Origin: Alphaproteobacteria bacterium
GTDB taxonomy: Bacteria > Pseudomonadota > Alphaproteobacteria > Rs-D84
Assembly: GCA_017524525.1 (NCBI GenBank)
Contig: JAFXVM010000003.1
Coordinates: forward strand, 1,836-65,835
Length of the DNA stretch: 64,000 nucleotides
Direction of reading: 5' to 3'
Shown here: one piece after another, positions 1 through 64,000 of the stretch
Position numbering within the stretch: position 1 is the stretch's first letter
Layout: each line of letters begins with the position of its first letter
Made by a program: the position numbers and the translations under genes
Notes under the pieces: generated by a model
Told to the model about the DNA's origin: nothing
Databases searched by the model: none
What the model saw: the letters and a program-made list of their open reading frames with translations, nothing else

Positions 1-1248
1 GCAGATGTTCAAAACGCATGCATCACACTCATAGACAACATTGGTGATACAGATTGGGAATCTGGGATGACTGGTATAGCAACAAATATTTCTTATGACA
101 CAATAATGGATACTTGCGCACAAATTGGACGCGATTGTATTGTTCAAAAATGCAACGGAACATCTGGCAATTTTGCCTTGTGTAAAAGTACAACTTCTGC
201 GAATCGTATTGACTTGTTAAATCGATATGCCTGTTGGAACGAAGTATACAATTGTGTAAAAAGCGCAGACAATCTTGCTAATATGTCTGGCGGAATTTTG
301 CCATCAACCCCCAGCACAAACTTCGGTGATTTTAATGCTTCCCGTGAAAATTATTATATTTCACTTTATGACATAACCAATAATATCGACGATGTTCCAA
401 CGTTTTGTGATTCTTCATTAAACGGAACAGAATTAACAGCGTGTTTAATTGCTGAACAAATTTGGGGTAATTGTACCGCGACACAAAACCAGACAGATTC
501 AACTATTTTACAATCTGACACATACTCTTCTTTGTTATCTTGGTTTGCAACGAATACAGGAAACAATTCTTGTAATGCCACAGGATGCCCAGCTGGGTAT
601 GAAATGGATGCTTCTAGTACATGTCAATTATCAATCAACGAAACAACAAATGATTGTGCCATAGCCCACACCAGAAATTATATCTTTGAAGTAAATTCCA
701 ATCTCACCAATTATTGCACATCAGGTGTTCGGGATAAATTTAGAAATTGTTGTTATTCTGGATATGTTAATAACGGTATTTGTGTCCCAATCGCAGAATC
801 GAACGCTTTGCTGTTGGTCCAAGGCACATGTTCATCGGCAGACCCTTATTATTGCCCAGATTATACCACAAACAGCACAAACCCGCGTATATTATCCACC
901 TATTGCATCACAAACCAAACAAATGTGGAATATAATGATAACACTCATTCTTATATTTGTGACGGCGAATGGATAATGGTTGATCAATATGGCAACTATT
1001 TATGGCTTCGTGATACAACAGCACACGCAACAGCCAATGTACAACCAATAATGTCTTATCTCGGCAACGATGATTGTTCAAATTGCACAAATCCACCTTG
1101 TGGTACAATATGTAAATACACCTATGATATGGGTGCTATGTGGAAATGGAAGAACAATTCCACTGAATGTACAGAAGTATCAAATTCAGCAGACACTAAT
1201 TCTTATATACCTGTCCCAACAGATAATGAATTTATGATTAAATATTGA
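1..1248 (+). CDS. Cysteine-rich secreted/surface protein, 5'-truncated by the window edge (C-x6-C-x4-C module family)
   Basis: Frame 1 is open from base 1 (ADVQNACITLIDN... precedes the listed Met at 67) to the stop at 1246-1248. About 26 Cys in the 393 listed aa. Module DTCAQIGRDCIVQKC is shared with the ORFs at 15990, 16856 and 29679. No enzyme motif recognised. Confidence 0.6.
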   Translation, partial: ADVQNACITLIDNIGDTDWESGMTGIATNISYDTIMDTCAQIGRDCIVQKCNGTSGNFALCKSTTSANRIDLLNRYACWNEVYNCVKSADNLANMSGGILPSTPSTNFGDFNASRENYYISLYDITNNIDDVPTFCDSSLNGTELTACLIAEQIWGNCTATQNQTDSTILQSDTYSSLLSWFATNTGNNSCNATGCPAGYEMDASSTCQLSINETTNDCAIAHTRNYIFEVNSNLTNYCTSGVRDKFRNCCYSGYVNNGICVPIAESNALLLVQGTCSSADPYYCPDYTTNSTNPRILSTYCITNQTNVEYNDNTHSYICDGEWIMVDQYGNYLWLRDTTAHATANVQPIMSYLGNDDCSNCTNPPCGTICKYTYDMGAMWKWKNNSTECTEVSNSADTNSYIPVPTDNEFMIKY

Positions 1249-1250
1249 TA

Positions 1251-1769
1251 TCAAAATTCGATTGATTTAATAACAGATTGAATTTGTTTCAATTGTTCGC
1301 TGTCAAATTTGCCCAACACCCAATCAACAGGATTCATCTGGCTGTCAAAATCACGTGGATGCCCAATACCGATTCGAATTCGCCTGTATTCGTTTCCAAC
1401 CGCAGCATCAATAGATTTTATTCCGTTGTGCCCTGCACTGCTGCCACCGACTTTTTCGCGCAAGACCCCGACCTTTAAATCCATATCATCATGAATTACT
1501 ATTAAATTTTCAAGTGGGATTTTATAAAAAGCCATCAAAGGTCCAACTGCTTCCCCACTGTTATTCATAAAGGTTTGCGGTTTTACCAGTATAATCTTTG
1601 CTTCATCAGTATTAATCCGCGTTGTCAAAGCGTTTTTTTCTTTTTTCCAAGACGCGTCTTTTGGTGCCAGCGCATCGATAGTCATAAATCCAACATTATG
1701 ACGCGTGTTCGCATATTCTGGTCCAGGGTTCCCCAGTCCAACAATTAAAATAGGTTTATTTTTTTGCAT
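1251..1769 (-). CDS. pth: Peptidyl-tRNA hydrolase
   Basis: 172 aa. N-terminal LIVGLGNPGPEYANTRHNVGF and HNGIKSI motifs are typical of Pth. Confidence 0.95.
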   Translation of the reverse strand: MQKNKPILIVGLGNPGPEYANTRHNVGFMTIDALAPKDASWKKEKNALTTRINTDEAKIILVKPQTFMNNSGEAVGPLMAFYKIPLENLIVIHDDMDLKVGVLREKVGGSSAGHNGIKSIDAAVGNEYRRIRIGIGHPRDFDSQMNPVDWVLGKFDSEQLKQIQSVIKSIEF

Positions 1770-1817
1770 TTCTTCGACCTTTGGTTTATACTATAATATC
1801 ATATAAAGGAGAAAAAT

Positions 1818-2384
1818 ATGAAAATAAATTCAATATCTTTAATTTCTATTATTTCAACATTGGCTTGTATGTCAACAGCAAACGCTGGCGTGATTGCAGA
1901 TTTTTATGTCGGCGGCATGGCTGGGGCTGGCGGACAAACTATGTTTGCAGATCATAAAAACGAAACAGATTCTTCTATGGTATTTGGTGCTATTGCTGGT
2001 ATGGATTTGCCAGTGTTTAGAATCGAAGCAGAATACGATTATTTTCATGCAAAAGATTTCAATACTAATGCAGCATTGGCAAATATCTATGCAAAAATAC
2101 CTTCTACTATAATCTTGCCTTATATTGGGGCTGGTATTGGTATGGTGTTTGGTGGCGATCAAACTTTTACAAATTCTGGATTGGAAACAAAATACAAAGT
2201 TGATTCAACCGCCGCATATCAGGCTATGTTGGGTGCAACAATCGATGTTTTAGCAATTCCATTAAAATTCGATGTCGAAGGTCGTGTTTTATATGCTCCG
2301 GATATTTATGAAATCCCTGGCACACATACATCACCTGATATGTTGCAATATAACGTACGCGTAAAAGCACGCTTTATATTCTAG
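1818..2384 (+). CDS. Small outer-membrane beta-barrel protein (OmpA-like barrel / Opa-porin type)
   Basis: Signal peptide ...MSTANA, alternating beta-strand pattern, C-terminal aromatic residue (RVKARFIF). RBS AAGGAG lies upstream. Confidence 0.7.
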   Translation: MKINSISLISIISTLACMSTANAGVIADFYVGGMAGAGGQTMFADHKNETDSSMVFGAIAGMDLPVFRIEAEYDYFHAKDFNTNAALANIYAKIPSTIILPYIGAGIGMVFGGDQTFTNSGLETKYKVDSTAAYQAMLGATIDVLAIPLKFDVEGRVLYAPDIYEIPGTHTSPDMLQYNVRVKARFIF

Positions 2385-2393
2385 GGTTAATAA

Positions 2394-5165
2394 ATGCTAA
2401 CATTAATTGACGGAAATTCGCTGGTATTCAGGGCATATTACGGTGTTCACGGTAATTTAACCAGATCTGATAATATGCCCATCGGCGCTGTGTACGGATT
2501 CTTTAATATGGTATTGCCTGTATTAGCAAAGGCAAAACCGCAAGATTCTTTCGTATGCGTATTTGATGCTTCTCGCATCAGTTTCCGTCAAGACATTTAT
2601 CCTCTATACAAAGCCAACCGCAAAGAAACACCTGCTGATTTATTACAACAAAGCGAACTTATTCGAATCGGTGTTCACGAAATGGGGATACCTGTGTTAT
2701 GTATTCCCGGGGTCGAAGCAGACGATGTAATTGCGACACTGGCAACACAATATTGCAATATTGATGGTGGCACGCGTATTATCACTGGCGACAAAGATTT
2801 AATGCAATTAGTGTCTAACTGCACTTTCCTTTATGACGGAATGAAAGAAAAAGAAATTCACGAAGGGGAAGTCTTTGAAAAATTCGGTGTAACTCCTTCA
2901 CAAGTTATTGATGTTCAATCTTTGATGGGTGATTCCACAGATAATGTTCCGGGTGTCCCAGGTATTGGTCCAAAAAAGGCAACTGAACTCGTCAATGAAT
3001 TTAAATCTCTTGATAATTTATATGCCAATTTAGATTCAGTTAAAAACGAAAGAATTCGCAATTTATTAAAAGAAAATCGTAACCAAGCATATATTTCTAG
3101 ACAACTTGTCACACTTAAACGTGATGTAGATTTAAGTGGTTTACAAATAACACCTTTTTGTTTTAATAAAAACACAGCAATTGATTTCGTACAAAATAAA
3201 ATTGAAAGCAAAACCTTAATTGCGAAAATAGAAAAACTTTTTCCTGGCGATAAAATTACTTGCACACCGTCAGTCACAGAATACGAAAAATCCATTTGCC
3301 CTGTTGTTGATATTCCAACACCAACAGAAACAAAATCAACTCTTGGCGAAATGAACATAATCACAATTTCAACAGAACATGAATTAGATGCGTTTTTATC
3401 TAATGTCAAAGACGTTATCGCTTTTGACACAGAAACCACAGGATTAAATCAAACAGATGATAAAATTGTCGGCATTTCGCTTGCTTTTGACGACACACAC
3501 GGTGCTTATATTCCCGTGCGACATATAACAAAATCGGCTGATTTGTTTGGTGGGGGAAATTTGGTTGATAACCAATTATCAATTGAAACAGTTTATAAAA
3601 AACTTTGGCCGATATTCACAAACCCAAAGATAACTAAAATCGCGCACAATATTAAATATGATTTACATATCTTGGATAATGAAGGTTGGGACATAACAAA
3701 AATATCACCTGTGGACGACACAATGTTGTTATCTTATGCGTTGCACGGCGCATTACATGGACACGGTTTGGATGAATTGGCTGAAAAATATTTGGGGCAC
3801 CAAGACATAAAATTCGAAGATTTGTTTGACGCAAAAACCAAAGATTGCGACAGACACTTTGAAACATTACCTATTGAAATTGCCACAAAATATTCAGGCG
3901 AAGATTCAATTGTATGTATGGCATTATACAATTTGATGCGCCCGCAATTAAACGAAAATCAAAAATTGCGCGAATTATACGAAACTTGCGATTTACCATT
4001 ATGTCTTATTTTATGTTTAATGGAAAAACAAGGTGTTGCGGTCAATCGCGACAGACTAAATCAGTTATCAAGCGTTTTTCATAAACAATTGGAAAAATTA
4101 GAAACTGAAATTTATGATTTAGCAGGCCACGAATTTAACGTGGGCAGCCCGAAACAATTGGCAACTGTATTGTTCGAAGAATTGCATTTGCCATCCAAGA
4201 AAAAACAATCTACGGACGCAGATACTTTGAACGATTTGTTGGAACATCACCCAATTATCGAAAAAATATTAAATTGGCGTTCTATCGCTAAATTGGCCAG
4301 CACTTACGCGGATGCCCTGCCCCACCAGATTGCAACAGACGGTAGAATACATACAACTTATTTACAAACCAGTACGAACACAGGCCGCCTGTCCAGCCGC
4401 AATCCAAATCTTCAAAACATTCCTATAAAAACAGAATTAGGCGAAGAAATAAGAAAATGCTTTGTCGCACCTGCTGGCAAAACTTTGATAAGTGTTGATT
4501 ATTCACAAATACAGTTGCGTCTGCTGGCAGATGTTGCAAATGTAAAAATATTCAAAGACACATTTAATGCAGGACTTGATATTCACGAACAGACTGCACG
4601 CAAAATATTTAATATCCCAGACAGCACAATTGTTCCAAAAGATTTAAGACGCGCTGCAAAAACAATAAACTTTTCCATTATTTATGGGATTTCGGCATTT
4701 GGATTGGCTAACCAATTAAATATCTCACGCGAAGAAGCGAAAAAAATCATAGATTCTTATATGGCAGGCTTGCCAGAAATCAAAGAATATATCGACCATA
4801 TAACTAAATTCGTATTTGAAAAACATTGCGTTTATACACCATGGGGACGCAGGATTGAAATTCCCGAAGCATCCAACCCGCGTATGCGCGGATATGTAGC
4901 GCGCGCAGCAATCAACGCCCCCATCCAAGGATTCGAAGCGGACATCGTCCGTCATGCGATGGTGAACGTGTATAACAATATCGTTGTTCCAAATAACGAC
5001 AAAATAAAAATGATTCTTCAGGTTCACGATGAAATAATATTTGAATGTGATGAAAAAAAAGCAAAAGATTTTGCTAAAAAAATTCAAAACGAAATGGAAA
5101 ATGTCACAAAATTGTCTGTGCCGCTTTTAACCGAAGCAATAATTTCACCAATTTGGGATAAATAG
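2394..5165 (+). CDS. polA: DNA polymerase I
   Basis: 923 aa. 5' nuclease N-terminus (LIDGNSLVFRAYY), 3'-5' exo motif (AFDTETTGL), and polymerase motifs (DYSQIQLRLLA, QVHDE). Confidence 0.97.
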   Translation: MLTLIDGNSLVFRAYYGVHGNLTRSDNMPIGAVYGFFNMVLPVLAKAKPQDSFVCVFDASRISFRQDIYPLYKANRKETPADLLQQSELIRIGVHEMGIPVLCIPGVEADDVIATLATQYCNIDGGTRIITGDKDLMQLVSNCTFLYDGMKEKEIHEGEVFEKFGVTPSQVIDVQSLMGDSTDNVPGVPGIGPKKATELVNEFKSLDNLYANLDSVKNERIRNLLKENRNQAYISRQLVTLKRDVDLSGLQITPFCFNKNTAIDFVQNKIESKTLIAKIEKLFPGDKITCTPSVTEYEKSICPVVDIPTPTETKSTLGEMNIITISTEHELDAFLSNVKDVIAFDTETTGLNQTDDKIVGISLAFDDTHGAYIPVRHITKSADLFGGGNLVDNQLSIETVYKKLWPIFTNPKITKIAHNIKYDLHILDNEGWDITKISPVDDTMLLSYALHGALHGHGLDELAEKYLGHQDIKFEDLFDAKTKDCDRHFETLPIEIATKYSGEDSIVCMALYNLMRPQLNENQKLRELYETCDLPLCLILCLMEKQGVAVNRDRLNQLSSVFHKQLEKLETEIYDLAGHEFNVGSPKQLATVLFEELHLPSKKKQSTDADTLNDLLEHHPIIEKILNWRSIAKLASTYADALPHQIATDGRIHTTYLQTSTNTGRLSSRNPNLQNIPIKTELGEEIRKCFVAPAGKTLISVDYSQIQLRLLADVANVKIFKDTFNAGLDIHEQTARKIFNIPDSTIVPKDLRRAAKTINFSIIYGISAFGLANQLNISREEAKKIIDSYMAGLPEIKEYIDHITKFVFEKHCVYTPWGRRIEIPEASNPRMRGYVARAAINAPIQGFEADIVRHAMVNVYNNIVVPNNDKIKMILQVHDEIIFECDEKKAKDFAKKIQNEMENVTKLSVPLLTEAIISPIWDK

Positions 5166-5167
5166 TT

Positions 5168-5602
5168 ATGATAAATTCTGCAACTAGGTTAAATATAAAA
5201 ATATTACCAGACGCAACAACAATTCAAAATATTGTTAATATATTGGAATCAAATAAAATTCCATGCCAAGATTTTATCCACGATTCTCACTGTACTATTA
5301 TTTATACCCCCGACATAATTAAAAATGTTAATATGCCAGATATAAAATTACCAATAATTGGGACCAAAGCGCACTTTGAATTTTTTGACACCCAAGATGA
5401 CGGCATTGTTTTAGTTATAGAATTTGAAAGCGTTGCCGCTAAAAAACTTTTTAAATATCTCAAAGAAAAATATAAATTCACAATAAAATATAATGATTTT
5501 AGACCGCATATAACAATTCAAAAAAATATACCTGCAAAAATAAAATTACCAGATATAAAATTCAATTTATTTTTTAATCAATTAATCAAAGAAATTATAT
5601 AA
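5168..5602 (+). CDS. Small 2H-phosphoesterase-like protein (two H-x-T-x motifs)
   Basis: 144 aa. HCTI at residues 41-44 and HITI at residues 114-117. The ATG lies 2 nt after the polA stop. Followed by the terminator at 5607-5637. Confidence 0.45.
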   Translation: MINSATRLNIKILPDATTIQNIVNILESNKIPCQDFIHDSHCTIIYTPDIIKNVNMPDIKLPIIGTKAHFEFFDTQDDGIVLVIEFESVAAKKLFKYLKEKYKFTIKYNDFRPHITIQKNIPAKIKLPDIKFNLFFNQLIKEII

Positions 5603-5606
5603 GAAT

Positions 5607-5637
5607 AAAAAAACCGCCCGAACGGGCGATTTTTTTT
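5607..5637. terminator. Bidirectional intrinsic terminator
   Basis: A-run, CGCCC/GGGCG stem, T-run, between convergent genes. Confidence 0.7.
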
Positions 5638-5650
5638 AATAATCAAATTT

Positions 5651-6085
5651 TTATTTTGCAGCTTCTTCAGCAGTTTTTTCTTCCGCAGCTGGTTCTTCCG
5701 CTGGTTTTTCTGCTGGTGTTTTGCAATTTACAACAGCATACATTTCTTTTGTTTCTGTGTTAACAGGTTTTACCATTACTCTGAAATGGAAGTCTTCTGC
5801 ACAAGCTTCTTCTTTAGCCGCAACAACTTCTACGTATGTATTTTCTGTGTCTGCATTAACATCATCCCAAACTAAATTGCCACCTTCTTTGAACATAGCA
5901 TCTGGTTCTTGTGCTTTAACATTTGCAATCCATTCTTGAGAAGAAGGACATTTATAAACCAAATGTGTTTTTGTTGTGTCAACTCTTTCGCAACCAGCAA
6001 AATGAGCATCCATAGCCGCTGTATCAATAGAATTACCGCAAGCAGCCAGAGCCAATACAGAAGTCAAAGCCAAAATTTTTTTCAT
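5651..6085 (-). CDS. Lipoprotein, unknown function, acidic Pro/Ala/Glu-rich tail
   Basis: Lipobox LALAAC. C-terminal PAEKPAEEPAAEEKTAEEAAK. RBS GGAGAT lies upstream. Confidence 0.6.
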   Translation of the reverse strand: MKKILALTSVLALAACGNSIDTAAMDAHFAGCERVDTTKTHLVYKCPSSQEWIANVKAQEPDAMFKEGGNLVWDDVNADTENTYVEVVAAKEEACAEDFHFRVMVKPVNTETKEMYAVVNCKTPAEKPAEEPAAEEKTAEEAAK

Positions 6086-6160
6086 CTTTATATCTCCTTT
6101 GTATGAATAAAAAACCTTGTTCCAACGGATTATAGGATTATCTAAAAATCAATGCAACAA

Positions 6161-6190
6161 AAAAAACACCCACTTTCGCGGGTGTTTTTA
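6161..6190 (-). terminator. Intrinsic terminator after the dsbA-like gene
   Basis: CACCC/GGGTG stem flanked by an A-run and a T-run. Confidence 0.6.
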
Positions 6191-6211
6191 ATTTTTTTGC
6201 AAAGATATTAA

Positions 6212-7030
6212 TTATTTCAAAGCTTCGATAATTCTAGCATATGGAATTGCACCAGGGAATGCTTGGTCACCAATGATTAAGTATGGTGTTCCGCTGATTT
6301 CAAAACGTTGTGCCAATTCACGAACATTTTGCAATTCTGCTTTCACTGTGTCGCTTTCCATATCTTCAGCCAATTTTTTAGTATCCAAACCAGCTTCTTT
6401 TGCTACTTTCATAACATTAGCTTGGATTTTTTCTGGCAATTTAGCCTGATCTTTCAAATCAGCTTGTGTGTAATATTCTTTTGCCATCAACAATTCGTCC
6501 AATTTAGCCGCTTTAGCATTGTCTTGCATTTTTGCAGCGATAACAGCTTTTGCTGGCGCATCAGACAAAGGTCCATGGATAGAGAAGTTTTTCAATACAA
6601 CACGAACGTCATCACGTTCTGCCAAAACCCTGCTCAATTCAGCATGAACACGACGGCAGTATGGGCAAGAATAATCAGACCACAAGAAAATTGTGTTTTT
6701 GGCGTCTACATTACCTGCGATTGGTGCATTACCAATCATATCGTTAACGTGTTTTTTAACATAATTGCGAACAACTTTGTTCTTTTCTTTGTCTTGTTGA
6801 GCTTGCATATTTTGTACCATTTCTTGCAAAATAGCAGGATTTGTATGCAACAAATATGCAGGTGTGAACAAACGGCATACGCTGAAAGCAATCAATACGA
6901 TTGCGATAACAGAAATACCTTTGCTTGCGATTGTATCCGAAGCAACTTTTTTGCCGTCTTGTTTGCCACCAAACATATACAGCGCAATTGCTGCTATCAG
7001 GATAAGTACAGTGATAATTGTCCAAATCAT
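6212..7030 (-). CDS. Membrane-anchored DsbA-family thiol:disulfide oxidoreductase
   Basis: N-terminal TM helix and the thioredoxin-fold active site WSDYSCPYCRR. Confidence 0.85.
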   Translation of the reverse strand: MIWTIITVLILIAAIALYMFGGKQDGKKVASDTIASKGISVIAIVLIAFSVCRLFTPAYLLHTNPAILQEMVQNMQAQQDKEKNKVVRNYVKKHVNDMIGNAPIAGNVDAKNTIFLWSDYSCPYCRRVHAELSRVLAERDDVRVVLKNFSIHGPLSDAPAKAVIAAKMQDNAKAAKLDELLMAKEYYTQADLKDQAKLPEKIQANVMKVAKEAGLDTKKLAEDMESDTVKAELQNVRELAQRFEISGTPYLIIGDQAFPGAIPYARIIEALK

Positions 7031-7106
7031 AACTTTCTCCTTTAGTAGTTGAACAAGTCGATATTAGAAAAAAAAACTTAAACAATCAACAAAAAAAATT
7101 ATAAAT

Positions 7107-7754
7107 TTATAACATTTTTCTTATTTGCGGGATTTTAATTCCTTGGGCATCACAAACATCACAAAGAAATTTTTTTGTCACATTTAAATCAACCGGTAAT
7201 TTATACAATTTTTCTTTATACGGTTCACCACAATCACGGCAAACCGCCCTTCCCGTCTTTGGAGAAAGATAACACAAATCATTTGTTTTTTGACAACCAG
7301 AACATTTTGTTAAATCCAGCGCATAACCTAAATCATGCAATAAATTTATTTCCCAATCTAAATATAAATCCCACGGATTGTCTGTACCATTTAAATCATT
7401 TAATAATGCAAAAGTTTTTTTATATAAATCGTTATACGATTCGCGTTCTGGAATCAAAGTATAAATCAAAGCAAAAACACAATTCATAATTTTTAATAAA
7501 TCAGCATTCATCATCAAAGCCGCAGATAAATTTTTTTCATTTTCAAAATGAAACACACCTAGTTGCGAATCAAGCCGTGCGTTCCACGACAGTCGTCCAA
7601 ATTGCCCAACCAGCGGTTTATTTTTTTTCGCGACCACCGCGCCCCGCAACATCCCGACCAGAACACCATTATCACAAGTAAAAATATGCGCCAGCGCATC
7701 CCTTTCATTAAAAGGTTTTATATTTATCAAAATACCAGTTGTTTCAATTTGCAT
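7107..7754 (-). CDS. recO: DNA repair protein RecO
   Basis: 215 aa. N-terminal OB-fold pattern (GILINIKPFNERDALAHIFT) and a C-terminal Cys4 zinc motif (CSGC...CRDC). Confidence 0.85.
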   Translation of the reverse strand: MQIETTGILINIKPFNERDALAHIFTCDNGVLVGMLRGAVVAKKNKPLVGQFGRLSWNARLDSQLGVFHFENEKNLSAALMMNADLLKIMNCVFALIYTLIPERESYNDLYKKTFALLNDLNGTDNPWDLYLDWEINLLHDLGYALDLTKCSGCQKTNDLCYLSPKTGRAVCRDCGEPYKEKLYKLPVDLNVTKKFLCDVCDAQGIKIPQIRKML

Positions 7755-7816
7755 ACCCTTATTATATATAAGAATAAAAAATTTTATAAAGAAAAAATCG
7801 CCATTCGGCGATTTGT

Positions 7817-8278
7817 TTACATATATTGTTTAATACGTCTAGATACAAAGGTTAAATCTTTTTGTTTTGCTGCCAATTTTTGTTGTTCGACCAATAATGC
7901 AGTTTCCTTTACTTTTTTATCACACAAATTGAATAACTTTTCTAATTTTTCAATTTCACCAAAATCTTCGCTTGAAAAACTTTCATTACCCCCCAAAAAA
8001 ACTATTTTATATTTGTTAGGCGCATGTTTATGAATCCAAAAAATATTTCTGTCGCCATCCATTGGATAAACTTCAATCATCAATTTATCTAATTCATAAT
8101 AACACGCCTTTACTTTACCAGGTGTTTCCAGCAACTTTATACAATCATCCAACAATTCAGCAAAAGAAACCAGTTTTTCAGGTTCGACAACCTGTGGTTC
8201 AATTTTTTTCATTCCCAATGCTGCCGGTTTTGTTTTCTTTAAAAATTTGCCTATAAAATTTTTTAATTTCCCTGACAT
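7817..8278 (-). CDS. Hypothetical protein
   Basis: 153-aa ORF in a codirectional gene string, with a terminator hairpin at 7792-7817. No motif recognised. Confidence 0.5.
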   Translation of the reverse strand: MSGKLKNFIGKFLKKTKPAALGMKKIEPQVVEPEKLVSFAELLDDCIKLLETPGKVKACYYELDKLMIEVYPMDGDRNIFWIHKHAPNKYKIVFLGGNESFSSEDFGEIEKLEKLFNLCDKKVKETALLVEQQKLAAKQKDLTFVSRRIKQYM

Positions 8279-8284
8279 TTTATT

Positions 8285-9712
8285 TTACTTTGCGATAAAT
8301 CTGTTAAAAGTCTTTTCATTAACCTTCACAGGATATTCAGCTTTCAAGAAACGCGTATAATCGTCTTGGATAAATCTTAATGAAACATTTTCCAATTCTT
8401 TGCGCAAAGCTTCCTTTTTTGCCTTGTCTTCTTTTGGCATAACAGTTTCACCAACGCGCACAACATAGAAAGCACTTTCGTCTTCTGTCATGGCGTTATC
8501 GCCAGTTTTGCCCGCAAACGCAGCATTCAAAACCGCCAAAGGTGCACCTTCGGTTCTGGTGACATCTGCTTTCTTTGATGCTTTTTCAAAAGCCACCCTG
8601 CCTTCGTCACCATTTTTCAAAGCAATTAATTTTTCGTTTGCTGCTTCATAAGCCATTTTGCGCTGTTCAGCCTTTTTCCAATCACCGACCAAAGATTTTT
8701 GAACATCTTTGAATTCGGCATTATGTTGCGGGTGCACTTCGTCAACGCGCAAAATTACAAAGCCTTCTTTTAATTCCAACAATTCACTTTCGCTGCCAGA
8801 TTCCATAGCAAACAATTTTGCAACCAAATCATTCGTCAAAACTTTGTCAGCCATTTTGCCATTACGTTCGATTTTTTCCAGTTTAACATATTTTGCATTA
8901 TGCTTATCCGCGGCAGTCTTCATAGAATCGCCAGAAATAATCATATCTTCGATTTGTTGTGCAACTTTGAAACCTTCGTCATAAACATCAGGTTTATTCA
9001 TATCGGCCGCAACAAACACATAAGACACAGAACGAGTTTCTGGAACCGTTATTGGATTTTGCGCATAATAAGCCTGTAATTGTTCTTCGGTTGGGGTTCC
9101 CACTTTGTAATCAGCAAACCCCACAGTTGCATAATTCACACCACGTTTCGCATAGCGCGCATTATAAGCCGCATCAACTGCAAATTGAGGAACTGTCAAC
9201 GGCACATTTGTTGCCCCCACTGTCATAGAACGCAAAATATCAGCACGCAAAGAAGCAGCAAAATCTTGTTCACTTAAACCCGCGTTTTGTAAAACCATAT
9301 CAAACATCCACGGAGAAAATTCACCATTAGATTGGAATTGTGGATATTTTTTAATCTCTTCTGCGATTCGTTTATCAGAAACAACATAACCTAAATCATA
9401 TGCACGATTCAAAATTAATTGATTCGTTGTTAAATTCGCCATAACAGAATTTGTCAGCGCTGCCGCCTTGGCTGGATCAGCATATGCAGCACGTTGTTCG
9501 TCTTTGCTCATAGAAGACAATTCGCGCGAACGTGCATTATTAAACTGTTGCACAGATATTTGTTCGCCGCCAACGCTTATCAAATTCGTATCACGAGCCG
9601 AACTGCCAAATATCCATTCAGCAGCGCCCCAGCCCACAAAACTGAAGATTAAAATATACATTAAAACTTTCGCCACAGGTTTATCTGCAGCATTACGTAA
9701 ATATTCTAGCAT
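8285..9712 (-). CDS. PpiD-like periplasmic chaperone (SurA N-terminal domain protein)
   Basis: Start moved to MLEYLRNAADKPVAKVLMYILIFSFVGWG, the typical PpiD N-terminus plus TM. The longer listed ORF would overlap tpiA. Confidence 0.75.
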   Translation of the reverse strand: MLEYLRNAADKPVAKVLMYILIFSFVGWGAAEWIFGSSARDTNLISVGGEQISVQQFNNARSRELSSMSKDEQRAAYADPAKAAALTNSVMANLTTNQLILNRAYDLGYVVSDKRIAEEIKKYPQFQSNGEFSPWMFDMVLQNAGLSEQDFAASLRADILRSMTVGATNVPLTVPQFAVDAAYNARYAKRGVNYATVGFADYKVGTPTEEQLQAYYAQNPITVPETRSVSYVFVAADMNKPDVYDEGFKVAQQIEDMIISGDSMKTAADKHNAKYVKLEKIERNGKMADKVLTNDLVAKLFAMESGSESELLELKEGFVILRVDEVHPQHNAEFKDVQKSLVGDWKKAEQRKMAYEAANEKLIALKNGDEGRVAFEKASKKADVTRTEGAPLAVLNAAFAGKTGDNAMTEDESAFYVVRVGETVMPKEDKAKKEALRKELENVSLRFIQDDYTRFLKAEYPVKVNEKTFNRFIAK

Positions 9713-9776
9713 TTTTCCACCTTTTGCGATACCATAGCAAAAGAAATAACAAAAAATCAATAAAAAAGGAAGAAAA

Positions 9777-10463
9777 ATGAAACTTATTATTGGCAATTGG
9801 AAAATGAACGGCAATTTGGACGAAAAAAATTTTTTGTTCAAAGATTTATCTAATACAAAAACCAAGAATAAAATAATTATGTGCTTGCCCTTTACTTTAA
9901 TCGGTGGCGAAAATTTTGGCATAACACTTGGTGCCCAAGATGTCAGCAATCACGAAAACGGCGCATATACCGGCGATATTTCTGCCACAATGCTAAAAGA
10001 CGCAGGCGTACAATATGTCCTTTGCGGACACAGTGAAAGAAGACTTCACCATAACGAAACAAATGAAATGGTCAAAGAAAAAGCAACCACAGCAATCAAA
10101 AACGGAATCATCCCTGTTATTTGCGTAGGTGAAACAATGGAAGAAAAAAACGCAGGTCATACAATCGCGGTTATCAAAAAAATGTTAAGTGAAAGCATTC
10201 CTGAAAACGGTGAATACATTATTGCTTATGAACCGCGTTGGGCAATTGGAAGTGGCGTCACCCCGACAAACAGCGAAATTGTATTGGCTGTGAAAATAAT
10301 ATTTGATACTCTGCCTAACTCAATGCCAATCTTGTATGGTGGCAGCATAAACGCGACTAACGCAAAAGAAATAGCATCTATTCCTTATGTTGATGGCTTG
10401 TTAATTGGCAGTGCATCCTTGAAAAGTGAAACTTTTTTACCTATAATAAAAACACTAGATTAA
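9777..10463 (+). CDS. tpiA: Triosephosphate isomerase
   Basis: GNWKMNG, CGHSERR and AYEPRWAIGSG motifs. Confidence 0.93.
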   Translation: MKLIIGNWKMNGNLDEKNFLFKDLSNTKTKNKIIMCLPFTLIGGENFGITLGAQDVSNHENGAYTGDISATMLKDAGVQYVLCGHSERRLHHNETNEMVKEKATTAIKNGIIPVICVGETMEEKNAGHTIAVIKKMLSESIPENGEYIIAYEPRWAIGSGVTPTNSEIVLAVKIIFDTLPNSMPILYGGSINATNAKEIASIPYVDGLLIGSASLKSETFLPIIKTLD

Positions 10464-10492
10464 AGATATAATGAAAATAAACGGATGACATC

Positions 10493-11008
10493 ATGGAAGA
10501 TAATAAAAAAGAAGTCAAAGTAGAATCGGTTTCTGTTGAAGATTCTAAACCTGAAATATCGAACGACAAACAAACCGAAATCATCGAACAATTAAACAAT
10601 AAAATCGCAGAATTAAACGACAAATATTTACGCGTCGCTGCTGAATTAGAAAACACGCGTCGTCGTTCTGCTTTGGACATAGAATCAGTATCACGCAATC
10701 GTGCGATGAGCGTCGCTGAAAAGATCTTACCGGTTATGGATGCAGTTCAATCTGCTTTGAAACACGCGCCCGATGACGAAGGAATTAAAACTATGGAACG
10801 CGCATTGCAAAGTGCTTTTGCACACATAGGCATTACAAAAATAAACACAGTTGGCGAAAAATTAAACCCGCAATTCCATAACGCAATTCAAATGGTAGAT
10901 AAACCAGACGAAAAGACCGAAACAAATACTATTGTTGAAGAAATGCAAACAGGTTATATGTTTGGCGATACAGTTCTTCGCACCGCAATGGTCGTTGTTT
11001 CTAAGTAA
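10493..11008 (+). CDS. grpE: Nucleotide exchange factor GrpE
   Basis: YLRVAAELENTRRR motif and a C-terminal beta domain (GYMFGDTVLRTAMV). Confidence 0.93.
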   Translation: MEDNKKEVKVESVSVEDSKPEISNDKQTEIIEQLNNKIAELNDKYLRVAAELENTRRRSALDIESVSRNRAMSVAEKILPVMDAVQSALKHAPDDEGIKTMERALQSAFAHIGITKINTVGEKLNPQFHNAIQMVDKPDEKTETNTIVEEMQTGYMFGDTVLRTAMVVVSK

Positions 11009-11059
11009 ATTCATATTTCAACGCACAATGGTTATTACAACGGAATCAAAGCAGACTTG

Positions 11060-11085
11060 TCCCACGAAGTTTTAACGAAGTGGGA
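11060..11085 (+). repeat. Stem-loop with conserved 14-nt loop GAAGTTTTAACGAA (copy 1)
   Basis: TCCCAC-gaagttttaacgaa-GTGGGA. The same loop, with a CACAC/GTGTG stem, occurs at 54350-54373. Confidence 0.6.
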
Positions 11086-11103
11086 TGGTAGTCGTATCAA
11101 AAT

Positions 11104-11128
11104 AAAAAACGTCTTTCGACGTTTTTTT
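11104..11128. terminator. Bidirectional intrinsic terminator
   Basis: A-run, ACGTC/GACGT stem, T-run, between grpE and the convergent hydrolase gene. Confidence 0.7.
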
Positions 11129-12209
11129 ATTTCACAGATACATTCATAATTGGTCTTGCTTTGACATCATCCAGTGGATGTTGCTGATAAGGCACTTTTG
11201 CAAAATCTATGCTGTTCAAATCGATTTTACGAACAGTTGGATTATACATTGTGTTATAATACAAATTATTATTCGTCATATCTGTCACCGCGGTCCATTG
11301 TGTAGCAGATGGTATATTCGGTATCTTTGTTTTATCACTAAATTGAATTCCTATTGGTATTGTCATCGCTTCCAAAATTACAAAGGCTTGATTGACCGCT
11401 TGAATTGCATTTTCAAATTCTGGCGCACTGGTTTGATAAATTGCCGCACGCACAAAACGCGATGGCGGAGTCACATCCCCCGGCAATCCTAACAAACCGC
11501 TGCCGTGCCCAATGGGATTAAGATAGATATCACCAAACGCATGTGAATCTGCGCTGCCAGGGTGTAAATTAATGTAATTATTCAAATTAGTTAAATGCCA
11601 TGGATACGCCGGCGCATTGGTTAACACACCCAAAGTATTTTCATAAACCATCGGGATACCATCCATATATTCAATCACTATTTGACGACCATATTTGTCT
11701 GCAACGCGCCAGTGTAAATTTTGGGCACGCGAATCTGTGGCAACCACACGCACAGAACTAAGCGCAGAAATAACATCTTCGACAGTTTCAAAACTGCCCA
11801 ATATCCACGCTACGAATTCAGTATCCGAAATTGTTTTGTCTTTAAGCGATTCGTCATATTTTGGATAAGAACCTGTTTTTGGGAAATAAAATAGCCCTGC
11901 TGATAATCCAACTTGGTTCAAACCTTCGATAACATAATCTTCTGATGCCAAACCTACATAGCCAAAAAACGCAGTATATTTCATACCGGTTTTGGTTCCG
12001 TCTGGCAACATAGATTGTTTTTCGTATCCTTGGGGGACTATTAAATAATCACTTGGGCTTTCGCCATTTGCCCATTCAACAGTTCGTGCAACTATGTTTG
12101 CACCATCATTAGATTTTAATGTAATTCCTGTACAGGAATCGGCTTTGGTGTGGATGCCAACAATCGCCAACATCATCACAAATAAAAGATTTAATTTTTT
12201 CGTTTTCAT
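11127..12209 (-). CDS. Choloylglycine hydrolase family (linear amide C-N hydrolase, Ntn) enzyme, secreted
   Basis: Signal peptide followed by a nucleophile Cys (ADS-CTGITLKSNDG), the characteristic processed N-terminus of bile-salt hydrolase / penicillin V acylase. Confidence 0.85.
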   Translation of the reverse strand: MKTKKLNLLFVMMLAIVGIHTKADSCTGITLKSNDGANIVARTVEWANGESPSDYLIVPQGYEKQSMLPDGTKTGMKYTAFFGYVGLASEDYVIEGLNQVGLSAGLFYFPKTGSYPKYDESLKDKTISDTEFVAWILGSFETVEDVISALSSVRVVATDSRAQNLHWRVADKYGRQIVIEYMDGIPMVYENTLGVLTNAPAYPWHLTNLNNYINLHPGSADSHAFGDIYLNPIGHGSGLLGLPGDVTPPSRFVRAAIYQTSAPEFENAIQAVNQAFVILEAMTIPIGIQFSDKTKIPNIPSATQWTAVTDMTNNNLYYNTMYNPTVRKIDLNSIDFAKVPYQQHPLDDVKARPIMNVSVK

Positions 12210-12288
12210 GCTTTTATTTTTTCATAAAAACGAACACGAAACCATAGGAGCCTTTTCCAAACTCAAACCGCGATTTCTCGCGATTTTC

Positions 12289-15200
12289 TTATATTCCTAA
12301 TCTGTGGTGTAATTTGAACATAAATATCGATTCGTTTCCAAAATCATCAATATTATTTGGATTCACACGATAGATAAACCCAACACCTGCATCCGTCCAT
12401 TTGCCAACTGATTGTTTATAAGACGAAGAAAATCTTAATTCGCGTTTTTGTGCTGATAAATCTATTTCCTCTGTATGCGGATTAAGAGCAACAACTTCGT
12501 ATTTACCATTGTTTTCAACAACTTCTAAATCTGCATAATCATAACCCATTTTACCATCCACCACCGCCAAAGGCATCGCCGCAGTAAATTCAAAACCACC
12601 AACATTCAATCCCAAAGCATACGCATTTGATTTAATATTCGATAATTCTGTTATCAACCCCGTCCCAATATCAGCACGCGTATTTGCAAATGTTGCACGC
12701 GCAAACAACCCCATATTATCAAAAGGTTTATAAGTTGCGATTGTGTCTATATATTGGGTATCACCACCATTTAACGCAATCAAACCATCGCTGTACATTC
12801 CCAATACTGTATTTGTTTCGTGCATATTACCAAACGAAATATCTAACCCAAATTTTTCAGTATTATATTCCCCGTTTACCGCCGCACCAGTTGCAAATCC
12901 CAATCTTTCTGGTTCATATTGTGATGAAATCGCAGGATCATTTTCCAATAAATTTTCATTTGTTATCGCCCCAGAAAACGCGCGTGTCCCAAATGCAAAA
13001 TTACCCGTTTTATATTTCGCACCAACCGACAAAGCATTTGCAGTCAAAGCCAACACACCATTAGCGCGTCCATCAAATCTGGACATACCGTCAGTTAAGA
13101 AACGCTGATATTCTGCATCAATATCGTATTTTTCACCTTTGAACGCGACACGCAGATTATCCAGACCATTCAAATTATCATCATAAGCGCGCGCCGACAT
13201 AGCCATATCAAACGAAACATTTCCAATTTGATTTGATTTTTTATTTGAAGAATCAACACTAAATTCACCCAACACATCCCCCATATAAAGACCATGTCTT
13301 GAATTTCCATCCATTGATATATTCGCATTCCAAACACGCGGCAAAGATATTGAACCATCCGCGCTTTCAATCACATCAAAGAACGCCGTTTTGATTTCAC
13401 CATGTCCAGTCAAAGACAACGCATTTGACGCGCGCGATGAAGATGTGCGCCAATAAGAATTTCCAGCCGCAGACACAATGTTATCTTTGTTTGAATAATA
13501 ATAAACATTTGTTCCAGGTCTTGTCGCACGTTCAAGATTTATCATTCCATAACCGAACGCAGTCTTAAAACTTTGTAAATAATATGCATCAGAAGTATCC
13601 ATATACCCCGGCAAAGAATACATATTCTTTAAATACGTAATCAAATCACTTGTCGAAGCCCACGCCAGCCCTGTTTCTGGATTTGTCCCCAAATAAGGAC
13701 CATCTGCCGTCAAAGCCAAAAGCAAGAATATTTGTTGTGGTGTCATATAATCAAACGCACTTTTGACCAGCGCAACGGACCCTGCCATCGCAGCCGTCGC
13801 ATCCACATCTGTAATACCAGGTGCCGCAAAACACCATGGATTCGTCGCCCCGTTATTACCAGTCCCTGTCAACCCACACATACGCGAAGAATAAGTAATT
13901 GAAGAATCATCAGCATCTGCCCACAAAGACAATTCCAATTTACCAGAATTTTCTGGCGAATAATTTGAAACAGTCACATTTTTGGTTCCATTGGCAGGTT
14001 TAACCGCAACCACAGTCATAAACAAATTCTTTAAACCGTCATAAATTGCGGGGGCAAAATTTTCAAACGTCGCATCCGTATAATGATAGTTCGCAAAAAC
14101 ATTATGTCCCGCAGGATTAATCAAAAGCCAAGTCTTTGTTTCAAATGCCCCCAAATTTTCAAACACATATTTTGCATCATCCCCAGGCTTGCCATATGGT
14201 GCTGTATCATCCGCAGTCACTAAATTATAATTAGCATCGATTGCGTTCCGTAACGCCTGCTTTTTTCCATTCAGTGTCAAACCAGAATTATTTAAATTTT
14301 CATTACTTACAGTGTAATATTCCAACGCACTTGCCCCAGGAATTTCTGCCAAATTAACAATAACATTTGTGTTTATACCATCAGCCATAACCTGTCTTAT
14401 CGCAGCATAATTTTTGTAATCTGCCGCTGCTATTTCTTTTGATAAATTCAAATTAGTTCCTTCGAACACATACATTTGATTTATATTTCCATCTGCCCCA
14501 GAATCTATAAATAATCTGTCGCCAATAATATAACCGTGATAAGTATTTGTATCATGCGTTGCTACAAACTGATTTCCGTCCACAGCAGATACTGTTATCC
14601 CATCAAATAAATCGAAAGTATCACCAACATCCAAAGTATCCCCTGCGATATTATATGTGACCGAAACAGAAGAAGTTGTATCGACCCAAGTCTTTCCATC
14701 ACCTGTTTTATAAACAGTCAATTGTCCGTTTGGAATAAATCCAACAAAATCAGCCGACCGACCACCTGCTTCCCAACCAGCAATTATTTTCGCAGTTTTG
14801 GTATCAGCGTTTGATGCCATACCAAAAACAGAACCACTGCCCGATAAATCAAACGCAGTATTTTCTGTTCCACCAGACAAATTATAATACTTATGAGAAT
14901 TTTCCAAAGCATCAGCCTTGGCACTTAAACACTCGGCAGATTCAGGATTATTTTTGCACGCCGATATAACCGTATTTATTTGCGCAGAATCAATCCAAGT
15001 AATTGTTCCATCAACCGCACTTCCTGTCGCATTAACACCACTGCCAGTAATCATCGCAACATTTACAGGCTTTCCGCCACCAGGTACCTCTGCATAAGGC
15101 AAAGTACTTAAATCAAAAGGTGCCAAATCACTGGTCAATCTTATTGTCTGCATACCTTGGTATCCACGCACAAAAGCATTATAAGCACGAGCCACCATCA

Positions 15201-15855
15201 AATAATTAAATGTATTCTGCAAAGATGTATTAGACATATACGCAAAATCTTGTGAATTTTCCCACACTGTAAAACTAGACGGACAATTTCCACCAGAACA
15301 CGCAGGTCCATAAGGCAAATTCAATGGGAATAATTTATTTGCCGTTTCAGTCGAAGAACCACCATTATTGTTGTTATTTGGTCTGTCGCTGTTTGTTCCA
15401 CTGTTTGTATGCCCGTTATCATCATCAAAAACCTTGGTCAACAATACGACGCCACCCAACACAGCTGCAACCCCAACCGCAGACAATGCGATTACATGAG
15501 TTGAAGACAACCCGCTAAAGAAACCGTATTCTTCACCTTTGGCAGCCACTTTTGTTTTTTGTTGATATTGTTTAATCTGCCTGTCGCAATTTGATGCATC
15601 AGCACCATACATTTGCAAAACCTGAATAGCACGTTTATCGTTATTCATAACCGCAGTACACACCAAAGACAAACCTGTTGAATCAACATAATTCACATCA
15701 GCGCCATTATTGATTAAAATTTGAACAGTTTGAATATCACCTTGGCGTGCAGCAATCAAAAGTTTGGATGCATCTTGAAACCTGCCATCTACTGCGGCAA
15801 AAGACATGCATGGTATCAAAAACCATAAAACGCCCAAAAATCTCATAAATTTCAT
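12289..15855 (-). CDS. Giant outer-membrane protein: signal peptide, ankyrin repeats, hydrophobic segment, degenerate subtilase-like region, C-terminal beta-barrel (autotransporter-like)
   Basis: Start set at MKFMRF (RBS AAGAGGGA upstream). ANK consensus (LLIAARQGDIQTVQILINNGADVN). TAAMAGSVALVKSAFDYMTPQQIF resembles the S8 Ser-motif helix but with Ala in the Ser position. The C-terminus has alternating beta strands. Confidence 0.7.
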   Translation of the reverse strand: MKFMRFLGVLWFLIPCMSFAAVDGRFQDASKLLIAARQGDIQTVQILINNGADVNYVDSTGLSLVCTAVMNNDKRAIQVLQMYGADASNCDRQIKQYQQKTKVAAKGEEYGFFSGLSSTHVIALSAVGVAAVLGGVVLLTKVFDDDNGHTNSGTNSDRPNNNNNGGSSTETANKLFPLNLPYGPACSGGNCPSSFTVWENSQDFAYMSNTSLQNTFNYLMVARAYNAFVRGYQGMQTIRLTSDLAPFDLSTLPYAEVPGGGKPVNVAMITGSGVNATGSAVDGTITWIDSAQINTVISACKNNPESAECLSAKADALENSHKYYNLSGGTENTAFDLSGSGSVFGMASNADTKTAKIIAGWEAGGRSADFVGFIPNGQLTVYKTGDGKTWVDTTSSVSVTYNIAGDTLDVGDTFDLFDGITVSAVDGNQFVATHDTNTYHGYIIGDRLFIDSGADGNINQMYVFEGTNLNLSKEIAAADYKNYAAIRQVMADGINTNVIVNLAEIPGASALEYYTVSNENLNNSGLTLNGKKQALRNAIDANYNLVTADDTAPYGKPGDDAKYVFENLGAFETKTWLLINPAGHNVFANYHYTDATFENFAPAIYDGLKNLFMTVVAVKPANGTKNVTVSNYSPENSGKLELSLWADADDSSITYSSRMCGLTGTGNNGATNPWCFAAPGITDVDATAAMAGSVALVKSAFDYMTPQQIFLLLALTADGPYLGTNPETGLAWASTSDLITYLKNMYSLPGYMDTSDAYYLQSFKTAFGYGMINLERATRPGTNVYYYSNKDNIVSAAGNSYWRTSSSRASNALSLTGHGEIKTAFFDVIESADGSISLPRVWNANISMDGNSRHGLYMGDVLGEFSVDSSNKKSNQIGNVSFDMAMSARAYDDNLNGLDNLRVAFKGEKYDIDAEYQRFLTDGMSRFDGRANGVLALTANALSVGAKYKTGNFAFGTRAFSGAITNENLLENDPAISSQYEPERLGFATGAAVNGEYNTEKFGLDISFGNMHETNTVLGMYSDGLIALNGGDTQYIDTIATYKPFDNMGLFARATFANTRADIGTGLITELSNIKSNAYALGLNVGGFEFTAAMPLAVVDGKMGYDYADLEVVENNGKYEVVALNPHTEEIDLSAQKRELRFSSSYKQSVGKWTDAGVGFIYRVNPNNIDDFGNESIFMFKLHHRLGI

Positions 15856-15989
15856 AAAAGCATCCCTCTTTCGAAAAAAGTTTAGCATAAAAAACTTGGC
15901 TCTGTCCAGAAATTTTACTTATTAATATTCATGGATTTTTTCTTTGATTTAATATGCAATTTTTGATATAGTATACGGGAAGAGAGAAT

Positions 15990-16853
15990 ATGAAAACTCG
16001 TGCATTATTTTTTTCGAGTCTTTTATTGTTCGCACCAACTTTTGTGTATGGTGCGTGTTCTGTTGCAAATTTAACGCGCTGTCTTGATTCTGTTTGTGCG
16101 ATAAACATTGGCGCAAATCCTGCGGCAAGATGTCAATATTGTGGTTCTTCATCTGCGGGAACGCCCGAAAAATCGACAGCGATGAAATCTGTGTCCGCAG
16201 GTACATCAACAAAATATATTATTTCCGACAAAGAATTGAAAAAGGCGCCAACAGATCCGGGACAACGTTATATGTGGGGAACAGAACAATGTCTTAAAAA
16301 GGTTGCAGGATGTACCACAGACGATGTTTCCGACAATTATGATTCTTTGATAGAACAATCATGTACAGCGGCGGGAATATCTGCTGATTTTGAAAATTTA
16401 ACAAAGAAAATGAACCAAACAAAAACACAAACCGAATGTTCGCGTGACATAGAAGCATGCGTTATCGCGACTAATCGTTGCAACGCAGACTATAAAAATT
16501 GCGAATCGGATTCTGATTTCGACAGATATTTTGCAGAATGCAGTATTGCGTCCACGGGCTGTGATTCATTCTTGGCTGAAATCCGCGGCAATTTGACTTC
16601 ATCGCGCAGCACAGTATTTGCAAATGCAGACAAAATTTTACAAAAAATAGTTGCTGTATATCAAAATGCGCGTTCACAAAGGTTGGCATCCGCACAAAAT
16701 TCCTGTAAAAATAACAAGGCTGTTTTAGATTGTGTTAGTCGTGTATGCAAAAATAATATGCCTAACCAATGCAAAGTAAAAAGCGAAAACGAAGAATCAA
16801 TTGCTAAAGATTTATGCAAATTTTATGAAATAGCATGTGAAAGGTTGAAATAA
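15990..16853 (+). CDS. Secreted cysteine-rich protein (20 Cys in the mature part), C-x7-C-x4-C module family
   Basis: Signal peptide ...TFVYG-A. Modules CSVANLTRCLDSVC and CKNNKAVLDCVSRVC. RBS GGGAAGAGAG upstream. Confidence 0.8.
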   Translation: MKTRALFFSSLLLFAPTFVYGACSVANLTRCLDSVCAINIGANPAARCQYCGSSSAGTPEKSTAMKSVSAGTSTKYIISDKELKKAPTDPGQRYMWGTEQCLKKVAGCTTDDVSDNYDSLIEQSCTAAGISADFENLTKKMNQTKTQTECSRDIEACVIATNRCNADYKNCESDSDFDRYFAECSIASTGCDSFLAEIRGNLTSSRSTVFANADKILQKIVAVYQNARSQRLASAQNSCKNNKAVLDCVSRVCKNNMPNQCKVKSENEESIAKDLCKFYEIACERLK

Positions 16854-16855
16854 AA

Positions 16856-18613
16856 ATGACGATGAACAAAAGATTTTTTATTACATCTATGTCCATAATC
16901 ATGGGATTGTGTCTCGCTTTTAACGATTGCGCAAATGCGGCACCCAGAACTGCTGTGCGTGGTTCTGCAACGGCACGCAAATCTGTGGCCAATACGAAAC
17001 AATCTGTACCAGAAACAACCGCCGAACCAATCACAGCAGAACCAGAACAACCAACTGTTGAAACCGCACCAATTATATTGAATAAATCAAATCAATTTGA
17101 AGCGGCGGTCACATCTGTTTTGGAATCTGCCACATCGGAAAATTCTTTTGCTGAACAAATTCGTAAACAACGCGCTGCTCGCGAAGCGTCAGTGGCACGC
17201 GACGAAGCAACCAGCGCACAACAAAACGCATTGAAATCTGGTTCAAATAAATGTGACAAAGATTTGCGCGAATGTATGATGGATAAATGCGGTAAAGATT
17301 TTACTGAATGCGCGACTGATGGCGATACAATATTCGGCGACAAATTAAATTCTTGTAAACGCAATACCACTTGTTCTGGCGAAGAATTTTCTTTGTTTAC
17401 CGCTGAAATCAAGGCTGACCGCGATTTAAACGTTCAACTTGCATCGTATGAAACTGTGGTGGAATGCGGGAATCAGTATAACGCATGCATCGTTAACGAA
17501 TGCGGAAAAACATTTGATAAATGTTTGGGCAAATCTGCGGCAGACAGCGCGATTCAAAAATGTGCCATTATTGCGAATGATTGCAAAGCGGCGGATTCTG
17601 GGTTGGCATCACGTTTTGGTACCGCCGTTGGAAAATTGCGTGGCAGCGCTGAAACAAATATCAAAAAAGACGAAGAACGTCTATATAAATTGCGCGATTT
17701 GATGTCGAAACAATGTAAAACTTTGGGCGCAGCATTTGACGAACGCAGTTTTGATTGTGTTTACACAGTAAATTTCTTTGCGGGTGAAAATCAAAACAAA
17801 CCGACCGCATCACGCAAAGTCTACGCGGGTGATTCTTTTACATGTATGCAAGAATGGTTTGGCATAAACGCAACAACGTTCAAAGAAAACGCATTCCGCG
17901 AAACACGTTCTCAAACGGCGGCATCTTCTGCTATGTTGGGCGCAGGATTGGGAACAGCAGCGGGATTGGTGACATCTGGTGCAATTGGTCGCGCATTAGA
18001 TACACAAAAGGCAAAGAAAGATTATAAACAAGAATGCGAAGGTTTGGGTGACGGTTATAAATTCAAAGGTGGTAAATGCATAGATGAAAACACAGGCAAA
18101 GAAATTGATTTAGATATCGATGATGATCAGCCAAAACAACAACAAGCCGAGGGGGTAACGCCGACTCCGCAGAATAACAAAGAAGAAAAACCCGAGAAAA
18201 AAGAAGAAACGTCGCCGACTCCGCTGAACGCCGAAGAAGAATCGTTAGGACCAGGACCAGAAGACAGACCGATTACAGAAACGTTAGAAGAACCGGAAGA
18301 ACTAGAAGACGAAACACCCATTGATAAGTACGCAGCCGAAAATTATGAACCAACCGAAGAATGCGGTGTAATTGGCAGAAAGGAATGTAACCAAAATAAA
18401 AGAACTTATAAAATTTGCGAAATAGAAGGAGAAGGAAGCAGAGATTGCAATCATAAAAATATGTTACCGAGCAACGCAACAGCAGCTAAATGCGATGCCA
18501 AAAGTACAAGAGACAAGACTATCAATGGAAAAAAGTATAAAATATGCATCGCGACAGCCTGCAACGACAAAACTACATTATCCGTAGACCATTGTGTGCC
18601 GAAGAAAAAATAG
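16856..18613 (+). CDS. Secreted/membrane cysteine-rich protein, two tandem C-x6-C-x4-CGK-x-F-x2-C modules
   Basis: Signal peptide ...CANA-A. CDKDLRECMMDKCGKDFTEC and CGNQYNACIVNECGKTFDKC. Gly-rich hydrophobic segment AMLGAGLGTAAGLVTSGAIG, an acidic/Pro linker and a Cys-rich C-terminus. The start lies 2 nt after the previous stop. Confidence 0.8.
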   Translation: MTMNKRFFITSMSIIMGLCLAFNDCANAAPRTAVRGSATARKSVANTKQSVPETTAEPITAEPEQPTVETAPIILNKSNQFEAAVTSVLESATSENSFAEQIRKQRAAREASVARDEATSAQQNALKSGSNKCDKDLRECMMDKCGKDFTECATDGDTIFGDKLNSCKRNTTCSGEEFSLFTAEIKADRDLNVQLASYETVVECGNQYNACIVNECGKTFDKCLGKSAADSAIQKCAIIANDCKAADSGLASRFGTAVGKLRGSAETNIKKDEERLYKLRDLMSKQCKTLGAAFDERSFDCVYTVNFFAGENQNKPTASRKVYAGDSFTCMQEWFGINATTFKENAFRETRSQTAASSAMLGAGLGTAAGLVTSGAIGRALDTQKAKKDYKQECEGLGDGYKFKGGKCIDENTGKEIDLDIDDDQPKQQQAEGVTPTPQNNKEEKPEKKEETSPTPLNAEEESLGPGPEDRPITETLEEPEELEDETPIDKYAAENYEPTEECGVIGRKECNQNKRTYKICEIEGEGSRDCNHKNMLPSNATAAKCDAKSTRDKTINGKKYKICIATACNDKTTLSVDHCVPKKK

Positions 18614-18620
18614 AACAAAA

Positions 18621-20132
18621 ATGAAACTGAAACGAAAATTTTTATTAGTGATTTTATTATGCTTGCCATTCTGCAATGCATATGGTGCTGGTAGTGACGA
18701 GACCAGCCTTGCATCAAGCGTTGATGCTATAGCAAACGCGCCAACCCCACAAGAAGCAAAAGCTGCGAAAGAAGCAGCAGAAAAACAAGCAGCGGCTGAA
18801 ACAGGTGTTCAACCACCGCAAAGCAACACTAATGACGCGCAAAACAGTGAAACCGCTAACACAGGTGTTAACACTGCTACCCAGCCTGCCGACAATCCCA
18901 ACGATGACAGCACCGAAAGCACAGATGGCAATACAGGAACAAAAGAACTTAGCGCTGCGGAAAAACAGAAATTAAAAGACAAAAAATCATCTTTTGAAGA
19001 TGCCAAGGCAAACGAACAATCGTTGGCAAATCGCACTTTGACTGCTGCGACAACTGCTGCAACTGGAATTGGCGGAATGCAACTGGCCCAGGGATTGGCT
19101 GAACAAAAGGCAGACAAAGCCGCTGAACAAAATATGGACGCGTATATCGCGACATTCCGTTGCACATATGGGAACGGCAAACAAGTCAAAGCCAGCAGCA
19201 CAGAAATTGAATTGCCCGGCGGAAACGATGCGACCATGATGAAATATCGCGATGAATATTTTGCGTTGGCGCAAAGTTTAAAAGTCCGCAAAGCAGCACT
19301 TGAAATGGCACCTGGCATCGAAGCCGAAGAGATAATGGATAAATCGCAAATGGGACTTTATGATGATGAAAATGTTGGCTTAACGGACGGAACGTATTCA
19401 TCGTTATACCGTGCAAAAATGCTGGGCAGCGAAAAAGACCAACAACAGATTGACGAAGAAAAAAAGAAATCTAAAAACCGCGTAATCGCCGGTGCTGTGG
19501 TTGGTGGCGTCGGTGTGGTTGGTGGCGTAGTTGGAAACAGTTTGATTAATGGTAAAATCGGCGAAAAATTAAAAGAATCCATAAAAAATAAAAAGGCAGG
19601 CAAAGAAACTCAGGCCTTGTTAAAGAAAGAAGTTGCCGCACTTGATGATTTAAAGAAATGTTTAAAATCTGCCGGTGTTAAAGACACAGACAATTTGACA
19701 TTCAAAGAATTTTATCCATCTGTGTTGTTAATCAAAGGCATGAACTGCAAAAATGATTTGCTGGCAAATGATATGAAAGACAAATCCGCAAATGAATTAT
19801 TTCATGATTCATCTACTAATACGGAATATGTCTTAGCGAAATTAAAAGCATCTTTCGGCGAAGAAAACGCAGGACGCATGATTGGATGCAAAATTACGGA
19901 AACAAATGGTTGTGTCAGCCATTTACAAAGCTCCCTTGACTCTGTGAAAAAGGCATTCAAAGAAGCCGAAGAAAACGATAAAGAAGAAGCAAAATCTCTC
20001 GGTATAGATTTAAGCGATTTTGCAACTGGCGCAGGCGAAGGTCTCGGCAGCGCCGCTTCTATGTTTGGCGGATCATTGTTATCTAAAATTACTGGCACAA
20101 CCACCACTGACGAAGATGATGGGGAAGAATAA
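18621..20132 (+). CDS. Secreted protein with one Gly-rich TM segment and low-complexity regions, unknown function
   Basis: ATG at 18621 gives signal peptide MKLKRKFLLVILLCLPFCNAYG. TM segment VIAGAVVGGVGVVGGVVGNSLI. Third gene of the 15990 operon. Confidence 0.75.
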   Translation: MKLKRKFLLVILLCLPFCNAYGAGSDETSLASSVDAIANAPTPQEAKAAKEAAEKQAAAETGVQPPQSNTNDAQNSETANTGVNTATQPADNPNDDSTESTDGNTGTKELSAAEKQKLKDKKSSFEDAKANEQSLANRTLTAATTAATGIGGMQLAQGLAEQKADKAAEQNMDAYIATFRCTYGNGKQVKASSTEIELPGGNDATMMKYRDEYFALAQSLKVRKAALEMAPGIEAEEIMDKSQMGLYDDENVGLTDGTYSSLYRAKMLGSEKDQQQIDEEKKKSKNRVIAGAVVGGVGVVGGVVGNSLINGKIGEKLKESIKNKKAGKETQALLKKEVAALDDLKKCLKSAGVKDTDNLTFKEFYPSVLLIKGMNCKNDLLANDMKDKSANELFHDSSTNTEYVLAKLKASFGEENAGRMIGCKITETNGCVSHLQSSLDSVKKAFKEAEENDKEEAKSLGIDLSDFATGAGEGLGSAASMFGGSLLSKITGTTTTDEDDGEE

Positions 20133-20140
20133 AGAATATA

Positions 20141-20168
20141 AAAAAACACCGCGCAAAGCGGTGTTTTA
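20141..20168. terminator. Bidirectional intrinsic terminator
   Basis: A-run, CACCGC/GCGGTG stem, T-run, between convergent genes. Confidence 0.75.
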
Positions 20169-20187
20169 ATTTGAATCACAAAAACAA

Positions 20188-20826
20188 TTATTCGGCTTTT
20201 GCTTTCTTAGAAGTTTTTTTCGCTTTTGGTGCTGCTTCTTCTTTTACTTCTTCTTTTACTTCTTCGACCTTTTCTTCTGCTGCTTCATCGCGGCTCTGCT
20301 CTGCAGAGACGGATTCTTCTTCAACTTTCTTTGTTCCAAAGGTCAATTTTTTACCAGCGACCAAAGCATCAATTTCATCTTGTGTTTGTGCAACATAAAC
20401 TTTTACATCAACAACAACATCTGGATGCAAAGCGATTTTTGTATCAAACACACCGATTGATTTGATTGGGGAACCCAACAAAACCTGGGCGGATTCAACA
20501 CTAACCCCAGCGATTTCTTTCAAAGCACGTGCAATATCGCGTGAAGACACAGAACCATACAATTGACCTGTATCGCCAGCCTGACGAATCATGTGTAATT
20601 TTGCATTTTTAACTGCATCAACCTTAGATTCAGCCGTTTTCTTGGCATTTTCATGTCTTGCGACAATTTCTGCTTTCTTGGCTTCAAACAAAGCAACATT
20701 TTCTTTTGTGAAACGCATCGCTTTGTTATTTGGCAACAAATAATTACGAGCATAACCAGTTTTTACTTCGACTGTATCACCGATATTACCCAATTTTGTA
20801 ATTTTTTCTGTTAATATAACTTTCAT
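20188..20826 (-). CDS. rplI: 50S ribosomal protein L9 with a Lys/Glu-rich C-terminal extension
   Basis: MKVILTEKITKLGNIGDTVEVKTGYARNYLLP. 212 aa, including the tail EEKVEEVKEEVKEEAAPKAKK. Confidence 0.93.
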   Translation of the reverse strand: MKVILTEKITKLGNIGDTVEVKTGYARNYLLPNNKAMRFTKENVALFEAKKAEIVARHENAKKTAESKVDAVKNAKLHMIRQAGDTGQLYGSVSSRDIARALKEIAGVSVESAQVLLGSPIKSIGVFDTKIALHPDVVVDVKVYVAQTQDEIDALVAGKKLTFGTKKVEEESVSAEQSRDEAAEEKVEEVKEEVKEEAAPKAKKTSKKAKAE

Positions 20827-20877
20827 TTTATCTGTCCTTTTTTCAAGTTAGGGTCTTTCAACCCAGATTATTTTATA

Positions 20878-20978
20878 AATCGGTAAGAATGGTATAGATG
20901 CGCCGTTGTTGGCAAGTGCAGTGTACAAATGCTACATAAACGCGCCAACAACCAGCAGATATGCCATTATAACCGATT
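20878..20978. repeat. ~100-nt imperfect palindrome in the rpsR-rplI spacer
   Basis: Left arm aaatcggtaagaatggtatagatgcgccgttgttggc. The right arm is its imperfect reverse complement gccaacaaccagcagatatgccattataaccgattt, with about 28 of 37 positions pairing. Confidence 0.6.
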
Positions 20979-21206
20979 TTAGCCTAAATTATTTCTAACG
21001 AAAGGCATCAACCCCAAATGACGCGCACGCTTAATAGCCTGTGCCAAAGCACGTTGATCTTTCTGTGACACACCAGATATACGAGATGGAACGATTTTTC
21101 CACGTTCTGTGATATAGTGTGACAATAATTTGATATCTTTGTAATCAATCACTTTACCTTTCAAAGGGTTAGATTTTTTACGATAAATTGCTGCACGAAC
21201 TGCCAT
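20979..21206 (-). CDS. rpsR: 30S ribosomal protein S18
   Basis: 75 aa. [35 protein letters not shown]. Confidence 0.95.
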
Positions 21207-21547
21207 TATGCCACCTCTTCTTCTGTATTTTTCTTCATCATGATAGAAGGTGTCTTAGACAATTCTTCAACACGAACATTCAAGAAACGAATAACATCTT
21301 CATCAATTCTGGAACGACGTTCTAATTCTGTAATTTGGTTACCAGGCAATTCAATGTTCAACATAACATAGTGAGCCTTGCGATTCTTACGAATAACGTA
21401 AGCCAAATTTTTCAAACCCCAAAATTCAGTGGATTTAACATCGCCACCCAATTCTTTGATTATTTGTGTAAATTTTGCCGCTTTTTCTTTAACTTGCGGT
21501 TCAGTCAAGTCCTGACGAAAAACCAGGACGCTTTCATAATAAGCCAT
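21206..21547 (-). CDS. rpsF: 30S ribosomal protein S6
   Basis: [14 protein letters not shown]... consensus. Overlaps the rpsR start by 1 nt. Confidence 0.93.
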
Positions 21548-21570
21548 TTTATTTCCTTTGGTTTATATCA

Positions 21571-21593
21571 GCCGACGACCCCATGTCGCCAGC
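21571..21593 (-). promoter_or_regulatory. GC-rich 9-bp hairpin in the rpsF 5' leader (possible S6:S18 autoregulatory structure)
   Basis: On the minus strand GCUGGCGAC-AUGGG-GUCGUCGGC lies about 20 nt upstream of the RBS. It stands out in an AT-rich leader. Confidence 0.3.
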
Positions 21594-21675
21594 AGGAACA
21601 GGATTATTATGAAGATTTTTTACAAAAAAGCAAGTATTTTTATACAACCTATATAATATATGTATTAAATCCCTG

Positions 21676-21705
21676 TTGACAGGACAATAAAATTTTTACT
21701 AAGAT
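21676..21705 (+). promoter_or_regulatory. Sigma70-like promoter for the MotA-like gene
   Basis: TTGACA, 18 nt spacer, TAAGAT, about 25 nt upstream of the RBS/ATG at 21729. Confidence 0.4.
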
Positions 21706-21728
21706 TTGATTAAAGCAAAGGGAAAAGG

Positions 21729-22862
21729 ATGAAAAAATTCCATAGAAATCTTAATATCATGTCCGTTTTTACGGCGCTTTTGTTGATATTCGCCCTAATT
21801 TTTTGGCGCACGTTTCTTAATATCGCAATAACAAACATCTTTCTTAACGGCATTATAATTGGCACAATATTCTTTGGAATTGGGCTTTGTTTTGTGAATA
21901 TGTTTAAATTATTACCAGAATACAACTGGATGCACGCTTATTTCAAAGGTCGCGCAAATCATGGTTTTTCTCCTAAGTTATTGCGCCCTATTTCGTTGGC
22001 ATTGCGTAATAAACACCTGCATATAACAACATCAGATTTGACAGAATTGCTTGATTTAGTCGCATCAAGAATCGAAGAAGAACGCGATTCGGTTCGTTAT
22101 GTGACAAACACCTTGATTTTTCTGGGGTTGCTCGGGACATTTTGGGGTTTAATCATCACGGTTGGCGGATTCGCGCAAATATTAATGAACATTGATTTCA
22201 GCAACGCTTCTGTATTGCACGAAATGCAATTGGGGATGGCGGGTCCATTATCAGGGATGGCAACCGCATTTACAAGTTCTTTACTTGGCTTGGCGGGCAG
22301 TTTGATTGTCGGCTTTCTTGGGTTGCAATTACAATTTGCCCAAACAACTATGTTTAATGAATTGTCCGATTTCATGTCTCAACACATCTTACAAAGACCA
22401 AGCGAAGACGCATGTATCAAAGTATGCGAATGCGCGCCAGTCAAAGAAGATACTTATACAAAAATATCTGCGATGTTTGACTCTTTCACTAACGCTGGCT
22501 ATGATGTTCGCCGCTTAACCAGACTAGACACATATCCAATTATTGTCGCAATCGGCACCCAAGAACAAGTTTTCATAGCAACCCTATGCGAAGACCGCGA
22601 ACTGTTGCAGACATTTTTGAAACGACTTGATTTATGTTTTGCCGACACTTTGGATAACATTGAAATAAACACAACGATTTTCTGTGTGTCGCCAAACAAT
22701 GTCGATTTAGGTAATCGTGTAAAACGTTTTTCAACTACAGATGCACTTGATAACTATTTGGCAAAACATCAAAATGTACTTCCTGTGACCCAAGAAGACA
22801 AAGATACATTTATTGCTTATGCAGAATACATAGACACAGTTGTGGAATATGTATTAAAATAA
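21729..22862 (+). CDS. MotA/TolQ/ExbB proton-channel family protein with a ~160-aa cytoplasmic C-terminal domain of unknown function
   Basis: TM helices and the channel signature FLGLLGTFWGLI...GMATAFTSSLLGLAGSLIVGF. The C-terminal half has no recognisable motif. Confidence 0.8.
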   Translation: MKKFHRNLNIMSVFTALLLIFALIFWRTFLNIAITNIFLNGIIIGTIFFGIGLCFVNMFKLLPEYNWMHAYFKGRANHGFSPKLLRPISLALRNKHLHITTSDLTELLDLVASRIEEERDSVRYVTNTLIFLGLLGTFWGLIITVGGFAQILMNIDFSNASVLHEMQLGMAGPLSGMATAFTSSLLGLAGSLIVGFLGLQLQFAQTTMFNELSDFMSQHILQRPSEDACIKVCECAPVKEDTYTKISAMFDSFTNAGYDVRRLTRLDTYPIIVAIGTQEQVFIATLCEDRELLQTFLKRLDLCFADTLDNIEINTTIFCVSPNNVDLGNRVKRFSTTDALDNYLAKHQNVLPVTQEDKDTFIAYAEYIDTVVEYVLK

Positions 22863-22887
22863 ACGATTTAAGAGAGAGGGAAAAAAC

Positions 22888-23973
22888 ATGTTGAATGTAA
22901 GATTTAAAGATAAAACTAATGCATGGCCAGGGTTCGTAGATTTGTTTTCTAACCTGGTAATCATTTTAATATTCTTGTTAATTGTATTCGTGTTTTTGTG
23001 GACAACGACCAGTGTATTTAATAAAAATTCTGGTGCCAAACGCGTTGCTGAATTACAAGAAGCCCAACAAGCACAAGCAGAACAAATAGAACAAATGACC
23101 GCCGATAAACAAGAAGCGGAACAGTTGTTAATTGCTGCTCGTGATGCACTGGAAAGCCAAGAACAACAAATTGCAACACAACAACAACAGCAAGAAAATC
23201 TTGCTAATGCTTATGAAGACCAAATTGCAGTTCTAACCTCACAGCAAGCCGAGTTGGCAAAGCAGATTTCTCTGCTTACTGAACAATTAAAACTTGCCAC
23301 GGAAGAAAAACAACAACTGGCAGAAAACAGCGCGGAAGATCGCGAAGACATTTTAAGCCAAGCAAATTCAGAAATTGAAGAATTAAATTTGCGTATTGCA
23401 GAACTAGAAAATGCACTTGACGAAGCAGAAAAAGCAGCGGAAGCCAAAGAAGTCGAATACGTTGAAATGTCAAACCGTTTGAACACCGCATTGGCTGAAA
23501 AAGTTGCAGAATTAACAGAATACCAATCTGCTTTCTATAAACAGGTAAAAACAGCTTTGGGTGAAAATTCATCTATTAAACCCGAAGGTGACAGATTCAT
23601 AATCCAAAGCGATATTTTATTCAACAGTGGGTCATATAAAATTTCTGCCGACGGCAAAGCCCAATTAAAAATACTGGCAGGTCTTATCAAAGATCTTGAA
23701 AATAAAATCCCCAGCGATATTGACTGGATTATCCGTATTGACGGGCACACAGACAGCAAACCTGTGATTCCTGGCACCACAGCATATTGGAACAACATGC
23801 AGTTATCTTTGTTGCGTGCTGCGGCTGTTGCAGATGAATTCATAAGAAACGGCGTTTCAAAACCACGATTGATTCCAACAGGTTTTGGTGATATGAACCC
23901 TGTGGCTGACGGCAAAGATGCAAAAAGTCTTCAAAAGAACCGCCGTATAGAATTACAGTTGACAAACAGATAA
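22888..23973 (+). CDS. MotB/OmpA-family peptidoglycan-binding protein with a long coiled coil
   Basis: N-terminal WPGFVDLFSNLVIILIFLL plug/TM. About 170 aa of Gln/Glu/Ala-rich heptad-like sequence. C-terminal OmpA-like domain (IDGHTDSKP...NMQLSLLRAAAV...NRRIEL). Confidence 0.8.
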   Translation: MLNVRFKDKTNAWPGFVDLFSNLVIILIFLLIVFVFLWTTTSVFNKNSGAKRVAELQEAQQAQAEQIEQMTADKQEAEQLLIAARDALESQEQQIATQQQQQENLANAYEDQIAVLTSQQAELAKQISLLTEQLKLATEEKQQLAENSAEDREDILSQANSEIEELNLRIAELENALDEAEKAAEAKEVEYVEMSNRLNTALAEKVAELTEYQSAFYKQVKTALGENSSIKPEGDRFIIQSDILFNSGSYKISADGKAQLKILAGLIKDLENKIPSDIDWIIRIDGHTDSKPVIPGTTAYWNNMQLSLLRAAAVADEFIRNGVSKPRLIPTGFGDMNPVADGKDAKSLQKNRRIELQLTNR

Positions 23974-24006
23974 AAAATAAGCCGCCTTTTTGGCGGTTTA
24001 TTTTAT
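23974..24006. terminator. Bidirectional intrinsic terminator
   Basis: A-run, CCGCC/GGCGG stem, T-run. Confidence 0.7.
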
Positions 24007-24828
24007 TTTTTCAAAACGTTGTAAATTCATTTTTGATATTATTTCTTCTGCTTCGTCAAAATGACGCGCAATATCTGCAACTCGGTGCGCATCATCACTG
24101 ATTAAAACAGGAACATTATTTTTTGCAACCATCTTCAAAATACGATTTGACGGGTAAGGTTCATAATAATCAGGTCTATAAAACGACGTATTTATTTCAA
24201 CAGCAGTCTTTGATGCAGCCACATTTTCAACCGCCCTGCTTTCATATTCAGCCCATTTTTCTTCGCGTCCCAAACCGACCTTTTTCGGCAAATCCAGATG
24301 TGCCATCCAATCAAACAGCCCTGATTCAGCCGCACGCGCCACACCTTGCCAATATTTTTTCAATAAAATTTCTTGTGTTTCAGCATCTGCTGCTTTTAAA
24401 TCATGAACATTAAGAATTTTTCCACCATGTTCCACAAAATGTTTCGCACCAATAATATAATCTGGTCTTAAAATCTTCATTGTTTTTTGAAAATTATTTT
24501 GCCATCTTGAATCATCAAAAAAATCTACTTCCATACCAAACAAAACATTTATATCTGGTTTAACACTGCGCGCACATTCAATCACAGAATAATTATTAAG
24601 GAAACGTTGAATAACTTCCTGAAAAGACGTCGAATACATGTTGCTGTACCCGCCGCGTATAGCATAATTATAGGCTCTTGATTTTTTTATATGCGGATGG
24701 ACGATAAAATGGTTAGAAATCCCAATAGTCTTTAACCCTAGTTCTCTGGCACGATTCACCATTTCCATCACAGCATTTCGTCCATCAAAGCCAACTGTAT
24801 GAGTATGAAGAGTATAATTTTGCATCAT
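23998..24828 (-). CDS. PHP-domain histidinol-phosphatase (HisJ family)-like hydrolase
   Basis: N-terminal LHTHTVGFDG metal-binding motif and a ~275-aa PHP architecture (...ISDDAH). Confidence 0.75.
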   Translation of the reverse strand: MMQNYTLHTHTVGFDGRNAVMEMVNRARELGLKTIGISNHFIVHPHIKKSRAYNYAIRGGYSNMYSTSFQEVIQRFLNNYSVIECARSVKPDINVLFGMEVDFFDDSRWQNNFQKTMKILRPDYIIGAKHFVEHGGKILNVHDLKAADAETQEILLKKYWQGVARAAESGLFDWMAHLDLPKKVGLGREEKWAEYESRAVENVAASKTAVEINTSFYRPDYYEPYPSNRILKMVAKNNVPVLISDDAHRVADIARHFDEAEEIISKMNLQRFEKIK

Positions 24829-25078
24829 AATATATCGTTTTATCTTGCCTTGCGTTTGCGTCTAAAATTCACCAGATTAATAATCTTTTTTTGCTTTTTT
24901 TCATAGTCAATTGTGATACCTGTGACACACAAATTGTACAAAAATTTTTCTAAACGCTGCCGAAAGTTAGTATCTTTTTTGTGTTTCATCATAAAATCTT
25001 TGGTTATTTTACCATTTCATTATTAACTACATAAAAGTCTTTGTCAATAAACAGCATATATTAAATAAAAAATAATAT

Positions 25079-25106
25079 TTGCATTTTATAAAAATATAGT
25101 TATAAT
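25079..25106 (+). promoter_or_regulatory. Sigma70-like promoter of tRNA-Pro
   Basis: TTGCAT, 16 nt spacer, TATAAT, ending 12 nt before the tRNA 5' end. Confidence 0.5.
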
Positions 25107-25118
25107 GAATTTCGTTTT

Positions 25119-25195
25119 CGGGGCGTAGCTCAGTCTGGTAGAGTACTTGGTTTGGGACCAAGGTGTCGAAGGTTCGAATCCTTTCGCCCCGACCA
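25119..25195 (+). tRNA. tRNA-Pro (anticodon UGG), CCA encoded
   Basis: Hand-folded cloverleaf: CGGGGCG/CGCCCCG acceptor, GCTC/GAGT D stem, CTTGG-TTTGGGA-CCAAG anticodon arm, GAAGG-TTCGAAT-CCTTT T arm, then ACCA. Confidence 0.93.
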
Positions 25196-25398
25196 GAAAA
25201 TTCAAACCACCACTTTTGTGGTGGTTTTAATTTTCTCTAAAAAGGGGCGAAAGGATGCGCCAGAGCGTCAGGCACATTTATGTGCCACAAATTGACGCGC
25301 ATGGCGTATACGCAGACGAACAATTAACAACCATTCAAAAACGGATATATTTAATAGAGTTTTTGTTTATGGTTGGTTTATTGTTTGTCAAGGAGAAA
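25196..25398 (+). repeat. tRNA-proximal ~0.2 kb module, copy 1 (homologous to 54052-54267)
   Basis: Shares these elements in the same order with the tRNA-Gln copy: aaaattcaa-hairpin-ttttaatttt; an inverted copy of the tRNA 3' end (ggggcgaaaggat at 25244-25256); core tacgcagacgaacaattaa (17/19 identical); and end ttattgtttgtcaagg (15/16). Confidence 0.75.
25204..25234 (+). terminator. Intrinsic terminator after tRNA-Pro
   Basis: AACCACCAC-TTTT-GTGGTGGTT followed by TTAATTTT. Confidence 0.75.
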
Positions 25399-25419
25399 TC
25401 GCCCCGACCAGAAAGTTAA
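25255..25419 (+). CDS. Candidate 54-aa small protein with a hydrophobic C-terminal helix, inside the tRNA-Pro module
   Basis: AAAGGGG lies 7 nt before the ATG. MRQSVRHIYVPQIDAHGVYADEQLTTIQKRIYLIEFLFMVGLLFVKEKSPRPES. The TAA stop is followed by the hairpin at 25421-25445. The D-x-H...YADE-x-L stretch is conserved in the tRNA-Gln copy with three synonymous third-base changes, but that copy has ACG instead of ATG. Confidence 0.25.
   Translation: MRQSVRHIYVPQIDAHGVYADEQLTTIQKRIYLIEFLFMVGLLFVKEKSPRPES
25399..25414 (+). repeat. 16-nt direct repeat of the tRNA-Pro 3' end (att-like)
   Basis: tcgccccgaccagaaa is identical to 25184-25199. Confidence 0.85.
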
Positions 25420-25522
25420 AGACCGCTTATCAGAGCGGTTTTTCTTTTGTATTCCAATATCTTCGCTGAGTTCGAGAATTAAGTTTTTGGGAAGTACTGT
25501 TTTTTTGCTATTGTTCGAACTC
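25406..25522. repeat. Terminator-associated repeat, copy A
   Basis: Hairpin ACCGCT/AGCGGT plus a T-run, conserved spacer cttttgtattccaatatcttcgct, then long-range stem gagttcga...tcgaactc. The 45-nt core is 42/45 identical to copy B. Confidence 0.75.
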
Positions 25523-25528
25523 GTTATA

Positions 25529-26317
25529 TCATTTTTCATGCATATTATAAAACATTTTTATTAGTTTTCTTATATCTTTATCCATATATTTCTTTGCATT
25601 TGCGATTATATTAGTTGGGATTTTAAATCTTAATTCTGCCAGTCCACCTGCCATACATGCCAAAGTATCGCTGTCACCACCCAAGGACACAGCGTTTCGC
25701 AAAGCATCTTCATAAGAACATGCATCTAGTGCACAAATAATTGCCTGAGGAACAGAATTTTTACATTGCACATAAAAACGATTATATAATGGTCTGATTT
25801 CATCCAAACTTTGATGTACATTATATTGATATTTATCACTTATGGTTTCTTTTATTTGGTCTATAGGAATTAAATTTTGAATCATGAAACCTGTTTCAAG
25901 ATAAGCATGAACTGCATTTAAACTTTCCGGATGATTATGTGTAATTTTTGTAATCTCGTCCGCTTTTTTAAATAAACATTGTTGATCGTGGTTTATATGC
26001 AAAAGCGGACTTATACGCATAACACAACCATTAGAACTAGAATTTATAGAAACACCAGTATTAACCCATTGCAAAAAACCTTTACCAAAAGCACCTATTT
26101 CACCATTTTCGTAGGTACGATTTTGATATTTCAAAGCCCATTTACGCAATGTTTCTTCGATTGATAGTTTTGATATTAAATGTTCAGCAACCGCACAAGT
26201 CAAAATAGTATCATCTGTAAAACAGCAAGATTCATCAAACAATGAAAAATCCTTAGTTTTGATGTTATGAAATTCAAAACGCGAACCAACTATATCACCA
26301 ATAATAGACCCAAGCAT
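25529..26317 (-). CDS. ADP-ribosylglycohydrolase family protein
   Basis: N-terminal MLGSIIGDIVGSRFEF, FTDDT, and C-terminal GGDSDTLACMAGGLAE motifs of the ARH/DraG fold. Confidence 0.85.
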   Translation of the reverse strand: MLGSIIGDIVGSRFEFHNIKTKDFSLFDESCCFTDDTILTCAVAEHLISKLSIEETLRKWALKYQNRTYENGEIGAFGKGFLQWVNTGVSINSSSNGCVMRISPLLHINHDQQCLFKKADEITKITHNHPESLNAVHAYLETGFMIQNLIPIDQIKETISDKYQYNVHQSLDEIRPLYNRFYVQCKNSVPQAIICALDACSYEDALRNAVSLGGDSDTLACMAGGLAELRFKIPTNIIANAKKYMDKDIRKLIKMFYNMHEK

Positions 26318-26435
26318 TTTGGAACTCCTGAAACTTACATGACTATTATATACATATTATTCAAAAGTTAAGAAAAAATTATCTATCTCTCTTCCAATCT
26401 TCATAATCTCAGTTCGCAAACCGTCATCCCAGCAC

Positions 26436-26550
26436 GACCAGAGAGTTCAAACCGCTCGTCAAGAGCGGTTTTTCTTTTATATTCCAATATCTTTGCTGAG
26501 TTCGAAACCACACTTTTTTGAAAGTGCTGTTTTTTACTTAATTTCGAACT
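26436..26550. repeat. Terminator-associated repeat, copy B
   Basis: gaccagagagttcaa, hairpin ACCGCTC/GAGCGGT, T-run, cttttatattccaatatctttgct, then stem agttcgaaa...tttcgaact. The distal arm overlaps the last codons of the 26538 gene. Confidence 0.75.
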
Positions 26551-27329
26551 TTTGCATCATAAACACGTGTATTTGTTGTGTTTTGATTTAACTTGTATAT
26601 TTTTGCACCGGGCTTTGATATGATTTCGGTCATGGTTTGCTTATCACCATTTGTTTGAATCAGCAATGCAGCAGGTTCATCAACAGCATATCCGAATTTA
26701 GATTCTTTGACCAACATCCTTTTGATAACATCTTTGGAAGTGGCTTCTTTATCAATTCCTTTTTCTGGTTTCTTATTCCAATGCGGGCAAAAATATCCCT
26801 TTACAAAACCCAATGCTTTTTTTGTTGTAAGTGTAGATTCTGTTCCATCAAAATCTTCATCTTCGTCATTATCATAATATTCAAACCAAACACAACCACC
26901 AGCACTGTTCCCAGACATAATGACACCTTTGTCGTACGCTTCTTTTAATATTTTATCTGTACCTGATTCTTTTAATGCCTTCATTAAACGTGTTACATTA
27001 CCACCGCCAACATAAATTATGTCTGCACTCATAATCATTTCGCGAATTTGTTCAACAGTTGGTCTTTGTGACAAATCAGTCAAAATCAAATTCTTCGCAA
27101 CACAGCCTAATTTCTTTTCAAACACGTCACAAACAACAGGGAAATAAGTTGGACTATCATTACTCGCAGCGCCAATAAAAATCAAAACTGGTTGTTTTTT
27201 GCCTGTTATTTCCACTATCTTTTTATCTGCCAGTTCTGTTTCCCAAGGTTTTTGTTCGCTATGACCATCTTCGTGGATTTTGATTCTTCCCATTTCACCA
27301 CCACCAATAGCAACAATTGTTTTAATCAT
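26538..27329 (-). CDS. Peptidase S51 (peptidase E / cyanophycinase-like) family protein
   Basis: IYVGGGNVTRLM and the nucleophile elbow MSGNSAGG. Confidence 0.8.
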   Translation of the reverse strand: MIKTIVAIGGGEMGRIKIHEDGHSEQKPWETELADKKIVEITGKKQPVLIFIGAASNDSPTYFPVVCDVFEKKLGCVAKNLILTDLSQRPTVEQIREMIMSADIIYVGGGNVTRLMKALKESGTDKILKEAYDKGVIMSGNSAGGCVWFEYYDNDEDEDFDGTESTLTTKKALGFVKGYFCPHWNKKPEKGIDKEATSKDVIKRMLVKESKFGYAVDEPAALLIQTNGDKQTMTEIISKPGAKIYKLNQNTTNTRVYDAKVRN

Positions 27330-27465
27330 GATAAAATCCTTTCTTATAGTGTGTATTATACATTAAATAATCTAGATTTACAAGAAACTAGCCTTGATTT
27401 TACCTTTAATCTCTTCTCTCTCGCTCAATCTGTATAATCTCGCTTTGAACTAAAACAATTTTGAT

Positions 27466-27990
27466 TTACTTAATCACGCCACAAGCGATGCGGGCGCCAC
27501 CGCCACCCAATGCCACAGGGCTATCGCTGTAATTATCACCGCCAGCATGAATCATAATCGACCGATTTTTAATTTCTTGGACTTTCAAGTTTGGAATCGT
27601 AAAAGATGTATTAACTGTACCATCCGCAGATACATTCAATACCGGCAAATCGCCTTTGTGTCCGCCATGTTGATTGGGTCCCATGTGGCGCCCTGTTTTA
27701 TCGGGGTCATAATGACCACCTGCTTTGAGTGCGGGTTGCAAATTTCCTTTGGCATCAATGTCTGCGCCACAATTTGGGTTTTCGTGAATATGGAACCCAT
27801 GTTCACCCGCCGGCAGATTATGCAAATTAACATTTACCAACAATCCAGACGGTGTATCAGCAAAGGAAACTTCGCCTATTTTTTGCCCCATGCCAGATGT
27901 AGTGGTTAAATAAATATCCGAATGCGCATCAGGATGACAATTGCTGCAACTTGTCAATAATAATGTCGAATATAACAAGATTTTTTTCAT
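27466..27990 (-). CDS. sodC: Periplasmic Cu,Zn superoxide dismutase
   Basis: Start set at MKKILLYSTLLLTSC (RBS GGAGAA upstream). HGFHIHE, GGHYDP, HKGDLP and GGGGARIACGVI motifs. Confidence 0.93.
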   Translation of the reverse strand: MKKILLYSTLLLTSCSNCHPDAHSDIYLTTTSGMGQKIGEVSFADTPSGLLVNVNLHNLPAGEHGFHIHENPNCGADIDAKGNLQPALKAGGHYDPDKTGRHMGPNQHGGHKGDLPVLNVSADGTVNTSFTIPNLKVQEIKNRSIMIHAGGDNYSDSPVALGGGGARIACGVIK

Positions 27991-28166
27991 ATCGTTCTCC
28001 TTTGCATTAATTAAGTACGTCTGTGTGATAAATATAAGGAAATATGCATTTTTTACAAAAGGAACGTTTTCAATCAGGCTATTACAATTCACGAAAAAAA
28101 CATAGAAATATCATTTTCATCTTGTATCAAAAAAACAAAGGGGGAGACTTTCATATCAATTAGGCT

Positions 28167-28412
28167 TTATTTAGGTGTCCTTATGTGGTTGTTCGTGTTG
28201 TTGTTGCCGGTATTTATCGCGCAGATACGACATGCAAATCGCGACACAGGCACAGTTTTCTTTGAAGTTTGAGAACTTAATTTCAATGTCGAATTTGCTT
28301 CCCCACTTCCAGATTTCTTTGTTCCCAGTATCTTTACACTCGGGGCAGCATTCGCGCTGCAAACCAAAGCGCTTAACACCGCAACAACAAACAAACTGTT
28401 CCGTTTCGACAT
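28167..28412 (-). CDS. 81-aa secreted fragment-like member of the Cys-module family (possibly a truncated paralog)
   Basis: Signal peptide MSKRNSLFVVAVLSALVCSANA. It ends right after CRICAINTG, which matches CLDSVCAINIG of the 15990 protein. Confidence 0.4.
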   Translation of the reverse strand: MSKRNSLFVVAVLSALVCSANAAPSVKILGTKKSGSGEANSTLKLSSQTSKKTVPVSRFACRICAINTGNNNTNNHIRTPK

Positions 28413-28622
28413 TTCAAAATTCTCAGCCTTTGCCTCAATTACACCACAAAAAAAAGCTAAAACCAAATGAAGCAACTATTTTTTTTAAACACTTACTTTT
28501 TTATAAAAATGTAAAAAAGACCAGATTTTTCAGTTTTTTATGCATTTTTTTATTTCAATATTATTGTAAAACTTTACTAAAAACCGTTAGAAAAAAATTT
28601 TTTTTATGATAAAATATATACT

Positions 28623-29621
28623 ATGAAAAAAACATTTGTTCTTCTGTGCTGTCTGGTGCCTTTGGCACATGTGGCGTATGCCAAATTAACTGTCGCGAAA
28701 TTCCCAGGAACAATTGATGATATGTCTTTCACATCCAGAATGGAAATCGCTGCCGAAGGGTATAAACCTTTTCTCGACAAAAGCGCTTACCAAGAATTAA
28801 ATATTGTTCCAGGCGAAGAAATTTATACCGACCACATGATTGCTGTCGCCGAAGCCGAAGCAGAAAAAGCCAAAGAACAAGAAGACTATTGTAAACAACA
28901 CCCCGAAGACAAAACCAAATGTCCCGATAAACCCGTTGTCACGACTGCTCCGGTTACCACAACTGTTCAAAGCGGAATATATTCTGGTCGCACCATTGGG
29001 GGCGGTTCAGTTATAAAAAACAACAGCATAGTCGGCGGTTCTTGTTATCCTGCTGCCAAGGACAACCATTTCACAAACAAAGTGCTAACCACAGGAAAAT
29101 ACGAAAAAATTCACCCTGCTTTTGAAAAAGGTTTAATAACCGTATTTAGAAAAGAAGGTGGTTGTGGCACAATCAAAAACGACCCGTGTGGATATACTTG
29201 TTATGGAATCGGCTCTAATTGCAACGGCGGAACAATAGTAAATTCTCGCGGTCAAGCAGAAGATATTTATTACAAAAGATATTTTGCTAATTATAAAATA
29301 GACAAATTACCTGACGTTATATCAACAGATATTTTTCTTGCTTCTATGGCCAGCGGTCCTGGAACAGCCCTATCACAATTTCGCGATTTTTTGGGATTAC
29401 CCAAAAGCACAAAATCTGTGGATGAAGAAATGATAAATGCTGTAAAAAATTATCCAGGCGATATACACAACAAATGGATGGACAGACGCGATACTTTCTT
29501 ACAAGCCGTCGCCCAAAAGCGTTATAATGGTTCCGTAAGTCGCGGATATAAAAACGCTATTGAAATAAAAAGAAAAAATGGCTGTCATGTGGAACCAACA
29601 GAACCAATATATCGACAATAG
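28623..29621 (+). CDS. Secreted GH108-like peptidoglycan hydrolase (lysozyme) with an N-terminal extension
   Basis: Signal peptide. KEGGCGTIKNDPCGYTCYGIG fits the GH108 pattern EGG-x6-D-x-GG-x-T-x2-GI, here with Cys substitutions. A downstream helical region follows (IYYKRYF...). Confidence 0.6.
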   Translation: MKKTFVLLCCLVPLAHVAYAKLTVAKFPGTIDDMSFTSRMEIAAEGYKPFLDKSAYQELNIVPGEEIYTDHMIAVAEAEAEKAKEQEDYCKQHPEDKTKCPDKPVVTTAPVTTTVQSGIYSGRTIGGGSVIKNNSIVGGSCYPAAKDNHFTNKVLTTGKYEKIHPAFEKGLITVFRKEGGCGTIKNDPCGYTCYGIGSNCNGGTIVNSRGQAEDIYYKRYFANYKIDKLPDVISTDIFLASMASGPGTALSQFRDFLGLPKSTKSVDEEMINAVKNYPGDIHNKWMDRRDTFLQAVAQKRYNGSVSRGYKNAIEIKRKNGCHVEPTEPIYRQ

Positions 29622-29678
29622 GACGTAAGAATAAAAATATGCTTGTATATTTTTATAAAAAAAATTAGGATGTAGGAT

Positions 29679-30635
29679 ATGAAGAAGGGATTATTTTTTT
29701 TCACAATTTGTTTAGTGTTTGTTTCAAACGCATTCGCTGCAACAAATTATATTCCTAAACGCTTTAATACTGTCACATCTCATGACGATGTTTATCCATA
29801 CAGATTAAATAATGCGCAACCAAACCCATCTAATAAAACAACCACATCTTCATCAACCGCTAATTCCGTTGCTTCTAAATCGGTTGGCAAACGCAATGTT
29901 GTAAAGCGTCAAACACGGGCGCGTTCGGCCACAAATTCTGCTGTTGCAACAAATACACCACAACACCGGGTTGTTCAACGTCCAAACTCAATTACCGTAC
30001 GCAGCGCAGCAACTAATACAGCTGTTCATCCAAAAGATGGTCGCAATTTTCAAACTGTCGTTCCGCGCTCTGCAAAAAAGGTCGCAACACGAACAACAAG
30101 AAATGTTCGTGAAAACAGTGCAAATTATTATTCAGGTGAAAAAGTTTCATCCGAACGCTGTTTCGCAGACTACAAAGAATGCATGGAAAGTTATTGCGAA
30201 CGCGAAGATACTGCTTATAACCGTTGTTATTGCAGTGCTAAATTGGCGCAAATTGATTCTAAATACCAAACAAAAATCGATTCTTTGATTCAAGAAATCG
30301 TTAGATTACGTTATGATACTTCTGTGAGTAATGATGAAATCAAAGAATATTGGGACCAAACCATTGGTTCGTACACTGGCGACAACCCATGGGTAAACAT
30401 AGACAACGCATTAAACATAGAATGGGCAGATGCACAAAGTCGCACTCGTGGACAAAATGCGTTTAACACAGGTCATGAATATTGTGTTCGACATTTGCGT
30501 GCTTGCTATTATATGTCATCTAACTTGCGCGATGCATACAAATCTGAAATCGCTCGCGATTGTGATGCATACGAAAAAAGCCTTCAAAAAATCAAGGCTG
30601 CTGCTGAAAGTGTCATAGAAAGTTATAAAAAATAA
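29679..30635 (+). CDS. Secreted protein: basic Ser/Thr/Arg-rich N-region plus a C-x6-C-x4-C module domain
   Basis: Signal peptide ...SNAFA-A. Repeats of the RSATNSAV / RSAATNTAV type. CFADYKECMESYCEREDTAYNRCYC. 8 Cys in the mature part. Confidence 0.8.
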   Translation: MKKGLFFFTICLVFVSNAFAATNYIPKRFNTVTSHDDVYPYRLNNAQPNPSNKTTTSSSTANSVASKSVGKRNVVKRQTRARSATNSAVATNTPQHRVVQRPNSITVRSAATNTAVHPKDGRNFQTVVPRSAKKVATRTTRNVRENSANYYSGEKVSSERCFADYKECMESYCEREDTAYNRCYCSAKLAQIDSKYQTKIDSLIQEIVRLRYDTSVSNDEIKEYWDQTIGSYTGDNPWVNIDNALNIEWADAQSRTRGQNAFNTGHEYCVRHLRACYYMSSNLRDAYKSEIARDCDAYEKSLQKIKAAAESVIESYKK

Positions 30636-30749
30636 TTTGTCTATCATTCACATTTCAAATTGTGTTCATAAATATTTCGCGCTAAATCGTCGCTGATACT
30701 GTCCCAATCTGCCGCGTGCCCGTATATTATATCACAATTACAAATCGCC

Positions 30750-30977
30750 CTATTCTGCGATGGTGTATTTATCGCGCAAGATGCTGCGAATATCAGCCAC
30801 ACCAGTTTTATAAACTTTGTCATGAAATTCCTTTTGTTTTTTTATGTTTATCTCGTATATTTGTCGTTCTTGATTTAAATACCGAATATTGCAATTAGCC
30901 TTTTCAATATTCACACCATAAAAATAAGCGCCCAATATCAAGGCGCTAACACATATAATCAAATATATCTTTTGCAT
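30750..30977 (-). CDS. Small membrane-anchored protein, unknown function
   Basis: MQKIYLIICVSALILGAYFYG TM followed by a charged helical tail. Lies downstream of the rho terminator. Confidence 0.4.
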   Translation of the reverse strand: MQKIYLIICVSALILGAYFYGVNIEKANCNIRYLNQERQIYEINIKKQKEFHDKVYKTGVADIRSILRDKYTIAE

Positions 30978-30993
30978 TTTTATCACCACTATT

Positions 30994-31020
30994 AAAAATC
31001 CGCCAAAACGGCGGATTTTA
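30994..31020 (-). terminator. Intrinsic terminator after rho
   Basis: ATCCGCC-AAAAC-GGCGGAT flanked by an A-run and a T-run. Confidence 0.75.
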
Positions 31021-31021
31021 A

Positions 31022-32290
31022 TTATTGATTCATGGCAGCAAAGAAATCTTCGTTTGTTTTAGTCAATCTTAATTTATCCAACAAAAATTCCATCGCTTCC
31101 AATGTTCCCATCGGATTTATTATGCGACGTAAAACATACATCTTGGACAAAGTATCTTTGGATACCAATAAATCTTCTTTGCGTGTACCAGACTTTGTAA
31201 TATCAATCGCAGGATAAACGCGTTTATCAGATAATTTTCTGTCCAAAATGATTTCACTGTTGCCCGTACCTTTGAATTCTTCGAAAACGACTTCGTCCAT
31301 CTTGGAACCAGTATCAATCAATGCTGTTGCAATAATAGTCAAAGAACCACCACCTTCAATATTACGAGCAGCCCCAAAGAAACGTTTCGGTCTTTGCAAC
31401 GCATATGCATCAACACCGCCAGTTAACACCTTACCGCTTGACGGCACCACAGTATTATATGCGCGTCCCAGTCTGGTGATAGAATCCAACAAAATCACCA
31501 CATCTTGTCCCGCTTCGACCAAACGTTTTGCCTTTTCGATAACCATTTCTGCCACTTGAATATGACGCGTAGCAGGTTCATCAAATGTAGATGAAATAAC
31601 CTCTCCACGAACGCTGCGTTGCATATCCGTCACTTCTTCTGGACGTTCATCAATCAACAAAACAATTAATTTAACATCAGGGTAATTAGTTGCAATAGAA
31701 TGAGCAATATTCTGCAACATAACCGTCTTACCAGTTCTTGGTGGCGCAACAATCAAAGAACGTTGACCTTTGCCTGTTGGGGAAATTAAATCGATAACAC
31801 GCGCAGACAAATTACGTCCTTTGTCAGTGTCGTTTTCCACTTCCATTTTTAATTTTTCATCTGGATACAACGGCGTCATATCATCAAAAGAAATACGATG
31901 GCGCAATTTTTCAGGATTATCACCATTAACACGCTCTATTGTTTCCAGCGCGAAATAACGTTCAGATTCATTTTGCGGCGCTTGAATTTGACCTTCGACA
32001 TAATCACCAGTTTTTAAACCGTACTTTTTGATTAAATTAGGCGACACATATAAATCATCTGGTCCAGCCAAATAATTACTTTCTGGTGCGCGCAAGAACC
32101 CAAAACCATCTGGCAAGCGTTCCAAAACACCATCACCAATCAAAACTATTGATTTATCAGCCGCATAAACGCGCATGACCGCAAAACGCAGTTGTTGAAC
32201 ATTTAATTGAGAAGGATTTTCAATCCCCATATCTTCAGCCATCTTCAACAATTGTTGAGGAGACTTTGTCTTTAATTCATTTACGTGCAT
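31022..32290 (-). CDS. rho: Transcription termination factor Rho
   Basis: Start set at [15 protein letters not shown]. Walker [18 protein letters not shown] and [16 protein letters not shown]. Confidence 0.96.
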
Positions 32291-32413
32291 AAAAAACCTT
32301 TTTGGAAAAGGCAAACGAAGAATTTCGTCGCCGCGTTGCCACAATTTTACTAAAAAAACAATAAAAAGTCAAGCAAGTTTAACAAAAAGCCCCCTTTTAT
32401 AAGAGGACCTTTT

Positions 32414-32569
32414 TTATTTGTATTCGTCACCAGTAAGTCCTGCGCCAGCATCCAATAATGCTTGACGAAGATCCATCGCAACTCTTTGGTTTTTAGCCGA
32501 TACTGCTTCTGCACCAACCATAAAACCAACTGTTTTCTTGGCATTAGTAAAAGAATTCTCTTTAACCAT
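32414..32569 (-). CDS. Small hypothetical protein (51 aa)
   Basis: RBS AAAGGTGA before ATG. MVKENSFTNAKKTVGFMVGAEAVSAKNQRVAMDLRQALLDAGAGLTGDEYK. No motif recognised. Confidence 0.4.
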   Translation of the reverse strand: MVKENSFTNAKKTVGFMVGAEAVSAKNQRVAMDLRQALLDAGAGLTGDEYK

Positions 32570-32666
32570 TTTATCACCTTTTACGTTTTGTCTCTCTATC
32601 AATTATTGACAACACTACACCAAAAAAACTTTTTTGTCAAGTGTTTTGTCAATAAAACTTTTCACA

Positions 32667-34724
32667 TTACATGCCACAGTCTTCGCATTCGTCTGTTTCA
32701 GTATATTCTTCAACAACGATTGGCGCAGGCTTTGGCTCTTCCATATATTGCACCTCTTTAACAACACGCACACGACGATTTTCAGCATTTGGCGTATTAT
32801 TTGGTGTTGGAACTTTTAAATCTTCTTCACCTGCAGAAACTGCGATAATCTGCGATGCTGGTATTCCGCGTTCAATCAACATCTTTTGCACTGCTTCTGC
32901 ACGACGACCACCCAAAGCATAATTATACGCGTTCGATCCAGCCGTATCAGTATGCCCAACCACAGAAACCTTTACATTTTTGTTTGATTGAGTTGTTTCT
33001 GCCAACTTTCTAATGATGTCATCATATTCAGGTTTAATGATAGCCTTATCAAAGTCAAATCTTATTTCAAATATTTCCTCTACTATTCTTTGTCTTGGTT
33101 CCAAAGGAATTTGTTGAACTTTGATAATAGTTTTATCATTTGACACTGGTGCTGGCGCATTGTTCAAATCGTCAAGTCTTGAATTAATCGCAGCCAATTC
33201 TGCACGCAAATCTGTCATCAATTCAATAAATTCAGCACGCGACACATAATCATCAAATTGAGGACAACTTGTTTGACATTTTTGACATTCCTGACATTTT
33301 GGGCATTCTACACTTAATTGTTGCGCCGGACAAGTTGGATTATCACGAATCACCTGAGCCTTGCATTCCTGACATTCCTGACAAGCCGGTTGCTTTGGAC
33401 ATTCTTGTGTTGAACAAGTTGGTTTTGGTTCTTCTTGTTGTTCCAACACAGCTTCCTTCAAAGCCTGACAACTTTCGCACGCAGTGCATTCTTGTTTTGG
33501 CTCTTCACGGTACACCGATGCCCCCCTGCTGTTTTCAATATCTTCACGATAAAGCAATACCTCTCTTACTTCTTGTAAGTCTTGGCACGCAGAACATTCT
33601 GGTTGTTTTGCAGAATCTTCTGAACGTTTTAACAACAATTCCTTTAATTCATGAAACTCTTTACAAGTTGGCGTTTCTGGTTGAACCAAAATAATATCTT
33701 TTATTTCTTGGTAATCATCACAAACAGAGCAAGACTGTGGCTCTTCTTGTTGTTGTCTTAGCAAAAGTTCCTTTAATTCTTGATAGTCTTGGGACGTTTG
33801 CGCCTGACATTCTTTACATTTTTGACATTCTTGCTGTTCACGATAAATCGTGGTTTCATATTTATCCCCAGATCCAGACAAGTCATCTGAACCATTAAAT
33901 GTATCAGAACCTTCGTTCACATTTTCTTCGCCACCATAAATATTTTGATTAAATATCATAGGCGGTTGTTGTTGCTGTTTAGCAGCGACCGCAACAGGTA
34001 TCGGCTGAATCACACTCGCTGGAACATTAACATTATTCACAATCAAAACACCATCACGCGAACGAGAAGCCCCAGCCATAGCACTTAACCGACGTGTTTC
34101 TGGATAATATTGTTCATCAACCGCAGGCTTTGCAGGTGTAAGATTTTCAGATTTTACAGCAGTTGGTGCAACAACTTTGCCTTTGCTACAATCACGCAAA
34201 GTTTCCATGGTCGCCGCGAAACGGTTTCTGCATTCTTCTGCCGTAGCACTTTGTCCAGTCGAAGCCGCAGATATCCAGCAATCAAATTTTGCTTGGGCTT
34301 CTGCTGCTAATTGAGGTTGTTTTTCCACTGCATCATTTTTCAATTCTTCTATCAAATCGTTATAAGCGGTATAAATATCAAACCTTTCTGCTTCCCCGCG
34401 TATTGGCCAATTATCCAAGTTTTCTGGAAAAGGTGTTTCGCCAGAAAATGCCCCCACTGCCTTTTGTGCAAATAATTCTGCAACATCGGGATAACCACTT
34501 GTGCGCGCATTATACAACGCATACGAACGATAATTCATAGCCAACTGATTAAGAAAGGAATCTTGATGTGGCGCACCATCAGCAGATATATTTTCAACAT
34601 AATCCACCGTTGGCGTTTCATATTTCACAGTCACATTTTCTGTGTTTTCATCTGTCCCCATACAGCCCCCCAAAGCCACACATACAGCCAAAGACAACAC
34701 AGATGTATAACATTTATTTTTCAT
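32667..34724 (-). CDS. OmpA-family lipoprotein with an internal CxxC-rich tandem-repeat region
   Basis: Lipobox ALGGC. C-terminal OmpA-like domain (VVGHTDTAGSNAYNYALGGRRAEAV...NRRVRV). Residues ~300-487 carry repeated C-x2-C ... E-[LIV]-K-E-[LIV]-L-L units. Confidence 0.88.
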   Translation of the reverse strand: MKNKCYTSVLSLAVCVALGGCMGTDENTENVTVKYETPTVDYVENISADGAPHQDSFLNQLAMNYRSYALYNARTSGYPDVAELFAQKAVGAFSGETPFPENLDNWPIRGEAERFDIYTAYNDLIEELKNDAVEKQPQLAAEAQAKFDCWISAASTGQSATAEECRNRFAATMETLRDCSKGKVVAPTAVKSENLTPAKPAVDEQYYPETRRLSAMAGASRSRDGVLIVNNVNVPASVIQPIPVAVAAKQQQQPPMIFNQNIYGGEENVNEGSDTFNGSDDLSGSGDKYETTIYREQQECQKCKECQAQTSQDYQELKELLLRQQQEEPQSCSVCDDYQEIKDIILVQPETPTCKEFHELKELLLKRSEDSAKQPECSACQDLQEVREVLLYREDIENSRGASVYREEPKQECTACESCQALKEAVLEQQEEPKPTCSTQECPKQPACQECQECKAQVIRDNPTCPAQQLSVECPKCQECQKCQTSCPQFDDYVSRAEFIELMTDLRAELAAINSRLDDLNNAPAPVSNDKTIIKVQQIPLEPRQRIVEEIFEIRFDFDKAIIKPEYDDIIRKLAETTQSNKNVKVSVVGHTDTAGSNAYNYALGGRRAEAVQKMLIERGIPASQIIAVSAGEEDLKVPTPNNTPNAENRRVRVVKEVQYMEEPKPAPIVVEEYTETDECEDCGM

Positions 34725-34829
34725 AGTTGATTCCTTTCCTTAACTTAGTATCAAGATAATTATACAAACTTTTAAAAATCTAGTAAAGAGAAAAAATAGA
34801 CCTTGTACAAATTTATAACAGGAAAAATT

Positions 34830-35639
34830 TTATTTATCTAACATCTGGGTAGCCATAGATCCCAAAGACGGCAACATAGATTTAATATTTCCAGAACCAC
34901 CCATTGAAGAAACCGCTTCTAATACAGAACTTGTTCCAACTGCACCAGTAGATTGTCCAACACTGCCCAAAGTCTGTACCAAGAAATTACCGTACAATTC
35001 ACGTTTGGCTGCATTTATTTTGCCTGGCGCACATCGTTCTGATTTTTCTTTTAATTTTGTGATTTTGCTTAATTCCGATTTGGTTAAATCTTCTTCTGTA
35101 AACGGAATTTTTGCAAACAAATCGTATATATTAGAAATGTATGTACAATTTTTATTGTTATCGTCGCACTTACTGCCAGAACTCGCTTTTGGAAATTTGT
35201 GCCATACAGTACCTTCGTCTGCTTTTGACGTAAAACTTTCATAACAAGTTTCATCATCATCATGTTCTTTTATAAATGTTTCATACGCACCACCACTGTT
35301 CTCGTTTTCGTTTCCAGAACAAGGTACCTCACCCATACTGCTTCGTGCGCTCTCTGCAGTCGTATCACCTATTTTAGCCCATTCTTTGACCAAATTATTT
35401 ACAGTATTAAGTTCATCTGTGGTCGGTGCACAATCAGAACTTAATTGCTGCTGTTGCGTACTTAGACTTTTTACACTTCCAACCAAACCAATCACCGTGG
35501 GTAAAAGACTTGTTGCACTTGCCATCTTATCAGCCTGCTTAGTTGCCACAGGTGCAGCCTTTTTGATAGTGACTGCCCCCATTGACGCCACAGGCGCCAG
35601 ACAAGCAATAACTGCAAAAATAGAAAATATCCTTTTCAT
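34830..35639 (-). CDS. Secreted protein, unknown function, Gly/Ser-rich C-terminal tail
   Basis: Signal peptide ...VASMGA. Six Cys after the signal peptide. Tail GAVGTSSVLEAVSSMGGSGNIKSMLPSLGSM. Confidence 0.65.
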   Translation of the reverse strand: MKRIFSIFAVIACLAPVASMGAVTIKKAAPVATKQADKMASATSLLPTVIGLVGSVKSLSTQQQQLSSDCAPTTDELNTVNNLVKEWAKIGDTTAESARSSMGEVPCSGNENENSGGAYETFIKEHDDDETCYESFTSKADEGTVWHKFPKASSGSKCDDNNKNCTYISNIYDLFAKIPFTEEDLTKSELSKITKLKEKSERCAPGKINAAKRELYGNFLVQTLGSVGQSTGAVGTSSVLEAVSSMGGSGNIKSMLPSLGSMATQMLDK

Positions 35640-35727
35640 TCTCTCTTGAATAACATTATAACATAAAAAAAAGATTAGATAAATATAAAAATTGCATTTT
35701 TATTTACAAAATACTAAACTGCCTATT

Positions 35728-36207
35728 ATGAAACCAGATAAACGTAATTTTATAATCTTTTCAAAACATCGTCGTCTTACACGTTTATGGCAGTTTTTCT
35801 TTACTGGCTGGGGATTGGTTATGGTTGCAATCTTGGCAGCAGCACCTTTTTTAACCAAACAAATTTTATGGACACCTATAACCGCCGTTAATATGCGTGA
35901 TGTCGTTACGAATCAGTTTAAAATGACAAACGCTTCTTTTTCTGGTATTGACAAAGATGGAAATCCTTTTAAAATTCATGCTGTATCTGGACACCAAGAA
36001 TACGGAAAACCAGATGTAGTTTTTCTGGAAAAACCATCTGGAACAATTACGCGTTCTTCGTCCAAAGGCAAAGTGACAAACAAAATTTCTGCTCAACGTG
36101 GTAAATTTAACCACAAAGAAAAAGTTCTAACTTTGACTGGTCGGGTCCGCATGGATTCCAGCAATGGCGACAAAATATCAACAGACGAAATGGTGATAAG
36201 ACTATGA
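35728..36207 (+). CDS. lptC: LPS export periplasmic protein LptC (probable)
   Basis: Start set at MKPDKRNF. N-terminal TM, ~160-aa beta-jellyroll-like pattern. The stop overlaps the lptB start (ATGA). Confidence 0.6.
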   Translation: MKPDKRNFIIFSKHRRLTRLWQFFFTGWGLVMVAILAAAPFLTKQILWTPITAVNMRDVVTNQFKMTNASFSGIDKDGNPFKIHAVSGHQEYGKPDVVFLEKPSGTITRSSSKGKVTNKISAQRGKFNHKEKVLTLTGRVRMDSSNGDKISTDEMVIRL

Positions 36208-36935
36208 TAAAAAAATCTGTATTACGCGCGGAACATTTATCCAAAAGTTATGGAAAACGTCTTGTTTTACGAGATATTTCTTTGATTGCTAACCAAGGCG
36301 AATCTGTGGGACTTTTGGGACCGAATGGTGCCGGAAAAACGACTGCATTTTATTGCATTACGGGACAACTTGCGGCAACCAGCGGACAAATATTTTTAAA
36401 TTCCCAAGACATAACTCATTTGCCATTTTATCAGCGTTCTCGTCTTCATATTGGATACCTTCCCCAAGAAAACAGCGTTTTTCGTGGTTTATCTGTCGAA
36501 GACAACATTATGGCTGTTCTTGAAATCGTCGAGCCGAATCGCAAGAAAAGACAAGAAAAACTTGATGCTTTGCTCAAAGAATTTTCTATTGAATTTTTGC
36601 GCAAAAGTCCTGCAACCGCTTTGTCCGGGGGCGAAAGACGTCGTGTAGAAATTGCACGTGCATTGGCAAACGACCCCAAATTCATTTTACTAGACGAACC
36701 ATTTGCGGGTATTGACCCTATTGCAGTTAATGAAATTCGAGAAATGGTATCGCAACTAAAAAATCGCGGACTTGGCGTAATTATCACAGACCATAATGTA
36801 CGTGAAACATTGGGAATCACAGATCGCAGTTATGTTTTACATGATGGTATGATTTTAAAACACGGAACTTCAAAAGAAATAGTCCAAGATGAAATGGTTA
36901 AAAAGGTTTATCTTGGCGAAAATTTCACTATGTAA
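36204..36935 (+). CDS. lptB: LPS export ABC transporter ATP-binding protein LptB
   Basis: Walker [10 protein letters not shown], signature LSGGERRR, Walker B ILLDEP. Typical LptB length and C-terminus (VYLGENF). Confidence 0.93.
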
Positions 36936-36970
36936 AAATAATCTTAAATAAAAAAAAGGAGAATATAGAC

Positions 36971-38233
36971 ATGTTTACTATTGAAAAAATTCATGCGCGT
37001 CAAATTATGGATTCGCGTGGCAACCCAACGATTGAATGTGATATAACTTTATCGGGCGGTGCTTTTGGTCGCGCATCCGTTCCATCTGGTGCATCCACAG
37101 GTTCTTTTGAGGCACTTGAATTACGTGATGGCGGGAATGCTTATATGGGCAAAGGTGTATCCACTGCGGTCAAAAATGTAAACAAAATTATCGCGCCTGC
37201 TTTGATTGGTATGGACGCATCAAAACAAACAGAAATTGACGAAAAAATGTTGGCTATGGACGGCACACCAAACAAAGAAAAATTTGGTGCAAACGCTATT
37301 TTGTCTGTATCACTTGCAGTGGCTCGCGCAACAGCAAATGCAAAAAAAATTCCTCTTTATAAATACATCGCCGATATTTTTGGTGAATCTAATCCTTGTG
37401 TTTTACCACGTCCTATGATGAATATCATCAACGGTGGCGCTCATGCAGATAATGGTTTAGATGCACAAGAATTTATGATTATCCCAAATGGTGCAAAAAA
37501 TGAAGTCGAAGCGATTCGTATGGGATCTGAAATTTTTCACAATTTAAAATCGATTTTGAAAAAATCAAAACATTCTACAAACGTTGGTGACGAAGGCGGA
37601 TTTGCACCAAACTTTAACGCCTGCAACGAAGCATTAGATACAATCGTCGCTGCGATTCGTGCAGCAGGTTATGAACCTGGCACCCAAGTTTCTATTGGTC
37701 TGGACGTCGCTTCGTCTGAATTTTACAAAGACGGAATCTATAATTTCGAAGGCACAACAAAGACAGCAGACGAAATGATTGCTTTCTATGAAGATTTAAT
37801 TTCCAAATATCCAATTATTTCTATTGAAGACGCTTTGGCGGAAGAAGATTGGGATGCATGGAAAAAATTAACTCAAAAAATCGGCGACAAATGTCAACTG
37901 GTCGGTGACGATTTATTCGTGACAAACCCGATTCGTTTAAAGAAAGGTATTGATAATGGCGTTGCAAATGCAATCCTTATCAAAGTAAACCAGATTGGTT
38001 CACTGACAGAAACTTTGCGCGCGATTAAAATGGCACAAGATGCCAAATATGGCGTTGTTGTTTCTCACCGCAGTGGCGAAACCGAAGATACTACTATTGC
38101 TGATTTGGCGGTTGCTACAAATGCAGGACAAATCAAAACAGGTTCTATGTCCCGTACAGACCGTATGGCTAAATACAACCAATTAATTCGTATTGAAGAA
38201 GAATTAGGCAATTCAGCAAAATACGGTATGTAA
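36971..38233 (+). CDS. eno: Enolase
   Basis: [25 protein letters not shown] and [11 protein letters not shown] motifs. Confidence 0.97.
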
Positions 38234-38440
38234 ATGGTATCTTTGGCCAGCATTTTATGGATAATAAAACGAATAGTTGCTGTGGGTGTTTTAATATGCA
38301 TTATATTAACACCCACATATTTGGCTGTTGTGAACGGTCGTGAAAAATACGATGCGATGCGTGTCCGTTTTGGTTCGTGGATTTTTGGCTGGTCAATCAT
38401 AGGATGGCTTTTTGCTTTGTTTATTTCAGCAAAAAAGTAA
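38234..38440 (+). CDS. Small 2-TM membrane protein, superinfection-immunity-like
   Basis: 68 aa. The ATG directly abuts the eno stop. The C-terminal GWSIIGWLFALFISAKK resembles the G-W-x2-IGW-x2-AL motif of the Imm_superinfect family. Confidence 0.5.
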   Translation: MVSLASILWIIKRIVAVGVLICIILTPTYLAVVNGREKYDAMRVRFGSWIFGWSIIGWLFALFISAKK

Positions 38441-38466
38441 AAACGCCCGTTTGGGCGTTTTTTTTA
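38441..38466. terminator. Bidirectional intrinsic terminator
   Basis: ACGCCC-GTTT-GGGCGT flanked by an A-run and a T-run. Confidence 0.75.
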
Positions 38467-39825
38467 TTTCTTTGGTTCTGTTGTCGCTGTCACAGCACTT
38501 GGTATTTCAATATCAGTCAAACGCACAACACGTGACGGATTGTTTTTCAAAGATTCTATCGTTGCATCCAATTGTGCCTTTTTCGCCATAAACAACTTTT
38601 TGTTTTTGGCATCCAAATTATCTATGGCAGGTAATTTGACAGTCATAGGATTTACATGTACCCCATTTTTAATAATTTCATAATGCAAATGTGGACCTGT
38701 TGACAACCCCGTTGAACCAGAATAACCGATAATTTGCCCCTGACGTACCATAGTCCCAACCTTCACCCCCTTGGCAAATTTTGACATATGCGCATACAAA
38801 GTTTCAAAAGTTCCATTATGTCTAATCTTTACAAAATTACCATGCCCGCGATTAAAACTGCGCGCAATAACACGCCCTGCCCCAGCTGCAGGAATTGGTG
38901 TCCCTGTTGGAGCGCGGAAATCAACACCTTTGTGTGCGCGGGTAAACCCAAGCACTGGATGTTTGCGTCCTTTTGAAAAATTAGATGTAACTTTTGCATT
39001 ATTAATAGGTGTTCTTTTCAAAGATTTAATTGCACCATTACCATGTTCATCATAATATCCAGAATGTCCATCAGGTTTTACATAACGATACATTTGAACA
39101 TTTCCACGCAACGCATCAAAAGAAACCGCTAAAACATGTCCATTATCAACCTTTTTATCCGAAGCAAAATTTTCTTCGTACAAAACATAGAATTTTTGTC
39201 CTGCCCTTATATCACGTTCAAAGTCCATTTCAAACGCTAACAAATCATAGACATCTAATATTAAACCTTCTGGAATTCCTGCTTTCATTGCAGAAAGATA
39301 AAAACTGCTGCCTTGGGCGATTTCGCCTTCTTTGTACGCAATACGCGTATCGCGTTCTATTTGAATTTTCTGGCATTGCCACGAATCTGGCGTTCCACAA
39401 TCAATTTCTATTCTGTTCCAAGGTCCATTTTCAATAACAATTTTTGAAATGGCCTCACCTTCTTTTGGACGAACGAAATCGAATTTATCGCGCCCTGGGC
39501 GCAAAGTTGTAAAATCCGCATCTTTCTTTAAATTCTGCGAAATAACGTTTACATCGCGCATACTAAATCCCTGTTCAGTTAAAATCTTGGACAAAGTATC
39601 CCCAGATTTAACATCTATCAAAGTATGTATCTCTGGCGAAACGAACACGGTTTCCCTGACAGGTTTATAAAACAAGACCACGCATGCCGCAACGATAACC
39701 ATCGCAATTGCAACAAACAACACAAAACGAGTCAACACATGTATGTTGCACGCTTTTTTACAAGATGCTGCCACACAGGCATTCACCTTTTTTAATATAT
39801 CTTTTGCTTTTTTCATAAGGTCCAT
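38464..39825 (-). CDS. M23-family metallopeptidase (membrane-anchored murein endopeptidase)
   Basis: HKGVDFRAPTGTPI and GSTGLSTGPHLHYEI motifs plus an N-terminal TM. The start is ambiguous (39825 or 39816). Confidence 0.88.
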   Translation of the reverse strand: MDLMKKAKDILKKVNACVAASCKKACNIHVLTRFVLFVAIAMVIVAACVVLFYKPVRETVFVSPEIHTLIDVKSGDTLSKILTEQGFSMRDVNVISQNLKKDADFTTLRPGRDKFDFVRPKEGEAISKIVIENGPWNRIEIDCGTPDSWQCQKIQIERDTRIAYKEGEIAQGSSFYLSAMKAGIPEGLILDVYDLLAFEMDFERDIRAGQKFYVLYEENFASDKKVDNGHVLAVSFDALRGNVQMYRYVKPDGHSGYYDEHGNGAIKSLKRTPINNAKVTSNFSKGRKHPVLGFTRAHKGVDFRAPTGTPIPAAGAGRVIARSFNRGHGNFVKIRHNGTFETLYAHMSKFAKGVKVGTMVRQGQIIGYSGSTGLSTGPHLHYEIIKNGVHVNPMTVKLPAIDNLDAKNKKLFMAKKAQLDATIESLKNNPSRVVRLTDIEIPSAVTATTEPKK

Positions 39826-39837
39826 TATAATAAAAAT

Positions 39838-40605
39838 ATGAACATAAATCAAGCATTCGAAATTTTAAAAAACGCAGGTGGCATAAAATCCGCCCGTATC
39901 ATCTTGGAAAAACGCAAAAAAATTTCTTTCTTGCGCACGATTTATTATGCACATCTTTTGCGAATTGGGATGCCAGTAGCAAAAATAATACATTCAAAAT
40001 GGTTTTACGGGCTTGAATTTTACACAAACAGATACACGCTTGACCCACGCCCAGACACAGAAACTTTGGTAGAATCAGTCATCAAAGATTGTATTGAAAA
40101 CAGACCGCGAACAATACTCGATATGGGCACAGGCACGGGCTGCATAATATGTGCGCTTTGTAAAAATATTGCAAATTTAAGTGGCACAGCCATAGACAAA
40201 TCAAAAAAGGCTTTGAATGTGGCAAACAAAAATATCAAAAAATTTAATTTACAAAACCAAATAAAAACCCAGCACGCAGATTTTGCAACTTTTAAATCAA
40301 ATACAAAATTTGATATTATTGTTTCAAACCCACCCTATATAAAATATGGTGATATACGCGTAAACGAAGGTGCAAAATTTGATCCCAAAATGGCACTATA
40401 TGCAAAAAACGATGGTCTTGGGGCATACGAAGAAATCGCCCAGAACGCCAAAAAACTGTTAAAGAAAAATGGAAAGATATACCTTGAAATTGGCATAGGT
40501 CAATCAAATCAAATTATCAAAATATTTGAATTTTTTGGTTGGCACTTTGAACGCATTGAAAAAGATTTAGCGGGTATAAATCGTGTGTTAGTTTTTACTA
40601 TTTAA
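39838..40605 (+). CDS. prmC: Release-factor glutamine N5-methyltransferase (HemK/PrmC-like)
   Basis: SAM motif ILDMGTGTGCI and catalytic NPPY (VSNPPYI). Confidence 0.8.
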   Translation: MNINQAFEILKNAGGIKSARIILEKRKKISFLRTIYYAHLLRIGMPVAKIIHSKWFYGLEFYTNRYTLDPRPDTETLVESVIKDCIENRPRTILDMGTGTGCIICALCKNIANLSGTAIDKSKKALNVANKNIKKFNLQNQIKTQHADFATFKSNTKFDIIVSNPPYIKYGDIRVNEGAKFDPKMALYAKNDGLGAYEEIAQNAKKLLKKNGKIYLEIGIGQSNQIIKIFEFFGWHFERIEKDLAGINRVLVFTI

Positions 40606-41242
40606 AAAATTTATTATTTTTCTTTAACCAACCAATTGATGTTTCCATACCATGCCCATGAACAACCCATGTTCCATTTGATAAATCTTTTTTATACAAA
40701 TTCCCAATAGATTCATGTATTTGGTTTGCATCACCACCTGGGAAACTGGTGTTTCCAAAACTTTCTTGGAACAAAGTATCGCCAACTAATAAAATTTTAT
40801 ATTTTGGAAAATAAAACATTAAACCACCTGGTGTATGCCCAGGGCTTTCCATTACTTCCATATCCATACCGGGCAAAATTTCAATCGTCCCCAAAGGTAT
40901 ATTTTTTGGCTTTTTATAATGTTCATGAATATGCGGAATTCCAAACATATCCAACAATTCGTTTCCCCACCCAATCAGGAAATTATCTTTTTCACTTAAA
41001 AACCAATCTACATTAAACCCTTTGGACAAAGCCGGCGCAGCAGATATATGGTCTGGGTGTCCATGCGTTGCATATATCGCGCGCAGTTTTAATCCGCGTT
41101 CTAACAAAACCTTTTCCCAATCGGTTGCTTTGCCCCACGGATCAAAAATCACAGCATCGTTTCCAACAGATACCAACACAGAATTTGTATTTTCTGGTGG
41201 CATATGCAGAACCTCAAATTTTACATCGTTATTTTTTTGCAT
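40598..41242 (-). CDS. MBL-fold metallo-hydrolase (glyoxalase II-like)
   Basis: THGHPDH metal-binding motif, 214 aa. Confidence 0.8.
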   Translation of the reverse strand: MQKNNDVKFEVLHMPPENTNSVLVSVGNDAVIFDPWGKATDWEKVLLERGLKLRAIYATHGHPDHISAAPALSKGFNVDWFLSEKDNFLIGWGNELLDMFGIPHIHEHYKKPKNIPLGTIEILPGMDMEVMESPGHTPGGLMFYFPKYKILLVGDTLFQESFGNTSFPGGDANQIHESIGNLYKKDLSNGTWVVHGHGMETSIGWLKKNNKFFK

Positions 41243-43145
41243 TTGTTTTTTTCACAATTTTTTTAACTGTCTTTTTTGGTGTTTTTTTTGAATTTTTACC
41301 AAAAACAATTTCACGAATTTCTTCGCCAGTAAGCGTTTCTTTATCCAACAAAGCCTTGGCCAATTTATCAACAGTCGCCTTGTTCTTGGACACCAAATTT
41401 TTAGCATCTTTATATGCATTATCAACCCAACTACGAATTTCGCTATCCACCACTTCCGCTGTTTTTTCAGAAGCATTTTCCAGCGCAACTCGCTGACCGA
41501 ATGTATTAACCTGATTAACAGCAACCAGACCAATTTTATCAGACAAACCAGCCGTTGTAATAGAACGTCTCGCGAGTTGTGTCGCCATAGCAATATCGCT
41601 TTCCGCGCCAGTGGTAATTTTATTTGCGCCAAAAAATATTTCTTCGGTTGCGCGTCCCGCCAAGAACACAGATAAATTCGCGCGTATTTCATCCAACGAC
41701 ATTGAAACCTTGTCATCAATTGGCAAATGTTGAACCATTCCCAAAGCGCGACCGCGCGGAACAATGGTCGCTTTGTGAATAGGGTCTGTAATATCGCTAT
41801 AATGCATACCAACAAAAGCATGACCTGCTTCGTGATACGCAGTTAATTTAATATCTTCTGGGCGCATTTTGCGGTTCTTTTTTGGTCCCATTAAAACTTT
41901 GTCTCTGGCTTCTTCTAAATCACTTTGTTCCACAACTTTATGTTCAGCATGCACCGCATGCAGAGCCGCTTCGTTTAAAAGGTTTTCCAAATCTGCCCCG
42001 CTAAACCCAGTCGTTCCACGTGCGACATCCATCAAAGAAACATTTTCGTCTATCTTAAATTTTTTAGCATGTAATTCCAAAATATCACGACGACCTTCCA
42101 GATTTGGCAATTCAATATATATCTGTCTGTCGAAACGACCAGGACGCAACAAAGCTGCATCTAACATATCAGGACGATTCGTTGCGGCGATAACTATGAT
42201 ACCCGTATCATTTGCAAACCCATCCATTTCAATTAACAACTGATTCAAAGTTTGTTCTCTGTCATTATCATTTATTGTGTGTTTGCTGCGACTTTGCCCG
42301 ATTGCATCAATTTCATCCATAAATAAAATACAAGGGGCGTTTCTTTTTGCCAATTCAAAAATTTCTTTAATTTTAGCAACCCCAAGCCCAACTATGATTC
42401 CAGAAAAATCGCTGCCCGATGTAGCAAAGAAAGGAACATTTGCCTCACCTGCCACAGCGCGCGCCAACAAAGTTTTTCCTGTTCCTGGTTCCCCAGACAA
42501 CAATATTCCACGTGGAACACGCGCACCCAAAGATTTATATTTGTCTTTGTTTTTCAAAAAATCCACTACTTCCATCAATTCTTGCTTTTCAGCATCTATA
42601 CCAGCAACATCTTTGAAAGTCGTTTTGGTTTTACCAGTAGTAATTTTAGTTGGGTTTTGCCCGATTAAACTGCGTGTCAAACCACCGCCACCACCACTGC
42701 CACCACGCATTATGCGCAACAACCAGATTAAAAACAAAGCACTTACCAAAATCGGCAGCCATTTTGCAACCCCATCCCACATAGAATCACTGTTATCAAT
42801 AGACACTGTTGCACCATTGCTGGAAATTTTTTCCAATAATTCTGGGTTGTAAGTGATGTTAGCACGATAAGGTGTCCCGTCTTTCAAAAGGCCTGTGGCA
42901 ACATCGTCTTTGTGAATATCCATCGTCTTGATATCATTTACACGACGCAACACATCAGAAAAAGACAATTCTATTGGTGCCTTTTGGACAGCGGCATCCG
43001 CGACCAATCCGTCTTTGACAGTTCCATTGTTTAAACCACCTAAAAAAATCATACGCGCAATCAACGCAACAAATAATACGATGAAAGCAATTAAATAAAA
43101 TTTTGAACCGTCTTTTTTCTTAAATAGATTTTTTTCGTTTTTCAT
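41229..43145 (-). CDS. ftsH: ATP-dependent zinc metalloprotease FtsH
   Basis: Start set at the ATG (MKNEKNLF) preceded by AGGAAAAG. Walker A GEPGTGKT, SRH ATNRPDMLDAALLRPGRFDR, and the HEAGH zinc site. Confidence 0.96.
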   Translation of the reverse strand: MKNEKNLFKKKDGSKFYLIAFIVLFVALIARMIFLGGLNNGTVKDGLVADAAVQKAPIELSFSDVLRRVNDIKTMDIHKDDVATGLLKDGTPYRANITYNPELLEKISSNGATVSIDNSDSMWDGVAKWLPILVSALFLIWLLRIMRGGSGGGGGLTRSLIGQNPTKITTGKTKTTFKDVAGIDAEKQELMEVVDFLKNKDKYKSLGARVPRGILLSGEPGTGKTLLARAVAGEANVPFFATSGSDFSGIIVGLGVAKIKEIFELAKRNAPCILFMDEIDAIGQSRSKHTINDNDREQTLNQLLIEMDGFANDTGIIVIAATNRPDMLDAALLRPGRFDRQIYIELPNLEGRRDILELHAKKFKIDENVSLMDVARGTTGFSGADLENLLNEAALHAVHAEHKVVEQSDLEEARDKVLMGPKKNRKMRPEDIKLTAYHEAGHAFVGMHYSDITDPIHKATIVPRGRALGMVQHLPIDDKVSMSLDEIRANLSVFLAGRATEEIFFGANKITTGAESDIAMATQLARRSITTAGLSDKIGLVAVNQVNTFGQRVALENASEKTAEVVDSEIRSWVDNAYKDAKNLVSKNKATVDKLAKALLDKETLTGEEIREIVFGKNSKKTPKKTVKKIVKKTNAKK

Positions 43146-44097
43146 GTCTTTTCCTAAAACTTGTTCTTTTTCCTTCTGGAACAATCAAGATTCTGTCGTT
43201 TAATCTGCGAATCGTGCAATGCCCCAATGTAAACTTACAATCATCCTGCAAATTAGATAGTGCTTTTTGCAACGAATTCAAGCGTACTGGGTAATCGTTC
43301 CCCCCGATTTTTTGAATCAATGTTCCCAGAAACTTTAATCTAATTTCTTCTGCTTCGTCAAATAAAAAAGAAGAAACAAACATTGCCCCCCAAGAACGAA
43401 TGACCATTTCGACACGCATAGCAATATATTTGTCCAACCATTCACGCGTTCTGGCCAGATTCTGCACAGCCAACAAAATTCGCGCATCACTGATACCCAA
43501 ATCATCATTTAATACATGCCTATTTTGTCTAATTTTTACACGCGTATAATGTTCATCGCTATTCATGGAATCAACAAAGTATTTAATATTATTATCTTCA
43601 CAGTATTGTTTAATTTCACTGCGCGGAACTTCTAACATCGGGCGCAAGATTTTAATCCCGTTTCGTTCGGATTCCGGCAACATAGCAGACAGTCCATATA
43701 AACCGCTGCCCCGCGACAAATTCATCAAAAAAGTTTCAATTTGATCGTCACTTTGATGAGCAGTCAAAAGATATTCTATGCCGTTTTCATGGCAAAAATC
43801 AGTCATCATTTTATAGCGCACTTCGCGTGCCGCGGCTTCCAAGCCACTGTCTGGTTTATCATCATTCCAATAAAAAATATGGCATGGAATATTCAGTTTT
43901 TTACAAACATCTTTGACATATTCAGTTTCAATTTCAGCCTCTGGGCGCAATCTGTGATTTACGTGTAAACAAGTAAAATTCACCCCTATTTCGTGCAACC
44001 AATAAAGCAAACACATAGAATCAACACCACCACTGACCCCCAAAGCCATCGTAGCATCTTTGTAATTTTTCATAAAATTAATAAACTTTTGATTCAT
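43120..44097 (-). CDS. tilS: tRNA(Ile)-lysidine synthetase
   Basis: PP-loop ALGVSGGVDSMCLL. Position directly upstream of ftsH. Confidence 0.9.
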   Translation of the reverse strand: MNQKFINFMKNYKDATMALGVSGGVDSMCLLYWLHEIGVNFTCLHVNHRLRPEAEIETEYVKDVCKKLNIPCHIFYWNDDKPDSGLEAAAREVRYKMMTDFCHENGIEYLLTAHQSDDQIETFLMNLSRGSGLYGLSAMLPESERNGIKILRPMLEVPRSEIKQYCEDNNIKYFVDSMNSDEHYTRVKIRQNRHVLNDDLGISDARILLAVQNLARTREWLDKYIAMRVEMVIRSWGAMFVSSFLFDEAEEIRLKFLGTLIQKIGGNDYPVRLNSLQKALSNLQDDCKFTLGHCTIRRLNDRILIVPEGKRTSFRKRHEKRKKSI

Positions 44098-44144
44098 AAC
44101 CTCACTATTTTATGGTATAATTTCGAAAAATAAAGGAAAAAGAG

Positions 44145-44717
44145 ATGAATAAGAAAATAAAAACAGTAGCAGTATATTGCGGCCATCAATTTGGCACCAA
44201 CCCTGAATTTGCACGTGACGCACAAAAAATTGGCGAATTATTAGCACGAAACAAGATGACGCTTGTATTTGGTGGCGGAAATGTTGGTTTAATGGGAACT
44301 GTCGCCAGCGCAGCATTAGATAATGGTGGCAAAGTAATTGGGATTACTACAAAACACGTGGTATCTTTGCAAGAACCTGCACACGAAGAAATCAAAGTCA
44401 AAGTTGTATCTGGTCTGTCCACCCGCAAAGAACAAATGTTTAAATTATCTGATGCTTTTGTAATTTTACCGGGCGGGATTGGCACATTGGACGAAATGAC
44501 AGACATTATGACTAAACAGCAAGTTGGCGAAACTCACAAACCAATATATATAGTAAACACAGCGAAATATTGGGAAATTTTTGGTCAATTTATGGTTCAA
44601 ATGCAAACCGAAGGCTTTTTAAAAAGTGCAGACGAATACAATCTGCACGTGATAAGCACCCCAGAAGAATTAATGCAAAGGTTAATCAATTGTGACGATC
44701 TTGTCGCGTCCTGTTAA
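44145..44717 (+). CDS. LOG family (TIGR00730) nucleotide phosphoribohydrolase
   Basis: VFGGGNVGLMG and PGGIGTLDE motifs. Confidence 0.88.
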   Translation: MNKKIKTVAVYCGHQFGTNPEFARDAQKIGELLARNKMTLVFGGGNVGLMGTVASAALDNGGKVIGITTKHVVSLQEPAHEEIKVKVVSGLSTRKEQMFKLSDAFVILPGGIGTLDEMTDIMTKQQVGETHKPIYIVNTAKYWEIFGQFMVQMQTEGFLKSADEYNLHVISTPEELMQRLINCDDLVASC

Positions 44718-44912
44718 ACCTTTGACAATCTTGATTCTAGATTTTGGAACATCAAAATATTTTGACAACAATTCAACAACGGCACCATTTGCGCGCCCGT
44801 TTTCGGGCGCAACAGTCGTATAAACACGCAAAGCACCGTCGTTTTCTACGACTTTGTTTTGTTTTGCGTGTGGTGTGACACGAATATTAAAAGTCTTCTG
44901 TAAATCTTTCAT
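44682..44912 (-). CDS. DUF167 (YggU) family protein
   Basis: 76 aa. RVTPHAKQNKV ... PENGRANGAVVELLSKYF ... IVKGLTGRDKIV. Confidence 0.8.
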   Translation of the reverse strand: MKDLQKTFNIRVTPHAKQNKVVENDGALRVYTTVAPENGRANGAVVELLSKYFDVPKSRIKIVKGLTGRDKIVTID

Positions 44913-45234
44913 CGCTCATAATATGAATATGGAAATGCATTACCGATTGACCTGCCCCGCGACCAGTATTCGCCACAGTCCTGAAATTATCGCGCAATCC
45001 CAATTTTTCCACAGTTTTACGAACCCCGTTCCAAAAAGCAGCCTGTAATTCAGCGGGCGCATTTTGTGTGAAATCAAAAATGTCAGTATATTCACCACGT
45101 GGAATTACCAAGACATGAACACGCGCGCGTGGTGCAACATCATAAAAAGCCAGCACATTATCATCACTATATACTTCTTTGCATGGAATTTCCCCACGTA
45201 AAATCTTGGCAAAAACATTATTTTTATCGTACAT
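44887..45234 (-). CDS. HIT-family (HinT-like) nucleotide hydrolase
   Basis: Histidine triad HFHIHIM. N-terminal FAKILRGEIPC. Confidence 0.9.
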   Translation of the reverse strand: MYDKNNVFAKILRGEIPCKEVYSDDNVLAFYDVAPRARVHVLVIPRGEYTDIFDFTQNAPAELQAAFWNGVRKTVEKLGLRDNFRTVANTGRGAGQSVMHFHIHIMSDERFTEDF

Positions 45235-45296
45235 TTGTGTCCCCTTTTGGTTTATTGATGGTATATTACACCTTTTACATATATAAAATCAAGACC

Positions 45297-45325
45297 CTTG
45301 AAATGCTGTTTTTTTGTACTATATT
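45297..45325 (+). promoter_or_regulatory. Possible RpoH (sigma32)-type promoter of groESL
   Basis: CTTGAAA, ~18 nt spacer, CTATATTT, resembling the alphaproteobacterial CTTG-N17/18-CYTATNT pattern. No CIRCE inverted repeat seen. Confidence 0.35.
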
Positions 45326-45349
45326 TGAATCACAGCAAAGGAGTTGTTT

Positions 45350-45634
45350 ATGTTTAAACCATTGCATAATTATATTTTATTACAAAGAATTGAAGAAGAA
45401 AACAAAACCGCTGGCGGAATTATTATCCCTGACAATGCAAAAGAAAAACCTTCCCGTGGACGCGTTATTGCTACTGGGGATGGAATTTTTGAAAACGGAC
45501 AAAAAATTCCTGTGACGGTTAAAAAGGACGATATTGTTTTATTCGCTAAATGGGCGCCGTCTGCAAACGAAGTCAAAATTGACGGCGTTGATTATGTCTT
45601 AATCAAAGAAAATGATATTTTGGGAATTTTATAA
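45350..45634 (+). CDS. groES: Co-chaperonin GroES
   Basis: The ATG at 45350 lies 6 nt after [35 protein letters not shown]. Confidence 0.95.
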
Positions 45635-45646
45635 AAGGAATAAACT

Positions 45647-47269
45647 ATGGCAAAAGATATTGTATTTAATACTGATAAATTGGCATCAGGTGTCGATAAA
45701 TTGGCAAATGCTGTAAAAATTACTATGGGGCCAAAGGGTCGCACTGTTGTAATTGAACGCGCTTATGGTGCACCAATCGCAACCAAAGACGGTGTGACTG
45801 TTGCCAAAGAAGTGTCATTAAAAGATCCGGCTGAAAACATCGGCGCAAAAATGATTCAAGAAGTTGCTAAACGCGCTGGCGATTCTGCTGGGGACGGAAC
45901 AACTACTGCGACAGTTTTGGCACAAAACATTTTCAAAGAAGGTCGTCGTGTTATCGCTGCTGGGATGAACCCAATGGATGTAAAGCGCGGCATTGATATT
46001 GCTGTCGAAGCAGTAATCCAAGACATCGAAAAACATGCACGCCCTGTCAAAGATTCTGCTGAAATAGCCCAAGTTGCAACAATCTCTGCGAACAGCGATT
46101 CTGACATTGGTCAAAAGATTGCTGACGCTATGGAAAAAGTTGGCAAAGAAGGTGTTATCACTGTCCAAGAAGCCAAAGGTTTAGATACTGAAATCGATGT
46201 AGTCGAAGGTATGCAATTCGACCAAGGTTTCATGTCGCCCTATTTCGTCACAAACAGCGAAAAAATGTTGGCTGAATTAGATGGCGCTCAAATCTTGGTT
46301 TCTGAAAAGAAAATTACAGGGTTGCAAGCATTACTTCCTATATTAGAACCAATTGCTCAATCGGGACGCCCATTATTGATTATTGCCGAAGACATTGAAA
46401 ACGAAGCATTGGCAACTTTGGTATTGAACCGTTTGCGCGGTGGATTAAAAGTTTGCGCTGTCAAAGCGCCTGGCTTTGGCGACCGTCGCAAAGAAATGTT
46501 AAAAGATATTGCGATTGTCACAGGTGCCACAGTTATATCTGATGATATGGGTATGACTTTTGAAAACATTAATCAATCTGTGTTGGGTTCTGCGAAACGC
46601 GTTATTGTTTCCAAAGATAAAACTTTACTGGTGAACGGAAACGGGGATACCGACGCTATCAAAGCACGTGCTGACGAAATCCGTCAAAACATTTCTACTT
46701 CAACCAGCGAATATGACCGCGAAAAATTACAAGAACGTCTGGCTAAATTGGTTGGTGGCGTCGCAGTTATTCATGTTGGCGGTATGACCGAAGTCGAAGT
46801 CAAAGAAAAGAAAGACCGTGTTGATGACGCGTTGGCTGCAACTCGTGCTGCTGTGGCTGAAGGTATTGTCGCTGGTGGTGGCGTAGCATTGGTTCGCGCT
46901 GTTGAATCTTTGAAAGATTTAAAAGGTGCAAACCCAGACCAAACTGTTGGCATTGACATTATTCGTCGCGCAATCAAAACACCTTGTATGCAGATTGCTG
47001 AAAACGCAGGTGTATCAGGCGAAATCGTCATTGGCAAATTATTGGAAAACAAAGAATATAATTTTGGATACAACGCTCAAACTGGCGAATATATAGATAT
47101 GATGAAAGCCGGCATTATCGACCCAGCCAAAGTTGTTAAAACTGCTATCCAAGCGGCTGCATCAACCGCGGGTGTACTTTTGACAACTGGTGCGGTTATG
47201 TCTGAAATCCCAGAAGAAAAATGTTCTTGTGGCGGACAAAATAATCCAGGCATGCCAGGTATGATGTAA
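45647..47269 (+). CDS. groEL: Chaperonin GroEL
   Basis: 540 aa. [12 protein letters not shown], and a C-terminal GMPGMM tail. Confidence 0.98.
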
Positions 47270-47283
47270 AAAAAAATAAAAAC

Positions 47284-47314
47284 AAAAAATCCCGCACAAC
47301 GCGGGATTTTTTTA
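47284..47314. terminator. Bidirectional intrinsic terminator
   Basis: ATCCCGC-ACAAC-GCGGGAT flanked by an A-run and a T-run. Confidence 0.75.
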
Positions 47315-48076
47315 TTTAACTTTGCTGAACGCTTTTAATAATTGACAGCGACAATATTTTACTTTGTCTTTTTCTTGTTTTTTATTTATCCACATTTTGT
47401 TTTCATCGCCCCCACCGATAACACCATCGATTTTACCGTCTTTGTTAACATATACAAATACAGGCTGATAATTGTTTTGTTTTAAAAACATACTGTCCAC
47501 AGCGACATTAAATTTGACATTAAAATCTTTTTTTATCCATTGAAAAACCGGCACCACACTATTTGCACAAGGCGTCAAATCTTTTTCCATATCGCCAAAA
47601 TACCTGTATCCGTTTTTTACGTAAAAATCAACAGCGCGTCTTAACGGCGTAAGGCTTATTTTATCTGCAATCAAACAGGATGTATTTTCAAAAGCCCTTA
47701 ACAATCTAGAACCTATACCACACTTTTGATATTCGGGCAACACATATAAATGTTCCAAAAAAGCTTCTTTGGAATAAACAGAAAACAATTCACTTGACCG
47801 TTCAAAACAAAAACCTTGGGCAAAACCAACCATTTCTTTTTTATGATACGCAGCAAACGCAAGATTGTGTTGCCAATTATACAAATTTCTTTGATAATCG
47901 TATAAATGACTTTGCCTTTCTTCTTCTTTGGAACACAAATTTCTAAATTTACCAGTAAAGGATCTTATTATTTCTGCATCACAGGCAAATTCAATATTTA
48001 TAAAATCATCCCAAACGCCTTTGACAGATTGGTTAAAAATTGGAACTATATCAATTTTTTTATTGTTCTTTACCAT
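47312..48076 (-). CDS. GNAT-family N-acetyltransferase domain protein
   Basis: Motif A LYVLPEYQKCGIGSRLL. Start set at MVKNNKK to avoid overlap with the divergent gene. Confidence 0.65.
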   Translation of the reverse strand: MVKNNKKIDIVPIFNQSVKGVWDDFINIEFACDAEIIRSFTGKFRNLCSKEEERQSHLYDYQRNLYNWQHNLAFAAYHKKEMVGFAQGFCFERSSELFSVYSKEAFLEHLYVLPEYQKCGIGSRLLRAFENTSCLIADKISLTPLRRAVDFYVKNGYRYFGDMEKDLTPCANSVVPVFQWIKKDFNVKFNVAVDSMFLKQNNYQPVFVYVNKDGKIDGVIGGGDENKMWINKKQEKDKVKYCRCQLLKAFSKVK

Positions 48077-48177
48077 CGACAAAATTTTAAAACTGTCAAC
48101 ACAATTTGTCAAGAAACATCTTAAAATTTGCAAAACGGCTTTTTTCTGGTAAAATTTTCTTATACAAAAGGAAAAAT

Positions 48178-48939
48178 ATGTATAAAACTTTCAGGAAAGT
48201 TTGGAAAAAATTTTGGACTCCAATATTGCACAACTCTGTTATACAATGGATATTAGCATTGATTCTGGCGGGAATAACTTGGTTTGTATTTTTAACTTCG
48301 AAACATAAATTCACAAACACAGATTCTTTAAAACGATATAGAAAAAATCCAGTAATATTTGTATTTTTTCATGGGCGTTGCGCTATGCTGTCGCCTATGA
48401 TAAAAAGCGCAAGAATAAAAGGATGTTGTATATCTTCGCGCCACAAAGACGGACACATGATGGCGCGCCTGCAAAGACTGTTCGGCATGATCGCAATTTA
48501 TGGTTCAACATCATCAGGCGCAGTATCAGTTCTTCGCGAAGGCGTTCGCATAATCCGCGACAAGAAACTTTCTATGTGTATCAGTGTTGATGGTCCTTCT
48601 GGTCCATCTCTGCGGTTGCAAGATGGTGCGCTTTATTTTGCCCGCATGACAGGTGCACCTGTTGTACCAGTTTGTTTTTCATGTTCAAAACCAATTTATC
48701 TGGACAGATGGGATAAATTTATGATACCGAAATTATTCGGGACAATATCTGTGAATATCGGGGAACCTATCTATATTGATTCCAAATTGCACGGCGAAGA
48801 ATTCGAAAAAAAACGTATTGAAATAGAAGAAATTATGATAAAACAATTGCGCCACATGGACCAAGAGTTTAATTTACCAGAAACCCCCTGCGACCTTAAT
48901 GCCACAGATTATAAAAAACAAAGACGCACAAAGAAATAA
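48178..48939 (+). CDS. DUF374 lysophospholipid-acyltransferase-like protein
   Basis: The ATG at 48178 follows AAAGGAAAAA. SSRHKDGHMMA...YGSTSSGAVSVLRE...SVDGPSGPSLRLQDGALYFARMTGAPVVPV matches the DUF374 pattern. Confidence 0.75.
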   Translation: MYKTFRKVWKKFWTPILHNSVIQWILALILAGITWFVFLTSKHKFTNTDSLKRYRKNPVIFVFFHGRCAMLSPMIKSARIKGCCISSRHKDGHMMARLQRLFGMIAIYGSTSSGAVSVLREGVRIIRDKKLSMCISVDGPSGPSLRLQDGALYFARMTGAPVVPVCFSCSKPIYLDRWDKFMIPKLFGTISVNIGEPIYIDSKLHGEEFEKKRIEIEEIMIKQLRHMDQEFNLPETPCDLNATDYKKQRRTKK

Positions 48940-48942
48940 AAC

Positions 48943-48978
48943 AAAAAAAAGGGTCACAAAAACTTGTGACCCTTTTAA
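48943..48978. terminator. Bidirectional intrinsic terminator
   Basis: GGGTCACAA-AAAC-TTGTGACCC flanked by an A-run and a T-run. Confidence 0.75.
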
Positions 48979-48994
48979 TTTATTTGGTAATTGA

Positions 48995-51900
48995 TTAGAA
49001 ATTATATCTAAATTTCAACATACCTGTTTGAGATGTATAATCTTTGCGGACATCAATATCATAGTTGATAGAGAAATCAAATCCACGATATTTCATACCC
49101 AAACCGATACCGAATTCGCCACCGAATCTGGATAATCTTTCAACATCCAAAGTATATGCATCTACACCTGGCATTGTAATAGTTGCAACATTTTTATCTG
49201 ACAACATATCGTATTTTATCGCCGCATTTAATTGTGGGATAAATGTTGTATATCTGTCAGCAATTACACTGAACGCATATTTTGCACCCAAAACGCCAGT
49301 CAAGAAATTTGTATTATCAGACTTTGTTTTGACCCCCAAAGAATTGGTATAATCGTCAGCCATTACATGCATATAACGCAATCCCAATTCTGGAGTTAAA
49401 CCGAAATCTAAATCATACCCAGTTGCAACACTCATTCCAAATGAATCTACATCGAAATCAGCAGTCACAGGTGTTCCCATTGCATCACCCTCTTCTGAAT
49501 AATCAGACATAGTGTAATGTGCAACGGCGTTCACATACCATGCTGCCGGTTTATATTGACCATAAAGGAATACAGTGTTGCTGTCGATTTCTGTATCACG
49601 CACAGAACCAGAGATATCAGAATGAGCATAAGAATAACCTGCCCCCACTGTCCAAACTCTGTTCATTGTGCCATCTAACCCAGCAGCGATTCCACGAGTA
49701 TAACCGCGGAAAGCGTCGTTTTGTTTTGATTTGTTGAACAAACCTTGCGCCCAAACACCACCACTGGTCATTGTGATATCACCACCATTACGTCCAATAG
49801 TTGGCGCAGCCATACGTGCAGATGCCAAATTTGCTACAGTTGTTTGAACTGAACTTGCCACAGATTGAGTGACAGATTCTTTTTCTGGATGAACAGCTTT
49901 GGCTGCATGTTCCACTTCATGTTTTGCTTCTGGTGTTCCTTCTGCCAATTTTTCTTGGATTTTAACACCCAAATCATTCAGCTTTTCAGAAGTAGATGCA
50001 TTCAAACCAACAATCGCTTTGGCTGCATCTTGTTCGATATCATTTTGTTCAGCAATATCAGCAGCAGATTTCATCGTTGCAATCAAATCTTTGTTGCCTT
50101 CTGCCCAAGTGATATCATACACAGAACTTGTTGCATCGATACCAGCCGCTCTGAACGCAGCATCACCGAACACATGATAAGTTCCTTCGCCTGCAAAAGA
50201 CAATTTCAAAGTTCCATTACCATCGAAAGTTCCTGCTGTGATTTGAGCATCACCATTACGCAAAGTCGCCAACATTGTCCCGTCCAATGTAATGGTTCCC
50301 TGTTCTATCGTTGAAGTACCGACATTCAAAGTTGCACCATTTGCAATTGACAATGTTCCATCACCAGTAATACCACCATCCATTGTGGTTGTCCCACTTA
50401 ACACATTCACAATCCCAAGATTATGAATATCATTGGCGATACCATTTGCCATATTACCCGAGAAAACCAAATCACCAGCAAAGTTAACTACAGCAGCCCC
50501 TTTGTTGTAAATAGCGCCACCTGCCAAAGTTGCTGTGTTGTTCGAAAACACGCCACTATTGAAAGTCGCGACTGCAACCCCATGATTTACCAGAGCTCCG
50601 CCGATTCCATCTGTTACATTTGCTTTATTACCACTAAATGTTACATTTGAACCAAATATAATATTACTGTTTCCATTATAGATTGCAGTACCTGTATTAT
50701 CTGCAAAAACAGCATTTTTACCTATTGTTACATCATCACCATATAACCTAATGGCAGCAGCTCCAGTAGCACTAGTAATTGCATTATTAATGAATTTTGC
50801 ATTATCACCGATTGTAACCGTCGAATTACCAGCACCAGTACTTGATGTTCTTATCCCAGCAGCTTTTTGAGATGAGTTTCCGCTAAATTCAACATTGTCC
50901 CCAATAGTGACATTATTCGCATTCAAGAAATATACATTACCAAAAGGCGAATAATTATTTGTAAATTTAACATTATCGCCAATAGTAACAGTTCTGGTTG
51001 CGCCGGTACCTTCTGAATAAATTGCAGCACCCATTTCAGAACCGCCAGATGTGACATCTAAATCCCCTTCTTTTATAAATGCTTTGTTATTATCAAATGT
51101 CACATTATTACCGATGGTTAAATTACCATAGTTCGCAATAGCTCCACCTTCTACATTTGCATAGTTCCCAGCAAAAGTTGCGCCATCACTTACAGTAATC
51201 ATACCATTATTATATATGGCACCACCATGGAAAGCAGTATTGTTATCAAATCTACCGCCAACTGTTAAGGTTCCACTATTATATATGGCTCCGCCTTTAC
51301 CATCAGCGTAAGTTGCCAATGTGTTTTGTGAATTTGGTGTATAAATTCCATTGGCTTTATTACCAGAAAATACCCCGTTTACCAATGTCATAGTATCCGC
51401 GTTAAATATCGCACCACCATTACGACCAGCTGTATTACCAGTGAATGTTGTTGCACCGTTTATAACAAAATCAGCACGACCCACCGTATTGCCTTTTGGT
51501 GCCACACTATTCCAAATAGCACCACCATCTAAATCTGCATGGTTAGTTGTAAATGTTGTTGTTCCGTTAATTGTAACATCAGAATCTTGATTTTGCCCAT
51601 CATATGCACGTGCAACAATCGCGCCACCATGTGCTTTTGATGTATTCGACGTAAATTCATTTGTTCCATTTGTTACACCAATAACCAATGTCGCAGTACC
51701 TGCTTGACCACGGTTATGAATCGCACCACCACCACTTTTTGTAGCGCCAGTATCTTTTGCTTGGTTACCTGTGAAAATATTTTCATTACCTAAAACACTC
51801 AAATCACCAGCATTAAATATCGCCCCACCATAACCAGCATTAGCAATATTATCAATGAAAGAAACTTTGTTCGCTGTGAATGTAACGGTTCCCCCGTTAT

Positions 51901-52993
51901 CAAACGCACCAGCAGAACTTATTGTTGTATTTTCCTCAAACAACACATTACCATTTGTATTAACTGTCACAGTACCAGCATTTTTTAATCCGCCACCGTT
52001 ACCACCTGTATTGCTTGTAAAAACAAAATTACCTCCATTTAAACTGATACTGCTATCGGCGGCATTTATCAAAGAACCATTCGCGGCACCATTTGTATTA
52101 TGATTAAATGTTGCACCATTGTTAAAGACAATATGATTGTTACTGCCGTTCGTCATCAATGTACCAGTACCAATATTGTCTTCAAACGTTGCAGCACCAT
52201 TAAATGTAATATCACTAGCACCAGTAGCAAATATAGCAGAAGCGGAAGACGCTTCATTTTCTGTAAACGTTGCTGTGTCATCAAATGTTATATGCCCCCC
52301 CATAGCAGCTATCGCACCACCACTAGAAGACGCAGTATTTGCATTAAACGTTGCGACATCATTAAACACCATATCACCCGTTGAAATTATTGCGCCCCCT
52401 TTGGATGCAGAAGTATTTTGACTGAAACTTGCAACATCATCAAAAACTATCATGCCACCATGGTGATGAATCGCACCACCGCCTATTATGTCAGCATTCA
52501 TAGAACCTGTTGCAGAATTTCCTGCGAAAGTTACAGCTTCATTAAATTTGATATCTGGCGATTCTAAATTTCCAAGACCATAATTAAATATCGCACCGGC
52601 ACCATTTGCACTATTTGAGGTGTTATTTGTGAATGTTGTAACGCCATTAAAAACAATTTTTCCACCAGGTGTATATTCTGGATATACATTAACATCATGT
52701 GTTGACAGCCAACCACTTCCTATTGCTCCACCCATACCACCATTTATCAACGAATTTCCTGTGAATGAGGTTGTTCCATTGAATGTCAAGGTAACATCCT
52801 GAACATCTTCCATATAAAACACGGCACCATTATTAGCAGTAGATTCTGCAATATTAGAAGCTGTTAAATTATCATATGTAGTGTTATCTGTAATAACATG
52901 TCTAGAATCTACAGTATCCGCCATCGCAGGCATGATTGCCAATGCTGGTAATACAGAAACACCCATTAAAAAATTGTGAAATTTTTTATTCAT
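48995..52993 (-). CDS. Autotransporter with a polymorphic-membrane-protein (Pmp-type GGA[ILV]/FxxN) repeat passenger
   Basis: Start set at MNKKFHNF (AAAGGAG upstream). Signal peptide ...MPAMA. More than 15 GGAI and more than 20 F-x-x-N motifs in register. C-terminal beta-barrel ending KFRYNF. Confidence 0.9.
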   Translation of the reverse strand: MNKKFHNFLMGVSVLPALAIMPAMADTVDSRHVITDNTTYDNLTASNIAESTANNGAVFYMEDVQDVTLTFNGTTSFTGNSLINGGMGGAIGSGWLSTHDVNVYPEYTPGGKIVFNGVTTFTNNTSNSANGAGAIFNYGLGNLESPDIKFNEAVTFAGNSATGSMNADIIGGGAIHHHGGMIVFDDVASFSQNTSASKGGAIISTGDMVFNDVATFNANTASSSGGAIAAMGGHITFDDTATFTENEASSASAIFATGASDITFNGAATFEDNIGTGTLMTNGSNNHIVFNNGATFNHNTNGAANGSLINAADSSISLNGGNFVFTSNTGGNGGGLKNAGTVTVNTNGNVLFEENTTISSAGAFDNGGTVTFTANKVSFIDNIANAGYGGAIFNAGDLSVLGNENIFTGNQAKDTGATKSGGGAIHNRGQAGTATLVIGVTNGTNEFTSNTSKAHGGAIVARAYDGQNQDSDVTINGTTTFTTNHADLDGGAIWNSVAPKGNTVGRADFVINGATTFTGNTAGRNGGAIFNADTMTLVNGVFSGNKANGIYTPNSQNTLATYADGKGGAIYNSGTLTVGGRFDNNTAFHGGAIYNNGMITVSDGATFAGNYANVEGGAIANYGNLTIGNNVTFDNNKAFIKEGDLDVTSGGSEMGAAIYSEGTGATRTVTIGDNVKFTNNYSPFGNVYFLNANNVTIGDNVEFSGNSSQKAAGIRTSSTGAGNSTVTIGDNAKFINNAITSATGAAAIRLYGDDVTIGKNAVFADNTGTAIYNGNSNIIFGSNVTFSGNKANVTDGIGGALVNHGVAVATFNSGVFSNNTATLAGGAIYNKGAAVVNFAGDLVFSGNMANGIANDIHNLGIVNVLSGTTTMDGGITGDGTLSIANGATLNVGTSTIEQGTITLDGTMLATLRNGDAQITAGTFDGNGTLKLSFAGEGTYHVFGDAAFRAAGIDATSSVYDITWAEGNKDLIATMKSAADIAEQNDIEQDAAKAIVGLNASTSEKLNDLGVKIQEKLAEGTPEAKHEVEHAAKAVHPEKESVTQSVASSVQTTVANLASARMAAPTIGRNGGDITMTSGGVWAQGLFNKSKQNDAFRGYTRGIAAGLDGTMNRVWTVGAGYSYAHSDISGSVRDTEIDSNTVFLYGQYKPAAWYVNAVAHYTMSDYSEEGDAMGTPVTADFDVDSFGMSVATGYDLDFGLTPELGLRYMHVMADDYTNSLGVKTKSDNTNFLTGVLGAKYAFSVIADRYTTFIPQLNAAIKYDMLSDKNVATITMPGVDAYTLDVERLSRFGGEFGIGLGMKYRGFDFSINYDIDVRKDYTSQTGMLKFRYNF

Positions 52994-53062
52994 TATGAAA
53001 ACTCCTTTCTTCATACGATTGGAATCGTATTACATTATTTTTACATTGTCAATCTGCGGCAT

Positions 53063-53106
53063 AAAAAAAACACTAATAAATTATGAAACTTATTAGTGTT
53101 TTTTAT
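53063..53106 (-). terminator. Intrinsic terminator after the 53133 gene
   Basis: CACTAATAA/TTATTAGTG stem flanked by an A-run and a T-run. Confidence 0.6.
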
Positions 53107-53132
53107 TCCTAGTTTATTTTTCAAGATTATTT

Positions 53133-53864
53133 TTAACTTTTCTTGAAATACAATTTCGCATATTCAGCAATTACATTAATCATAATTTGACGATAGCCAA
53201 ATTTGTCCCAATTATGCGAAGACACATACAAAGACGGTCTAAAATCTGCGAACTTGGTATTTTCCCAATCTATAAAGAAAGTAATATCAAAAGTTTTTGT
53301 ATCCAGCATAAAGTTTTGCCAAATATCATCCTGACACCAGCCATACAAAAAGCCAGGTCTATCAGATTGATTTGGTTTCAAATCACGAATTTCGATTGGG
53401 TCTTGTTTTCCAATCACATACAAAAAATTAGCAATTTGTTTTGCAATATGTTCACTGTGTTCTGCAATTACCTTTGGTGAAACATCAGTTAACAAAGTCC
53501 CTTTGGCAAATTCATATTTTCTTATGTAAATATTCTTATAAGGAATTACTTTTACCAAAGGAATTTTAATTGGTGAAATTCCATAAAACGCATCAACGAT
53601 TCTTTTTTCACGAATCGAAACATCTTTGCCATCAGTCAACAAAGGAAATTTGAAAACATGTTTATTATTCAAAATCACGATAAAATTTTTGCATCCATAT
53701 CCAACAACTGTTCTTATCTTTTTCTTTTCCATATTACGTGCGAATTTACAAACATATCGAACATAGTCCCGCGTTTGCGGAAAACGAATCCGCGTGCGCA
53801 CTTTGTCACGTAAACGCTTAGACCAAATAAAACCACAAATTATATTAGATATAAGATGTCGCAT
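53133..53864 (-). CDS. Phosphotransferase (APH/choline-kinase fold)-like protein
   Basis: QDDIWQNFML followed by FIDWENT resembles the HxDxxxxN ... IDWE catalytic/Mg loop pair, with Gln in place of His. Confidence 0.4.
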   Translation of the reverse strand: MRHLISNIICGFIWSKRLRDKVRTRIRFPQTRDYVRYVCKFARNMEKKKIRTVVGYGCKNFIVILNNKHVFKFPLLTDGKDVSIREKRIVDAFYGISPIKIPLVKVIPYKNIYIRKYEFAKGTLLTDVSPKVIAEHSEHIAKQIANFLYVIGKQDPIEIRDLKPNQSDRPGFLYGWCQDDIWQNFMLDTKTFDITFFIDWENTKFADFRPSLYVSSHNWDKFGYRQIMINVIAEYAKLYFKKS

Positions 53865-53937
53865 AATTCACCTTTTATTTTGCTGAATATAATCATAGGA
53901 CAAAAAACACACATATGCAAACTAAATTAGTTTTTAA

Positions 53938-53965
53938 TTGAAAAAACAAATAAATCATATATAAT
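53938..53965 (+). promoter_or_regulatory. Sigma70-like promoter of tRNA-Gln
   Basis: TTGAAA, 16 nt spacer, TATAAT, ending 12 nt before the tRNA 5' end. Same geometry as the tRNA-Pro promoter. Confidence 0.5.
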
Positions 53966-53977
53966 ACGGAAACGAAT

Positions 53978-54051
53978 TGGGGTATAGTTTAATGGTAGAA
54001 CAGCAGACTCTGACTCTGTATATCGCGGTTCGAGTCCGTGTACCCCAACCA
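53978..54051 (+). tRNA. tRNA-Gln (anticodon CUG), CCA encoded
   Basis: Hand-folded: TGGGGTA/TACCCCA acceptor, GCAGA-CTCTGAC-TCTGT anticodon arm, CGCGG-TTCGAGT-CCGTG T arm, then ACCA. Confidence 0.9.
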
Positions 54052-54267
54052 AAAATTCAAGCACCCTTTTGGGTGTTTTAATTTTTGGTTATTTGGGCGT
54101 AACGAGACGAGAACCGCAGGTTCGACAAGCAGTAGATTTTGGAAGTGCAACGCACCAAAATCGTTACGATTGCCACGCAAGCGAGTACGCAGATGAACGA
54201 TTAAGAAAATTTACAAAAATCGAAGTTCACGAAATTTTTTTTATTTTATTTATTGTTTATCAAGGCA
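54052..54267 (+). repeat. tRNA-proximal ~0.2 kb module, copy 2 (homologous to 25196-25398)
   Basis: aaaattcaa-hairpin-ttttaatttt. Inverted degenerate copy of the tRNA-Gln 3' half at 54093-54117 (18/25). Core tacgcagatgaacgattaa at 54186-54204. End ttattgtttatcaagg at 54250-54265. Confidence 0.75.
54059..54085 (+). terminator. Intrinsic terminator after tRNA-Gln
   Basis: CACCC-TTTT-GGGTG followed by TTTTAATTTTT. Confidence 0.7.
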
Positions 54268-54283
54268 CCGTGTACCCCAACCA
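54268..54283 (+). repeat. 16-nt direct repeat of the tRNA-Gln 3' end (att-like)
   Basis: ccgtgtaccccaacca is identical to 54036-54051. Confidence 0.85.
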
Positions 54284-54311
54284 CACTTCGCGTCTGCGAC
54301 GCTTCGTGTGG
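54281..54311 (+). other. Perfect compound hairpin
   Basis: CCACAC-TTC-GCGTC-TGC-GACGC-TTC-GTGTGG. Confidence 0.6.
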
Positions 54312-54349
54312 CAGCCCACGCGGACGGAGCAGTTATCACGAAGTAGTGT

Positions 54350-54373
54350 CACACGAAGTTTTAACGAAGTGTG
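54350..54373 (+). repeat. Stem-loop with conserved 14-nt loop GAAGTTTTAACGAA (copy 2)
   Basis: CACAC-gaagttttaacgaa-GTGTG. The stem covaries relative to the copy at 11060-11085. Confidence 0.6.
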
Positions 54374-54387
54374 GCGGACATAAGCAA

Positions 54388-54487
54388 CCGTTCGTTTCAG
54401 AGCGGGTTTTTGTTTGTTTTCTAATACTTTCACCGAGTTCGAAAGTTAAAATTAAAAAAGTGGCGATTTTTCGCCACTTTCGAACTC
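54388..54487. repeat. Terminator-associated repeat, copy C
   Basis: Hairpin CCGTTC/GAGCGG plus a T-run, spacer ttttctaatactttcacc, and long-range stem gagttcgaaag...ctttcgaactc enclosing hairpin GTGGCGA/TCGCCAC. Confidence 0.7.
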
Positions 54488-54498
54488 TTTATAAAATA

Positions 54499-54957
54499 TC
54501 ATTTTCTAAAAGGCACATTTGCACTCCATTCTTTACCTTTGTATTCTTGTTTTACTGGTTCACAATAATATCCAACGCCAGAATTGTATTTTTCAAAAGA
54601 AATATCATATTGAACTATCATATGTTTTTTTGAATCTAAAGCCATAGATAATTTTGCTTCTTTTGTTGTGCCTGGTAATATTCCTTTGTATTCTAATAAA
54701 TAATAACCTGGTTCATATTCTTCATTTTTTATTTGTGTAAAAATTTCTGTTTGTTTGTCTATAGAAACTTCTGCTTTATCAGAATATGTTTTTACGTTGA
54801 CGATAACAGGGATTTTATTTTTTGAAGAATTTGTCATGCCTTCTTCCATATATGTTTTATAATCATAATCTATATCACATTTTAGTTCTGCTTCTGATGA
54901 AGGTCTGTTACATGCTGCCAATGCCAACAACATGGGTAAAATAAGTAATTTTTTCAT
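54499..54957 (-). CDS. Lipoprotein, unknown function
   Basis: Lipobox LALAAC. 152 aa. RBS AAAGGAG upstream. Confidence 0.65.
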   Translation of the reverse strand: MKKLLILPMLLALAACNRPSSEAELKCDIDYDYKTYMEEGMTNSSKNKIPVIVNVKTYSDKAEVSIDKQTEIFTQIKNEEYEPGYYLLEYKGILPGTTKEAKLSMALDSKKHMIVQYDISFEKYNSGVGYYCEPVKQEYKGKEWSANVPFRK

Positions 54958-55183
54958 AAAAACTCCTTTCTATTCACGAAAAATTATATCATAGATTGTT
55001 AGTTAACACAAATTTATTTATTCTAAAACATCTTTCATCCCATCAATCTCTTGTCCGATTTGTATCAATTCGGCTCGCGAATTGTGCAGACAGCACAATA
55101 AAAAATTCACCTTGCTGGAATTTTAAAAAATAGTACAATGTATTCAAGCACAACAAAAATATACTAACAAAGGAAGGTTTTAT

Positions 55184-55360
55184 ATGAATTCTTATGACCA
55201 AGCCGTTAATTTAGTAAAAACAACAAAAAACGCGACCATATCTTTTCTTCAACGCAATTTGAATATCAGTTATAACAAAGCCGCTGAATATTTAAACCAA
55301 ATGGAAAAAGCGGGTATTGTTTCACCAATGAATGCCGAATTCAAAAGAACTGTTCTTTAA
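55184..55360 (+). CDS. Stand-alone FtsK-gamma-like winged-helix DNA-binding protein (58 aa)
   Basis: Not in the ORF track (<60 aa). RBS AAGGAAGG. ATISFLQRNLNISYNKAAEYLNQMEKAGIVSPMNAEFKRTVL matches the FtsK gamma pattern S-x-LQR-x-L-x-IGYNRAA-x-L-x3-E-x2-GIV...R-x-VL. Confidence 0.65.
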   Translation: MNSYDQAVNLVKTTKNATISFLQRNLNISYNKAAEYLNQMEKAGIVSPMNAEFKRTVL

Positions 55361-55382
55361 AATCAACCAAGAGGGAACAAAC

Positions 55383-56231
55383 ATGTTAAAAATAGACGAA
55401 GCTAAAATGAAAAAAATCATTCAACAAGAAAATGCTGCACGCGATAAAATACCACTTGTCCAGTTTTGGAGACAGGCTAAGTTTTACAAAGACACTTTTA
55501 TCTTGGAAGACGAATACCCAGAAATCGAAAAAGCAAAACTTTTGATTTCAAATGAAGAAATTGATGCAGACAAAGCCCCCAGAAAAATACACCCAAAATT
55601 ACAACCTGAACCTTTTGTCGGGGATTTGGCTTTGGCAAAATGTTTTGTTGTGACATTAAATCCACGCGCTGGGATTCCTTATGCCGAAGAATACAGAAAT
55701 TGGGAAAATCCGCTGTTGCAAAAAATTACAAAACAAAACATTATCCAAGACCGCAGAATGTACCCTTTTTATTATCTGGACCCAGAATTAGAAAATACTG
55801 GTGGTGGACAATGGTGGTTAAAAGCATTGGGTATTGATACAACAGATTCCCAAACATCAATTAAACAAACAATTGTACCAAATAAATACTTAAGACGATT
55901 GGTCGCAACACTGTTTTGTGATTTAGAATTATGCCCATATCATTCTAATCAATGGGATAACAAAAAATTAAAACAGTTGATTATCAACAAAAAATTAAAA
56001 TCGAGTCTTATGATAATAGATTTTATCAAAGAAATTATTCAAGACCCCGAAAAAACAATATTTATTCGTGGAGACAAAGACAGCGGTTATGCATCACAAA
56101 TTTTACAGCACTTTATCCCTGAATTAAAGCACGACCTGCCAAATGTTCATTACATATCTGGTCAGCGCGTATGGTTGCAGCCAACATCAAAAAATGGCAA
56201 AATATTGTTTGATAAAATTTTGAACCAATAA
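55383..56231 (+). CDS. Hypothetical 282-aa protein (faint UDG-superfamily-like motif order)
   Basis: The ATG at 55383 follows GAGGGA. FVVTLNPRAG ... ELCPYHS. No confident family assignment. Confidence 0.6.
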   Translation: MLKIDEAKMKKIIQQENAARDKIPLVQFWRQAKFYKDTFILEDEYPEIEKAKLLISNEEIDADKAPRKIHPKLQPEPFVGDLALAKCFVVTLNPRAGIPYAEEYRNWENPLLQKITKQNIIQDRRMYPFYYLDPELENTGGGQWWLKALGIDTTDSQTSIKQTIVPNKYLRRLVATLFCDLELCPYHSNQWDNKKLKQLIINKKLKSSLMIIDFIKEIIQDPEKTIFIRGDKDSGYASQILQHFIPELKHDLPNVHYISGQRVWLQPTSKNGKILFDKILNQ

Positions 56232-56256
56232 CAAATTTAACCAAAGGGACGAACCT

Positions 56257-56400
56257 ATGGCTTATATAGTAAGTTTTCGTGGACAAATTGTTGCTGGACC
56301 TTTTCCCATCGAAGGAATGGCAATAAATGCTGCTGTGAAGAAAGCAAAAGAACTTAACAACACATACCCAGTAAGCGAATTCAAAGTACAAAAAGTTTAA
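56257..56400 (+). CDS. Small hypothetical protein (47 aa)
   Basis: RBS AAAGGGA 6 nt before the ATG. Third ORF of the putative 55184 operon. Confidence 0.35.
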   Translation: MAYIVSFRGQIVAGPFPIEGMAINAAVKKAKELNNTYPVSEFKVQKV

Positions 56401-56405
56401 ATCTT

Positions 56406-57986
56406 TTAAACTCTTCCCTGCTTTCTGCGTATCACAGCATTCATATCCGCTTTGTTTTTTGATAATTGCTTTTCAGATTTTTGTCTGGATTGGGCGCGTG
56501 TTATCGCTTTTTGATAAAGGTTATCATATTTAACGCGACCATTATCCCCAGCAACACCATAGTTTTTGTAATATTTTATTGCTTGCTGATATTTTGCGAT
56601 GGCATCTTTGTATTTCCCAGCCGTTTCATAAACACTTCCTGCTTTATAGCACGCATTAGAATATGCCGACACTTCATCTGTTTCCAAAATCTTGTTAAAA
56701 TATTCCAAACTTTTATCATATTGTTGCAATTCAGCATAAGTCGCAGCAATATCATTTAACAAATCAGTTCCATAAACGCCCTGCTTTTCCATAGATAAAA
56801 ATTGTTTCAAAGCATCTTCATAATTGCCTTGACCAACAAAATGATTTGCTTTGGCATATTCGTCTTTGATTTCTTCTACGTTTTTGTCTTGTTTTTCTTG
56901 CACTACATAAGTAAAAAGTTTTTTTACATTTTTATCATTACATATTTCGCCAACTGTGAGACCTGGGACACTGGTATAAACAACATTAGAATAAGCCGCA
57001 GCCGTTTTTTCACACCATTCCTTGTAATTCCATTTGTTCAAAGTCGCTCTTTGAACATGTTTTGTTCCCAAACAAGACGAACGACGTCCAGGACACACAG
57101 AAAAATTCAGCATTTGTTCACATAAACTGTCTTGGTTTAAAAACACAGCCGCTTCATTTGCACATCTGTATTTAAACCCAGAATTTGACGCGACATTTCT
57201 GTCCCAAAACATAATAATATCAGCACACATCAATTTGTCTTTGTATTCTTTCTTGATTTTTGGAAAAATCGTATTGATAGTGCTGGGGTTATTATAAGCC
57301 ATACAGAATATCGCAGAAAATTCATTAGGTGTTAATTCACATCCTTGTAATTTTTCAAACATACGATCAAGGACTGTTTTATCACTTTTTACAAACTGCT
57401 TAGTTTTTGGATTCTGCGTCACCGTTCTGTATTTTGCCCAACCAATAACCAATTTCAACATGTCTGCATAAGTTATAGTTTTGTTTGCAAAAATCTTTTG
57501 ATTTGAAGCCAAATGATACCATTTTGCTTCTGGGTTATCGTAATCGTTTATGTCTAATGGCGAATAAGTCGAACCAACGCCAAATGTATTTTTTGTACCC
57601 CTGTATAAACCATGATCATCATAAGCAATCTTCATAGGAACTTCTTCTAAAATCAATTCTGCAAAAATTATGTTTAATGATTTATCGAACAGAGCATACA
57701 TATCTTCCACAGTGTTCAACTTCACAGGCGAATAATCCATCGGTTGCTGTAAAACTTTGACTTTTTGTGGTTCTTGCACAACATCTTGGGCGACCAATTC
57801 AGTTTGCTTTGGTGATTTATGTTGTGTTTTGACATCAGGCTTTTTCAAAGCATTTCCGCCAAACACCAACCCGCCAACCAATGCAGCCCCCGCAACTATA
57901 CGTTTAGCCTTGCTTGGTTTTACAACTTTTTTAACTGTGTTTTTTATTTTTTGAATTGCTGATTTAACTTTCTTTTGTTCAGCCAT
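56406..57986 (-). CDS. Membrane-anchored GH24 (phage-type) lysozyme domain protein with C-terminal TPR repeats
   Basis: Start at MAEQKK (AAGGAGAA upstream). Gly/Ala-rich anchor IVAGAALVGGLVFGGNAL. EEVPMKIAYDDHG...TFGVGST fits the E-x8-D...T-[IF]-G-V-G signature of T4/P22 lysozymes. NEFSAIFCMAYN. TPR-like GNYEDALKQF..., YDKSLEYFNKIL..., GKYKDAIAKYQQAI. Confidence 0.75.
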   Translation of the reverse strand: MAEQKKVKSAIQKIKNTVKKVVKPSKAKRIVAGAALVGGLVFGGNALKKPDVKTQHKSPKQTELVAQDVVQEPQKVKVLQQPMDYSPVKLNTVEDMYALFDKSLNIIFAELILEEVPMKIAYDDHGLYRGTKNTFGVGSTYSPLDINDYDNPEAKWYHLASNQKIFANKTITYADMLKLVIGWAKYRTVTQNPKTKQFVKSDKTVLDRMFEKLQGCELTPNEFSAIFCMAYNNPSTINTIFPKIKKEYKDKLMCADIIMFWDRNVASNSGFKYRCANEAAVFLNQDSLCEQMLNFSVCPGRRSSCLGTKHVQRATLNKWNYKEWCEKTAAAYSNVVYTSVPGLTVGEICNDKNVKKLFTYVVQEKQDKNVEEIKDEYAKANHFVGQGNYEDALKQFLSMEKQGVYGTDLLNDIAATYAELQQYDKSLEYFNKILETDEVSAYSNACYKAGSVYETAGKYKDAIAKYQQAIKYYKNYGVAGDNGRVKYDNLYQKAITRAQSRQKSEKQLSKNKADMNAVIRRKQGRV

Positions 57987-58025
57987 AATTTTCTCCTTAA
58001 ACTTATACATTCATTATAGTACATT

Positions 58026-58763
58026 TTAAAGAGATTTCAAAATATCCGTTTTAAAATTTGCAAAACCGTCATGTGACGCAGATTTTATGATGATAATATC
58101 TTTTTCATCCGCCCATTGTTTTACCAAACTTTCAGGAACGTTTTCATCGCGCCCCCCAACAAAATGCTTTTGCGGAACAGACGGCAATTTTTCCATATTC
58201 AAAGATTTATTTAATGGTTCGTCTTTGTGATAATCAGTCCATTGTTTGTGATTTAACACCCCCGCGACAGTAATCCATTTATCAAACTTTAATTTTGGGT
58301 TTTGATTTATTACCAACCCCGAAACCATAGCCCCCCCAGAATAACCAATCAAAACAATATGTTTATTTTTCGCAATTTGTTTTATGGCGTTGCTTTGAGC
58401 ATCTATGATTTTTTTGGAAAACCTGCCATTTGTCCAATCGCTTTCGTCGCAATTTTTATCCATTATAAATTGACAAACCCGCGCCATATAAACAACATTT
58501 TCAAAACCATCAGCCGCCGCCAAATCACGAACAAAAGTTCCACGTGGCGTTGGATTATTTGTCGGTTGGCCATACGCATCAAAAGCGTACCCATCACCTT
58601 CGATATAAATATGAACAGTATTATTTTTTGGATTATTTATCTTTTGCCAAGTTGCGATTTCATAAGTATCTGTTTGAATTGGCGCATACACAAACCCATC
58701 AGGCGCACCCCAATTTACACCACCACACGCAGTTAACAACAAAAACAACACAACCCGCTTCAT
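58026..58763 (-). CDS. Alpha/beta-hydrolase lipoprotein
   Basis: Start set at MKRVVLFLLLTAC (lipobox). Nucleophile elbow LIGYSGGA. The listed longer ORF starts at 58793. Confidence 0.65.
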   Translation of the reverse strand: MKRVVLFLLLTACGGVNWGAPDGFVYAPIQTDTYEIATWQKINNPKNNTVHIYIEGDGYAFDAYGQPTNNPTPRGTFVRDLAAADGFENVVYMARVCQFIMDKNCDESDWTNGRFSKKIIDAQSNAIKQIAKNKHIVLIGYSGGAMVSGLVINQNPKLKFDKWITVAGVLNHKQWTDYHKDEPLNKSLNMEKLPSVPQKHFVGGRDENVPESLVKQWADEKDIIIIKSASHDGFANFKTDILKSL

Positions 58764-58960
58764 ACCCCCATAATCGCATTTCTGCACAAACAATTCAAGG
58801 GAATAAAAGTGTTACACAAGAGATCAAAAAAACAACCATTAGTATTCATGCCCATTTAACGTAAAATAAAAAAATTTTTGCATTACTGGAAAACGATTTT
58901 TTTTGTGTTATAATCAGCCCTGTTGATAAAAAACAACACTATCAAAAAAGGAAAAATATC

Positions 58961-60199
58961 ATGAAAATTAAACCATTTGCTGGGGTTCGCCCACCGAAAG
59001 AATTGGCAAAAGAAGTTGCTTCACGTCCTTATGATGTTTTGAATTCTGTCGAAGCAAAAAACGAAGCCGGTGAAAAATCTTTATTGCATATCATTAAACC
59101 AGAAATTGATTTTGACCCAATTGCTGATGAACACGAACAAAAAACTTATGACAAAGCAGTTGAAAACTTCAAAAAATGGCAAGAAAACGGTTGGTTAAAC
59201 CAAGATGCCAAAGAAATGTATTATATTTACGCTCAAACTATGGACGGGCGTACTCAATATGGCTTGGTCGCTGCCGCTAATGTAGACGATTATATGACTG
59301 GCAAAATTAAAAAACATGAATTGACCAGAAAAGAAAAAGAAGACGATCGTATGATTCACGTTCGTATTCAAAACGCTAATTTGGAACCAGTGTTTTTTGC
59401 ATATCCTGATGTTGCTGAAATGAATGATTTGGTTGCAGATTGGATTAAAAATCATGAACCAGAATATGACTTTGTTGCCGAAGACGGCTTTGGACATACT
59501 TTCTGGAAAATTGATGACGATGCAACAAACGCACGCATTACAGAAATATTTGCAAAAGTTCCTGCATTCTATGTTGCTGATGGACACCACAGAACAGCCG
59601 CAGCCGCACGTGTGGGTGCTGAAAAACGCGAACAAAATCCAAATCACACAGGCAACGAAGAATACAACTACTTCTTGGCTGTGATTTTCCCAGAAAGCCA
59701 ATTGCATGTTATCGATTACAACCGCGTAGTCAAAGATTTAAACGGATTAACACCTGAACAATTTATTGAAAAATTGCGCGAATCTTTTGATGTAGTTGAA
59801 ATGGGTGCCGATATTTATCATCCAAATAAATTACATAACTTTTCAATGTATTTGGGCGGCAAATGGTATTCTTTGACTGCCAAAGCAGGCACATATAATG
59901 ATAACGATCCAATCGGCGTTCTAGATGTGACTGTATTATCTAATTTGGTATTTGATAAAATATTGAACCTTGGCGATTTAAGAACATCTAAACGAATCGA
60001 TTTCGTTGGTGGAATTCGCGGACTTGGCGAATTGAAAAAACGCGTAGATTCTGGCGAAATGGCTGTTGCGTTTGCTTTGTATCCTGTGACAATGCGTCAA
60101 ATTATTGACATCGCAGATACAGGCAACATTATGCCACCAAAGACAACTTGGTTTGAACCAAAATTGCGCAGTGGTTTAGTAATTCATAAACTATCATAA
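58961..60199 (+). CDS. DUF1015 family protein
   Basis: MKIKPFAGVRP...SRPYDVL N-terminus and the ADGHHR motif. Confidence 0.85.
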   Translation: MKIKPFAGVRPPKELAKEVASRPYDVLNSVEAKNEAGEKSLLHIIKPEIDFDPIADEHEQKTYDKAVENFKKWQENGWLNQDAKEMYYIYAQTMDGRTQYGLVAAANVDDYMTGKIKKHELTRKEKEDDRMIHVRIQNANLEPVFFAYPDVAEMNDLVADWIKNHEPEYDFVAEDGFGHTFWKIDDDATNARITEIFAKVPAFYVADGHHRTAAAARVGAEKREQNPNHTGNEEYNYFLAVIFPESQLHVIDYNRVVKDLNGLTPEQFIEKLRESFDVVEMGADIYHPNKLHNFSMYLGGKWYSLTAKAGTYNDNDPIGVLDVTVLSNLVFDKILNLGDLRTSKRIDFVGGIRGLGELKKRVDSGEMAVAFALYPVTMRQIIDIADTGNIMPPKTTWFEPKLRSGLVIHKLS

Positions 60200-60214
60200 A
60201 ATCCACAAGCAAAA

Positions 60215-60243
60215 TAAAAACCGCCAAAACGGCGGTTTTTTTA
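60215..60243. terminator. Bidirectional intrinsic terminator
   Basis: ACCGCC-AAAAC-GGCGGT flanked by an A-run and a T-run. Confidence 0.75.
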
Positions 60244-60257
60244 TAAAACATTTTTTA

Positions 60258-60707
60258 TTAAAATGGAATATCATCTGCAATATCTTCAATATTAACTTCT
60301 TCGCGTGGCGCAGCCGCAACCGAAGCAGAACCTTCTGCTGAATTATCTGCTGTCTTGGCGCCAGACAAAATCACCATTTGACCAGCATACGGATTTAACA
60401 CAACCTCTGTCGTGAAAGTGTCAACCCCCTGCTGATTTTGCCATTTACGAGTACGCAGAGAACCTTCCAAATATAATTTTGTTCCCTTTTGCAACATACG
60501 TTCTGCAACTTCTATCAACGCAGGATTAAAAATAACAACACGATGCCATTCTGTCTGTTCTTTCTGTTCACCAGTTTGTCTATCACGCCATCTGTCAGAT
60601 GTGGCCAAAGAAAAACTTACCACTTTTTGTCCAGATTGCATAGTGCGAACCTGAGGTTCTTGACCGATATTACCAACTAATATAACTTTATTTATACTGC
60701 CTGCCAT
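60258..60707 (-). CDS. ssb: Single-stranded DNA-binding protein
   Basis: [18 protein letters not shown] fold and the acidic tail ending DDIPF. Confidence 0.96.
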
Positions 60708-60773
60708 TTCTTACTTCCTTTGTTAAGTATCTTCTATGTATCAATGATTGCGAAAAAAAAGAATAAATACAAG

Positions 60774-60803
60774 AAAAAAACGCGCCAAAATAGTGGCGCG
60801 TTA
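60774..60803 (-). terminator. Intrinsic terminator after carD
   Basis: CGCGCCA/TGGCGCG stem with a T-run on the minus strand. Confidence 0.65.
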
Positions 60804-60807
60804 AAAC

Positions 60808-61371
60808 TTATTCTTCATCGGTTTCATCAACCTCTTCTTCGTCTTCATCGGTTGCATTTAAATCAATTTCTTTTGGCACACCTAAAATATCTTCAATTTT
60901 GTCAGATGCTTCATCTAAATCCATTTTGTGCAAAATTGCGAATTCTTGCGCCATACGTTCAAGCGCGCGCAAATACAACTGGCGCGCAGAGAAAGTCATA
61001 GTGTCTGTCGCCGTACGTCTTTGTAAGTCACGCACAACTTCTGCCAATTTCATAGGATCGCCAGAATTAATGTTTTCTTCGTATTGCGCAGCACGTCTTG
61101 CCCAAATCATACGTTTTGCCCCAGCCTTGCCCTTAGCCGCTGCTATTGCTTCATCCATCTTCCTTGCGCTTGACAAAGGGCGCAAACCAGAAATTTCAGC
61201 ACGTTCAACCGGCACACGCAAAGTCATATGATTTCTGTCGAAATCAATAACCATCATTTTTATCTTTTGATTGCCAATTGTCTGTTCTTCTATACGAATC
61301 AATTTACCAACACCTTGGGTTGGATAAACAACATATTGACCTGTTTTAAAATCTAATTTTTTTGTCGGCAT
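60808..61371 (-). CDS. carD: CarD-family RNA-polymerase-binding transcription regulator
   Basis: FKTGQYVVYPTQGVGKLIRIEEQ (CarD/TRCF-RID domain). Acidic C-terminal tail. Confidence 0.9.
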   Translation of the reverse strand: MPTKKLDFKTGQYVVYPTQGVGKLIRIEEQTIGNQKIKMMVIDFDRNHMTLRVPVERAEISGLRPLSSARKMDEAIAAAKGKAGAKRMIWARRAAQYEENINSGDPMKLAEVVRDLQRRTATDTMTFSARQLYLRALERMAQEFAILHKMDLDEASDKIEDILGVPKEIDLNATDEDEEEVDETDEE

Positions 61372-61457
61372 ATTTTACACACCTTTGCGGTTGCCATCCT
61401 CTCTATATTTGGCATTATAACACAAAAAACCGAAAAAACAAATTTTTGTCTAAAAAA

Positions 61458-61889
61458 TTATTGACCCAGACCAGCTGGCGAAAAACGCCCGATATTATTA
61501 AACAATTCTTCCAGCGCATTCAGTTCAATTGCCGCAGGTATCTTAGTTTCACCATCTGCAATTTTAACATCCTTCAAATCGTCATCATGTAAAACCTGAG
61601 TTTTTAATACCCGCCCATTTTTAACCCACGCCAAAAGCACAGTTTTATTATCGTAAGTAATCGGGAAAGGTCCATGCATATTTTCATCAGCACTGTAATA
61701 AACCCAAACTTCATCACCATAGATAGTACGTGTCTGTGGGTCGCCAATTTCTTCTTGTAATTGAGACGTAGTTTTTATGTTTGCAACTTTACTTTCCAAA
61801 TCTTCTGGGAAAACATATCCACGATGTTTAGTTTGAAATGTACAGCCTGCCATTACAACACACAATAAAACCAAAATTATTTTTTTCAT
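61458..61889 (-). CDS. bamE: Outer membrane protein assembly factor BamE (SmpA/OmlA)
   Basis: Start set at MKKIILVLLCVVMAGC (lipobox). ~140-aa SmpA/OmlA-like body. Confidence 0.7.
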   Translation of the reverse strand: MKKIILVLLCVVMAGCTFQTKHRGYVFPEDLESKVANIKTTSQLQEEIGDPQTRTIYGDEVWVYYSADENMHGPFPITYDNKTVLLAWVKNGRVLKTQVLHDDDLKDVKIADGETKIPAAIELNALEELFNNIGRFSPAGLGQ

Positions 61890-61893
61890 TTTT

Positions 61894-64000
61894 CTACCCC
61901 TCCCCGTTATCTTTGTTCTTTTGAACTGTGAAATTCGCAATATGCTGTTTCAATTCTGTCTTGTACAAATTGTTCGCCTTGGCTTCTTCAACCAGTCTGT
62001 CAAAATTAGGATTTACAGAACGCGCCAGCGCGAATCGAGTCTCGCTTTTCATAAATTCTTCCAACGGGAAAGGATTATCAACATGCGAATCCAAGGTCAA
62101 CGGATTTTGACCATTTTCTATATTTGCAGGATTAAATCTGTAAAGTGGCCATGCGCCCGTATTCACTAGATTAGTTTGATGTTCTACACCATTTTGCAGC
62201 GCAAAACCATGTGCAATGCATGGCGCATACGCTAAAATAATTGACGGACCATTGAAAGCGGCTGCTTCGCGGAAAGCACGAATTGCTTGAGCCTGGTTTG
62301 CACCCAGTGCGATTTGCGCAACATAAGCCCCAGACATCATGGCAATCATCCCCAAATCTTTTTTTGCGTGTTCTTTGCCACCAATAGCAAATTTCATCGA
62401 CGCCCCAAACGGTGTAGATTTAGATTGTTGACCGCCAGTATTTGAATATCCTTCGGTATCCAATACAAGTATGTTTACATTTTCACCACTATGTAAAATA
62501 TGATCAACACCGCCATAACCAATATCATAAGCCCAACCATCACCACCAACTATCCACAAAGATTTATCAACAACCGCATCCAGCAAACTTTCCGCATACC
62601 GCGCACGCGGATTTTCAACTTTGGCTAGTTTCTGTTGTAAATCTTTTTGAACTTTGCGTTGTTCTTCTGTGCCAGTCGTTGACATAATACCTTCTACATT
62701 GTCTATGCCCAGTTCAAACAAAACCGAACGCAAAGCACTGCGTCTTTGATTCAAAGCGATTCGCATACCTAAACCATATTCAGCATTATCTTCAAACAAA
62801 GAATTAGACCACGCAGGTCCGCGTCCGTTTGAATCACTGCACCATGGTGTTGTTGGTAAATTACCACCATAAATCGAAGAACACCCTGTTGCATTTGCAA
62901 CAACCATTTTATCCCCAAATAATTGCGCCATCAAACGAATATAAGGCGTTTCACCACAACCAGCACAAGCCCCAGGAAATTCAAAATAATGAGGCAACAA
63001 TTCAACATGCTTTGGAATATTTAAATTTAATTTTGATTTATCAAAATCAGGAATTTTTAATGCAGCATCAAAAGCCTTTTGGTTTTTAATTCCTTCGTTC
63101 ATTGGCACCATAGTCAAAGCAGACACAGGACAATTTTTCATACACAAACCGCAACCTGTGCAATCAGCAGGTGATATATTCAAAGTATAAAACAGCCCTG
63201 CCCCCAATTCAGGTGTCTTCATTGGCACAACCGTTACGCCATTTGCACGCGCTTTTTCCATTTCTTGTTCGCTCATGACTTTTATACGAATCGCACCATG
63301 CGGACAAAGCATTGAACATTTACCACATTGAATACATTTACTTAAATCACACGTTGCGACACGATTTGATATTGCTCGCTTTTCATATTTTGAAGTTCCA
63401 ACAGGATACTGCCCACCACCAAAAATTCCATCTAATTTGAAACGCGATACAGGAATGTCGTCCCCGCGTCCTGCTGCCATTTCACCCAAAGTCCCTGCAA
63501 TCTCAGCAGGTGCATCCGCAGTCATCGCAGGTATAAAATCAGGCGCAAATTCAGAAACAGAAGATGGGAAACTATATTTTTTCAAATAACTTTCCGCTTT
63601 GTCAACCGCCGCCCAATTGGCTTGCACTACATCCATACCTTTTTTCTTATAAGTTTTTTCAATAGCGGCCTTGGCTGCTTCCTTCGCTTTTTCAGGATTA
63701 ATAACTTTTGTTAAATTAAAGAAATTCAACATAATGAAAGTATTAATTCTGTTTCCTAAGCCTAACTCTGCTGCCGCTGTATTAGCATCCAAGAAATACA
63801 AATTAGCACGCATACGAATCAAATGTTCTTGGGCATCACGTGGCAAATTCATAAACGCTTCATCTGGCGACAACGACGTGTTAATCATCACTGTACCCCC
63901 AGCACGCAAAGATGCGAATACATCAAACCTTTGTGCAATCATAAAATTAGACACACATATAAAATCTGCGCTTTCTACCAAATATTCGCTTTTAATCGGT
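61894..64000 (-). CDS. nifJ: Pyruvate:ferredoxin (flavodoxin) oxidoreductase, C-terminal ~700 aa (5' end beyond the window)
   Basis: Two ferredoxin-type 4Fe-4S motifs (CIQCGKCSMLCP, CTGCGLCMKNCP). TPP-binding region GGDGWAYDIGYGG. The frame stays open to base 64000. Confidence 0.93.
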   Translation of the reverse strand, partial: PIKSEYLVESADFICVSNFMIAQRFDVFASLRAGGTVMINTSLSPDEAFMNLPRDAQEHLIRMRANLYFLDANTAAAELGLGNRINTFIMLNFFNLTKVINPEKAKEAAKAAIEKTYKKKGMDVVQANWAAVDKAESYLKKYSFPSSVSEFAPDFIPAMTADAPAEIAGTLGEMAAGRGDDIPVSRFKLDGIFGGGQYPVGTSKYEKRAISNRVATCDLSKCIQCGKCSMLCPHGAIRIKVMSEQEMEKARANGVTVVPMKTPELGAGLFYTLNISPADCTGCGLCMKNCPVSALTMVPMNEGIKNQKAFDAALKIPDFDKSKLNLNIPKHVELLPHYFEFPGACAGCGETPYIRLMAQLFGDKMVVANATGCSSIYGGNLPTTPWCSDSNGRGPAWSNSLFEDNAEYGLGMRIALNQRRSALRSVLFELGIDNVEGIMSTTGTEEQRKVQKDLQQKLAKVENPRARYAESLLDAVVDKSLWIVGGDGWAYDIGYGGVDHILHSGENVNILVLDTEGYSNTGGQQSKSTPFGASMKFAIGGKEHAKKDLGMIAMMSGAYVAQIALGANQAQAIRAFREAAAFNGPSIILAYAPCIAHGFALQNGVEHQTNLVNTGAWPLYRFNPANIENGQNPLTLDSHVDNPFPLEEFMKSETRFALARSVNPNFDRLVEEAKANNLYKTELKQHIANFTVQKNKDNGEG

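Follow-up and report, generated by a model that had tools for sequence, protein, structure and literature searches.

A gene-less, strongly folded cassette behind tRNA-Pro and its family at tRNA 3' ends of gut Alphaproteobacteria

The tRNA-Pro gene of the window (the whole stretch of 64,000 nucleotides that was analysed) is preceded by a promoter-like TTTGCA-17-TATAAT at 25078-25106 and followed by an inserted segment of 215 bp, located at 25196-25410 or, in an equivalent register, at 25200-25414. The features of this segment, of its surroundings and of a sister copy elsewhere in the window are collected in Table 1.

Table 1. Features at the tRNA-Pro and tRNA-Gln loci (positions in the window; arms and hairpins according to the predicted fold).
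Feature	Position	Strand	Remarks
tRNA-Pro(UGG), proposed docking site	25119-25195	+	Intact, CCA encoded; ARAGORN; Rfam RF00005, 66.5 bits
Direct repeat, copy 1	25184-25199	+	Last T-stem base, acceptor 3' strand, ACCA, trailer GAAA
Extended bidirectional terminator-like hairpin	25195-25236	+	Cassette-supplied; GC stem 25204-25227; flanks AAAATTCAA and TTTAATTTT pair
Antisense copy of the tRNA end	25244-25259	+	T-loop end, T-stem 3' strand, acceptor 3' strand
Arm P2	25255-25309	+	Outer helix 25255-25262 / 25302-25309, conserved GAG / GCA internal loop, variable inner hairpin
GGCACA-TTTA-TGTGCC hairpin	25271-25286	+	Within the variable inner hairpin of P2
Junction ACGCA	25310-25314	+	Within the block ACGCAGA, invariant in 36/36 aligned copies
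Arm P3	25315-25389	+	Helix GACGAACAAT (25315-25324) with ATTGTTTGTC (25380-25389); encloses hairpin C (25328-25375)
Family signature 16-mer TTATTGTTTRTCAAGG	25378-25393	+	TTATTGTTTGTCAAGG in the window copy; right-end motif, common with GIY-YIG cassettes
Linker AGAAA	25394-25398	+	Family linkers 5-8 nt, specific to each tRNA type
Direct repeat, copy 2	25399-25414	+	Second, displaced tRNA 3' end; marks the right edge of the cassette
Second terminator	25418-25443	+	Homologous terminator directly 3' of tRNA-Pro in the empty-site relative L197
Palindromic unit GAGTTCGA...TTCGAAC	25468-25520	+	Outside the 215-bp cassette; repeats at 26498-26549 and 54435-54487; 0 expected by chance
Sister copy at tRNA-Gln(CUG)	53978-54283	+	Terminator, inverted whole T-arm and acceptor, different 5' domain, P3, 16-mer, direct repeat

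The sequence TCGCCCCGACCAGAAA has exactly two copies in the 64 kb, the direct repeats of Table 1, and two matches were obtained in none of 100 shuffles. At 91% identity, this repeat of the tRNA-Pro end stretches to 22 nt. The inverted copy is exact over 13 nt (25244-25256; 0/100 shuffles) and extends to 16 nt at 94% identity. The A/T-rich flanks lengthen the terminator hairpin to 19 + 19 nt (95%); the tRNA end on one side and its inverted copy on the other extend it to a long imperfect palindrome. All six sequence items listed in the preliminary description, which include both repeats and the palindrome, are present and non-random. No convincing sigma-70 promoter was found inside the Pro module, the only match being a weak one at 25324-25351. 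The 54-aa open reading frame 'YADEQL' (25255-25419) was rejected because a 1-nt indel within the frame separates the copies L001 and L086 and because the Gln copy differs downstream.

The interior of the cassette is under structural constraint. The Pro copy of the window folds with z = -9.5, and the predicted closing helix, P1, pairs the first 7 nt of the antisense copy (25244-25250) with 25399-25405. RNAalifold recovers P2 and P3, with compensatory changes in 22 of the 38 pairs; as the related sequences fall into few subfamilies, this and the following covariation counts overstate the number of independent events. In the P2 helices (helices 2 and 3 of the named structure), all seven pairs change on both sides, and 93-94% of the cells are paired. 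For the named structure, 91% of the cells are paired vs. 35-46% with the partners slid, and the covariation score is 0.376 vs. 0.05-0.08, a value reached by none of 500 shuffles. A switch between C-G and U-A covaries in P3 (8/36 copies). Furthermore, a G:U pair is retained in 31 of 36 copies; hence, the fold was assigned to the + strand.

Behind tRNA-Gln(CUG), a module with the same kind of right end is found, with the 16-mer at 54250-54265 and the direct repeat CCGTGTACCCCAACCA at 54268-54283. The preliminary description considered the two architectures near-identical: the Gln module is real, but its 5' domain is unlike that of the Pro module. The similarity between both loci runs past the second repeat, through the second terminator and the GAGTTCGA...TTCGAAC palindrome, which is not predicted by a simple attL/attR picture. 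A leader without an open reading frame (54284-54373) is present in the window as a remnant.

These two modules belong to a larger family. Scanning 185,579 species genomes with a gapped motif identified 82 loci in 59 MAGs, all from 'Ca. Enterousia'-like Alphaproteobacteria of the gut or rumen; the copies at these loci and the two in the window add up to 86. The further copies that the preliminary description proposed to look for thus exist, as a gene-less, multi-copy family. A same-strand tRNA lies at most 1.5 kb upstream of 68 copies, and nine tRNA species are concerned: Gln UUG, Gln CUG, Glu, Arg, Tyr, Pro and three Ser. A single module extends to 158-231 nt past the tRNA, and the parts follow one another in a constant order in each copy: the terminator hairpin, the antisense acceptor/T-stem 3' strand, the two-arm fold, TTATTGTTTRTCAAGG, a linker and, finally, the acceptor 3' strand followed by NCCA. 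Forty-four copies repeat 10 nt or more of their own tRNA exactly and in direct orientation, and 53 of the 68 copies with an upstream tRNA match it exactly in inverted orientation over 8 nt or more. The identity tracts are 12-25 nt long among the copies, with a left edge that varies by 0-5 nt into the T-stem. The sequence of the terminator stem also varies between copies, with its pairing maintained.

This family of small, gene-less and strongly folded cassettes at tRNA 3' ends is previously undescribed: it did not come up in searches of the literature on Enterousia, miniature integrative elements, tRNA-linked structured RNAs or GIY-YIG genes 3' of tRNAs. At the Pro locus, only the tRNA passes an Rfam gathering threshold, and the Gln locus likewise gave nothing; group I introns, T-boxes, hammerheads and other ribozymes were rejected, as neither locus has an Rfam signal for them. 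A phage or plasmid origin was also rejected, since there was no blastn match in phages or plasmids and no exact gapped-motif match in viral contigs, in which all 17-mer matches are unrelated coding sequence. Around the copies, no recurrent neighbour gene families were detected beyond housekeeping synteny clusters.

The segment is a true insertion, and it turns over between close relatives. In the relative L197, where the site is empty, tRNA-Pro is directly followed by the second terminator and the palindrome, and the locus differs from the window by a single 215-nt indel. In L194, whose PHP neighbour product is 92% identical, a different module is found at tRNA-Pro. Exact copies of the PHP protein served as a within-species test: the layout is unchanged in two long contigs, and three short ones stop close to the tRNA. 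Modules also occur in tandem and mixed arrays, whose contents include a toxin-antitoxin pair (L189) and a gene cassette (the window). Where a copy has no tRNA, tRNA 3' fragments form its left border. Between MAGs, P3 domains sharing 95-98% identity are joined to unlike tRNA ends. That the segment is an insertion flanked by a direct repeat of its target, with the tRNA intact, had been proposed from the outset and agrees with these data. Of the origins suggested at that time, a miniature non-autonomous element mobilised in trans fits, given the insertion, the intact tRNA, the gene-less multi-copy family and the empty site.

The same site is occupied by a second type of cassette. These cassettes, of ~0.45 kb, encode an 81-aa Slx1/UPF0213-like GIY-YIG ORF, for which PF01541 (GIY-YIG, E = 8.5e-17) is the sole Pfam match and SLX1 and UPF0213 are the nearest solved relatives. 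They start immediately after the CCA and have the right end of the modules: 16-mer, linker and direct repeat. For example, the order in L070 is tRNA-Ser CCA, leader, ORF, TGA, TTATTGTTTATCAAGG, aaaggaa and TCACCATCCGC, and a right end of the same kind is present in L277, L293, L221-226, L165, L179 and L181. The motif of the TTATTGTTTRTCAAGG type was found at the GIY-YIG cassettes of L070, L277, L293 and L286. At the tRNA-Gln(UUG) and tRNA-Ser loci, nuclease cassettes and modules are alternative occupants, and the comparison of contig accessions placed both the module and the ORF in 11 MAGs; a tblastn search with the ORF gave no match in the 64-kb window. This single-domain nuclease is the sole enzyme gene sharing the site and the right end of the modules. 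Among the 80 best relatives of the ORF, which belong to several phyla, 56 begin fewer than 400 nt (nearly all 90-170 nt) past a same-strand tRNA, an association of small GIY-YIG genes with tRNA genes that did not come up in literature searches. The nuclease family is far wider-spread than the module family; hence, the module is not required by the nuclease.

The explanation that we favor, with a probability of about 0.55, is that the segment 25196-25414 is a non-autonomous tRNA-docked cassette moved in trans, probably by a GIY-YIG nuclease and homologous recombination. Such a cassette would dock at the tRNA 3' end, leave the tRNA intact and supply a new terminator. The module would be moved or exchanged in trans by the nuclease and the homologous recombination of the host, in a homing-like gene conversion for which the tRNA and the common right end may serve as homology arms. 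The conserved single-strand fold would then be a cis element needed by this machinery or by the transcript, even if it could also act for the host as RNA instead of in mobility. The module is linked to the nuclease by the common site and right end, and their co-mobility, as well as the cleavage, is putative. Nuclease and homologous recombination alone leave the origin of new tRNA-specific ends, direct and inverted, unexplained. A broader idea, proposed here tentatively, is that tRNA 3' ends are docking platforms for cassette exchange by a structure- or single-strand-specific GIY-YIG nuclease, with the gene-less modules as riders. The module fold and the long hairpin of the tRNA end with its antisense copy would be the recognition elements in single-stranded DNA. 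If true, this would represent a mobile-element class without a transposase or site-specific recombinase, acting at the tRNA 3' ends of this clade and, for the nuclease cassettes, perhaps widely.

The trans-mobilised cassette has to be weighed against a CIME-type miniature integrative element, in which a tRNA-specific tyrosine integrase encoded elsewhere would recombine an attP-like circle with the tRNA 3' end, the repeat being the attL/attR core. Like CIMEs and integrase-less islets, the module lies at a tRNA 3' end, regenerates the tRNA, replaces the terminator, is flanked by a direct repeat, lacks genes of its own and accretes in tandem, as in the same-site arrays with the toxin-antitoxin pair and the gene cassette. 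Integrases of the P4 type in Alphaproteobacteria leave repeats of ~17 bp at tRNA 3' ends, which also counts for this explanation. From the tyrosine-recombinase footprint read in the preliminary description, the direct repeat and the regenerated tRNA hence stand, but the recombinase itself finds no counterpart. A motif regex over all open frames from 100 aa upwards, covering the window, the 82 family loci and four PHP-neighbour loci, with locus lengths of up to 8 kb, detected just two XerC/D-like genes, both in loci without a module. Unlike for CIMEs, this search yielded neither a cognate integrase nor a full-length parent, and none of the 82 loci has a long version of the element. The nine matched tRNA targets, i.e., nine core sequences, would require many integrases or a very relaxed one, and the left edge of the identity tract shifts by 0-5 nt. 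Covarying helices, moreover, do not characterise attP arms. The antisense copy of the target, for which a plain attL/attR model has no explanation, reaches T-stem sequence that is missing from the cassette's own repeat. With the phage, plasmid and viral collections devoid of matches, a CIME seems rather improbable. An extreme deletion scar of a formerly larger tRNA-integrated island, also considered in that description, is very improbable: tRNA 3' ends in this clade do gather remnants (tRNA fragments, truncated modules, the ORF-less leader), but the architecture of ~170-230 nt is shared by 86 copies, whose interior has compensatory changes and invariant motifs, and no larger parent was found.

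A conserved fold can also be read as a structured RNA serving the host: a three-way junction of ~170 nt with an acceptor-like closing helix and an NCCA end, matured by tRNA-processing enzymes, whose repeats would reflect a functional mimicry of the neighbouring tRNA and not a past recombination. The strong compensatory covariation, the invariant junction nucleotides and the conserved G:U pair on the tRNA-sense strand are in agreement with it. Moreover, P1 stays 7-9 bp long even in copies, such as those at Gln(UUG), whose second repeat has departed from the tRNA sequence, and the module ends in L130 match one another and not the tRNA. On the contrary, a good intrinsic terminator separates the tRNA from the module, which has no convincing promoter of its own, and no Rfam family covers it. 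The orthologous site is empty in L197 and filled by another module in L194; the arrays, truncated copies and mosaic domain swaps resemble mobile DNA, and the right end is common to a protein-coding cassette. This makes a host RNA an unlikely explanation. An ordinary tRNA trailer or terminator with chance repeats has a negligible probability. Part of the palindrome is, indeed, a bidirectional terminator whose A- and T-tracts pair, but the 16-nt direct and 13-nt inverted repeats exceed all 100 shuffles, the family is present in 59 MAGs, and an empty site exists.

Among known systems, Ssn/NTS shares several traits with the cassettes. Its single-domain GIY-YIG ssDNA nucleases have genes flanked by hairpin repeats, which cluster around certain genes (Chenal et al. 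2025, PMC11893778). Here, too, a small single-domain GIY-YIG gene is flanked by oriented, conserved hairpin-forming elements, and gene-less copies of the element are scattered in the genome beside variable cassettes; a strand-specific single-strand structure is plausible. Unlike the 28-nt Ssn/NTS elements, those described here are ~200 nt long with several helices. The SRM motif of the Ssn system (HGTCWY..RNCYNB) has no match in the window and two in 80 GIY loci, and tRNA is never mentioned in the Ssn paper (PMC11893778). GIY-YIG homing endonuclease genes, like T4 segB in the phage tRNA cluster, are also small nuclease genes among or beside tRNA genes, and cleavage with gene conversion would account for alternative occupants between common flanks. 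However, Seg and I-TevI have a DNA-binding domain and ~200-250 aa, whereas the ORF has 81 aa and the module of the window has none, and homing does not normally create direct and inverted repeats derived from the target.

Like MITEs and REPIN/RAYT elements, the module is short, gene-less, structured and multi-copy, its enzyme being presumably encoded elsewhere. In contrast to MITEs, it has no transposon-type terminal inverted repeats and no target duplication of fixed length, as the repeat length varies; unlike both, it is strictly found at tRNA 3' ends, in one orientation and without association to a DDE or HUH gene. Compared by layout alone, integron attC cassettes are similar in their arrays of small units at one site, their folded, imperfectly palindromic ends and the maintenance of structure over sequence. 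The modules differ in their anchor, a tRNA gene, and in the absence of IntI, attI and an R/L box consensus; no IntI-like motif was found near the copies in the recombinase motif scan. The acceptor-like closing helix and the 3' NCCA recall tmRNA and other tRNA-like RNAs, and the succession of acceptor 3' strand, spacer and acceptor 5' strand resembles that of permuted ssrA genes. A tmRNA, or a two-piece tmRNA with the tRNA as its acceptor piece, was nevertheless rejected: there is no T-arm, G3:U70 pair or tag reading frame, ARAGORN found no tmRNA, and the permuted-tmRNA model scored 12.4 bits vs. a gathering score of 47. A cis-regulatory leader was rejected because both loci of the window have convergent genes downstream. 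IS110 bridge RNA, IS200/IS605 PATE or omega RNA and retrons were also set aside: an associated gene is lacking, guides would not fit into the small internal loops, and ends of the IS605 type are shorter than the repeat.

If the trans-mobilised cassette holds, the tRNA genes of these reduced-genome gut bacteria would be hotspots for very small cassettes beside classical integrase islands. This would represent a separate cassette traffic, made up of structured modules without genes, genes for the 81-aa nuclease, single genes and a toxin-antitoxin pair. The fold itself, a conserved nucleic-acid structure of ~130 nt with good covariation, is new and outside Rfam, and the candidate partner enzyme belongs to a barely characterised branch of GIY-YIG nucleases. 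A practical consequence is that the module repeats break MAG assemblies; several MAG contigs end inside modules. Apart from the modules, a conserved folded leader precedes small GIY-YIG genes ~100 nt behind tRNA genes in several phyla.

The gene-less 215-bp insert found 3' of tRNA-Pro is a member of a multi-copy family, not a single occurrence. Within the window, the sequence features listed for it in the preliminary description (direct repeat, inverted copy, hairpin) were all found in place, and the parallel architecture proposed at tRNA-Gln(CUG) holds as well, with the parts in identical order. No dinucleotide shuffle of the window reached two exact copies of the 16-mer TCGCCCCGACCAGAAA, which occurs exactly twice and extends to a direct repeat of 22 nt at 91% identity. 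The antisense copy of the tRNA end can be followed over 16 nt at 94% complementarity. The A-rich and T-rich flanks of the hairpin that precedes it pair too, giving 19+19 nt. Both window copies have TACGCAGAYGAAC and TTATTGTTTRTCAAGG in common.

Coordinates of the features in the window
Feature	Position	Strand	Remark
tRNA-Pro(UGG)	25119-25195
TCGCCCCGACCAGAAA, first copy	25184-25199
Terminator-like hairpin (stem)	25204-25227		between tRNA-Pro and antisense copy
Antisense copy of tRNA-Pro end	25244-25256		complement of ATCCTTTCGCCCC (T-loop end, T-stem 3' strand, acceptor 3' strand)
TCGCCCCGACCAGAAA, second copy	25399-25414
ADP-ribosylglycohydrolase gene	25529-26317	minus
Direct repeats flanking this gene	25405-25520; 26436-26549		~85-115 nt
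GAGTTCGA-N-TTCGAAC palindromic units	25468-25520; 26498-26549; 54435-54487
1339-aa ORF	48995-53014		~1 kb upstream of tRNA-Gln
tRNA-Gln(CUG) locus	53978-54283
Repeat-rich leader	54284-54373		directly after CCA of the Gln module's second repeat
58-aa ORF	55184-55360		FtsK gamma domain

The pattern ACGCAGAYRAAC-N35-65-TTGTTTRTCAAGG, scanned against one genome per species (185,579 species), returned 82 loci, all in Alphaproteobacteria MAGs of gut, rumen or faecal origin, usually with two to three matches in each; many of these MAGs bear the name Candidatus Enterousia. Together with the window's two copies, this makes 86 modules, and 68 of these have a same-strand tRNA at most 1.5 kb upstream: Gln(UUG) (15), Glu(UUC) (15), Arg(ACG) (11), Tyr (8), Gln(CUG) (6), Pro (5) and three Ser species (8). 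Where a module stands alone, its end lies 158-231 nt past the tRNA (median 172); distances of 350-600 nt represent arrays, in which module types are combined with other short units. The right end consists of CAAGG, a linker of 5-8 nt, and the acceptor 3' strand of the module's own tRNA with NCCA. An exact direct repeat (at least 10 nt) of the own tRNA end is present in 44 of the 68 copies, and an antisense copy, located 3' of the terminator, matches exactly over at least 8 nt in 53. The modules dock directly 3' of the tRNA, with ends matched to their target. No match to the module was found in Rfam or in phage, plasmid and viral collections, and both the family and its fold appear to be undescribed. 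Many contigs of MAGs and metagenomes end inside or beside modules (L194, L218-L220, L060, L073, L135, L150, L183, L188); hence, these repeats probably break short-read assemblies.

An alignment of 36 module copies contains invariant or nearly invariant blocks (GGAT, AGAG, GCA, AATACGCAGA, TTGTTT-TCAAGG), separated by stems of differing sequence. RNAalifold recovered two arms, P2 (an outer helix and a variable inner hairpin) and P3 (helix GAUGAACAAU/AUUGUUUAUC around hairpin C), with compensatory changes in 22 of 38 pairs. When the closing helix P1, in which the module 5' end pairs with the second repeat, is included, 91% of cells pair, versus 35-46% with the partners slid by 1-3 columns, and the covariation score is 0.376 versus 0.05-0.08, matched by no shuffle; the aligned sequences form few subfamilies, so these counts reflect fewer events than cells, and part of the covariation in P1 and in the long hairpin is inherent, as both strands are tRNA-derived. 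At the sequence level, a conserved single-strand fold is indicated, either of RNA or of single-stranded DNA. The G:U pair retained in P3 in 31 of 36 copies assigns it to the tRNA-sense strand. For the window's Pro copy, the P1-P2-P3 fold is predicted at -70.6 kcal/mol (z = -9.5), and the Gln copy is predicted to form the same P1 and P3 with another 5' domain. A good terminator lies upstream of the fold, between tRNA and module, and a promoter search of the window copy revealed no convincing promoter of its own. A protein-coding module is ruled out by a frame-breaking indel between copies.

The empty site that the preliminary description proposed to look for was found in L197, a locus of RUG12675 with a PHP neighbour 63% identical to that of the window. 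There, the second terminator comes directly after tRNA-Pro, together with the GAGTTCGA palindrome, and aligning the locus with the window leaves a single gap of 215 nt. In L194 (neighbour 92% identical), the terminator behind tRNA-Pro is another one, and it is accompanied by an antisense copy of its own and a module of a different type. Modules are present or absent, and swapped. At least 10 copies lack an intact tRNA, their left border being a tRNA fragment beginning at the T-loop or T-stem. The family is mosaic, since P3 domains with 95-98% identity carry, from MAG to MAG, Pro, Tyr or Glu ends and differing P2 domains. The repeat had been read as an attL/attR-like footprint, left either by a deletion or by a miniature element mobilised in trans. 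The reading as a non-autonomous insertion cassette is supported; for a footprint of a tyrosine recombinase, or for a scar left by deletion, no evidence was obtained. A motif scan detected no tyrosine-recombinase motif in any module-bearing locus, Pfam revealed no recombinase among the window neighbours, and gene clustering around the copies showed housekeeping synteny only.

L165, from a MAG close to the window (the one that also contains L194), carries directly after the CCA of tRNA-Gln(CUG) a repeat-rich leader of ~90 nt, an 81-aa ORF, and TTCATCAAGG with a tRNA-like end. The ORF contains a GIY-YIG domain (PF01541, E = 8.5e-17), with SLX1 and UPF0213 proteins as nearest solved relatives, and is also present in L179, L181, L180, L173 and L070. 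The order in L070 is tRNA-Ser CCA, leader, ORF, TGA, TTATTGTTTATCAAGG, aaaggaa and a copy of the tRNA-Ser end. This layout recurs at tRNA-Ser(CGA) (L277, L293) and at tRNA-Gln (L221-226), in the latter with the stop codon, TTTATCAAGG and TCTCGTGCGCATTCCAGAGAG. From TTTATCAAGG on, including the downstream palindrome, tRNA-Gln(UUG) loci are the same whichever of the two lies inside, the RNA-like module (as in L001 and L019, among others) or, in L222-226, the nuclease cassette. Judged by these flanks, the two are alternative occupants, and module and nuclease gene share site and right end. L179 carries both, one behind the other; if the DNA between the two right-end repeats of this locus were deleted, the odd second repeat GTGCGCATTCCAGAGAG of 20 Gln(UUG) modules would result.

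Genomes searched with an alignment of the ORF yielded more than 528 relatives. Among the best 80 (L221-L300), 56 loci have a small, single-domain ORF of about 80 aa that starts fewer than 400 nt (90-170 nt in nearly all cases) past a same-strand tRNA, and these tRNA-linked relatives belong to Alphaproteobacteria, Verrucomicrobiota, Babeliales, CPR and others. The conserved folded leader begins at the CCA and comprises a covarying long-range helix, NNCTTCGC...GCGAAGNN, and a GTCCNCCGAAGCCTTGGCGAAGGNGGAC hairpin; Rfam has no entry for it. The window's leader, CACTTCGCGTCTGCGACGCTTCGTGTGG...CGAAGTGTGG, is 89/90 identical to that of L165, but no ORF follows it.

The gene-less module presumably depends on functions supplied in trans, for which the best candidate would be the GIY-YIG nuclease in combination with host recombination. 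DNA broken at the tRNA 3' end, or close to it, would be repaired from a copy bearing the cassette, with homology provided by the tRNA on the left and by the right-end 16-mer, the repeat and the downstream unit on the right. This hypothesis, held with moderate confidence, would account for alternative occupants at one site, the mosaic domains, an identity tract whose edges vary and the lack of an integrase; it does not explain how a cassette gains its copies, direct and antisense, of a new tRNA. The Ssn family, single-domain GIY-YIG enzymes cutting single-stranded DNA beside the oriented hairpin repeats on either side of their own genes (PMC11893778), is a useful analogue. A pattern search found no Ssn SRM pattern here, leaving Ssn membership unsupported, and a tRNA link of small GIY-YIG genes is not mentioned in the Ssn paper (PMC11893778).

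Other units occur in tRNA-anchored arrays. Each repeat flanking the ADP-ribosylglycohydrolase gene comprises a tRNA-like end reading ...GACCAGARAG, a terminator, TTCCAATATCTT.GCTGAGTTCGA and a palindrome, a layout that looks like a single-gene cassette in an array anchored at tRNA-Pro; L146 and L165 contain similar arrays with 0.8-1.2 kb spacing. The three palindromic units (0 expected by chance) are always preceded by TTC(C/T)AATA..TTC.C. Those at 25468 and 54435 are located in the sequence flanking the second repeat of a module on its 3' side, and that at 26498 follows a tRNA-like ...GACCA end past the ADP-ribosylglycohydrolase gene. Related palindromes are found after the right end of the GIY-YIG cassette in L221 and after the unoccupied tRNA-Pro of L197. 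In L189, an 800-bp insert bordered by GGGTGCGCCA and AGGGCGCGCCA separates tRNA-Arg from its module and carries, as read by eye, a RelE/ParE-like and HigA-like toxin-antitoxin pair. Modules of a second type, ..GAGAACCGCAGGTTCGAC.., contain a covarying hairpin, GATTTTGG...CCAAAATC, terminate in a T-loop, T-stem and acceptor copy, and share their 5' domain with the Gln module of the window; another unit, CTATGAGTAGCAGAGCG.., 70 nt long, is likewise inserted directly after the CCA (loci for the two: L182, L153, L126, L073, L169, L185, L018, L019).

Among the neighbouring genes, the stand-alone 58-aa ORF consists only of the KOPS-binding FtsK gamma domain (PF09397, E = 1.8e-19) and overlaps the start of a 299-aa ORF without a Pfam match. 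The 1339-aa ORF is repeat-rich and autotransporter-like in appearance; a 1020-aa ORF with a near-identical N-terminus adjoins, in L173, a Gln(UUG)-type module copy without an intact tRNA.

Follow-up and report, generated by a model that had tools for sequence, protein, structure and literature searches.

In the attP(+) site of the CTX phage and the attC site of integrons, a single strand folds and two inverted copies mimic the target duplex. One-strand exchange of this type predicts that, once integrated, the parts are ordered site - loop - inverted site - cargo - site. attC sites are defined by R''(RYYYAAC)...R'(GTTRRRY) boxes and by an IntI integrase with an attI site. Casposons target tRNA 3' ends, with repeats of 14-15 bp. 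IS110 bridge RNA and the omega RNA of IscB and TnpB combine a conserved scaffold with a short variable stretch complementary to the target. Permuted two-piece tmRNA genes of Alphaproteobacteria have the order acceptor piece with CCA, intervening hairpin and complementary 5' strand. tRNA-gene integrative islands and their integrase-less derivatives (cis-mobilizable elements and tycheposon remnants) insert at tRNA 3' ends, restore the tRNA and leave a direct repeat. Stacking at tRNA ends is a known behaviour of tRNA-integrating elements (bioRxiv 10.1101/2020.12.28.424599).

The window, which is the whole stretch of 64,000 nucleotides analysed here, carries an ordered set of parts common to the ends of tRNA-Pro (25119-25195) and tRNA-Gln (53978-54051). 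Behind each tRNA come, in this order, a terminator hairpin (T1), a stretch that repeats the 3' part of the tRNA in reverse complement (A'), a conserved module (M) and a direct repeat of the tRNA 3' end (A), which is 16 nt long at both loci. No ORF was found inside the element. The initial annotation had described the same element order at both tRNAs, and each sequence item that it listed was verified. Features below are given on the plus strand, except for the cassette ends, to which no strand is assigned.

At the tRNA-Gln locus, a promoter-like site (TTGAAA, 16 nt, TATAAT; 53938-53965) precedes tRNA-Gln(CTG), whose last 16 nt (54036-54051) form the repeat copy A0. T1 (54052-54085) is a terminator-like hairpin with A-tract and T-tract extensions and a stem at 54059-54078. 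It had been read as aaaattcaa-hairpin-ttttaatttt, and here it appeared as a 20-nt inverted repeat (54047-54066 / 54071-54090, 90% complementary) that also scored as a terminator. T1 of this copy is the tip of a long imperfect palindrome built by the tRNA end and A'. The A' (54086-54117), which is of type G, is a degenerate reverse complement of tRNA-Gln positions ~49-76. This inverted copy, also seen earlier, was recovered with arms at 54025-54036 / 54106-54117 that were 83% complementary, and the span 54086-54117 was set by eye. The same layout of type-G A' was found in L010, L038 and L042. The type-G 5' half of the module (54119-54185) contains GGTTCGA, which repeats the 5' half of the T-arm in direct orientation, followed by a hairpin (54135-54142 / 54155-54162) and a second small hairpin. 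The conserved core and 3' half of M (54186-54265) comprise UAC GCA, P3, P4 and AAGG, where P3 pairs 54192-54200 with 54253-54261 and P4 is a long bulged hairpin (54205-54250). The covariance model matched 54162-54265. A (54268-54283) repeats the 3' end of tRNA-Gln (tRNA positions 61-76) directly and without mismatch over 16 nt, and CCGTGTACCCCAACCA was identical at 54036-54051 and 54268-54283, as first proposed.

tRNA-Pro(TGG) hosts the second, better preserved copy. T1 and a spacer occupy 25196-25243, and the stem (25204-25227) is terminator-like on both strands. A' (25244-25256, GGGGCGAAAGGAT) is the exact reverse complement of tRNA-Pro 25179-25191. It covers T-loop positions 59-60, the T-stem 3' strand and the acceptor 3' strand, with a longest complementary run of 13. 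The module is of the canonical type (25253-25393; GGAU, P2, AAUAC GCA, P3, P4, AAGG), with 25257-25262 and 25302-25306 forming the P2 outer stem and 25315-25323 and 25381-25389 forming P3. A (25399-25414) is a 16-nt direct copy of 25184-25199. The window contains just two occurrences of the shared core of M, at 25309 and 54186 (expectation 0.09 with up to three mismatches allowed), and the shared end TTTATTGTTTRTCAAGG was sited at 25377 and 54249. The Gln copy proved to be the weaker and more diverged member, with 59.6 bits against 123.8 bits for the Pro copy and fold z-scores against shuffles of -2.0 and -8.5, respectively. The two copies belong to different subtypes, and each was nearer to copies in other genomes than to its window partner. 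Because of these differing subtypes and closer relatives elsewhere, the copies are not a local duplication, an explanation also excluded by their differing tRNAs and A/A' sequences.

Downstream of the Gln A copy, a single 230-nt GC-rich structured trailer had been described. We found three unrelated parts instead, namely a 92-nt GC-rich insert, a terminator (T2) and a palindromic cassette end. The insert (54284-54375), which is the true trailer, has 10-nt terminal inverted repeats and is the only GC-rich part of this stretch: GC content in 90-nt windows was 54-60% over 54284-54375 compared with 34-42% further on and ~38% for the whole window. Both previously proposed helices were present in an inverted-repeat search (54302-54313 / 54347-54358 and 54281-54290 / 54365-54374), and the fold of the insert showed a modest gain over shuffles (z = -2.2). 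The insert was not present at the Pro locus or in L030. Its one homologue, L017 1119-1210, likewise lies directly 3' of a tRNA-Gln end copy. The GC-rich insert is a separate small element. T2 (54388-54413) is a terminator-like hairpin and the positional homologue of 25418-25449. It is followed by the conserved left end of the next gene cassette (54420-54498), which consists of TTCTAATACTTTCAC and then a palindrome (54435-54446 / 54476-54487); the minus-strand terminator of ORF 54499-54957 sits within this palindrome. At the Pro locus, T2 and the conserved cassette-end palindrome (25468-25479 / 25510-22) span 25418-25528 and are repeated at 26444-26550. The flanks had seemed to be non-homologous. 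However, 54397-54493 matched 25430-25528 at 73%, and 25413-25530 matched 26444-26550 at 81%. This homology comes from the end that adjacent gene cassettes have in common and does not reflect a local duplication.

The observation that two tRNAs host one module, each with its own repeats, extended beyond the window. With the 19-nt core of M, 41 further copies were found in Ca. Enterousia and related Alphaproteobacteria of rumen and gut, and A' and A always corresponded to the tRNA of their own locus. The true core copies, 19 among GTDB species genomes and 22 in metagenomes, were all from Alphaproteobacteria or rumen/gut samples. When the window and related loci were searched with covariance model R1, 49 matches of 43-135 bits were obtained on the module strand, and the best antisense match was 27 bits. 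Wherever a tRNA was present, the module lay 80-130 nt 3' of it on the same strand. At least eight tRNAs serve as hosts (Gln-CTG, Gln-TTG, Pro-TGG, Arg-ACG, Glu-TTC, Ser-GGA, Ser-TGA and Lys-TTT), and the tRNAs at module loci were called intact by ARAGORN and Rfam. The module was kept at one tRNA across many species, for example at tRNA-Pro in nine loci. No small ORF on either strand was conserved between subtypes in the aligned copies. A phage origin was rejected, as IMG/VR matches to the core were chance only, in coding or unrelated DNA. No description of such an element was found in the open-access literature. The module family is, as far as this literature goes, undescribed, and its hosts are uncultured gut/rumen Alphaproteobacteria.

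In our structural model, M folds on the tRNA strand only, into a three-way junction whose arms are P2, P3/P4 and a stem that closes it by pairing A' with the tRNA-end copy. Across the alignment, 97.6% of cells were paired, and 9 of the 22 pairs showed compensatory changes. In P3, the pair counts were 13:12 for C-G versus U-A and 21:6 for G.U versus G-C. None of 500 shuffles was as good as the observed pairing, and slid controls were at most 47% paired. Minimum-energy folds gave the same three-way junction in most copies. A conserved one-strand structure with compensatory changes, scoring up to 135 bits in sense and up to 27 bits in antisense, is what is expected of a structured RNA or ssDNA motif. 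Many G.U pairs occur in the fold, and the P2 tip carries GNRA loops in some copies. Kink-turn and hammerhead readings of the junctions were set aside, as the sequences, read by eye, did not fit these motifs. A search of four stretches against Rfam 15, at gathering scores and at E <=10, gave no match to M above noise, and only the tRNA family passed the gathering score. The central proposal of the initial annotation, a new tRNA-targeting miniature element and/or structured RNA, is supported by the family, the strong covariation and the absence from Rfam of a known RNA family that explains the structure. The unity of the trailer and the non-homologous flanks were not supported, and the Gln copy was the weaker of the two.

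Family-wide, A' corresponds in reverse complement to tRNA positions 59 to ~72. The longest run of exact complementarity between A' and the upstream tRNA end had a median of 10 nt and a maximum of 16 nt, compared with 5-6 nt in mismatched controls; that to the downstream A had a median of 7 nt. The A':A stem beat shuffled controls, with a median z of -3.5. Direct repeats of 14-19 nt flank the element across loci. A was often decayed or missing, for example in L014, while A' stayed perfect against the tRNA. The complement of NCCA was absent or bulged in most copies, as with CTCTAAAAA opposite GACCAGA at the Pro locus. A' always ended at GGAU, the complement of A59-U60-C61-C62. tRNA-Glu has two ATCC motifs, and its A' ended at either of them (short in L035, L046, L052 and L056; long in L007, L009, L018 and L049). 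In the long imperfect palindrome of tRNA end, T1 and A', the outer part (59-72) was best preserved, whereas the inner NCCA part was bulged. A primer-binding site for a tRNA-primed reverse transcriptase was rejected: the CCA end is left mostly unpaired, and A' pairs with positions 59 to ~72 instead of the 3'-terminal 18 nt with the CCA end, as a retroelement would require.

Different subtypes were found behind the same tRNA. tRNA-Ser(GGA) carried four (in L014, L057, L038 and L024), and tRNA-Gln(CTG) carried three (in the window, L030 and L053). Tandem units were present in L007 and L042, and in L011 a second unit was cut off after TAC. P4 was chimeric in L046, and copies were truncated in L035, L046 and L049. 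A common breakpoint at TAC|G was rejected, being present in L007 and L011 but not in other rearranged copies. Insertions between the tRNA and A-M comprised a toxin-antitoxin pair (L022), a methyltransferase (L037) and a 609-aa ORF (L021), which by eye reads as a candidate primase-helicase-like protein. Single-gene cassettes have also accumulated in stacks at these tRNA ends. Neither Pfam, in 20 window proteins, nor PHROGs, in 116 neighbouring ORFs and among the first 25 of 72 matched families, gave an integrase, transposase, Rep or reverse transcriptase. An exact-protein look-up for strain polymorphism returned same-strain contigs only, with an identical locus in two independent assemblies.

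On balance, M is probably, though far from certainly, a miniature, gene-less, non-autonomous integrative element of ~200-230 bp in the 3' ends of tRNA genes. A small circular form ordered A - T1 - A' - M would recombine via A with the last 12-19 bp of the tRNA gene, using a recombinase supplied from elsewhere in the genome. The incoming A and T1 would complete and terminate the tRNA, and the insertion would therefore be harmless. The original tRNA end would be displaced downstream and stay as the direct repeat A, which would give the observed order tRNA(A) - T1 - A' - M - A. Since A' complements tRNA positions 59 to ~72, the A:A' stem would be a double-stranded replica of the target, and it may tie each copy to its own tRNA. 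Two roles are conceivable for the stem: a folded single strand could use it for recombination, in the manner of CTX phage and integron attC, or it could be the helix that closes a transcript. An abundant transcript is argued against because T1 is predicted to be efficient-terminator-like and no promoter was predicted ahead of M, while a DNA single strand is disfavoured by the G.T wobbles and by a circle of only ~215 nt. Ordinary tRNA terminators of this lineage have the same design as T1, which makes its assignment to the element uncertain. It also counts against a mobile element that A' fits the upstream tRNA better than the downstream A, and that in a circle the T-stem part of A' would have no partner. 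Further points against it are that the same-strain contigs showed no empty site, excised circle or polymorphism, and that the proteins and ORFs scanned yielded no recombinase candidate. The retention of the module at one tRNA across many species also fits a domesticated, vertically inherited RNA.

The module-bearing loci are like tRNA islands and their integrase-less derivatives in that a tRNA 3'-end direct repeat flanks the element next to an intact tRNA gene, and in that elements stack at one tRNA, with newcomers pushing older ones outward. Unlike these islands, the module is only ~200 bp, gene-less and almost wholly folded on one strand. The integrase of an autonomous island was absent from the proteins and ORFs searched above, and the inverted target copy is not needed by the dsDNA att recombination of islands. 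The integrated order predicted by one-strand exchange of the CTX/attC type is the order at module loci; the ssDNA form of the module is putative. The P2 tip carries GCGAAGC, which occurs as a DNA mini-hairpin motif in ssDNA priming sites (PMC13037366). Unlike CTX and attC, the module has no dif or attC consensus, no link to XerCD or IntI was found, and its targets are tRNA ends. The palindromes at module loci, GAGTTCGAA...TTCGAACTC, have GTT at the outer left and AAC at the outer right, as opposed to AAC...GTT of the dif/attC type, and no integrase was found. Casposon repeats are similar in size to A. However, no terminal inverted repeats or Cas1 were found for the module, and target duplication cannot account for A'. 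Neither IS110 nor IS605 would be expected to leave such long direct repeats. In place of the adjacent DEDD recombinase and 2-nt core repeat of IS110/IS1111, no such gene was found and the repeats were 14-19 nt. Miniature elements of the IS200/IS605 type have subterminal hairpins, insert 3' of a fixed tetranucleotide and do not duplicate their target. In the module, P2 and P3/P4 flank UAC|GCA, and breakpoints fell after TAC in L007 and L011 and elsewhere in other copies; the long direct repeats argue against a miniature element of this type.

A further version of the integrative element, which we regard as speculative and quite unlikely, is that it is self-programming. The A:A' stem, which reproduces in base-paired form the terminal 14-18 nt of a single tRNA gene, would alone set the specificity of one trans-encoded recombinase that reads structure, or the universal T-loop, and not sequence. 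A change in the stem would retarget the element, and one conserved module could therefore stand behind eight tRNAs. The same enzyme would build integron-like cassette arrays, and the active form would be either a dumbbell single-stranded circle of ~215 nt or a guide RNA.

Another explanation, rather unlikely, is a resident non-coding RNA. M would be a structured 3' trailer of the tRNA operon that arises when transcription passes T1 and is then matured by the enzymes that process tRNAs, with vertical inheritance after an ancient spread. Processing could act on an acceptor-stem-like minihelix of A' and A that ends in NCCA. This is consistent with the strand-specific fold and its G.U pairs and GNRA loops, with the A':A stem that exceeds shuffled controls, and with conservation at the same tRNA in many species. 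M is also always co-oriented with a strong tRNA promoter, often with T2 after it. However, T1 intervenes between this promoter and M, subtypes at one tRNA differ by species, and tandem, truncated and chimeric copies occur. A is frequently decayed or absent although A' is perfect against the tRNA, and no obvious function would require the acceptor sequence of a neighbour.

It is improbable that M encodes a guide RNA, in which A', through 14-18 nt that can pair with the tRNA end on its sense strand, would dock a trans-encoded recombinase or transposase, making the M-marked end a landing pad for cassettes. Like IS110 bridge RNA and omega RNA, the module has a conserved scaffold, and A' at its 5' side is the sole part that varies with the tRNA. 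The match of A' to tRNA positions 59-72 is kept perfect, one change being G.U-compatible (GGGGTG in L021 and L032), and cassette arrays are usual at M-bearing tRNAs. Unlike those systems, no recombinase or nuclease gene was found adjacent to the module, and no Rfam match was obtained, HEARO included. A cassette lies between the tRNA and M in L049, which indicates that the order is not fixed. The direct repeats can be explained without a guide, and T1 should limit expression.

A' may also be a mutational by-product, which we consider more doubtful still. Template switching during replication, at the T1 hairpin, would lengthen the palindrome as far as the tRNA end and so create A', arm-to-arm conversion would keep the match, and only M and the direct repeats would be 'designed'. 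The single long palindrome of tRNA end, T1 and A' and the constant stop at GGAU are in line with this, and a tRNA-Glu A' ending at either ATCC motif is a prediction of microhomology re-entry. However, preservation of the outer palindrome over the bulged inner NCCA is the opposite of simple outward extension, and independent occurrence at every tRNA would be required.

A degenerate or specialised two-piece (permuted) tmRNA-like gene or other tRNA-like RNA is scarcely credible: the order T-arm, acceptor 3' strand with CCA, hairpin and complementary 5' strand is shared, GGUUCGAC occurs in type-G copies, and Rfam tmRNA_permuted gave weak matches of 12.4 and 15.7 bits, but these are far under the 47-bit gathering score and limited to the tRNA end and hairpin, ARAGORN called none, no tag frame is conserved across subtypes, alanine identity is lacking, and the element is multi-copy and tRNA-specific, matching eight different tRNAs.

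If confirmed, the element would be among the smallest integrative elements known, at ~200 bp and with no genes, and would give the poorly studied uncultured gut and rumen Alphaproteobacteria a new family of structured nucleic acid. It carries an inverted target copy that is superfluous for classical tRNA-site integrases. One module at eight tRNAs is a natural experiment on the retargeting of a site-specific element and is of interest for programmable insertion tools. Annotators of these MAGs should read partial tRNA copies, and highly structured intergenic DNA that follows tRNAs, as parts of mobile mini-elements and cassette arrays, not as assembly artefacts.

ARAGORN and Rfam identified two tRNA genes in the window, tRNA-Pro(TGG) at 25119-25195 (+) and tRNA-Gln(CTG) at 53978-54051 (+), both with a sigma-70-like promoter. 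All sequence items listed in the initial annotation were recovered where it had placed them. The 19-nt core of the conserved module behind these tRNAs (M), TACGCAGAYGAACRATTAA, occurred exactly twice in 64 kb, with an expectation of 0.09 even when 3 mismatches were allowed. When the Pro and Gln loci were aligned, they shared the order tRNA, T1, A', M, A, T2 and an AT-rich stretch closed by a palindrome reading GAGTTCGA...TCGAACTC. T1 and T2 are terminator-like hairpins; T1 lies between an A-tract and a T-tract and scored as a terminator. A' is the 3' part of the tRNA in reverse complement at both loci, and A is an exact 16-nt direct repeat of the tRNA 3' end (25399-25414 in the Pro copy and 54268-54283 in the Gln copy). 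A terminator of the T1 style (AAAATTAAAAA, GC stem, TTTTTTATTT) was also observed at an ordinary, module-less tRNA-Glu(CTC) in a related locus (L001, 3553-3665); therefore, the T1 design is a habit of the lineage rather than a mark of the element.

A scan for the core in one genome per GTDB species gave 24 places. True copies were found at 19 of these, all in uncultured Alphaproteobacteria from rumen, gut or faeces, several of which bear the name Candidatus Enterousia; the remaining five were evident chance matches within unrelated DNA. In metagenomes, 22 of 31 places were true copies, and the scan of IMG/VR returned chance matches only. Wherever the fetched DNA included the tRNA, the core lay 80-130 nt 3' of the gene and on its strand. 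The host tRNAs were Gln-TTG, Gln-CTG, Pro-TGG, Arg-ACG, Glu-TTC, Ser-GGA, Ser-TGA and Lys-TTT, and two more copies (L008 and L010) each terminated in a tRNA 3' end (...CTCCCACCA). A covariance model of M built from 27 copies detected 49 places in the window and the related loci at 43-135 bits, every one on the tRNA strand, and the top antisense score was 27 bits. Its only two detections within the window scored 123.8 bits (25253-25393) and 59.6 bits (54162-54265). In all cases, the local tRNA was the source of both A' and A. Against the upstream tRNA end, the longest exact complement of A' measured 10 nt in the median and 16 nt at most; against the downstream A the median was 7 nt, compared with 5-6 nt in a control against flanks taken from copies behind other tRNAs.

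In canonical copies, A' is complementary to tRNA positions 59 to ~72, a stretch made up of the final two bases of the T-loop and the 3' strands of the T-stem and acceptor stem. Its 3' terminus was GGAU in all of these copies, immediately 5' of hairpin P2 of M. tRNA-Glu has two ATCC motifs and A' may stop at either, giving a short form (L035, L046, L052, L056) and a long form (L007, L009, L018, L049); therefore, the junction is set by GGAU. Since the complement of NCCA was mostly absent from A' or bulged, a primer-binding site was excluded. The tRNA end, T1 and A' make a single long imperfect palindrome. A repeats the final 12-19 nt of the tRNA gene and extends into the trailer in some copies, in L057 into an identical terminator. 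The Gln copy of the window is of a second subtype (type G), which also occurs at L010, L038, L042 and L034. Its order is the complement of the whole T-arm and acceptor strand, a direct GGTTCGA (the T-arm 5' half, up to position 58), a 5' half distinct from the canonical one with its own covarying hairpin, and the common core. In L042 and L034, AATCC and the acceptor strand followed immediately 3' of this 5' half, which thus interrupts a tRNA-end copy as an insert within its T-loop.

We found that M is a folded single strand. In the outer stem of the P2 hairpin, 4 of the 5 pairs had changed by compensatory substitution (RNAalifold and pair counts). In P3, GAYGAACAA pairs with UUGUUYRUC; a C-G to U-A switch divided the copies 13:12, and one G.U was kept in 21 of 27 copies, where the opposite strand would have a C.A mismatch. 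P4 is a long bulged hairpin of one shape in at least three sequence types. Over the alignment, 97.6% of cells were paired and 9 of 22 pairs showed double changes; none of 500 shuffles equalled these pairing and covariation values, and sliding the partners lowered pairing to 34-47%. In minimum-energy folds of single copies, A' and A formed an extra closing stem, P1, making the whole a three-way junction. The Pro copy folded at -70.6 kcal/mol (z = -8.5), and the Gln copy reached a z of only -2.0. A search of Rfam, as initially proposed, gave no matching family even at E up to 10.

The trailer behind tRNA-Gln (54281-54487), initially taken for one structured unit, was resolved into a separate insert, T2 (54388-54413) and the conserved left-hand end of the gene cassette that follows (54420-54498). 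The insert (54284-54375) follows directly after the CCA of A, has a GC content of 54-60% and 10-nt terminal inverted repeats, and is missing at the Pro locus and L030. It folded just slightly better than shuffles. A homologue was found at L017 (1119-1210), likewise behind a decayed tRNA-Gln end copy, and three pairs were compensated between the two sequences. The last hairpin of the insert (54347-54374, loop GAAGUUUUAACGAA) recurred with a covarying stem at window 11058-11082, flanked there by the end of a gene and a terminator. These two copies and L017 1186-1210 shared the loop GAAGUUU(U/A)AACGAA on stems CCCAC/GUGGG, CACAC/GUGUG and CCC/GGG.

At both window tRNAs, single minus-strand genes were stacked 3' of M (25413-27450 and 54376-55100). 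They encode an ADP-ribosylglycohydrolase, a peptidase S51 and an unknown 152-aa protein. On the tRNA side, each gene is flanked by a tRNA-end copy together with a terminator and a palindrome unit (25413-25528, 26444-26550, 54376-54498), and at the far end by a decayed copy of the T-arm and acceptor strand (26410-26441, ~27410-27450, 55072-55100). The unit was also present in many related loci; its palindrome reads TTCCAATA..GAGTTCGA-N25-35-TCGAACTC, and the palindrome arms co-varied (GTTCGAAAGT with ACTTTCGAAC versus GTTCGTAAAT with ATTTACGAAC). The layout resembles an integron cassette array, but the sites differ from attC, and no integrase was seen at these arrays. Just 5' of the tRNA-Gln locus lies an autotransporter of 1339 aa (48995-53014, -) that carries polymorphic membrane protein repeats of the Chlamydia type.

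Turnover was evident across species: tRNA Ser-GGA carried four subtypes of M (L014, L057, L038, L024) and Gln-CTG three (window, L030, L053). L007 (7155-7474) contained two tandem units identical over the first ~130 nt, up to TAC, with different 3' halves; in L011 (7607-7875) the second unit broke off immediately after TAC. L042 (1-439) had two units and a type-G 5' half fused straight to a tRNA-end copy. P4 was chimeric in L046, and a common copy was truncated within the core in L035, L046 and L049. Two Arg-type copies in L048, 1.6 kb apart in opposite orientation (7609-7722, -; 9340-9460, +), suggest inversion or rearrangement between copies. Some loci had extra DNA between the tRNA and A-T1-A'-M, every piece flanked by tRNA-end copies. 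In L022 (-), ~0.85 kb encoding a RelE-like toxin together with an HTH antitoxin, flanked by GGGYGCGCCA copies, separated tRNA-Arg (5443-5519) from the module (4394-4508), and the sister locus L005 was without it. L037 had a methyltransferase in this position, and the L021 insertion a 609-aa ORF that appeared primase-helicase-like by eye. Such stacking at tRNA ends has been reported for tRNA-integrating elements (bioRxiv 10.1101/2020.12.28.424599). Neither the window proteins tested nor, among the best 25 of 72 matched PHROG families, the 116 ORFs adjoining copies included an integrase, transposase, Rep or reverse transcriptase. No empty site was found; the loci recovered by exact-protein look-up were all identical and from the same strain. 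In L035 (8566-11256), 896-aa and 154-aa ORFs lie between tRNA-Asp and tRNA-Glu, which are just ~40 nt apart in related species; this is probably another tRNA-end insertion.

We lean towards the view that the M element is a non-autonomous integrative mini-element whose single-strand fold, RNA or ssDNA, is functional, and that it acts by a mechanism that we infer as follows. A small circle, A-T1-A'-M, would recombine through A with the tRNA gene end, giving tRNA(A)-T1-A'-M-A; the element would bring a new tRNA end and terminator, and the former end would be pushed away. This integration through A is the classical part of the model and is backed by the repeats, stacking and turnover. A' is unusual because double-strand att recombination works without it. 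Within a single strand, A paired with A' would form a duplex replica of the target between T1 and M. The attP(+) site of CTX phage and the attC sites of integrons follow this logic: exchange of one strand and then replication yields exactly the order site, loop, inverted site, cargo, site. The commonest P2 tip, GCGAAGC, forms a DNA mini-hairpin of unusual stability that is known from ssDNA priming sites (PMC13037366). It hints at ssDNA weakly at best, since tips differ in other copies, some being GNRA. The conserved G.U of P3 fits RNA better and counts against a DNA form, and T1, lying between the promoter and M, counts against an RNA form. We consider a resident trailer RNA rather unlikely, and a guide RNA marking tRNA ends as landing pads is improbable. 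That A' is a mere by-product, made when replication switched template at the hairpin, is quite improbable. No catalogued RNA family accounts for M, and a tmRNA-like gene is scarcely credible.

The tRNA-end module is real and no artefact. These results provide good support for a new family of structured mini-elements bound to tRNA 3' ends. The nearest known kind is the integrase-less tRNA-site elements, from which the M element differs by its target-mimicking inverted repeat and strand-specific fold.

Follow-up and report, generated by a model that had tools for sequence, protein, structure and literature searches.

A predicted Brig1-related DNA glycosylase and its separately encoded FtsK-gamma domain in a putative phage-defence operon of a rumen alphaproteobacterium

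The locus described here lies in a 64,000-nt stretch of DNA (the window) from a rumen alphaproteobacterium and consists of three closely spaced genes, coding for an FtsK-gamma domain, a glycosylase-like enzyme and a 47-aa protein (orf47), towards which a fourth, separate gene (GH24-TPR) runs convergently (Table 1). All four ORFs are present as given in a preliminary description of this DNA, which had the sizes of the two small proteins and the gaps between the genes right (22 nt from gamma ORF to enzyme, 25 nt from enzyme to orf47), but which counted the stop codon of the enzyme and so arrived at 283 instead of 282 residues. Each of the three ORFs has its own Shine-Dalgarno-like sequence (AGGA/GGGA) 6-7 nt before the ATG, and for the enzyme an alternative in-frame ATG at 55332 would give a protein of 299 aa, with 29 nt shared between its gene and the gamma ORF. 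Metatranscriptome contigs (a handful, of low depth, which could include DNA carry-over) cover all three genes, and one such contig, with the same restrictions, spans the junction between the enzyme gene and orf47. Strain comparisons indicate purifying selection on all three genes, with 30 synonymous versus 15 non-synonymous codon differences for the enzyme relative to L019, and three observed differences at two codons, none of them non-synonymous, for orf47 (two comparisons). In the explanation favoured below, 55043-56400 is taken to be one operon.

Table 1. Features of the locus, with positions in the window.
Feature	Position	Strand	Basis or remark
tRNA-Gln	53978-54051		1.1 kb from the three genes
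Conserved upstream region of the operon	55043-55183	+	Homology with two other strains starts at 55043
Gamma ORF, 58 aa	55184-55360	+	Own Shine-Dalgarno-like sequence
Glycosylase-like enzyme ORF, 282 aa	ATG 55383, stop ends 56231	+	22 nt after the gamma ORF
orf47, 47 aa	56257-56400	+	25 nt after the enzyme ORF
GH24-TPR gene, 526 aa	56406-57986	-	Convergent to the three genes, separate gene
GH24-TPR promoter, sigma-70-like (TTGAAA-16-TATAAT)	58013-58040	-	11/12 matches, promoter scan

The segment between the tRNA-Gln gene and the start of inter-strain homology at 55043 is strain-variable and separate from the operon, which argues against the earlier idea of a tRNA-linked integrated island. In the 226-nt intergenic region three perfect inverted repeats with 7-nt arms occur (55066-55084, 55081-55099 and 55102-55124), of which the second (ATTGTGC-N5-GCACAAT) had been proposed as an operator in front of a TTGCTG-N16-TACAAT promoter. 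Both elements are indeed there (-35 at 55112-55117 and -10 at 55134-55139, read from the sequence), but as a promoter the latter falls short, since its -35 matches at just 3 of 6 positions and it is absent from the promoter-scan list. On its own the palindrome is not unusual, as at least one such 7-nt-arm repeat turns up in 23% of dinucleotide shuffles (at least three in 2.9%). In L005 its arms are intact and the loop is different, while L019 has one compensatory pair change and one mismatch; as an operator it is putative. No integrase, phage or other mobile-element genes were found near the three genes, nor any known defence gene within ~5 kb of them in the window, and the G+C content of the operon is slightly below that of its flanks.

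The identification of the 58-aa ORF as a bare FtsK gamma domain was confirmed: it matches FtsK_gamma (PF09397) with E 1.8e-19 and 69.7 bits (cut-off 30.6), residues 3-58 aligning to profile positions 6-61 of 63, and it also matches FtsK residues 1295-1349 in NF007615 (NCBIfam) as well as several PHROG families. The likeness to the KOPS-reading winged helix of FtsK/SpoIIIE is therefore full-length and high-scoring, but there the domain is carried on a translocase motor, whereas here it is a stand-alone protein or, in relatives, part of a fusion with the glycosylase-like enzyme, so that it is not the C-terminal domain of a translocase. Such fusions were found in P0005-P0007 and at L003, L006, L007 and L012, in relatives that are 53-56% identical. 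Because relatives carry the fused form, the window is seen to contain the gene-fission form of one DNA-binding-plus-enzyme protein. A frameshift or pseudogene origin of the split was rejected, since at least four independent assemblies share exactly the same stop codon, 22-nt spacer and ribosome-binding site of the stand-alone form, and purifying selection acts on both parts. At the nucleotide level the gamma ORF is 97-99% identical in L019 and L005; in L022 the gene called 'FtsK_gamma' is longer (122 aa) simply because the ORF has been extended upstream through the promoter region. As for the conservation of the three-gene unit, which had been put forward as a check, a universal trio is not supported, orf47 and the stand-alone gamma domain being confined to this species-level clade.

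When the 282-aa and 47-aa proteins were scanned directly against Pfam, PHROGs, PADLOC and NCBIfam, a single usable hint came up, namely a match of the enzyme to the Brig1 model NF047634 (E 0.022, 14.2 bits), which does not reach the curated cut-off of 230 bits. The family to which the enzyme belongs is more informative. An HMM built from 57 members less than 30% identical to the enzyme recovers it with 140 bits (E 4e-39), and NF047634 is matched by 59 of the 70 members that were sampled (best E 9.5e-11), at 17-40 bits and thus likewise below the 230-bit equivalog cut-off. No other glycosylase family was matched by these 70 sequences, and none of them matches Pfam UDG (PF03167) at E<=0.01. The NF047634 matches span profile positions 41-155 (~110 residues), inside which the functionally tested Brig1 residues Y121 and E147 fall (PMC11078745). 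As judged from family profiles, the enzyme family is homologous to Brig1, an alpha-glucosyl-5hmC DNA glycosylase, over a region that includes the pocket residues, and the enzyme itself can be described as Brig1-related (UDG superfamily) and glycosylase-like, with a predicted activity. Like Brig1-3 it is a single-domain protein (~250-280 aa), from which it differs by an N-terminal helical extension. This link supports the hint of the UDG superfamily in the preliminary description, whose idea of a small defence module is supported as well.

Within the enzyme, N93-P94 is invariant in the 70 family sequences, and W145 (68/70), E182 (67/70) and P185-Y-H-S188 are nearly so, W145 and E182 lying within a few positions of Brig1 Y121 and E147 according to a coordinate mapping of HMM matches (not a residue-level alignment). 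As in UDG motif A (G-x-x-P-G type), L92-N93-P94-[G/R]95 directly follows a strand of the model (87-91), which resembles the strand and [L/I]-N-P-G of MUG/TDG and SMUG1 (UDG families 2 and 3), the Asn of the enzyme probably being catalytic too, and also the catalytic N50-P51 loop of Brig3 (10.64898/2026.02.25.707755). Motif B (the HPS loop after the last strand) was not identified in the enzyme; the CPYHS stretch formerly read as such maps, through P-Y-H-S188, to the N145/E147 (beta-2) region of Brig1. Besides this, the enzyme differs from MUG/TDG and SMUG1 by a ~22-residue insertion between its motifs and by the lack of a Pfam UDG match. An alignment to E. coli MUG by hhalign puts LNPG opposite GINPG, YPF opposite FPF and W145 opposite FW, but is not significant (probability 1.3%). 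The proposed structural check gave nothing in favour of a UDG fold either: with a confident AF2 model (pLDDT 85.5, pTM 0.87), Foldseek returned no significant match in the PDB and no UDG in the top 50, and its insignificant Rossmann-like matches (macrodomains, DprA, alpha/beta hydrolases) were not read as homology. Sequence-profile searches of the PDB with the enzyme profiles gave zero matches at E<=10.

Close relatives vary in whether the gamma domain is fused, split or missing, as well as in the presence of an AAA+ ATPase and of orf47. At 4/4 fused loci an IetA-like AAA+ ATPase (683-685 aa; PADLOC IetA models, E 1e-26 to 1e-32) precedes the fused gene, and at one of them (L003) a divergent WYL regulator is located nearby. 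The resemblance to IetAS consists of this match of the relatives' ATPase to IetA, but the ATPase is absent from the window, and its partner in relatives is the glycosylase-like enzyme or orf47 instead of the IetS protease. The orf47 protein is 100% identical in L005, L019 and L022, and a 79% identical homologue (P0183) is encoded directly behind an IetA-like AAA+ gene in L020 and L021, in L020 without an adjacent glycosylase; most glycosylase loci do not have orf47. Other members of the enzyme family occur near a SIR2 and Piwi-like gene and a WYL gene, or in a cassette of WYL and a Cas4-like nuclease, and several are found in ordinary neighbourhoods. The proximity to defence genes and WYL regulators is shared with the Brig systems, which besides Brig1 include Brig2 (10.1101/2025.10.29.685425) and Brig3 (10.64898/2026.02.25.707755), and in brig3-bapA, too, the enzyme gene shares its operon with an accessory gene that comes after it. 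The partners, however, are different here (an IetA-like AAA+ ATPase and the 47-aa protein), the scores of the enzyme family on the Brig1 model (14-40 bits vs 230) are far under the equivalog cut-off, and the FtsK-gamma module, fused or split, is not mentioned in the Brig literature searched; a search for FtsK-gamma combined with a glycosylase found nothing.

The convergent 526-aa protein comprises, in this order, a Gly/Ala-rich hydrophobic N-terminal stretch, a GH24-like region, a Cys-rich region, TPRs and a long C-terminal helix. Its start at 57986, with AAGGAG 7 nt before the ATG, is favoured because of the sigma-70-like promoter upstream. The AF2 model (pLDDT 83.7) is disordered at residues 18-77, with a disordered linker of ~45 residues between the hydrophobic stretch and the catalytic domain. 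The TPRs (residues ~377-476) are recognised by TPR_2, TPR_12, TPR_16 and TPR_1 above Pfam cut-offs, and TPR structures match the model at TM ~0.8 (Foldseek). E115-x8-D124...T134-x-G-x-G-S-T is invariant in 25 homologues, as is E114, and so are C254, C275 and C289 in the homologues. Pfam Phage_lysozyme (PF00959) does not match the window protein itself, while 8 of the 25 homologues do match (best E 5e-4). Over the C-lobe motifs the family profile matches endolysin 7M5I (E 2.5e-5) and lysozyme 9KBQ (E 0.019), the latter also being matched by the single sequence (E 0.023). For the putatively catalytic E-x8-D...T pattern HMMER aligned the C-lobe only, and TPR matches swamped the Foldseek searches of the PDB and BFVD, which were uninformative on the lysozyme domain. 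The profile match to 7M5I and the TPR matches uphold the earlier reading of a GH24-TPR protein, i.e. a divergent GH24 domain with TPRs and a predicted muramidase activity. With phage-type GH24 lysozymes (PF00959; 7M5I) it shares the C-lobe signature motifs and an E-x8-D...T pattern that would be the catalytic one, but it departs from them by a 4-residue insertion before the Thr and by the fusion to the Cys-rich region and TPRs. Its alleles are strongly diverged between near-identical strains. The association of the gene with a secretin that L018 shows has no counterpart in the window.

The hydrophobic N-terminus resembles that of SAR endolysins, and this, the GH24 domain, the PHROG matches of the gamma domain and a tRNA gene at 1.1 kb would fit a decayed prophage or ICE islet at tRNA-Gln, covering 55.0-58.0 kb, with the GH24-TPR protein as its SAR-type endolysin. 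We consider this very improbable. The term 'phage-like islet', used before, is unsupported because there is no integrase or prophage; holin, spanin and structural genes or a lysis cassette were not found by the GH24-TPR gene either, which is chromosomal, and the tRNA-side segment is separate from the operon. The disordered linker sets the anchor-like stretch apart from the catalytic domain, which speaks against a SAR endolysin. The homologues of the GH24-TPR gene (37-93% identity, 24 clusters, contigs up to 246 kb) adjoin DHFR, glycosyltransferases, a secretin, ribosomal protein S20 and DnaA, and these core chromosomal contexts lend no support to the suggested prophage origin. Many of the homologues have AxA-like signal-peptide ends. 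In our favoured explanation the GH24-TPR protein is the host's exported cell-wall hydrolase (a predicted function), unrelated to the three genes.

That explanation, which taken as a whole we give slightly better than even odds (roughly 0.55), sees the three genes as a gene-fission operon of a DNA-binding domain and a base-excision enzyme with a proposed antiviral role; a phage-defence unit is what they probably form. We infer that the enzyme would flip a base into a pocket with the conserved aromatics Y127-P-F129 and W145 as its lining, after which the Asn93-Pro94 loop behind the first beta-strand, together with Glu182, would hydrolyse the N-glycosidic bond. The resulting abasic sites would block replication of DNA that contains the target base, for which a modified phage base is the most plausible candidate. 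The gamma winged helix would supply double-stranded-DNA binding in trans and may, in addition, control its own operon through the inverted repeats that surround the -35 element; the 47-aa protein may be an accessory that either regulates or inhibits the enzyme or acts as an adaptor to the partner ATPase of relatives. More tentatively, the gamma/glycosylase pair and orf47 (with the IetA-like ATPase in sister lineages) might constitute an undescribed multi-component anti-phage system, in which base excision is guided or licensed by the captured gamma domain, for example through its recognising the sequence polarity or the structure of DNA so as to distinguish host from invader, and in which the small protein or the ATPase gates the enzyme.

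Instead of an immune protein, the enzyme could be the housekeeping repair glycosylase of this lineage, which would excise a spontaneous lesion (such as uracil or a base damaged by oxidation or alkylation) with gamma as a DNA clamp. Its chromosomal neighbourhood (an autotransporter and an FSH1-like hydrolase) is roughly conserved in ~53%-identical relatives, which also fits a resident repair enzyme; mobile-element genes are absent and the G+C content is close to that of the flanks, if slightly lower; one member (L027) lies among ordinary genes, and even Brig1 still has a weak activity on uracil (PMC11078745). We nevertheless hold it to be unlikely, given that architecture and partners vary between close relatives, that the enzyme is coupled to IetA-like ATPases and WYL regulators and in other members has SIR2/Piwi and Cas4-like neighbours, and that the sole annotated family matched is an antiviral one. 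Still less credit goes to a regulatory or addiction module, with gamma as a repressor at the palindrome, the enzyme as a toxic DNA-damaging effector and orf47 as its antitoxin or inhibitor (like Ugi for UDG). The tight spacing of three genes with a ribosome-binding site each, the extreme conservation of orf47, and a promoter surrounded by three inverted repeats, one of which (55081-55099) has arms conserved between strains, would suit such a module, but a single 7-nt repeat turns up by chance in 23% of shuffles, orf47 is missing at most glycosylase loci and in L020 stands by the ATPase instead, and the suggested comparison with PADLOC and toxin-antitoxin models gave no match. Moreover, the covalent fusion of gamma to the enzyme in sister lineages argues that gamma helps the enzyme to bind DNA and does not act solely as a repressor.

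Descriptions of antiviral DNA glycosylases (Brig1-3, Dag1/2) date from no earlier than 2024-2026, and few such families are known. The locus indicates a far larger family related to Brig1 (at least 942 representative clusters at 50% identity, E<=1e-3), which no Pfam or PADLOC model matched, and a new architecture, in which the enzyme recruits an FtsK-gamma domain as a fused or separate subunit and has an AAA+ ATPase and a very small conserved protein as partners. Of lesser interest is the GH24-TPR protein, a predicted phage-type muramidase that is chromosomal and carried on a TPR scaffold. If the antiviral reading of the operon is true, base-excision immunity would be broadened in substrate and host range to gut and rumen bacteria, and the natural fused and split forms would allow the coupling between DNA targeting and base excision to be tested.

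Library scans did not name the 282-aa protein directly, and their sole hint was the NCBIfam model NF047634, 'anti-phage DNA glycosylase Brig1' (14 bits, E 0.022). A word-indexed search gave eight relatives of the enzyme with 43-97% identity, and an exhaustive HMMER search with the alignment of these eight as the query gave a family of 942 representative clusters at E<=1e-3 (230 at E<=1e-10), whose members are mostly 240-280 aa long. Scanned individually, 59 out of 70 members matched the Brig1 model at E<=0.01 (best 9.5e-11). Brig1 was the sole glycosylase or enzyme family to recur among the 70, none of which matched Pfam UDG. The matches cover profile positions 41-155, a stretch that takes in Y121 and E147 of Brig1, both experimentally essential (PMC11078745).

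Conserved in the family are W29, H70, P77, G80, L92-N93-P94-G95, Y100, E103, Q122, Y127-P128-F129, W145, E182, P185-Y186-H187-S188, S207 and R229, all of which the window enzyme keeps except G95 (Arg). By coordinate bookkeeping, which was consistent in four members, S188 falls on profile position 149 and E182 on position 143, while W145 falls on about position 117 (checked in a single member, P0078). Given a small numbering offset, E182 and W145 would correspond to E147 and Y121 of Brig1, a correspondence obtained by bookkeeping and not by alignment. The UDG hint of the preliminary description holds up: TLNPRAG corresponds to motif A, but CPYHS, although conserved, maps to the N145/E147 region of Brig1 and not to motif B.

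In the AF2 model of the enzyme (pLDDT 85.5, pTM 0.87), N93-P94 comes immediately after the first core strand, and E182 forms the end of the next, a modelled placement that matches the arrangement of the UDG superfamily; the catalytic loop of Brig3 is N50-P51 (10.64898/2026.02.25.707755). Run against E. coli MUG, hhalign paired LNPG with GINPG, YPF with FPF and W145 with FW, at a probability of only 1.3%. What counts against a glycosylase assignment is that Foldseek of the enzyme against the PDB gave no significant match (and no UDG in the top 50), that PDB sequence-profile searches with the family gave nothing, and that an HPS-type motif B was not recognised.

Coordinates of the locus in the window and of the ATPase module on contigs of relatives
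Feature	Location	Strand	Remark
gamma ORF, 58 aa	55184-55360	+	
enzyme ORF, 282 aa	ATG 55383, stop ends 56231	+	22 nt after gamma ORF
orf47, 47 aa	56257-56400	+	25 nt after enzyme ORF
GH24-TPR ORF, 526 aa	56406-57986	-	convergent with the trio
tRNA-Gln	53978-54051		
sigma-70-like promoter, 11/12	58040-58013		fits GH24-TPR start 57986
ATPase module, L003	2797-7083		
ATPase module, L006	5730-8852		
ATPase module, L020	3777-7144		
ATPase module, L007 and L012			also present

The 58-, 47- and 526-aa ORFs and their spacings are present as first described, and so is the central ORF of the trio, whose length had been given as 283 aa because the stop codon was counted. Each trio ORF is preceded by a Shine-Dalgarno-like sequence of its own, and AAGGAG lies 7 nt upstream of the GH24-TPR start. 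As had been called initially, the 58-aa ORF encodes an entire FtsK-gamma winged helix (Pfam PF09397, E 1.8e-19), which in the E. coli-type FtsK model covers residues 1295-1349.

In the homologous proteins P0005-P0007 (350-360 aa, 53-56% identical), an FtsK-gamma domain sits N-terminally on the same enzyme, and the fusion junction (...KRTVL-linker-...) coincides with ...KRTVL-stop, the 22-nt spacer and the ATG in the window. The fused form was found by tblastn in L003, L006, L007 and L012. The independent assemblies L005, L019 and L022-L024 have the split form, its stop and spacer unchanged, and a third form without any gamma occurs in L001, L002, L010 and L011. Codon differences in the enzyme are 30 synonymous and 15 non-synonymous versus L019, and 17 and 8 versus L005. 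Since purifying selection acts on both the gamma and the enzyme parts, the split form is real and functional; that the split is an error or a pseudogene is ruled out by this selection and by the identical stop and spacer. The strongest argument for a joint action of the 58-aa protein and the enzyme on DNA comes from the Rosetta-stone fusion; a role in regulation alone is less likely, while autoregulation is possible. An alternative frame of the enzyme (299 aa) has its start region at 55332-55382, overlapping the end of the gamma ORF; over the first 17 residues (MPNSKELFFKINQEGTN) it is similar to the true N-terminus of gamma-less homologues (MFKYSKELECQINKSG). In the gamma-less lineages, a new start may have been recruited, in another frame, from a relic of the 3'-end of the gamma gene.

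Compared with L019 and L005, orf47 has 3 differences at 2 codons, all synonymous, and its nucleotide identity (98.6-99.3%) is above that of the neighbouring genes. A homologue, 79% identical, occurs in L020 and L021, where the flanks are far more diverged from the window (hydrolase only 53%, autotransporter 38% identical) and where orf47 stands directly behind a 684-aa AAA+ ATPase, in the place of the glycosylase. This ATPase is orthologous (56-69% identical) to the one just before the fused gamma-glycosylase in L003, L006, L007 and L012, and matches PADLOC IetA models (E 1e-26 to 1e-32). ATPase, gamma-glycosylase and orf47 thus recur pairwise at one hotspot, which adjoins an autotransporter and an FSH1-like hydrolase. 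A divergent WYL/WCX regulator lies beside the ATPase in L003 and L020. The ATPase and the fused gamma/glycosylase, with WYL/WCX or orf47 in some loci, form a candidate multi-gene defence system. As a gene pair, a 683-685-aa IetA-like ATPase directly followed by the fused FtsK-gamma/glycosylase-like gene is a conserved module.

Elsewhere, L004 has at 8475-11561, some 1.7 kb away from a family member, a SIR2_2 gene, a gene for an unknown protein (~357 aa) and one whose product weakly matches Piwi (459 aa), with a WYL/WCX gene on the other side; this set resembles a short-Argonaute/SIR2 defence system. In L013-L015 the family member is accompanied by a WYL regulator, an unknown protein of 363 aa and a DUF2779/Cas4-like nuclease, and the neighbourhoods in L008 and L027 are unremarkable. 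Defence-type neighbours are counted in about 3 of 7 independent contexts, which is no more than suggestive. Genes of the family also recurrently have a small protein of APH-like kinase fold nearby (243 aa; window 53133-53864): L020 has two tandem paralogues (2307-3763; 65% and 42% identical to it), and in L008 an unrelated APH-like kinase (7300-8004) stops 15 nt ahead of the family member.

For the convergent 526-aa protein, Pfam finds TPRs only, and both fold searches with its model were swamped by TPR matches. Its homologue family (24 clusters, 37-93% identity) touches PF00959 in 8 of 25 members (best E 5e-4), and the family profile matches endolysin 7M5I (E 2.5e-5) and lysozyme 9KBQ (E 0.019) over the GH24 C-lobe motifs, pairing PNEFSALFCAVYNN with QNEFDALVSETYN and GTKDRCEFEALVYLN with GLKNRRRMEADIYLD. 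Because of these matches and of E114, E115, D124 and T134-x-G-x-G-S-T, which are invariant in the homologues, the GH24 call is supported by sequence, in agreement with the earlier reading of a GH24-TPR protein. The model runs from a disordered stretch (18-77) through a lysozyme-like domain, a Cys-rich connector and TPRs to a long C-terminal helix, and its hydrophobic N-terminus may serve as a signal peptide or as an anchor, SAR behaviour being no more than a possibility.

The locus had been taken for a phage-like islet or prophage remnant, and its G+C is 0.30-0.36 versus 0.38-0.40 in the flanks. No integrase, transposase or phage gene was found at the locus, and no phage genes around the GH24-TPR homologues, which adjoin core genes: glycosyltransferases and DHFR in L016; TcpQ-secretin, ribosomal protein S20, DprA and DnaA in L018. 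In this context the protein is a resident gene product, a predicted exported muramidase, and not a prophage endolysin. In L018 (4366-8446), the homologue lies directly downstream of TcpQ and the secretin gene and is co-directional with them. TPR proteins being typical pilotins of secretins, this layout hints at peptidoglycan cutting for an envelope-spanning machine; the window has no secretin. The trio adjoins the GH24-TPR gene in all species-level clade members examined (the window, L005, L019 and L022-L024; L025 ends after orf47, so that the adjacency is not visible there) and was found nowhere outside this clade. A phage-like islet is not supported; what fits better is a small operon of defence type at a variable hotspot of the chromosome.

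Contigs of one metatranscriptome (97-99% identity; low depth, possibly including DNA carry-over) cover gamma, the two ends of the enzyme gene, the enzyme-orf47 junction and the GH24-TPR gene. Homology between strains begins at 55043, so the upstream region of the operon lies within the conserved block, while the segment nearer the tRNA, with the lipoprotein gene and the tRNA trailer, varies between strains. The stretch 54400-55043, including a 152-aa lipoprotein gene, is not shared with L005, L019 or the run X9 contig, and the left flank that meets the conserved block, at about 55043-55066, differs. The palindrome reported at 55081-55099 exists; its arms are kept and its loop differs in L005 and L022, and in L019 a compensatory change affects one pair and there is one mismatch. 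A single such repeat occurs in 23% of shuffles and a cluster of three in 2.9%; the -35 element lies between the arms of one of the three, and an operator is possible. Between the window and L005, gamma, enzyme, orf47, the kinase-like protein and a DUF1015 protein are 97-100% identical at the protein level. Over 56406-58793 (L005 5042-7422), identity drops to 71% for the GH24-TPR protein and 76% for the adjacent FSH1-like hydrolase, with the break at the 5-nt convergent gap 56401-56405, as if two exported proteins had undergone allele replacement or diversifying recombination.

The earlier suggestion of a defence module holds up, the trio being a candidate defence-type operon, but that of a prophage remnant does not. 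The locus is best read as a new architectural variant of Brig-type antiviral DNA glycosylases, whose activity, substrate and defence role are putative.
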